Numbered from the stretch's first letter, positions 1-64,000 are shown. The stretch is DNA of 64,000 nt from Macrostomum lignano (GCA_002269645.1 NIVC01000087.1:620001-684000); one strand, 5' to 3'. Translations and numbers: made by a program. Notes: generated by a model from the sequence alone, not told the origin.

Positions 1-378
1 GGACATTGCATGTTGGCAAGCGAACAGCTATACGAAATAAATACTAATATAACATTAATACAATCTACAGGAGAGTTATATCGTTACTTCGCTTATAATA
101 TATCAGTTCATGCTCAGCAATTACACAAAATATTTAACTGCTCAAAAACAATTGTATAAAACTGAGTAAACAGTGCGTAGAAACCTGGTAAAAAGTTATG
201 CAGTCGGACTAGAAAAAACCGTTTGCTTTGCATCTTGAAAAACAATATAAACAAAAGGAAAGTCGATTCGTTCAACAATACATTGTTGGTGAGACAATGC
301 GACTAGAGAGTGAGTCAGAGTAGTACAATGCGAGGCTCGTGTATGCCAATTGTCAAGCAGCTACTGGCTTTTAACATC

Positions 379-1147
379 TGATGGGATGGGGCGATTCTTG
401 ATTGGGATGGGGCGATTCTTGATTGGGATGGGGCGATTCTTGGATGGGATGGGGCGATTCTTGATTGGGATGGGGCGATTCTTGGATGGGATGGGGCGAT
501 TCTTGATTGGGATGGGGCGATTCTTGATTGGGATGGGGCGATTCTTGGATGGGATGGGGCGATTCTTGATTGGGATGGGGCGATTCTTGATTTGGATGGG
601 GCGATTCTTGATTGGGATGGGGCGATTCTTGATTTGGATGGGGCGATTCTTGATTGGGATGGGGCAATTCTTGGATGGGATGGGGCGATTCTTGATTGGG
701 ATGGGGCGATTCTTGGATGGGATGGGCGATTCTTGATTGGGATGGGGCGATTCTTGATTTGGATGGGGCGATTCTTGATTGGGATGGGGCGATTCTTGGA
801 TGGGATGGGGCGATTCTTGATTGGGATGGGGCGATTCTTGATTTGGATGGGGCGATTCTTGATTGGGATGGGGCAATTCTTGGATGGGATGGGGCGATTC
901 TTGATTGGGATGGGGCAATTCTTGGATGGGATGGGGCGATTCTTGATTGGGATGGGGCGATTCTTGGATGGGATGGGGCGATTCTTGATTGGGATGGGGC
1001 AATTCTTGGATGGGATGGGGCGATTCTTGGATGGGATGGGGCGATTCTTGATTGGGATGGGGCGATTCTTGATTGGGATGGGGCGATTCTTGATTTGGAT
1101 GGGGCGATTCTTGATTGGGATGGGGCGATTCTTGATAGGGATGGGGC
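379..1147. repeat. 21-bp minisatellite (GATTGGGATGGGGCGATTCTT)n
   Basis: Direct reading; explains ORFs such as (MGRFLIG)n and (KNRPIPI)n. Confidence 0.95.
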
Positions 1148-1304
1148 GGTTCAAGAGGTATGAAGAAGCAATTTTCTGGTAGCGCGAAAGGCAGACTATT
1201 CCAATTTTAAGTATATTCGTCGAATGAATAATAGCGAAGCACACATTTCGCGGCGGAAGAAGACGGGTGAAAGCAGTAGCAACATCCAGCGGGCGGCTAC
1301 GCAT

Positions 1305-4300
1305 TCACAAATCCGTTCTCTCAGGGTGCATGCAGGAGGCGTAGGACGGCGGCAGGGTGGTTGAGACCTCTTCCAGCGGCGGCGTCACCGCATCCCGACC
1401 GTGCGGCGCTCTGCCGCCTGTTTTGCCGCCGCGATGCCGCGAATTTGACGACGGAGCGGCGAAGGCAACGGCGGCGCCGCCGGGATCGCCTGTAGGGTTG
1501 AGCAACTCGTCCGCGGCGCCGTCAAAGTCGTAGACGATGCCGCCGCCGCCGCCGGCGCCGCCGAGGCCGATGCCGGCGTGTCTCGGACTCGGCGCCGGCG
1601 CCTTGCAGCAGCGGCGCATGCAGGCGATTCGTTGCCTGCGAAATACGCTGTCCAAGGCTAGCAGGACCAGTATGATGAGCCCGGCGCCAAGGACCACTAT
1701 GAATACCTGGACGGGATGCCATGATAATATGGTATACGGCTCCGGTTCAAGACTTTGTTTTTCGGGTAGAGGCGGTTCTCATTGGGGTGGGGGCGATTCT
1801 CATTGGGATGGGGGCGATTCTCATTGGGATGGGGGCGATTCTCATTGGGATGGGAGCGATTCTCATTGGAATGGGAGCGATTCTCATCGGAATGGGAGCG
1901 ATTATTATTGAATGGGAGCGATTCTCATTGGGATGGGACCGTCTCGTTGGGATGGGGGCGATTCTCATTGGGATGGGAGCGATTCTCATTGGGATGGGAG
2001 CGATTCTCATTGGAATGGGGGCGATTCTCATTGGGATGGGAGCGATTCTCATTGGGATGGGAGCGATTCTCATTGGAATGGGAGCGATTCTCATTGGGAT
2101 GGGAGCGATTCTCATTGGGATGGGAGCGATTCTCATTGGAATGGGAGCGATTCTTACTGGGATGGGAGCGATTCTTACTGGGATGGGAGCGATTCTTACT
2201 GGGATGGGGCGATTCTCATTGGGATGGGGGCGATTCTCATTGGGATGGGAGCGATTCTCATTGGAATGGGGGCGATTCTCATTGGGGTGGGGGCGATTCT
2301 CAGTGGGATGGGAGCGATTCTCATTGGGATGGGAGCGATTCTCATTGGAATGGGGGCGATTCTCATTGGGATGGGAGCGATTCTTACTGGGATGGGAGCG
2401 ATTCTTACTGGGATGGGACGATTCTCATTGGGATGGGAGCGATTCTCATTGGGATGGGAGCGATTCTCATTGGGATGGGAGCGATTCTTACTGGGATGGG
2501 AGCGATTCTTACTGGGATGGGGCGATTCTCATTGGGATGGGAGCGATTCTCATTGGGATGGGAGCGATTCTTACTGGGATGAGAGCGATTCTCATTGGAA
2601 TGGGGGCGATTCTCATTGGAATGGGGGCGATTCTCATTGGGATGGGGGCGATTCTCATTGGGATGGGAGCGATTCTTACTGGGTTGGGGCGAATTTCATT
2701 GGGGTGGGGGCGATTCTCATTGGGATGGGAGCGATTCTTACTGGGATGGGGCGATTCTCATTGGGGTGGGGGCGATTCTCATTGGGATGGGAGCGATTCT
2801 TACTGGGATGGGGCGATTCTCATTGGGGTGGGGGCGATTCTCAGTGGGATGGAGCGATTCTGATTGGGGTGGGGGCGATTCTCAGTGAGATTATCAGTCA
2901 AGTGGAGACTCTTGCCTAGACTTCAGTAAGTGGTTATAAATCAATAATCATCCAAAATAAACAAACCTGGGTCTGAGAGACATCCGAAAACAGTCCACCA
3001 CTGTTGCCGCCGGCGGCCTCGGGCGCCGCAGCAGGTCTCGTGGTCGTGGCTGCGTCGGCACTGCACAGGCTGTCGAACACGGAGCTGGTGCAATTAGTAG
3101 TTGCCGCCTGGTCAGGCCGGGCAGTCAGCTCGCCGACCTGTTCGCCGGTTTTGGAAGCGGCTGCCGCCAGAGCCCGGGAGCACATGGCGCAGAACTGGGC
3201 CCGTCTGCCAGGCAGCCCGGCCTGCGGCGTTGGCAGCGGCTGTGGCTGCTGCTGGCGCATTGGCGATTGGCTACAGTAGCTGGATTACTGGCCACCGGAG
3301 TCCGCTTGAAGGAGTTCAAATCAGCGATAATTGCATTGCTGTGTTCAGGGTGTGTTGATTCCAAGTAAAATAATCCCCAGATATCCCAATTCAGATTCCC
3401 CAGATATCCCAAATAAGATTCCTCAGATATCCCAATCCAAATTCCCCAGTTATTGAAATCCCAATCTCAATTCACATTCCCCAGTTATTGAAATTGCAAT
3501 CTCAATTCAGATTCCCCAGTTATTGAAATCCCAATCTCAATTCACATTCCCCAGTTATTGAAATTGCAATCTCAATTCAGATTCCCCAGTTATTGAAATC
3601 CCAATCTCAATTCACATTCCCCAGTTATTGAAATCCCAATCTCAATTTAGATTCCCTAGTTATTGAAATCCCAATCTCAATTCAGATTCCCCAGTTATTG
3701 AAATCCCAATCTCCATGCATGCTGGCAACAATTGCAATAATCTACTAAGGAAATGAGCTGAAAAATCCAGGCACTTCTATTCTTCCTAGGCGTGGCGCAA
3801 ATCCCATCTGCCAAGGTGCTGCGCCGCGCCGAATAAGCTTTTCAAAGCTGATATTGTCCCTTCTCTAGTCTACTGTTTACTGGTCTATATTGTCCTAAAA
3901 GCGGCATATTACTATTTTCAATACGATTGTATCAATTAGACAAAATACTATGTGGGGACTCGGATGGCCTTCAAACAGAATGAAACAAAATTTGTTATGA
4001 ATTTGACAGATTTTTACATGACAGGAAACGAGGCAAATAAACATGGATAGACACAGACGGCAGACACAGACAGACAGACAGACACTAAGACAGTCGGACA
4101 GGCAGACACTAAGACAGTCGGACAGGCAGACACAAAGTCAGACGGACAGACAGACACAAAGTCAGACGGACAGACAGACACTAAGACAGTCGGACAGACA
4201 GACACTAAGACAGACGGACAGACAGACACTAAGACAGTCGGACAGGCAGACACAAAGTCAGACGGACAGACAGACACAAAGTCAGACGGACAGACAGACA

Positions 4301-4972
4301 CTAAGACAGTCGGACAGACAGACACTAAGACAGTCGGACAGACAGACACTAAGTCAGACGGACAGACAGACACTAAGACAGTCGGACAGGCAGACACAAA
4401 GTCAGACGGACAGACAGACACTAAGACAGTCGGACAGACAGACACTAAGTCAGACACAGACAGACAGACACTAAGTCAGACGGACAGACAGACACTAAGA
4501 CAGTCGGACAGACAGACACTAAGTCAGATATTAAGACAGACAGACAGACAGACAGACAAACAAACAAACAAACAAAAAGACAGACAGACAGACAGAGAGA
4601 CAGACAGACAAAAACGAAAAGACAGACAGACAGACAGAGAGACAGACAGACAAAAACGAAAAGACAGACAGACAGACAGACAGAGAGACAGACAGACAAA
4701 AACGAAAAGACAGACACTAAGATAGACAGCAGACAGAGAGACAGACAGGCAAGCAGACACTAAGACAGACAGACAGACAGACAAAAGCAGAGACAAACAA
4801 ACAAAAAGACAGACAGACAAACAAACAGACACACAGACCAGGTCAGGATCAGCAATAGGATATAAATCACACAGCAGCTTAGCCCCTAAGCGACACAGGA
4901 CATTTTTCTGTCTCACCTAAAAATACCGTCCGCAGCAAAGCAAGCGAAGCCAGACAACGCGAGTAAAATTAG
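1305..4972 (-). CDS. Orphan single-pass type I membrane protein (signal peptide, short Cys-containing ectodomain, TM helix, cytoplasmic PPxY motif); 3 coding exons
   Basis: Exon 4972-4917 (ttctag|CTA...TTT AG|gtgaga) = [18 protein letters not shown]. Exon ~3279-2967 (phase 2 in; ...SDVSQTQ|gtttgt). Exon 1706-1305 (gtccag|[26 protein letters not shown]...[16 protein letters not shown]). Splice phases are compatible and codons GC3-rich. No start Met found; the exon 2 acceptor is uncertain. Confidence 0.6.
1771..2885. repeat. 21-bp minisatellite (CATTGGGATGGGAGCGATTCT)n, intronic, related to the 379-1147 array
   Basis: Direct reading; lies in the 2966-1707 intron. Confidence 0.95.
3375..3713. 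repeat. 35-bp minisatellite (CCCCAGTTATTGAAATCCCAATCTCAATTCAGATT)n
   Basis: Units start at 3444, 3479, 3514 etc. Confidence 0.9.
4045..4835. repeat. CAGA-based compound micro/minisatellite (GACAGACAGACACTAA variants)
   Basis: Direct reading; a similar tract lies at 5972-6121. Confidence 0.9.
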
Positions 4973-6724
4973 CTAGAAACAGAAAGAGAAGACGAAAGCC
5001 AGAAAGTCACAAGCAGATGAGCAGAAGCCGCGCCGAGAGCTTTAAAATGGCCCAAGAGATGGGGTGGGGCTGCAGGGAGACTAAAGCCGCTCGTTTTACA
5101 AAAAGAGAGGAGGCGGATGAAGCGAGGCCGTGTCGAACAGTATATATAGTGAAGCTGCGGGGCCCGTCTCTACAGATAGAGTTAATAGGAAGAGAGACAC
5201 GGCGGCTCCGTGTGCAACAGTGAGACACACTGCGACAGGCGCCCAAGCCAATGATAAATGAAAGGTGGGGATTGAGAGCGGGAAAGAGAGATTCTACTTT
5301 CGCCTTTGAATTCAGAGATAAGGAGTCACGTGCTCAGCTATAGGGCACGGGGAGTAAATGAGAACAAGATGGACTGCCTCTCTAGCCGATCCTAATTATC
5401 GCAATTAAACTTTTTTCTAAGCGAAATTGCTTCATTACTGACCATAAATGGAAGGTAACCAGCTTACAGCCATCTATTTACCAGTAATAAGAGTAATATC
5501 GTATTGTATAGAAGCGTGTGAACTCTGACAATGGAGACAATAGGGAATTCTTTAATGGCCAGCCCAAGCAACGAACAAAGAAGCATCAGAGTAACAAAGA
5601 AGCATTTATTCCGACAGACAATTCACATTCAGTCCGAGACTTGAAAGAATTTTTTAAAACCCGAAACCCCATTTCTGTCCCAAGTTCGGCTTAAAAGCTG
5701 TTAAAAAACTTTGACGAAGTACTCATTCCTATGTTATTAGCGTAAAAGTTAAGATCAATCGATAGCCTTTTGAGGTGCGAATTTGGGAAGCTACCGCTTG
5801 CTTTTACCGCGCCTACGTTTCAATTAAGCCCTGTTAATTGCATGCACAGGGAAATACGGCTAAGGACGTTAAAAGGGCAGACAGACACTTTCAAAGGCTG
5901 GACAGGGAGCCAAGAATGACCCCTACAGTGACAGAGACAGGCAGACATGTTGGAAAACATTTAGACAAGCAGAAGATAGACGGACGGACAGACAGACACT
6001 AAGACAGACAGACAGACAGACACTAAGACAGACAGACAGACAGACAAACTGACAGACACACAGATACAGACAGACAGATACAGACAGACAGACACTAATA
6101 CACAGACAGGCAGACAGATACACGGACAATTTTCACAGGTGAAATCATAGGTCAAGCAGGGTATCATGTGATCCTGACGAGAGAATGGCCCATCCGCAAC
6201 ATACTAATTGAGAAGAAGAGGCCGGTAGAGAATATCAAGCCGCTGACGTCATGCATCACAGCCCGATGCGGCCTAGGAAAGGCAGCGATTGTATCCGTCT
6301 GCAGATTACAGGGCAGGGACGCGGCGCGGTTAAACAAGCAGAGCTAGTGGAAAACCGCACAAATTAATGCAACAAGGGACAGCCGACCTGACAGGTGGCA
6401 AAGAATTGCGTATAAGATCTGCATCCGCACGCCTATCGAGTTAAAGGAAAATTCTAGTGCACAACAACATCTCCTGAGACGCTCAATGAATGAAAGTGCA
6501 ACGTGAGTAGCCAAATATGAGCAGTGTTAACGTAAACAAAAATCCCTTTTGGCTATCGATAAGGGAGTTTCGTATTTAGTTTATTTTTGAGAATTTATGA
6601 CCTAAGCAAATCGTTTTCTTTCCTAATTTGAATGCAACAACCTTATCCTTTTAAGTCTGCGATGCAACCTCAAAAATTATTTCTACAATAACAACAACTT
6701 TTTCGTTTTGCTGTTCTTAACAAG

Positions 6725-7222
6725 ACAGTGCCATTGCGATTCTTAACAACAGAGTGCCATTGCGATTCTTAACAAGAGAGTTACATTGCGATTCTTAAAA
6801 AGAGAGTGACATTGCGATTCTTTAAAAGAGAGTGACATTGCGATTCTTAACAGGAATAGTGACATTGTGATTCTTCACAAGAGAGTGACATTGCGATTCT
6901 TAACAAGAGAGTGACATTGTGATTCTTAACAAAAAAGTGACATTGCGATTCTTAACAAAAAAGTGACATTGCGATTCTTAACAAGAATAGTGACATTGCG
7001 ATTCTTAACAAGAGAGTGACATTGCGATTCTTAACAAGACAGTGACATTGCGATTCTCAACAAGAATAGTGACATTGCGATTCTCAACAAGAATAGTGAC
7101 ATTGCGATTCTCAACAAGAATAGTGACATTGCGATTCTCAACAAGAATAGTGACATTGCGATTCTCAACAAGAATAGTGACATTGCGATTCTCAACAAGA
7201 ATAGTGACATTGCGACTCTCAA
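6725..7222. repeat. 26-27-bp minisatellite (GTGACATTGCGATTCTTAACAAGAGA)n
   Basis: Unit spacing 26 (6806/6832) and 27 (7042/7069). Confidence 0.9.
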
Positions 7223-8689
7223 CAGTATTGGCACGCTTGTATGTGCTCAGGTGTCAGCGCAATGAGCAGAATTGCCGTCAGCGCTGGTTGCAAGACAATG
7301 TCGTTGAAGGCGTTGGGCCAGGGTGCCAGAAAATACTACTATAGAAGTTCAGCTGCAGACTATGCTCACAAGCCCTTCCTATTAAGTTCATACAGAAATA
7401 AATGACAACAAGAAATACTTTTTGGCGAACTAAAATATAAGAGTCACGCTTTGACTTATTAATTATTCAATCAGAATTAGATGGTCAATCAATAGTGTAC
7501 CAACTAACACATACCAGACCTCCAAAAACAGGAAGGATGGAATGGCAAGCAGGGATTGCAATTATTAAAATACGGTACAGCACTATAAAATTCCCATGAT
7601 TGCACTCGACAATACAGCCAACAGAAAGCTTAAGCCAAATAAACACTTAAAATTGACACAGAGAAAAAATACTGTGCATTTTATTTTTCTAAAACAAAAG
7701 CTAGCTAATTAAAACTACTGCAAGTAGTGAGAACTCTCTCAAAATAATATTTAAAAAATCGATGCAAAAATTGCGAAAATTTTAGGAAAAAACGGAATTC
7801 GATTTTTAAACAAAATTAGGCAAACAGTAATAGAGAAATGGAGACAATAAAGCGGAATTGCCAACATCCGGAATGGAGTGGATCTGCCCTGTCTGTACGC
7901 TCACCGCAAACTGCATGCAAATAATGATAGATTAATTTTAATTGACACACACAAGCCTAGACGTAACTCCGTTACTACTGCATAAGGGTTATAAACAGTT
8001 TTTACTGAAAAATACAATACTTTATTTGTTAAAATGAAAAAGATAGAATACCGATTTAAGAGGTCACAATTAATGTGATATTAACTTCTTATAAAAAACT
8101 AAATACTACTATTCATAGTAGTACGTTAGTGTAGAAAATTTCACGGCAAAAGTGCAAGTTTACAACGTCAGCATCGTGTTGCCAATAGCAACAAAGCAAT
8201 ACTTATTATTGTTTAACCATCACAACCACAGCAACTGCCAAGCACTTTAAACAAACATGGTTGGTGGTTGCTACGAGTATGCTTCATTGAAACATTTGAG
8301 GAGATGAATTGTTCGGACAAATCGAAAGTAATTTCGGTTTCTCTTCATTTTTATTTTGTAAAGCAGCTTGCCAGTACATGAAAGTTTAATAAATATTCAA
8401 TAAATTTTATTGTATAGCCTTACATGCTTGGGCGCAATCACCCGGACGTTTCTATTGGCAACACACACATGTAAGTCGCTATTGGACAGAATAGTCACGT
8501 GACTGCTCTCAGCCAATGGCTGGGTGATTGGCCCAAGGTTGCGCATATATGGGCTTAGCCTAATGAGAAATTAATAACATGCGTCATGCTTATGCTATGT
8601 TTACTGACAAAAATATAATTACTAAATCAAGTATTGTGTAACCATGGCAACGGATAAAGACTCAGCCTACAATTGTCATCGGCATTAGC

Positions 8690-10076
8690 CTAATTATAGC
8701 CCTCCTCCTTCTTGCCGTGCTTGATCGTGCGCGCAAACTCGGCATAGTCGAATCGGCCGTCGCGAACCGGGGCGCCGTGCAGCAGTTCGTCGACCTGCTC
8801 GTCAGTCCACCTGTCGCCCATAGTGGTGAGCATCTCGCGCAGCTGCTCCTCGGAGATGACGCCAGTTCCTTCCGGATCGAAGCAAGCAAACGCATTTCGA
8901 ATTGTCTCCTCCGGGTCGCTGCCGGACATTTTCTCGCCGAACAGAGTGAGGAACATGGTGAAATTGATGGGGCCAGGGGCCTCCGCCAGCATTCTTTCCA
9001 CGTATGGCTGCAGGCCGGCTTCGTCGCGGCCGAGAGAGACCAGCATCTCGGACAGATCCTCGCTGTCGATCACGCCGTCCTTGTTCGTGTCGATCATGTT
9101 GAATGCCTCCTGGGCGATTACGGGTAGGGAGCAAATATTTTATTGGAGATAGACCTTCGATATCTAGATCCCACACCTTTTGACCAATGTATCTATATCA
9201 TTAATTCTCTAATGGGATTTCTATCTCTAATCCTCTATAATGGAATCTCTATTCCAAATCCTCAGAAATGGGATCTCTACCTCTAATCCTCAATATTGAG
9301 ATTTCTACCCCTTATCCTCAACAATGGAATTTCTATCACTAATCTTCAATAATGAGATTTCTATCCCTAATCCTCTATAATAGAATCTCTATTCCTAATC
9401 CTCAATAATGAGATTTCTATCCCTAATCCTCAACAATGGGATTCCGATCCTTAATCCTCAACAATGGGATTTCTATCCTTAATCCTCTATAATGGGATTT
9501 TTATCTCTAATCCTCAACAGTGGAATCTCTATTCCTAATCCTCTATAATAGGATTTCTATCCCTAATCCTCTATAATTGGATTTCTATCCCTAATATACA
9601 ATAATGGAATCTCTATTCTCAATCTGCGATAGTAGATATTTATTGACCAGCAGCTGCCATACAAAATTCAACTCTAAACAACGAAAACAACAAATAATGA
9701 CAACAAAAATATTTGTACAAAGACAGCATTAAAATCCGGGTCGCTTAGATAGTGAAAAGGTGGGACACGATGCTAAGACAGCGATAGAACCCTTTACGAC
9801 TTCCGTCCACTGGCCTGCTTATATTAGAAAGCTAAGCAATTTCAGCCGAACAATGCGGACGATAATTGTAAAGGATTCCAGTGCCAACTGTCACAGTGAG
9901 TGCGTGGTGGCAGGTGATGGGGCACAGAGAGGCACAGATGCAGTGCAAGATTGCTTGTTAAACAATTCTACCTTGAACTCCTGCACTGACTGTTCGGTGA
10001 ACATGCTGAACACATTGCTAGTGTATCTCTGCGTCCTCTGCTTTGGACCACGCCGCCTTGTAGCTGCTTTCGACAT
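8690..10076 (-). CDS. MYL9/MYL12-like (sqh): Myosin II regulatory light chain (smooth/non-muscle type, EF-hand), 174 aa, 2 coding exons
   Basis: Exon 10076-9972 [35 protein letters not shown]|gtagaa joins in phase 0 to exon 9109-8690 cag|[19 protein letters not shown]...[16 protein letters not shown]...[20 protein letters not shown]. Hallmark RxTSNVF, EFKEAF-DxNxDG and PINFTMFL motifs are present. Confidence 0.96.
9215..9620. repeat. 28-bp minisatellite (TAATCCTCTATAATGGAATCTCTATTCC)n in the MRLC intron
   Basis: Unit spacing 28 (9368/9396). Confidence 0.85.
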
Positions 10077-10234
10077 TTTGTTGCTCTTGCTGCAGAGAAA
10101 AGACTTCATAATAATAGTTCTTTTTAACTAATGATGCCTAGGGCAACTAACATTCATAAGTAGGGTTTCGAAGTTATCTTATATCCGTATCTGTATCTAT
10201 ATCTCCCTATTTTTTCTAAATGTAGACTCTTGAG

Positions 10235-10440
10235 AGGATTGCTGAAGTGCTATGATTTATAGAGAGAATTGTTGGGATTTCAAGGCTCACAGAAGGGAAT
10301 TGCTGAAATGCTATGATGTATAGAGAGAATTGTTGGGATTTCAAGGCTCACAGAAGGGAATTGCTGAAATGCTATGATTTATAGAGAGAATTGCTGGGAT
10401 TTCAAGGCTCACAGAAGGGAATTGCTGAAATGCTATGGCT
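10235..10440. repeat. 61-bp tandem repeat, ~3 copies
   Basis: AGAGAGAATT at 10261, 10322, 10383. Confidence 0.85.
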
Positions 10441-10996
10441 CATGGGGATTGCTCAGATGTCTAGAGTTAATAAGGAATTGTGGGTAGATCAAGCATCAAA
10501 AAGAGTTAAGGGTTAAGGTCAAGCAATGGCTTGAAGGCTTTGATGTTAAACTCAAAGGTGATGCTACCATCATAGGCTTAATAGTTAGCTTTTAGGTTGG
10601 ATTTTTCTTGCTTTAAACATTATTTTCCTATAAAAATCTAACAAATTAACTATGTGCAATCAAAAGCTACATATAGAAGATTGTTAATAACTTAAACTAT
10701 ATTCTCTAAGTTTAACTTTTCAAGTTGATTTTTTACCTATATGATTTTTGGCAAAATAATATATTAGCAAATATTTCTTAGGCAAAGTATTATAATGTTT
10801 CAGCAAATTAATGATTTAATAAATTTTAGGGCTGTTTCATTTGAAGATGCAATGCTATCCATTTAAATTTGGCTCTATGTGTGAATTGACCTATTGGAAT
10901 AAACCTTTGAAAATATATGGACATGCATCAAGGGTCCAGCAAAAATGTACCACGGGGTCACTTTAAGAGTCACTTTGTTATTATTACTTATATTTC

Positions 10997-11184
10997 CAGT
11001 GGCGCAACCAGGGGAGGGGGCGGGGGGGGGGGGGGTCGCCCCCCTTAGGCAGGGGACCAAAAAAAATCAAAGGGGGACCAAGCGAATTTTTGCCAAAAAC
11101 AGAGCCACCCCTTCGCCGCCCCCCTCCTGGGACTTTACCCTCCGAATCCGCCCCCCCCTTGAAAAATTTCTGGTTGCGCTACTA
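10997..11184. mobile_element. hAT-type MITE (188 bp) with 8-bp TSD
   Basis: TIRs CAGTGGCGCAACCAG / CTGGTTGCGCTACTA; TATATTTC duplicated at 10989-10996 and 11185-11192. Confidence 0.85.
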
Positions 11185-13494
11185 TATATTTCCATTAAAC
11201 TTATTTAAAGATAGTTTTTTGTATAATCATATTTAAATTGCACTGAAAAACTTTCTTTTCTACTTTGTCAACAATGTTTTGCTTTTAATTTTTGTTTCTA
11301 TGATTTATTAGAATAATTTTGTTATACATATTTCTAGTTGTTAAAATAAAATGCAATATCTTTAGATAATATAATTTTCAAAGACAATTTTCTAGAAAGA
11401 AAACATATTAAATAGAGATAGGAAAATTTTTTATCTTATATAATATATAATCATACATGCGCAACTGCTGGCCGACCTGGCCACTGTAAATTTTGGTGGA
11501 CCAATGGTAAGTCGCAAAAATGCCCAGCCTAAATAGATGTACTAATTAGATAATGAGGCATTTAGCCCTTATAAGACAGTTATAGTTACTCCTGCTGTTT
11601 ACCCAAAATTGCATTAGGGTTTCTTTTATAGGTAAGTTGCATTTTTGGTCAAGAAGTAAGTTGCATGGCCAGTGTAAATCAGGGGGGTTGTGCATGTATG
11701 TATATAATCAATGATTACATTTCATTTTAGACAATAAAAATGACTACTTTTTATTTATAATATATAGGCCCTTAATAGGCCCTATATTTTTGGCTTAATA
11801 TATTCTAGGCCAAGTTGATATAAATTTTGCAAGTTTTTTTAATTAAACCTTCTCTTTGTTTTAAAGTTTTTATTGGGCTTATTTATATTTACTAATATAT
11901 TTTTTGCCAAAATGTCACAGCCATTTTCCAAGTAGATTTAAATTTAATGAAATATTTTAATAATAGATAAAATTAAATAAAAAAGAACTTTTATCACCCA
12001 GGGTAGGTCTAAAATCTAATGCAATATATAGGGGGTCTAGGCTTTTATATTAACATTGGCCTTGCCTTTTCTTTATTATTTTTTTAGCCTATAATTATTT
12101 AATATTGTTAGGCTTTTAATAATAATTAAATATATAAAATAAGTTTGAAATAAGATATAGAACTGGACCTATACCAACAATAAAAGTTGAGTTATTCAAT
12201 AATATATATTTTAAAAGTTTTTAGTTTAAATTCTTAAGACTAGGGGGCTTTTCACATTGCCCATTCTAGAACCATAATCAATTTGGATCTTCCAAGAAAA
12301 AAAAACTATATAACTATTTAACTTTGCTGAATATTTGACTACTTTAACAGCTTCACTTTGCACAATTTTTCACTTTATTCTTGGCTATTACCATTCAATA
12401 ATTATAATCACAACTTTAAGCACTTATATCCTTCTAGTTTAAGGAACAAAAAGTTATACTTTACAAATTGGATCTAGTTCTAAAACTAGAATAAGCAATA
12501 TAAATAGGCTTTAGATAGGCTATTTTAGTTTTGAAGTTTATAATATCATGACTCATGAGCCCTGAGCAGTACTCCTAGACCTAGAAAAATAACAATGTTA
12601 TAGGCCTAAGGTCAAAGCAAATTTTTGCCAAAGTATTAAAAAAAGTTTTACCCTTTATCTTTAGGTCTTCTTTTATGAATGAGCCTAAGATCCTTAATTT
12701 ATTAAGGCTTTTATTTACATTTAAACTGAAATATTAGGCCTAGACAGCAAGCTTATTTTTTACTCTTAAATGTTTACCATAGTTATAAATAGGCCCTGTC
12801 CCTAGGCCTACCTAATTTCAAACTTAAGTCTAAGAATGAAACAAAGTAGGCTCTAGAAAAAAAATAATTTTTAAGATAGCTTTCTAATTCATTTAAGTGT
12901 CTATTTTGTCTCTTGACTTTTACATTTAGGTCCTATAAGAAAAAAAGGTAGAATAAAGACAAAGTTAGGTGTGTAGGCCTATAAAGGACAAATACAAAGT
13001 AGGCCCCTATAGTAAAATAAAGACAAACAACTCTTGCTAGAGTTGCACGCTCAATCAATACAATGAATAGGTCTTAGATAAAGCTTAAATCAACATTAAA
13101 CGCGAAAAAAAGTGTTTCTTTCAACCCACAATGCCAGTAGGCCTTAGACTAGGGCCTAAGGGTATGGGTAAGGCTTAGTCAGGGTATATTTGATCGATGA
13201 AACAAACGAAAGCTCAATGTAAACGACTGTAGTCAGAAGTTATCAAATCAATAAGGAAGAAATAAAAAATAGCATTACAAGAGGGAGGTGAGTGAGCGGG
13301 ATGGGGGCTGGGGAGCGAGAGGGAAACCAAAGATTTACTCTCTAGGCCTAACTCATAACTGTCCAAATTTCTATGTATTTTTTTATAATTAAGTGTGCAT
13401 ACATTTAACTCCAAACCGACCAAACAGCACATAGACTAAATATCTACTACATTCTAAAACATAATTTTCAAGTCAAAATTCCAGCTTTTAGGCG

Positions 13495-14411
13495 CCAGGC
13501 ACGTATTAAACATTCGCCGACACTTGTTCAGACACTTCTACAGACACTTTAGTTTCTGTCGTACGAATCTTTTTTTTAGGAACAAGCATTAAATTTGTTT
13601 ATTCCTAACAAACTATCAGTTTTAAAATGCTTTATTTTAAGCTTTTTTGCTTTATTTTATGTAAAGTATTTTTATGTATCAATTAAATCTCCGCACTTTT
13701 TATGATGTGTCCGACATTCTTGAATATTATTTAGTTAGTATTTATTCAGTAGTGAGTTTCTATTTCCGCGATTCTTACTGTACGTACTTTACTACTATTG
13801 TTTTACTGTATGCTAATTCCTATCGTATTTCAAACGCGAATGCGCTGTGTTTTGAGTGTTAGTTCTCCTGTGCGCCGTAGTAGTTGTAGTCGTAGGGTTT
13901 CATAGCCGTTCCAGAGTTCCAGTCGACCCAGTTTTTAATTCAATAATAGATATAGACATTATTTAGAATAATCTTAATTACTTTGACTACATAGATTGTT
14001 CAGATACGAATACAAATATATAAATGAAATGAATTAAGGCGCATTGCATCCACAAGCCAAGAACGCATTCGGCATTCGTTCATTCATCTGTCATCACAAC
14101 GAAAATAAGGCGATTCTTTGAATTCTTGGACTTCAAGAAACTTATTTTACATTTATTAAAAATGATTTAGGAAGTGTCCTGGACAAATTTAACATTCTTC
14201 TTTACGTGAAGAGAATCTATGCAGAATAACAAATTTCATGATTCATATTTAATAAAATAAAGCAAAAAAAGCTTAAAATAAAGCATTTTACTGATAGTTT
14301 GTTAGAAATAAACAAATTTAATGCTTGTTCCTACGATTCGTACGACAGAAACTAAAGTGTCTGTAGAAGTGTCTGAATATAAGTGTCGGCGAATGTTTAA
14401 TACGTGCCTGG
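13495..14411. mobile_element. Non-autonomous DNA transposon/MITE (~917 bp) with ~170-bp terminal inverted repeats
   Basis: CCAGGCACGTATTAAACATTCGCCGACACTT... at 13495 is mirrored by ...AAGTGTCGGCGAATGTTTAATACGTGCCTGG ending 14411. No clear TSD recognised. Confidence 0.8.
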
Positions 14412-15464
14412 TGGGAGGATGGGGCCCGCGGGCATTCTTGTCGGAAAAAAGAAATGTTTAGATTTATTCTTAAGGAGTGCATTTAAAACAAATATTTTGT
14501 AAATATTTTTCTTCCAATGCACAGGACGTCAGAATGAATTTCCTGTAATTTTATCGCCTAAAATGATTTGATAGCGTATGATTTTGTGCAGAAAAGTAGC
14601 GCGATAATTTTTTACTTTATATTCTCAGCGGCTTCATAATCTTTTGCAGCTAAAAACACTCTTTTGATTCGATAGTTCTGTGTTCAAGCTGTACCTGATC
14701 AAAAATGATTAATTAATCAAGCCAGAACTCTGAGAGGCAGGTTCTTCTTGACACCATCTTCGAACTCTTGGTTCCCCGTTCGGGAACAAAGCACGACAGT
14801 CTTATTTTATGAACCTCGGGGCCCTCCTGATCAATCCTCTCACCCGCCATAGCAGGTTGAGAATGTATATTGATGGGGGGCTGAAAAATTCGGGCACAGA
14901 TTGAATGAGTTTAAAAAATGCATGACTCTACGTCTCAAATGCTTTTTACGTCATACAGCAATTCGCTGTCAACAACCCATTGCACGATTATTCGCCGCCT
15001 CCTCCTTGGATTTTTCAGGACAAATATCATTTTTCTGAAAAAAATGGATTTCTCGATAAATAGTAAAGGTTTTAGTCGTCTCTAGCACGTGTACGATGCA
15101 TTTCCAGGTTGGATGTGGTCGGGGGTCAAAATTCCCTACATGTATTATTAAACCTTAGCATGATCTCGGGCGACGATCCTCTAGCTCCACATGCAAGCTG
15201 GTGTACTGTTTTGGTATGCAAACGAGCTCCTGGGCGCAGCAGGGATTGCAATTAGCGCAGGCGCAAATGCAGAATCGTACTCAGGGTCGCAAACGTAGAG
15301 TCTTTCAAACACAGAGTCGCAAATTAGGGGTCGCAAAGTGCAGAGTCGCAAATGTACAGTAAAGTTAAAAAGTTCAGGGTCACATACGCGGGATCTCAAA
15401 AACTTAGGGATAAACGCTTTTTAGTCTAAAAAAGAACGCAAAGATATAAAGTTCGCGCTTATCT

Positions 15465-16515
15465 ACAACAACAACAGAATACGCGTTAAGCGTCACAGGG
15501 CACGCCTCAAGGCCAGTTCGCGAATGAACGTCACGCCGCCGGCCGAATCCGGGGCGCCGGCGTCAGCCAGTAGGCAGTCGACGAAACGCCGAGTGCACGC
15601 CTGCCCCCGCCGGTAGCGTGCCTGCAGTGTCAGCAGCAGCACCTGCACCGGCTGAGAGCAGTACGACTCGGCGCGGATGATGTGGCCTGCCAGCTGGAGT
15701 CGCCAACAGGTTGCTTGGACAGACCAGGCCGGCGCGGTGATACAAAGCCGCGTTGGTCACTCGCTCGTAGCCGATCTTAAAGGCGGCGCGCAGCAGGCCA
15801 GCATGCACCCCGTCAACTTGTTGCTCGACGACTCGTCAGCGTCCAGGTCTCGGCGTTGTACAGCAGAACGGTCTCGATCACCGCCTAGAACAACGCCGCC
15901 CTCTGGCGGTCAGGTAACGCCTCGGACTGCAGGACTGCCCTCACAGAACGAAAGGCAGCCCAGGCAAGCCCGCGGCGACGCCGCAAATCCTCGTGAACGC
16001 CGGGAACCAGACCGCGGAGGTAGACGAACTGCTGACAACGCAGAAGTTTTGTCGCCTGTCCATCAGCGCCTCGGTACAAAATCGCAGCCTCGATGTCGTC
16101 CGGCACACAGAGCACGCCAGTCTTCTGCGTGTTAACCACCAGGCCGACACTCGCCGCAACAGCAACTAGCTTGTCCAGTTGTCGCTGGGCGCCCTCGACA
16201 GTTAAGGAGAGCAGGGCGAGATCGTCGGCGTAGCCAAGCACACTGAGTCGCCTCTCCGGTTGACGTCGACCCACGCGTCGCAGCAACAGAAAGCCGTCGT
16301 AGTTGGTAGGAAGAGCGGTCCGCAGCACCCAGTCAAGCACCAGAACGAACAGGAATGGCGCAAGCGTATCTCCCTGAAGCACCCCGGAGGATGTCTCAAC
16401 CGATAGGCCGTCCGGTGTTGAAAAAGCAGCTTTCGTATCACGGTACGTCGCCATGATGGCGAAATCAGCTGCTCTGGCACGTTGTACGCACGGAGCACCT
16501 TTGGGAGCGCAGACC
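15465..16515 (-). mobile_element. 5'-truncated, frameshifted non-LTR retrotransposon (RT domain; probably RTE-like)
   Basis: ORF 15885-16454 has GVLQGDTLAPFLFVLVLDW and YADD. The upstream VLRAYNVPEQLIS and downstream LLRAAFKIG segments are in other frames. Short (GTT)n tail at ~15465-15476. Confidence 0.88.
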
Positions 16516-16594
16516 CCGAATCGGGGATACCGGCTGAGTCCGGGTCCTCTTGCGCCTTGTGCCCCTTTCCCGACCCCTTGGCCTGGCCTCCAAT

Positions 16595-17869
16595 TAGGGG
16601 TGTTCGGGGTTTGGGGTTAGGTCGGGGTTCGGGTCGGGATTAGGGGTCGGGGTTCGGGGTCCCGATGAATGTTCGGGATGGGGTTCAGGGTTCCCGATAA
16701 ATGTTCGGGATCGGGATTCGGGACGGGATTTTGGACCGGGATTTCGGGGTTTTCGGGGTTTCGCAAATTTTCTGCATTCCCATAGAACTACGAAAAAATC
16801 CTTATGAATTAGAATTAGCTTTTTTCGTTTTTAACGTGAGGTCATGTGGAGCCTTGAGCAGGAGCTTTCTGAGCAAGATGCCGCAGCTGCTGCCAGAAGC
16901 GCAAATACAATGGCCGCTACCGAGGAGATGCACGATAATGTCATTTTGGGTACTGAAGAGAGCTCTGGATGCAAGTTTTTGCAGTTCTGCAGATTATCTG
17001 GAATTACCACTCAGGAGTGCAATGCGACTGCGAGTGCATCGAACTCCGGCGCCAGAGGAGACGCGAGGAAGAAGGAAGCGAGGCGCAGAGCAGCTGATCA
17101 GCTTTCTCTGTACAGGAGTCTAGCGCAGCAGAATTTTCAGGTAGCAGTCAGCGAATTCTGGAAGCAGAACTCCGCTAATCTTCCAGAACTGGCAGAGCTC
17201 GCTAAGCTTCACCTCACTGCCCCAGCATCATCTGTCCCAACAGAGTGCGCCTTCAGTGCTGCCGGTTTTCTAAAGCGCAAGGAACGCTGCATCCTTTCCA
17301 GCTCATCGCTCAGCAAGTTAATGTTCTTGCGAGATAAATTCGATTAGCTGTATGCCATATTCGTTGAGCCAGAGACTGTAAAGTGACTCGCGTTCTATTC
17401 TATTATCACTTGGTAGTCTGATCATTCAGATTAGATGACATGAGAATTCAGATTATTTTAGTGTTTACTAGCGTCAACGTGCATCAATGGCAATGCCAAC
17501 AAAGACTAAGTAAACGAGATTAAGAAAAAGAGAGATTGATTCTTGATTGATAAGATAGCTTCCATCTCTGCAGAGAAAGAGGCACATGATGTTTCACACA
17601 TCAAAAGAAATGCAACCTGCCTAAAATTAATTTCACATTAACTTTAAGTTGAACTGAAACAGGCTAATAGTCGTAAGAAGCCGTCAATACCACTTTTATT
17701 TCATGCTATTGCTTACTTCGGGGTTATCGGGGTTCGGGGTCGGTATTAGGGTTCGGGACGGGGTTCGGGGTTCCCGATAAATGTTCGGGACGGGGTTCGG
17801 GATTCCCGAAAGATGTTCGGGATCGGGGTTAACCCGAACCCCGAAAAAATGCCATCCCGAACACCCCTA
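16595..17869 (+). mobile_element. Internally deleted hAT transposon retaining the C-terminal dimerization domain
   Basis: 14-bp TIR TAGGGGTGTTCGGG / CCCGAACACCCCTA; perfect 8-bp TSD CCTCCAAT (16587-94, 17870-77); GGGGTTC subterminal repeats. ORF 16844-17347 has FWKQN..LPELAELAKLHLTAPASSVPTECAFSAAG...R..L....L..LMFL (hATC). Confidence 0.92.
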
Positions 17870-18444
17870 CCTCCAATCTAAAGCTGGATAGGTGATACCC
17901 TTGTGGCTTGCAGCCCTATAAGAGGGTTTTGCTAGGTTTACCTCTTGATAGGAGACTCGCCCTCGGAATCAAGCCTTCCAGCCAAATACCAAATTCCTAA
18001 CTATTGCTTTTTCCGTAGACCTCTGGAATTTCCCCGCTCTCGGACCGCTCTAAGTAGCAAGCTAAGCTTTTCAAACCCTTTTTCGCGCGCACTCCCAAAG
18101 ACTTCCCTGCTGGGTGGTGGCCTAAGTGGACTCGGTCCTAGCATCGTCCCTGATCCCACTTTTGGGTTGGCGGTGCCTTAGTCCATAGGCTTGGGTTAGT
18201 AGGCAGTTCACACCCAGCCCTAGCCACGACGTTAGGGTCTAACCAACTAGTGGGTATCTCGGGCTTAGGCCCCTGGAAGTGCCCATCAGCGGCAAAGCCC
18301 CTCTCAGGGCATCCGCGGGTAGCAACAGCTCCCACCCCGTTTAACAACAACAATAACGCAATTCTAACTGCATACAGACTAGTACAGGAACAGGACTAAC
18401 CATACATGTATTAGTAGGTTCCGCGTATTCTGATGGGTTTCGAC

Positions 18445-21400
18445 CTTCCGGCCCCCTTGTGGGGAAACCTTCGGGCCTCAGGTCTCAGAAATAAATCAAT
18501 TAGAGTCCTGGCCCCCCACTCCTGTCAGATGGTCAGCCCCGTGGTAGCTTGATCGTGTGGCGAGCAGTCTAGGTCCTATAGCTAAGAGAGGGACAGCGAG
18601 AGACAAGCAGGGAGAATTTTGAAGGTAGAAATTAGTTAATCCGCAGATTAGGTAACTCGCTGCCACCAGCCCGTGCGTCCTGGCTCACCAAACCGGGACT
18701 CTCGAAATCGGGCTTCCGACTAGAGGGGGCTTTGCACTTACCTGCCAACTAGTGTCTTTTTGCTGTCAATCTCGAAGTCATAGCCGATGCCGAGGTACAG
18801 AGGGGACTTGTGCAGGGGATTCTTGCAGTGGCGAGACTATGGGGTAGCTACATGTACTATTACATTGCTAAATACGAAAATATGTACTTTTGGCCGTCAA
18901 CGCGCCAACTAGCCTCTCCTAGCGCTGATGATAGACTAACTCGAACTTCAGAGACCGCATGATTCATTACCCGAGCCGCTTGGCTAACCTAGAGTGCACA
19001 AAGTACATCTCTGGCGCCGATTCTGCACTTCTGGCAGTTTTGCTCACTGATTTGGTAGTTTGATCGACTGAGAACTGCCTTGCCATTGGTCCACTGTGAC
19101 CGGTGCCTACTAGCTTAGCTATTCATCTGAGCCATCGGCGAACAAAGAAATAAAACCGATAAAAATAACTGTTAGATTTAACCTTCTCCTTAGATCACTT
19201 CACATCTCAGATTGAATTGGAGTTCAGACTACTAGCAGTATTATTGAATGATTTCTGCCTCGATTACAGCACTACTGAACAAAATGAGCAAAAGTGTGCG
19301 TCTAATCCAGCTACTGAAACAGGGGACAGATAAGGAATCACCAATCAAGCAAGTCTAGGCAGCCTCTCACCCAACCAATCAGAATTTCAACAGCCGGAGA
19401 CTAGGTAATCCACAGTGACCGAATCGGCTTAGTGCTTCGCAGCTGTAGGCCCGGGATGATGCTAATTAGACCGAGTGTTCTCAAAGTGGGGGGCTTGTTA
19501 AATGTGACGATTGTTCAGGGTTTTTTAGTCTGTTGTCTGCTGCGGCGTCGCAATCTTCGCTGATGGCTAGCAGGTGATGGATGATCTTTAACCTTGATGT
19601 TCGCTGCTGACGACCGGGGGAATTCGTCCTTGATGGTGATGGGGGGTGTCGCGATCCGGGGATCAAGAAACGTCGGTCAATTCCTGGCCGGTGGAGCCAA
19701 GGGTGGCACCCGGTCGCAAGAAGGTTTGCAGGGGTAGCACCCGGAATGCAGTCCGAGCGGGCCGAAAACACCGGTTTAAATAGCCACCAACTGGACCGCA
19801 GTTTGTTATAATGAGACACCTCGATTCTGATTGGCTGAGCCGATTTGTTAAAATGAGCGTCGAATTTTCTGATTGGCTAAGCTTGTTGCTACCCAGAATC
19901 ACGTGACCGGGAGATCCTATCAGTTCCCTCGGGGTCGTAAAAACATGACAGGTGCGGCCATAAATCAATCAAAATCGCAACAATATGATTTATGACTTTT
20001 CGCGTAGAATTGACAGAAATTAATTAAAAAAACATACATTAGAAAGCTCTTATTAAATAGAAAGTGAAGATAATGAAGAGAAATTGCTAATCGCTAATCC
20101 CAAAGTACTTTTAGGGGTAAAACGCATAGCTGTCAAAGCTGTCACACGCTTGAGTGAACACGAACAATAGGCTCTGACCTCATAAATCTTGATGGCCTGT
20201 CAAAATGATGAGAAAAAAGCTACCGCCCGCATCCTCTCAGACCATCTGGCGCCCGTCTCAACACTGAGTGAGGCGCAGGTGGCTGTCAGACCAGCTTCGA
20301 AAGCAATGATTTATGACCCAAAAAGCTGCGCCTATGTTATTATGACTACTAGTATGACCAAACATTATATCTAGTATAGATTCTATGACAATTCGCAGAA
20401 AACGGATAAAAATGCCCATTGCCCACTGTTAGTAGGCAAGTAAGTTTAGAGCCCATGTGCTAGCGCGGGATTTGGAAAAAAGTGCGTCCTCATCACTAAT
20501 GTATATTTTTTCATTAGTCTTTGTCAATTCTACGCGGAAAGTCATAAATCATTTTGTTGCGATTTTGATTGATTTATGGCCGCACCCGTCATATTTTTAC
20601 GACCCTGAGGGAACTGATGGGATCTCCCGGTCACGTGAATTTGGGTGGCAACAAGCTCAGCCAATCAGAAAATTCGACGTGCGTTATTACAAATCGGCTC
20701 AGCCAATCAGAATCGAGGTGTTCCATTATAACAAATTGCGGTCCAGTTGGCGGCTATTTAAACCGGCGTTTTTGGCCCGCTCGGAGCTCAACTGGCTGGA
20801 ATTCGGCTCCACCTCCTAGGACTTTGGCCTAACGGAGCCCGACCGTCGTCTCTTGATCCCCGGATCGCGACACCCCCCATCACCATCAAGGACGAATTCC
20901 CCCGGTCGTCAACAGCGAACATCAAGGTTAAAGATCATCACCTGCTAGCTATCTGCGAAGTTTGTGACATCAGCATCATCCCGAGCCTACAGCTGCGAAG
21001 CACTAAGCCGATTCGGTCACTGTGGATTACCTGGTCTCCGGCTGTTGAAATTCTGATTGGTTGGGTGAGAGGCTGCCTAGACTTGCTTGATTGGGTGATT
21101 CCTTATCTGTCCCCTGTTTCAGTAGCTGGATTAGGCGCACACTTTTGCTCATTTTGTTCAGTAGTGCTGTAATCGAGGCAGAAATCATTCAATAATACTG
21201 CTAGTAGTCTGAACTCCAATTCAATCTGAGATGTGAAGTGATCTAAGGAGAAGGTTAAATCTAACAGTTATTTTTATCGGTTTTATTTCTTTGTTCGCCG
21301 ATGGCTCAGATGAATAGCTAAGCTAGTAGGCACCGGTCACAGTGGACCAATGGCAAGGCAGTTCTCAGTCGATCAATCCATCAAATCAGTTAGCGAAATT

Positions 21401-22030
21401 GCCAATAGTGCAGAATCGGCGCCAGAGATGTACTCTGTGCACTCTAGGTTAGCCAAGCGGCTCGGGTAAAGTATCATGCGGTCTCCGATGTTCGAGTTAG
21501 CCTATCATCAGCGCTAGGAGAGGCTGGTTGGCGCATTGAAGGCCAAAAGTACAATTCCTCGTATTTAGCAATGTAATAGTACATGTAGCTACCCCATAGT
21601 CTCGCCACTACAAGAATCCCCTGCACAAGTCCCCTCTGTACCTGCATTGCCAATGCGATCAAGTCCCAGCAGTGTCCTTCTTATTATCGGCTATGACTTC
21701 GAGATTGACAGCAAAAAGACACTAGTTGGCAGGTAAGGCTAAGCCCCCTCTAGTCGGAAGCCCGATTTCGAGAGTCCCGGTTTGGTGAGCCAGGACGCAC
21801 GGGCTGGTGGCAGCGAGTTAGCTTAGTCTGCGGATTAGTTGATCTCTACCTTCGAAATTCTCCCTGCTTGTCTCTCGCTGTCCCTCTCTTAGCTATAGGA
21901 CCTAGACTGCTCGCCACAAGATTAAGCTACCATGGGGCTGACCATCTGACAGGAGTGGGGGGCCAGGACTCTAATTGATTTATTTCTGAGACCTGAGGCC
22001 CGAAGGCTTCCCCCCCCAGGGGGCCGAAAG
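18445..22030. repeat. Long inverted repeat: two diverged ~1.5-kb arms (~18445-20045 and ~20505-22030) head-to-head around a ~460-bp spacer
   Basis: 18475-18600 CCTCAGGTCTCAGAAATAAATCAATTAGAGTCC... is the reverse complement of 21860-22010, and 19960-20040 mirrors 20505-20590. The arms differ by substitutions and indels. Confidence 0.92.
20625..20765 (+). promoter_or_regulatory. Pol II promoter-like module (TCACGTGA, two CCAAT boxes, TATTTAAA), mirrored on the minus strand at ~19775-19910
   Basis: GGTCACGTGA ~20630, CAGCCAATCAG ~20658 and ~20700, CTATTTAAAC ~20755; same order in the left arm. Activity untested. Confidence 0.45.
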
Positions 22031-22769
22031 ATCATAAGCTTGAAATATAAAAATCCAAAGTACATAATATATTTCAAAGTAATAAAAGTAACCAAATTAA
22101 TGCATGATAAAATGTATCATATAGCTATATTTTAATATATCTTTATAATTAACTATCTAGATATAAGTCATATAAAGCAAAGTAATTCATAAAACAAGTG
22201 TTGCATGCTCCAGATTACATGCAGTTGGCTTAAATCTAACTAATGTTGACACGAAACAGATACTGAGTATGCTATAACTATTGAAAAGAATGGTTCTACT
22301 GTAACGATAGGAAACAGATAAAAAAATTAAATAAAATACTAACATAATAAACAAAAGCATGCGAACGCGTTACATATGCGTTGTGCACACGCATGGTGCA
22401 CGCTGTTCGCTTTACTGGAGATTTGAATAATTAACCATTATTTTTAATTTGCTTTGAGCAAAGTATCGCGTCTAAAACGCACTAAATACACTAGCGTAAT
22501 ACGCGTGTTTTACGCGCTGTGTATGACATTACGCTCCAAATGTGCGCGTAATTCGCGCGTACCTGTTGATTGAGTTTGTTAATGTCACAGTGTAATGTTC
22601 AGATTTTTTTCTAAATTTTGACTCTTCAGCCTCTTGGCTTACTGTCGCATGTTGTGAGTTGTGAGAGGAGAAATTAGAAAACGAGAAAAATAGACGAATG
22701 AAGATTTATCTCGTAAAAACAGATAACCTAGCTAGAAACATTTCGCCATAATATAGCATAAACGTAACG

Positions 22770-23600
22770 TCTGTGCATACTAAGAGTGGTGGCTGTGGCT
22801 GACTGACGAAGGCAAATAAGCCAGAAACAGATCTCCGTCTGCAAATGTCGGAGAGAAACAGGTTTGGCCCGAAGTGAATGAGCCTGGCCCAGGTGAAGAC
22901 CGGGAAATGGCAGATAAAGTGCTCATCATTTTCATTTCCCGAGCGACAGAAGGGGCACAGCTCCTTCGGTTACCTGGCCCTGAAGGAAGCGTTGGCGAGA
23001 GCAGCAGCCATGCCCGGAGAGGGCCATGCTGACTGCTCTGAGGTCTCTGCGGCTGAGCCTGAGCCAGCAATTATATGAGTGTCGTACCACCTGCGGAGAT
23101 GTCCGGAGTCAGCCCAGCGCTTGACGCGGGCCCTGAGATCGGCCTCAAAAGGCGGAGCCAGCCTTGGCCAGCAGGTCAGTGCACTCGTTGCCGAGGAAAC
23201 CAGCGTGGCGCTGGATCCATTAGAGCTCCACCTGACTGCCTAGCGCGAGTCCATTGAGCTGGGAATTGCAGTCCAGGACAGATTTGGAGCCGGTGGTGCT
23301 TTGGCAGAGTGCCCGAAGGGCTGCTTGGCTGTCGGAGTAAAAAATAACTTTCCAACAAACTAAGGTAAGGCTGATGGGCCTGAAGGCCTTCACCGATTGG
23401 TACATGTAGTCGCTCTTTCCAGGCTTGGCTCTTTTCAGGTCAGCCCAGTTCCATGCAAGTTCGGAGGTGCCGACAGAGGAGGTCCGAGAAGCGGTGGTTT
23501 TTCACCGCCACGTGCAAGAACGCTGGCTAGATGCCGTCGGGCCCAGGCGCCTTGAACGGATTTAAAAGATTGCCGCTCTAGTAATGCGGTCTTTGGTGAT
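22770..23600 (-). mobile_element. Degenerate RNase H-containing LINE (I/R1/LOA group) with a large internal deletion
   Basis: FKAPGPDGI* (~23530-23555), AFRPISLT (~23365-23390), then directly YSDSQAALRAL...QVEL*WIQRHAGFLGNECTDLLAK (RNase H) and LSRRDLRAVSMALSGH...EHFICHFP (C-terminal Zn-knuckle region). In-frame stops. May extend to ~24030. Confidence 0.8.
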
Positions 23601-24507
23601 AATAGAATTCACTAGTCGCTAGTCAACTTACGCTCAATGAGGTTGACTAGCGCGTCGCAGACCAAATCCTGGTGAGTGCGGCGCTCACCAGCTTCGGATC
23701 GGGGTCACCAGTATCCGTGGGCTCCTTCTCAGCAGAAGGCCTTTGATTAGTCGGGAGGCAGTTGGCGGCATTCGCCGCCCTTCGCCCACCGGCTGCGGGG
23801 TCTTCCGCCACAGAGTGGCCCAATGCCCTGGAGTAGCCAGCCGCCTGGGCAGGCGGGTCCGTCTCTGCAGTTGGCCCTGTCCCGAGGGGTTGGACCCAGA
23901 AACGACGTTCCCACCCTTCTTGGACGAACTGGTGCGCCTGGGCGTCCCGCGACCTCTCGCCTCAGCTGGCTGCTCGCTGGAACAGGCCGCGCCGTCCCTG
24001 CTACCCCATCTCGATTCCACCCTTTGATAAAAGCACCACCAGTACTCCACCGTGTCTATTCTTTGATAACTGATTCCGACTCGTTCATTAGCATTTTTCA
24101 AAGCAATTTAGTTTAATGCAGAAGCAATCAGTTCAATCGGTTTTATAGCAAAATCTAGAAACTGAAGTTATATTTCATAAAATTCTGGTTTATTGCCATA
24201 TACAAGTCACGCCTGAAAGAACGCCGTGCTCAAAGCACCAACTCTCGTGTTTAAAGCTTAAATATGCGTCCGTTGGACAGCTGGAGTTTATTGTTTTGCT
24301 TAAGCTGAGGCTTTGGATAAAAAATGGGTCTCCATGTCCAAAGTATTAAGAAAGTCTTATTTGATTGTAATAACCCAGCGTTCATTGAAGGTCTTGAGAA
24401 AAAGAGCGAGAAAAAGTTAACATTGAGTTTAGCTCAAACAAAAATTAGTTGTACAGGCAACTGAAATTCACTTACCATAAAAAGAGGTGTCTATTTTACT
24501 CATCGGT

Positions 24508-26465
<1,958 letters not shown>

Positions 26466-27069
26466 GCGTTGAATCCGACCGAGATGCGGTCTTGAGAACT
26501 ACGAGAGCTCACTGGGCTTTTAACAGCGGCACTGATTCCTTATCTTACGTAATCGCCACCGTATTATTTAAATCTTTTTTCTTCCATGTTATTACTTTTC
26601 ATTATGATTTTATTATATTATTTAATCTATCAGTGACTGTTGAAAATAGTCACTATTGTGGTTTTCATTTGGGAAATGGGATATTAAAATAAACTATACG
26701 GTAAATCTACACGGGAATTGCTTTTGCAATAGCATTCTTGTAAAACCTTATGATTTTTAAGCTTTGTAAAACAAGGAATTCAAAGTGGCAGCACATTGCA
26801 AATGAGCAGAACGGTTCGTTCAATTTTTCCGGTCCAGCATTAAATCGATTCGCGATAATGAGAGATCGGCTACTGAAAGTAGAAAAATAGAAACTTGAAC
26901 ATCGGAATTTATTCGATCAAAGAAAAAAGTATTACCACTATATTAGCTAGTTACGTGTAGAAAAAGACAAGACTAAATAGAAAGTTTCTAGCGAGGACTT
27001 AGACTTGTGCTTCAGTCTGCCAAATTAGAGTTTACTCCACTTTATATAATCCGTAGGCTCAAAAAAAGA

Positions 27070-27257
27070 GGCCGCTATACCTGGCCGCCAGAGCGCGGCG
27101 CTGCACCGCCGGTGACTCTGAGCTGGCAGTTGCACCCTAGGTACATGGGTTCTGCTGCTGCTGACGCTGCAAACGGCGAGAACTTGCACACTCGGCGTTT
27201 CGTCGACTGCCTTCTGGCTGAGACCGGCGCCCGCGGACTCAGACGGCGGTGTGACAT
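27070..27257 (+). mobile_element. 3' fragment of the same LINE family as 15465-16515
   Basis: CACTCGGCGTTTCGTCGACTGCCTTCTGGCTGAGACCGGCGCCC (~27190-27233) matches the reverse complement of ~15555-15600. Confidence 0.65.
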
Positions 27258-27365
27258 ACTTTGTGTCCCTTTTTGTTTTTGTTACGCTGTGAGCTCGATA
27301 TTCTTGCTAGTCATTAGGAGTTAATAAAAATTCAGCATGAATGCTTGCACAACCATGCATATAAA

Positions 27366-27650
27366 GGGGTTGTAGACTAGTCGTTAGAGCGTCGGACTCA
27401 GTATTGAAAGGTCGGGGGTTCGATTCCCGATCCCACTGGAACAATTTGTATCCTTGAGTAAGTCACTTAACTCTGATTGTTTCAGTCACCCAGCTGTAAA
27501 ATGGGTTTAGCTGGGGTAATTGAAGTGTGTGTGGCACCCCCAGTCCTTGGACTGAACAGCCGTACGCAGCCTTCAGATGCGCCGCGCATAGCTGCGGCTG
27601 AGCTGTCGGTTGCACATCTGCCCATTAGGGCAGGTGCAATCGAAAAAAAT
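27366..27650 (+). mobile_element. tRNA-derived SINE with CORE-like central domain (copy 1)
   Basis: A-box-like TAGACTAGTCGTTAGAGC, B-box GGTTCGATTCC, CCTTGAGTAAGTCACTTAAC...CTGTAAAATGGG (resembles MIR/CORE), terminal hairpin TGCACATCTGCCC-ATTA-GGGCAGGTGCA, A-tail. Two more copies in the window. Confidence 0.85.
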
Positions 27651-27745
27651 ATGTACGGTCTGGTAAGGCAATTTAATGATGTCAGCACCGCCAAAATGGC
27701 TGATGCATCAGATGGTGTATTTTAGTTTTAGTCCAAATTAGACAA

Positions 27746-30700
27746 TCAGGGAAAATCAGCCCTAATGATGTCGATGATGCGGTTCATCAGATCGTCGAGC
27801 ATGTCGCTGAGCAGCTGCTTGTTGGCCTCCGCGATGCCCGTCAGGTTGTTGGCGATGAGCTGCATGATGGTGCGCACGTTCTCAACCAGATCGCGGCTGC
27901 CGATGCCAATCTGGATGAAGATCTCCACGATCTTGGCGATGGGTGCCGCCAGAACGTTGGCCAAGTGTCAACAGCGCGACGGATCAGGTCGGCGGCCTCG
28001 CCAACCTTGTTCTCGATGTCGGCGCGGAGCTTGTCCAGCACCTGGGCAGTGGCAGTGGTTGCAGGGAAATTTCACCATTCGATAGAAATTTTATTCCTAA
28101 ATGAACATTTTATCAGGTTTGAAAAGACCTGGTGCGCGAAGGCTGACAGTAGGCTCTTAGGAATAAACTAGCAAACAGAGCTCCCCGTTGGGCGCCAGCA
28201 AAGAATGGAATAATTTTTTTTTGAATAAACTGCATGTAGCTTCTGACCTTATCCTTGGCATTTCAGCAATTCCCCTCGTAAGCCTTGACATCTCAGCAAT
28301 TCCCCTCGTAAGCCTTGGCATCTCAGCAATTCCCCTCGTAAGCCTTGAAATTTCAGCAATCCCAACCCCCAGTGAGCCTTGACGTCTCAGCTTATACAAT
28401 AATAACTAAAAAAAAATACATTACGGAGATAGGAGGTGTTCATTTTTTCATAACAAATAGTGTATTCTTCTTTTGATACGTCTTGCCCTTCTTATAGCTC
28501 TATTGATATTGACAAAGGTTTTCGTTTAAAAAATAGGATTTTATGTTAATTTTATATCCTACGTATATTTCCTATGCCCAAAATCGATTTGTTTTATGAA
28601 TCTATTTTTTATCATTCTGTCACACAGTCATGAAGCTTTAAGAATGATAAAATAGATAGCTCAGGGGTCGGCAGCTCTTTTTTACTGGCCAATGATGGCC
28701 AATCTAGCGCATAACTGCGGACCAGGTGAAGGGAGAAGAGAGGGAAAGAGGAGGAGAGAGAGAGGAGAATAGAGGAGAGAAAAGAGAACAGGAGAGATGA
28801 GATATTGAGGTAAGAGAAAAGACACAAACATTGTGCTTTGGATTGCTGTTGTGAAGTTTCAAAGGACCAGAGGGCCGGATAGAGAGGCTTCGCGGGCCGT
28901 ATAGTTTGCCGACTCCTGCTCTAGCTGGTCAACCTTGCCTCTTATGCAGCAATGTACACTGTAATGTACAGTGAAATTCGTACAGACAAAAGGCTCCCTA
29001 CGCGGCTGGAAAAGCTTTTCATAGTCTATGGCCAGCTACACTGTCAACCACGCGGACAATGAATGGATTCGTATTTTCAGGCTTCGGAGTGACTAGTGAT
29101 AATACTAATCATAGTAATCACCTCATTAATGAAGGAAATGATGGGGCCGAGAATGCGGTTGATAATCTCCAGGAGGATGGAGAAATCCATAGCCTGACGG
29201 GCCGCGACCGCGTCGCCGTCGATGATGTCGAGTAGGCCAGAGATCACCAGGCTAAGAATGCTCTTAAAGATGGCTTTGTTGGCCTCGTGGATTCCGGAGA
29301 CGCTGTCTGTAAATTAATTGACGTTTTACATGTACTTAAAATTTTTTCAATGACCAGAGTTAATAATTGAGTTTTGAGACTCCTACCGATCAGGGTCTCA
29401 AGCGCCCTCTTGATAGCCTTGGCGAGGTCGCCAATCTCGATGCCGATGTCGTGAAGAACGCCGATAATCTTGACGACCGGATCGCGGAGCAGCAGCGTCA
29501 GCTCGTCGATGAGGCGCTGCAATTTGGCCTTGGCTTCGTCGGTTTTGTCCTCGATCAGCATGCGGATCTGGTCCAAGATCTGGATGGGGTAATCGAAAGC
29601 TTTTGAAATAGATTTGATGCTGGACAATGTGTGTCTCTTCTGTGTGTGAGGATTTCTCCCTCAGGTTGTGTCACAGTTAATTAATGGTAGCTTGTGTCAC
29701 AGGCTGTCTCCCTCAGGTTGTGTCAGTTAATTGAGTGGTAGCTTGTGTCACAGGTTGTCTCCCTCAGGTTGTGTCTCAGTCAATGAATGGTAGCTTGTGT
29801 CACAGGCTGTCTCCCTCAGGTTGTGTCACAGGCTGTCTCCCTCAGGTTGTGTCACAAGCTGTCTCCCTCAGGTTGTGTCACAGGCTGTCTCCCTCAGGTT
29901 GTGTCAGTTAATTGAGTGGTTGCTTGTGTCACAGGCTGTCTCCCTCAGGTTGTGTCACAGGCTGTCTCCCTCAGGTTGTGTCACAGGCTGTCTCCCTCAG
30001 GTTGTGTCACAGGCTATCTCCCTCAGCTTGTGTCACAGGCTGTCTCCCTCAGGTTGTGTCACAGTCAATGAATGGTAGCTTGTGTCACAGGCTGTCTCCC
30101 TCAGGTTGTGTCACAGTTAGTTAATGGTAGTTTGTGTCACAGGCTGTCTCCCTCAGGTTGTGTCACAGTTAGTTAATGGTAGCTTGTGTCACAGGCTGTC
30201 TCCCTCAGGTTGTGTCACAGTTTTCTGTGCCAGCTGATTTGTCAGGCTGGGTCACCGCCCCCTCCCTCAGTGCCAAGCACTCACCCCGTTGATCTTGCCC
30301 AGAATCGGCTGCACAATCCAGCCAATGATGCGGTCAATGATGAGGAAGGCCTCGTCGCGCTTGGGTGCCAGAAGGAAGCCTTTGCCAACGATGCCCGACA
30401 CCAGGATGTCCGTCACCTTTTCGATGAGGAGGGCCACAGTCTCCGCACTGATGGAGGCAATTGAGCCGATACCGCCTGAAATAATAAAGTACATGGTGTC
30501 ATTGAATCGGAAACTGTTACCAACTACAGTGCACCCCTCAGTCTGATAAATGATCTTACCAAGAACAGCAGCCACCAACTGTTTAATGGCGTCCCTCACG
30601 TTGACAACCTCGCCGAGGATATTGTTCATGATGTCTATGATGCGGATAGCGAACGGCCGGATGAGCTCGGCGATGGCGTCGGCGTAGTCCAGAATGTTGT

Positions 30701-32818
30701 CTCCGATGATGCCGACCTGATCAATCAGGGACAGGATGAGGGACTGCACCTGGCGCTTGGCAAGCTCCAGGAGCGGCTGGATGAGCTTGTCAAGAATGCC
30801 GCGAGCCTGCTTGGGCTGGGCCAGCAGCTGCTGGAACACCTCCAGCTCGGCGGCGGTTGGCAGCAGCTTGTCCACGATGTAGTTGATGAGAGACTTGATG
30901 ATCTCCTTGTTGGCGTCGCCGATAACGCCAACGTATTCTGTTGTGCAGGTGGCATTTTTGGAGTAAGATTTTGAGCATATAGAGTAAGACATTCATTTTG
31001 GAGCTTCACAGTAGCATGAGGCATATTTACTCAAATTTTTATTCTAAGATCATTTTTATGCATTCAACATAACGCATAATTGGTAGTTAGGCTATTTTTA
31101 GAAGGTAAACCAGTATTACTAAAAGTAAAATAAATTATAAAAGTTATCATTTATTGGTAACTTAAAATTCGAGATTAAAACAAAACAATTTTCGAGATTA
31201 GCAACTTTGTTTCTTGGAAAGCATAGTAATAAAAAGATGAAGATGATGAAGATGACTCCTGGAGGTGGGCAATCGTGCCTATTCCACTGGCCATTGAACA
31301 CGCACACTGATACGGATACGTACGCATGCACACACTCATACAGGTTGTACACTACAGCAACCATGACTTTTGTCACCGTCATTCCTGCACACTCTCTGTG
31401 CCTTGGAATTTGGCCCTCCTAGACACTTTTCACGGTGCCTGAACCCAAAATTGATGTCGCCACTCGCGCGGCTTCAAACCAAGGACTTTGGCGCGAGAGT
31501 CGGACGCGTTAAACACTGATTTGCTCAGCCCCACCCCCCCCCCCCCAGAAAACGGCTCCTCACCGAACAGAGCCTCAACGGCCATGCGGAAGCCCCCCCC
31601 CCCCAGCAAACGGCTCCTCACCGAACAGAGCCTCAACGGCCATGCGGCAGCCCCCCCCCAGCAAACGGCTCCTCACCGAACAGAGCCTCAACGGCCATGC
31701 GGCAGCCCCCCCCCAGCAAACGGCTCCTCACCGAACAGAGCCTCAACGGCCATGCGGCAGCCCCCCCCCAGCAAACGGCTCCTCACCGAACAGAGCCTCA
31801 ACGGCCATGCGGAAGCCCCCCCCCCCAGCAAACGGCTCCTCACCGAACAGAGCCTCAACGGCCATGCGGATTCGCTCGCGAAGCTCCACGCCGGCGCCGA
31901 TGATGTTGTTGATCTGGTCCAGAATCCTAATGACGAAGGGCCTGATCAGTTCGACAAGGGCGTCAATCATCTCCTTGACATTGCCGATGATGAGACCGCC
32001 CTGGTCCTTGATCGAGTTGATGATCGAGTTGATTTGCTGGAATAGTAAGAGAATGCAAATGGCATAGTAGTTGATTTTGGTAGTTATAAGGGATACAGAT
32101 AGCAGATGCAGACACAGGTAATTAAAAGTAAATCTGTTCAGCAATGTCTCACAGTCAGCACCAACTGTTTCAGCGGCCTCAGCAGGATGTCGATGATGCC
32201 ACTGATGAAGAAGCCAACTTCCTTCCGGTCAGCTTCTGTAGCACAGGATAGTAGTATAAAGCAGTATTACGAGTAATGTCAGACTATATCAGGCAGGGGT
32301 AAAGGGCGCCCACCAACAGACAGGGGTAAGGGGAAATTATCAAGAGACAGGGGTAAGGGGAAATTATCAAGAGACAGGGGTAAGGGGCAATTATCAAGAG
32401 ACAGGGGTAAGGGGCAATTATCAAGAGACAGGGGTAAGGGGCAATTATCAAGAGACAGGGGTAAGGGGCAATTATCAAGAGACAGGGGTAAGGGGCAATT
32501 ATCAAGAGACAGGGGTAAGGGGCGCCCATCAAGAGAGAGGGCTAAGGGGCGCCCATCAAGAGACAGGGCTAAGGGGCGTATATTGACGCCCCTTAGGGTT
32601 GCGGCCCCTTTAAATTAATTTCCTGAGCGTGCCACTAAGAGTGCAACTTGCTATGACATAAGGACAAACTACCAGTGTCCAGCGCACAGATGAAGCAGCT
32701 ACTCACTTCCAGCTTCCTCAACCTGCGACTTCCGTCGGATTTCGGCGGCTGACGCAGTCAGGGCGGCCAGCCCGACGACTCCAAGCAGCAGCACTACCAG
32801 CCAGGACGACAATCTCAT
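27746..32818 (-). CDS. Orphan secreted protein (~540 aa): signal peptide plus four ~125-aa amphipathic alpha-helical repeats, no Cys; 8 exons; 1-nt frameshift in last exon
   Basis: Exons 32818-32707 (MRLSSWLVVLLLGVVGLAALTASA..), 32235-32162, 32036-31844, 30937-30560, 30475-30285, 29579-29387, 29306-29122, 28041-27746. All are GT-AG with matching phases; exons 3 and 6 are both 193 nt. Internal repeat motif I..I.EANK. Confidence 0.8.
28250..28372. repeat. 30-bp tandem repeat x4 (CAGCAATTCCCCTCGTAAGCCTTGGCATTT)
   Basis: Direct reading; intronic. Confidence 0.85.
28662..28918. mobile_element. hAT-like MITE (TIR CAGGGGTCGGCA); related copies at ~36310-36431 and 51758-51931
   Basis: CAGGGGTCGGCA...TGCCGACTCCTG; shared internal TTGTGAAGTTTCAAAGGACC (reverse-complemented at ~51780-51800). 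TSD only partial. Confidence 0.65.
29650..30222. repeat. 26-bp minisatellite (TTGTGTCACAGGCTGTCTCCCTCAGG)n
   Basis: Direct reading; intronic. Confidence 0.92.
31535..31870. repeat. 55-58-bp tandem repeat, each unit containing the exon-3 end and 5' splice site of the secreted-protein gene
   Basis: Six copies of minus-strand CGCATGGCCGTTGAGGCTCTGTTCG|GTGAGGAGCC. Confidence 0.9.
32295..32577. repeat. 27-bp minisatellite (AAGAGACAGGGGTAAGGGGCAATTATC)n
   Basis: Direct reading; intron 1 of the secreted-protein gene. Confidence 0.9.
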
Positions 32819-33377
32819 TATTGTTGCAGAAATTCTTTCCGAAAAAGAAAATGAAATCTCAGACCAGCAAGCGGCTAACCAGTTCCCGCTGACGGAATTT
32901 ATTTAGTATTATTAGGACGAAATCACCTGTTGAACAGTCGCCCTTCCCTCTCTCGCACAGGCCATTCTGCAGCTCCACTGCGTGCCTCAGCCAGCGAAAT
33001 CTGGCCGAGCAGCTGCTGAGCTCCCAGTGATAACAGCAGCTCAAAGGTCGTTTTCAATACAAAGAAAAGGCATGCGCGAAGCCCCAATAGGGAGTTTTAT
33101 CGGAGACACGATGCACCGAAACACTGCCTGCTAGGGTAATTCCAACTTTGCGCAACGTGTGTGAGAATTTTGAAAAAAGGCGCATGGCACCACACAATGA
33201 ACTATTTCTTAGGCATAGTAGGTTAAGGTAAGAAAGAATTGAAGCAAATGAATATTGTCTGTGTATTTTGAACTGAAGTTGAAATAAGCATGGACAAAGC
33301 TGATGGTTATTTCCTGCTTTATTTCGTTTTACATGTGCTTAGAATAAATTTACTCCTAGATGTCTATAGTCCAACAG

Positions 33378-35312
33378 ACTGAAGATACACCAGACACACT
33401 GAAGATACACCAGACACACTGAAGATACACCAGACACACTGAAGATACACCAGACACACTGAAGATACACCAGACACACTGAAGATACGCCAGAAACACG
33501 GAAGATACACCAGACACACTGGAGATACACCAGACACACTGGAGATACACCAGACACACTGGAGATACACCAGACACACTTGAGATACACCAGACACACT
33601 GGAGATACACCAGAAACACTGAAGATACACCAGACACACGGAAGATACACCAGAAACACTGAAGATACACCAGACACACTGAAGATACACCAGACACACT
33701 GGAGGTACACCAGAAACACTGAAGATACACCAGACACACTTGAGATACACCAGAAACACTGGAGATACACCAGACACACTGAAGATACACCAGAAACACT
33801 GAAGATACACCAGACACACTTGAGATACACCAGACACACTGGAGATACACCAGACACACTGGAGATACACCAGACACACTGGAGATACACCAGACACACT
33901 GGAGATACACCAGAAACACTGAAGATACACCAGAAACACTGAAGATACACCAGACACACTGGAGATACACCAGACACACTTGAGATACACCAGAAACACT
34001 GAAGATACACCAGAAACACTGAAGATACACCAGAAACACTGAAGATACACCAGAAACACTGAAGATACACCAGACACACTGGAGATACACCAGACACACT
34101 GAAGATACACCAGACACACTTGAGATACACCAGACACACTGGAGATACACCAGAAACACTGAAGATACACCAGACACACGGAAGATACACCAAGACAGAC
34201 TCAGACACACTGGAGATACACCAGACACACTTGAGATACACAAGACACACTGAAGATACACCAGACACACTGAAGATACGCCAGAAACACGGAAGATACA
34301 CCAGACACACTGGAGATACACCAGACACACTGGAGATACACCAGACACACTGGAGATACACCAGACACACTTGAGATACACCAGACACACTGGAGATACA
34401 CCAGAAACACTGAAGATACACCAGACACACGGAAGATACACCAAGACAGACTCAGACACACTGGAGATACACCAGACACACTTGAGATACACCAGACACA
34501 CTTGAGATACACAAGACACACTTGAGATACACCAGAAACACTGAAGATACACCAGACACACTGAAGATACGCCAGACACACGGAACATACACCAGACACA
34601 CTGGAGATACACCAGACACACTGGAGATACACCAGAAACACTGGAGATACACCAGAAACACTGAAGATACACCAGACACACTGGAGATACACCAGACACA
34701 CTGGAGATACACCAGACACACTGGAGATACACCAGACACACTGGAGATACACCAGAAACACTGGAGATACACCAGAAACACTGAAGATACACCAGACACA
34801 CTGGAGATACACCAGACACACTGAAGATACACCAGACACACTGGAGATACACCAGACACACTGAAGATACACCAGACACACTGGAGATACACCAGACACA
34901 CTGAAGATACACCAGACACACTGGAGATACGCCAGAAACACGGAAGATACACCAGACACACTGGAGATACACCAGACACACTGGAGATACACCAGACACA
35001 CTGGAGATACACCAGACACACTGGAGATACACCAGAAACACTGAAGATACACCAGAAACACTGAAGATACACCAGAAACACTGAAGATACACCAGACACA
35101 CTTGAGATACACCAGACACACTGGAGATACACCAGACACACTTGAGATACACCAGACACACTGGAGATACACCAGACACACTGAAGATACACTAGACACA
35201 CTGAAGATACACCAGACACACTGAAGATACACCAGACACACTGAAGATACACCAGACACACTGAAGATACACCAGACACACTGAAGATACACCAGACAGA
35301 CTGAAGATACAC
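33378..35312. repeat. 20-bp minisatellite (GAAGATACACCAGACACACT)n, ~1.9 kb, intergenic
   Basis: Direct reading; source of the long (CLVYLQCVWCISSVSGVSSV)n ORFs. Confidence 0.97.
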
Positions 35313-36707
35313 CGAAAAGCATACTAGAAACGCAGCAAGCGGCCTCAAGACACATACAATACCGAAGCAACAATGTACCTCAACCATTGGCCCAATATTT
35401 ATGAGCACGAGGCCTCAGTATAATTTCTTATTAGAATTTATTAAATGATGAAAAGCCGAGGAAAAAGATGAGTATTAAATTATTTGATAAGTTATTGCAC
35501 TAATATAATCAGCATTTGTTATATGCATCTTATCCAATCAAGCAAATACAGCGGCTCATGACACGCAATCCGAATAAAATTCTCATACTTTTTTCACAGG
35601 AAAAAGCAGAACAAACCAAAAAACCAGAGAGTCAGCAAATGAATTTTAGTCACGAAGCTGATATGGAGAGCGGAGATGCTGTGTACAATAATTCGAAACT
35701 TTTTTTATTATAATGAGTAGACAGACAGTTAGGAAAGGCGGCCGGATATGGGAATAGCGACACCCCAACCCAGTAACCCTTGGGCTTAAGAGACAGTGGA
35801 GTGTGTTAATCAAACCCACACCAGCAAATTGCATCGCAAGCAAAGAGATGATTGGTGAATACGGTAAGAAAAGTAATTTATAAGTACATTAATCCAATTA
35901 AATTGAAGCGAGTAAAAAAAGCAGTTATTTTTAGGCTCACGGACATGCGTTTATCATGATAGAATTATGTACACAAACCAAAATCGGAAACACAACCCAC
36001 TGATTAAACATTCTAGCAATGAAAAGTTAGGCAACAGCAGACGCTCTTTAAAAAATAAACCTTTATTCATTAATTAGCAAAGCTATTGATATACGCAGGA
36101 CAATATTGATGGGAAGCAAAATGGGTGAAAATTGGATTTATTGTCATAGTAATACTTACTCTCTCACGCGAGAGGCTTTTGCACACGTTTCTTACAAGTG
36201 AACTATTAATATTATGCAATTTTCTACTGGACAACTTGGCTATTTGGCATCGCAGCTCACTGGGTAAGCCGTGTTGCATAAAAATTACGCGCTCCTAAGT
36301 TCTATTCAAGGGCCAGATGAAAAAAAGGAGAGGGACAGAGAAGCGAGCTGAGCAGAGTCACAAACCTTGATCGGGCCGGATTGCTATTGTGAAGCTTCAA
36401 AGGACCCGAGTGCCGGATTTTGCAACCCCCTAAAAGTGTAAAAGGAAGGACGTAAATCTCAAAAACATTCCTAAGTTTACTTTGCCCTGCAGTGTTTCAC
36501 TAAATTGTCTAATTTCTTATTGATTCTGGTCTATACCAGAAGTATTTTCCGTAAATTCAACTGCTTAGAAGTCTTAGATGCTTACTGAGACAAGAAGATG
36601 CGAAAATTGACCAATTATTGTGCTAGAACAAGACTTCGAAAGCAGGATTTGGGAGTGCCTGGTGAGGAGCCTCCTTTATTAATCAGCTGCCCACGATAGC
36701 CAAGCAA

Positions 36708-63610
<26,903 letters not shown>

Positions 63611-64000
63611 CTGTTCAAAATAGTTTGTTTAACGGGCAGGAAATGAAATTTTGAACTGGTTTGTGGAGAAGCACAGGCGAATTTTAATCAGACTTAAGAA
63701 TATTCCGTTAATAGAAATTGCTCACTCCCTTTTTGCTTTTAGCTAAGACTCTTGACGTTGGACTTCAAAGAATCTGAGACGGACACAAAGAAGTCTAAAG
63801 AGCGACCCTTTATCATTAAGCCATTGCCTAAATGGTTGTAAAGGCGAAAGCTACTTTAATATTGCATGGGTTCACTGCAGAGGCCAGGAAGTCTTAGACA
63901 CCAGAGCTATGAACTTTTCCAAATCTATGAAACACGTTTGAAAACAATAGGATTTAAACAGAGTCATTATTCAAATCTTTAGTGCTATTCTCATCTACAA

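Follow-up and report, generated by a model that had tools for sequence, protein, structure and literature searches.

Introduction

Exchangeable apolipoproteins, such as insect apolipophorin-III and vertebrate ApoA-I, ApoA-IV and ApoE, are secreted, cysteine-poor proteins that consist of amphipathic helices only, form bundles of long helices and are hydrophilic overall. Nematode polyprotein allergens (ABA-1/NPA type) combine a signal peptide with tandem helical units of roughly 125-130 residues that arose by tandem duplication, and helminths also secrete small lipid carriers rich in helix, such as the cestode hydrophobic-ligand-binding proteins and the nematode FAR proteins. Free-living flatworms could need similar carriers if they also rely on dietary lipid. 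Here we describe a gene from a window of 64,000 nucleotides of Macrostomum lignano DNA (GCA_002269645.1, NIVC01000087.1:620001-684000; all positions are counted from its first letter) whose product resembles the first of these groups in being secreted, all-helical and poor in cysteine and shares its tandem architecture with the second. It is very probably a genuine, transcribed coding gene under purifying selection, so far known from Macrostomum alone, which encodes a signal peptide and four tandem all-helical modules of about 125 residues; a genomic unit with two introns, tandemly duplicated in successive rounds, gave rise to these modules.

Gene structure and copies in the assembly

The gene is real and lies on the minus strand at positions 27746-32818, where its eight exons span exactly the limits that the earlier note had read, and all seven introns run from GT to AG. 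The model is identical to GenBank entry PAA91444.1 (Macrostomum lignano Mlig018020.g3, annotated as a hypothetical protein), and this annotation was RNA-seq-guided (PMC5730564). The junctions also agree with two uninterrupted transcripts from other samples (P0002 and P0003), which are colinear with the exons: their 1.64-kb ORFs lie on 1.7-kb transcript-like contigs, and the ends of the HSPs coincide with exon ends. The features are as follows (unit columns refer to the alignment described below).

32707..32818, minus strand: exon 1, start codon and signal peptide (MRLSSWLVVLLLGVVGLAALTASA, followed by AE), then a weakly conserved acidic/basic N-terminal part
32314..32577, strand not given: minisatellite in intron 1, 27 nt x 9.8
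32153..32235, minus strand: exon 2, beginning of unit 1 (FFISGIIDILLRPLKQLVLT); ends at unit column 22, phase 0
31844..32036, minus strand: exon 3 (193 nt), carrying the core of unit 1 up to unit column 86, phase 1
31538..31869, minus strand: minisatellite in intron 3, 55 nt x 5.9
30560..30937, minus strand: exon 4 (378 nt), completes unit 1 and carries most of unit 2, up to column 86, phase 1
30285..30475, minus strand: exon 5, completes unit 2 and opens unit 3, up to column 22, phase 0
29655..30220, strand not given: 26/52-nt minisatellite that fills intron 5
29387..29579, minus strand: exon 6 (193 nt), carrying the core of unit 3 up to column 86, phase 1
29122..29306, minus strand: exon 7, completes unit 3 and opens unit 4, up to column 22, phase 0
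27746..28041, minus strand: exon 8 (296 nt here, 297 nt in intact copies), remainder of unit 4 and the in-frame stop of the intact protein
27962..27963, minus strand: frameshift site in exon 8, two bases in place of codon 472 (one base missing)

The exons of the window copy add up to 1631 nt (3n+2), and its product is 511 residues long: after ...RRAVDT, 40 out-of-frame residues lead to a stop, as they do in PAA91444.1. The protein of about 540 residues that had been assigned to these exons is therefore not what they encode, since one base required for the quoted reading '...RRAVDTL' and for the C-terminal 71 residues is absent from the window. An intact protein of 543 residues (P0004) is, however, encoded at two other M. 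lignano loci, where exons 1-7 are nucleotide-identical to those of the window and exon 8 is one base longer; beside the frameshift, at codon 471, these two intact copies differ synonymously. The gene is thus present on three flatworm scaffolds, with the window copy frameshifted and the intact copies elsewhere, and the one-base gap in Mlig018020.g3 is either a long-read assembly consensus error or a very young disabling mutation. The claim that the protein has no cysteine stands for the intact form but not for the window copy, whose out-of-frame tail contains two. Within the 64-kb window we found no second copy or paralogue of the gene, no tRNA and no Rfam feature.

The other two M. lignano copies differ from that of the window in intron length, with 1308 and 4570 nt for intron 1 (471 nt in the window) and 808 and 860 nt for intron 5 (705 nt in the window). 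The first copy of the intron 3 minisatellite consists of the last 26 nt of exon 3 and the splice donor, so that intron 3 contains about five decoy copies of this donor.

Four units and their duplication history

The intact protein contains four units (residues 46-175, 176-298, 299-424 and 425-543 for units 1 to 4). Their relationship is significant by Smith-Waterman comparison against shuffled sequences (z of 25 for units 1 and 2, 25 for units 3 and 4, 12.7 for units 1 and 3, and about 5 for the remaining pairs), and the 12 units of the three proteins can be aligned essentially without gaps. The introns recur at two homologous positions of this alignment: introns 2, 5 and 7 share column 22 (phase 0), and introns 3, 4 and 6 share column 86 (phase 1), while the column-22 intron is missing in unit 2 and the column-86 intron in unit 4. 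Both the four amphipathic helical units of about 125 residues proposed in the earlier note and their origin by tandem exon duplication, for which the equal length of exons 3 and 6 had been cited, are supported. The similarity between units implies that an ancestral unit would have doubled and that each daughter would have doubled again, giving the pairs of units 1 and 2 and of units 3 and 4; unit 2 would later have lost one intron and unit 4 the other.

Relatives and selection

P0002 and P0003 are 76% and 64% identical to the M. lignano protein, and we assume that they come from other species of Macrostomum, since there is a single cluster in the annotated M. lignano proteome. The dN/dS values for the two relatives are 0.17 and 0.33 at a dS of about 0.9, unit 3 being the most constrained (dN/dS 0.07-0.17), and blocks of up to 22 residues are invariant across the three proteins, the longest being TQINSIINSIKDQGGLIIGNVK in exon 3; with three lineages, the basis of these conservation arguments is thin. 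Such invariant blocks would suggest specific protein contacts rather than generic binding to a lipid surface. An expression look-up under the identifier Mlig018020 found no mention in the full texts searched or in the supplements of the M. lignano papers examined.

Secretion signal, composition and predicted fold

As the earlier note had proposed, the protein starts with what looks, judged by eye, like a signal peptide: residues 3-25 are hydrophobic and free of charge and end in ASA, followed by AE. In full, MRLSS precedes a 17-residue hydrophobic core and TASA-AE, this is the sole uncharged hydrophobic segment of signal length in the protein, and P0002 and P0003 have equivalent N-termini. The composition of the intact protein is extreme, with no cysteine, 16.8% isoleucine, 13.8% leucine, 0.6% tyrosine and no Gly/Pro-rich stretches. 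Its GRAVY is +0.48 and its aliphatic index about 149, and the mature form is acidic to near neutral (pI 5.0-6.6). Past the signal peptide no uncharged stretch exceeds 18 residues, and the Kyte-Doolittle values of internal 19-residue windows go up to 1.6-1.8. A conserved glycosylation sequon is absent, the lone NLT of M. lignano being NLA in P0002.

AlphaFold predicted a single unit to be a helical bundle (pLDDT 77.9, pTM 0.73) with helices at residues 2-31, 38-65, 72-87, 92-109 and 113-124 of the unit; the full-length model, built from three sequences, is unreliable (pLDDT 43.5). The helices are amphipathic, with a hydrophobicity period of 3.8 and with hydrophobic residues lying on average 51 degrees, and charged residues 126-138 degrees, from the axis of the hydrophobic moment. 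The predicted helices are about 50% hydrophobic, and their individual net charges range from -2 to +1. Lysine and arginine lie weakly closer to the hydrophobic centre than aspartate and glutamate (126 versus 138 degrees; Mann-Whitney p = 0.055), and because this difference is weak, a class-A apolipoprotein signature is not established.

Database searches

No known family was recovered, in keeping with the orphan status that had been suggested. Pfam gave nothing above its cut-off, and a Pfam-A scan at E <= 1 returned five unrelated sub-threshold matches. A profile search of 1.84 billion proteins found the protein's own cluster and two marginal matches at E of about 6e-4, one a tape-measure protein with a PhageMin_Tail domain and the other a viral-type helical protein. 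Sequence searches of the PDB gave nothing significant, the top match of the unit profile being ApoA-IV at E = 0.012 with no qualifying stretch. Likewise, Foldseek comparison of the AlphaFold unit model, a check that the earlier note had proposed, yielded no match below E = 1 in the PDB or BFVD (best E = 1-1.5, TM <= 0.39).

Proposed function and alternative explanations

Our best guess, made with low confidence from the features of the sequence, is that this protein might be secreted unprocessed and bind lipid or another hydrophobic ligand. The full statement, comprising the gene as described and a four-module helical protein that is secreted, remains uncut and binds such ligands, has somewhat less than an even chance of being right, and we would place the mechanism itself, an uncut chain with bundles that open for lipid, at that level or slightly under it. 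In such a mechanism, the chain of about 57 kDa would be secreted or stored whole. Each module is predicted to form an antiparallel bundle of about three long helices (some 30 residues each) and shorter ones, the helices being about 50% aliphatic with polar faces that would be narrow and charge-balanced. Because the GRAVY is +0.48 and there is no transmembrane segment, the non-polar faces would have to be buried within and between modules. The bundles could open and accommodate lipid or a different hydrophobic ligand, working like an exchangeable apolipoprotein or a helical lipid carrier without being kin to either. Lipid binding would fit the extreme hydrophobicity of the chain.

Alternatively, the protein could be a structural or self-assembling secretory material, whose aliphatic helical modules would pack against one another to make up a granule matrix, mucus, eggshell or adhesive-related material, with no ligand to carry. 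The hydrophobic surface exceeds what a bundle of about 125 residues can bury, which favours packing between modules or between molecules, and the signal peptide, the lack of cysteine and the lack of a conserved sequon would suit such a role; lineage-restricted secreted proteins are, moreover, typical of flatworm gland products. The composition described above, however, offers neither low complexity nor a cross-linking chemistry (little tyrosine, no cysteine, no Gly/Pro-rich stretches), and strongly conserved non-repetitive blocks with a dN/dS down to 0.07 in unit 3 are unusual for bulk secretions. A weak further argument is that the gene was not found in supplements, possibly incomplete as files, on gonad- and tail-region-specific transcripts. 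On balance we regard a structural role as unlikely.

Less probable again, and in our view improbable, is a membrane-active protein of defence or digestion, stored as soluble bundles that would unfold onto target membranes and permeabilise them in the manner of an alpha-helical pore former. In favour are the very hydrophobic, amphipathic helices, the Kyte-Doolittle values of the internal 19-residue windows given above, and a likeness at the level of pattern to phage tape-measure proteins in their hydrophobic helical parts. Against this, lytic helices are typically cationic, while both the protein and its helices are near neutral or acidic. Pore formers of the colicin/Bcl-2 and ClyA/Hbl types have an uncharged hydrophobic hairpin of 30-40 residues or a beta-tongue, and the longest uncharged run here does not amount to such a hairpin; neither Pfam nor Foldseek linked the protein to any pore-former family.

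The earlier note had proposed, as a candidate, a polyprotein cut at basic sites into four carriers of about 14 kDa, short lytic peptides or both, by analogy with nematode polyprotein allergens. The tandem units are indeed similar in size to those of the nematode polyproteins, and three of the unit junctions have basic residues close by in M. lignano (KQAR, APKR and AAR). None of the four motifs is kept in the two relatives, though: KQAR corresponds to SPLLLGG or PFMLAK, APKR to APNQ or AASQ, DRK to NRRN or ETR, and AAR to AARS or AAV, while the flanking helices are conserved, and even in M. lignano the only classical dibasic pair is the KR of APKR. We therefore reject processing at these sites. 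The Pfam scan at E <= 1 also lacked the nematode polyprotein family. As for the lytic peptides, the segment that had been singled out, GILDKLIQPLLELAKR, forms the opening helix of a unit (in modelled unit 1, the first helix of the predicted bundle), and with basic sites unconserved, the protein acidic and its helices near neutral, both ideas are unsupported and such a polyprotein is highly improbable.

That the gene was acquired horizontally from a phage, as one for a tail tape-measure protein, is scarcely credible, and refuted as far as the tools used allow: the intact protein matches PHROGs tape-measure families at E values down to 2.4e-15, and both marginal profile matches are phage- or viral-type, but the reversed sequence, which cannot be homologous, matches the same families at E = 1.4e-12 and a shuffle that keeps the hydrophobic/polar pattern does so at 1.5e-8 (global shuffles give none), so that the similarity reflects periodic composition, and there is no PhageMin_Tail or TMP Pfam domain in a gene that has seven spliceosomal introns and occurs on three flatworm scaffolds. 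The UniRef name 'Phage-related protein' probably stems from such tape-measure matches and is most likely a compositional artefact.

Comparison with known systems

As matters stand, the gene is one among many lineage-restricted 'hypothetical proteins' of M. lignano, for which a probably misleading phage label and the polyprotein/lytic-peptide idea can now be set aside. If the preferred reading of an uncut lipid-binding chain is true, it would mean that a secreted helical lipid carrier had evolved independently in a flatworm model that is tractable for transgenesis, and it could inform how dietary lipid moves in flatworms. The composition, with 17% isoleucine in a secreted chain that is net hydrophobic and has no transmembrane segment, would also be of interest to protein biophysics and design.

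Phage tape-measure helical regions share with the Macrostomum protein long runs of aliphatic amphipathic helix broken by glycine, but the gene is eukaryotic, intron-bearing and equipped with a signal peptide. Cestode hydrophobic-ligand-binding and nematode FAR proteins are single-domain proteins of 8-20 kDa, in contrast to the four-module chain seen here, and neither Pfam nor the search of 1.84 billion proteins revealed a sequence relation to them. The nematode polyprotein allergens resemble the Macrostomum protein in layout but differ in having conserved basic (multi-basic, furin-type) sites between units, and the same searches gave no family match; the Macrostomum protein, moreover, has four units only, each orthologously conserved rather than homogenised. 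Compared with exchangeable apolipoproteins, it has no Pfam match to PF07464 or PF01442 (E <= 1), lacks their proline-punctuated 11/22-residue repeat, showing instead its period of 3.8 within units of about 125 residues, and is far more hydrophobic and rich in isoleucine where they are hydrophilic and rich in Leu, Ala, Gln and Glu. More doubtfully, the Macrostomum protein may found a new genus-restricted family, possibly with a new arrangement of helical-bundle modules, that would carry lipids or other hydrophobic molecules outside the cells of a free-living flatworm or serve as a surfactant for them, convergent with the apolipophorins and the nematode and cestode carriers but built from an isoleucine-rich, net-hydrophobic chain.

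Gene model and copies of Mlig018020

Three-frame reading of 27600-32900, combined with a splice-junction test, recovered eight exons with the limits proposed in the earlier note, and all introns start with GT and end with AG.

Exons of the Mlig018020 copy in the window, as defined by three-frame reading and the splice-junction test
32818-32707, reverse strand, exon 1
32235-32153, reverse strand, exon 2
32036-31844, reverse strand, exon 3
30937-30560, reverse strand, exon 4
30475-30285, reverse strand, exon 5
29579-29387, reverse strand, exon 6
29306-29122, reverse strand, exon 7
28041-27746, reverse strand, exon 8

The summed exon length is 1631 nt (3n+2). The translation is clean up to ...RRAVDT (residue 471), where the frame changes and 40 unrelated residues (two of them Cys) lead to a stop, and the expected C-terminus, ANVLAAPIAKIV...IIRADFP*, sits in a different frame. 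Exon 8 had previously been read as uninterrupted, the reader having silently supplied a base that the window lacks: one codon site holds two bases alone (27963-27962, reverse strand), a one-base gap compared to two intact copies. This gap lies in a short pyrimidine run, beside a codon at which the intact copies differ synonymously, and reflects either an error in the consensus or a lesion that arose very recently.

The 471 in-frame residues match PAA91444.1 ('hypothetical protein BOX15_Mlig018020g3', Macrostomum lignano) at 100%; this 511-aa entry includes the out-of-frame tail in its GenBank annotation. Its 90% cluster also contains the 543-aa protein P0004 (UniRef100_A0A1I8HRI9; Mlig018020 g1 and g2; UniRef name 'Phage-related protein'), which is identical to the window translation before and after the frameshift. 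Both of its intact genes map to scaffolds of GCA_002269645.1 other than that of the window. Exons 1-7 show no nucleotide difference between the window copy and the intact copies, exon 8 measures 297 nt in the latter versus 296 in the window, and codon 471, adjoining the gap site, varies synonymously between the two intact copies. The three copies differ mainly in intron length (intron 1: 471 nt in the window, 1308 and 4570 nt; intron 5: 705 nt in the window, 808 and 860 nt), because of minisatellite expansion. The long-read M. lignano assembly comprises 180 Mb of duplicated blocks at at least 95% identity, a shared gene-name prefix denotes transcripts that fall into one cluster at 95%, and genome-guided RNA-seq assembly underlies the GenBank annotation (PMC5730564). 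The copy in the window is therefore one of three that are nearly identical.

Transcription and constraint

Two relatives, P0002 (547 aa, 76% identity) and P0003 (546 aa, 64% identity), are encoded by uninterrupted ORFs on 1.7-1.8-kb contigs of sequencing-run assemblies, and these contigs are therefore transcripts. In BLASTN comparisons of these contigs with the window, HSPs end at exon ends and are contiguous within the transcript, which supports all exon junctions of the gene. Nei-Gojobori dN/dS was 0.17 between the window and the relatives' contig L001 and 0.33 between the window and L003 (dS around 0.9), with the lowest values among units in unit 3 (0.07-0.17), and invariant blocks such as TQINSIINSIKDQGGLIIGNVK are common to all three proteins. 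Mlig018020 is a functional coding gene. The M. lignano papers searched yielded no expression or proteomic information on it.

Repeat units and duplication history

Units of the protein
residues 46-175, unit 1
residues 176-298, unit 2
residues 299-424, unit 3
residues 425-543, unit 4

Smith-Waterman scores against shuffles gave z = 25 for both units 1-2 and units 3-4, 12.7 for units 1-3 and around 5 for the remaining pairs. When the four units of each protein are aligned, the resulting 12 sequences need almost no gaps; the Pro at column 13 never varies, and another Pro, around column 53, is conserved as well. Phase-0 introns 2, 5 and 7 share column 22 (in units 1, 3 and 4) and phase-1 introns 3, 4 and 6 share column 86 (in units 1, 2 and 3), bearing out the previously described four units with recurrent introns; the ancestral unit therefore carried two introns. 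The pattern of unit similarity implies one duplication and then a second round in which each daughter was duplicated; subsequently the first intron disappeared from unit 2 and the second from unit 4. Duplications and intron losses are older than the split of the three lineages.

Minisatellites and surroundings

The window is dense in minisatellites, a richness already reported for the M. lignano genome (PMC5730564).

Features surrounding the gene
31538-31869, 55-nt minisatellite, 5.9 copies, 97% matches, starting inside exon 3
33374-35313, 20-nt x 98 minisatellite, about 560 nt upstream of the start codon
27414-27439, forward strand, tRNA T-arm-like motif (GGTTCGATTCC...), copy 1
37567-37592, reverse strand, tRNA T-arm-like motif (GGTTCGATTCC...), copy 2
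24870-25358, forward strand, LicD-family fragment, E = 1.5e-14
16844-17347, forward strand, hAT transposase remnant, dimerisation domain E = 3.5e-11
15885-16454, reverse strand, reverse-transcriptase fragment, E = 4e-10
44809-45951, reverse strand, PDZ-domain ORF, E = 1.3e-11

The 55-nt unit repeats the last 26 nt of exon 3 together with its GT donor, and intron 3 therefore carries around five decoy donor sites; splicing at any of them would insert 55 nt for every repeat included and put the reading out of frame. The 20-nt array, also present upstream of the intact copy at locus L004, gives rise, in several frames, to spurious ORFs (270-607 aa) that overlap one another. The T-arm-like motifs probably represent pieces of a tRNA-derived SINE; ARAGORN called no tRNA genes in the window, which likewise contains no Rfam features and no second copy of Mlig018020. 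None of the LicD, hAT, reverse-transcriptase and PDZ features suggests a functional link to the gene. The PDZ ORF extends into a 12-nt minisatellite reading as (LSVLVSV)n.

Predicted structure, function and origin

AlphaFold modelling of the full-length protein from three sequences gave an entirely helical but poor model (pLDDT 43.5). With 11 aligned units as alignment, unit 1 reached pLDDT 77.9 and pTM 0.73, with helices at 2-31, 38-65, 72-87, 92-109 and 113-124, a predicted fold made up of roughly three long helices in antiparallel arrangement, with a break in the third, and a short connecting piece. Foldseek of the unit model, a check suggested earlier, returned no match at E < 1 in PDB and BFVD, which is weakly informative for all-helical models. 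The intact protein lacks Cys and is rich in Ile (16.8%) and Leu (13.8%). Its mature chain (~57 kDa) has a GRAVY of +0.46 to +0.51, an aliphatic index of ~145-149 and a pI of 5.0-6.6. Hydrophobic residues make up ~45-65% of each predicted helix, whose net charge lies between -2 and +1; they gather on one face (51 degrees from the moment axis on average), charged residues lie on the opposite face (126-138 degrees), and hydrophobicity shows a significant periodicity of 3.8 residues. As the longest uncharged run past the signal peptide is 18 residues, there is no classical transmembrane segment. In its structural part the description given by the earlier note is upheld.

We tentatively favour a secreted, uncut four-module protein whose bundles would hide an extensive aliphatic surface, both internally and against one another, and which may bind lipid or some other hydrophobic ligand in the manner of an exchangeable apolipoprotein. 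A self-assembling secretory or structural material is a less likely alternative, and a membrane-active protein in defence or digestion appears improbable; the helices once likened to lytic peptides are near-neutral, in an acidic to near-neutral protein, and the one quoted by way of example is a unit's first helix. A processed polyprotein, cut at basic unit boundaries as the earlier note proposed, is very unlikely, given that the flanking helices are kept in both relatives whereas the motifs are not: KQAR is replaced by SPLLLGG and PFMLAK, APKR by APNQ and AASQ, DRK by NRRN and ETR, and AAR by AARS and AAV. A phage origin has almost nothing left in its favour, since the tape-measure similarity is reproduced by reversed sequence. 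Indeed, tape-measure families in PHROGs matched the protein at E down to 2.4e-15, its reversed sequence at 1.4e-12 and a shuffle keeping just the hydrophobic/polar pattern and Gly/Pro positions at 1.5e-8, while globally shuffled sequences gave no match; the likeness is one of periodic composition and not of ancestry. The name 'Phage-related protein' probably stems from the same artefact.

The orphan status claimed from the sequence stands, with own-cluster and artefactual or marginal matches alone. Pfam gave no match above cut-off (best Baculo_PEP_C, E = 0.007), PDB sequence searches nothing significant (ApoA-IV at E = 0.012, without a qualifying stretch), and a three-protein HMMER profile against 1.84 billion representatives its own cluster and two marginal matches (E ~6e-4), a phage tape-measure protein (PhageMin_Tail domain) and a long viral-type helical protein. 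A unit-profile (11 units) search of a word-indexed protein database missed the own family too, so its null is uninformative; in the alignment-query mode of that database, nulls from short, low-complexity-like profiles are not trustworthy. Mlig018020 is a real orphan gene of modest interest, with a neat duplication history, an unusual composition and no sign of processing. The working mode proposed for its protein is like that of an exchangeable apolipoprotein, although the protein is not a member of that group.
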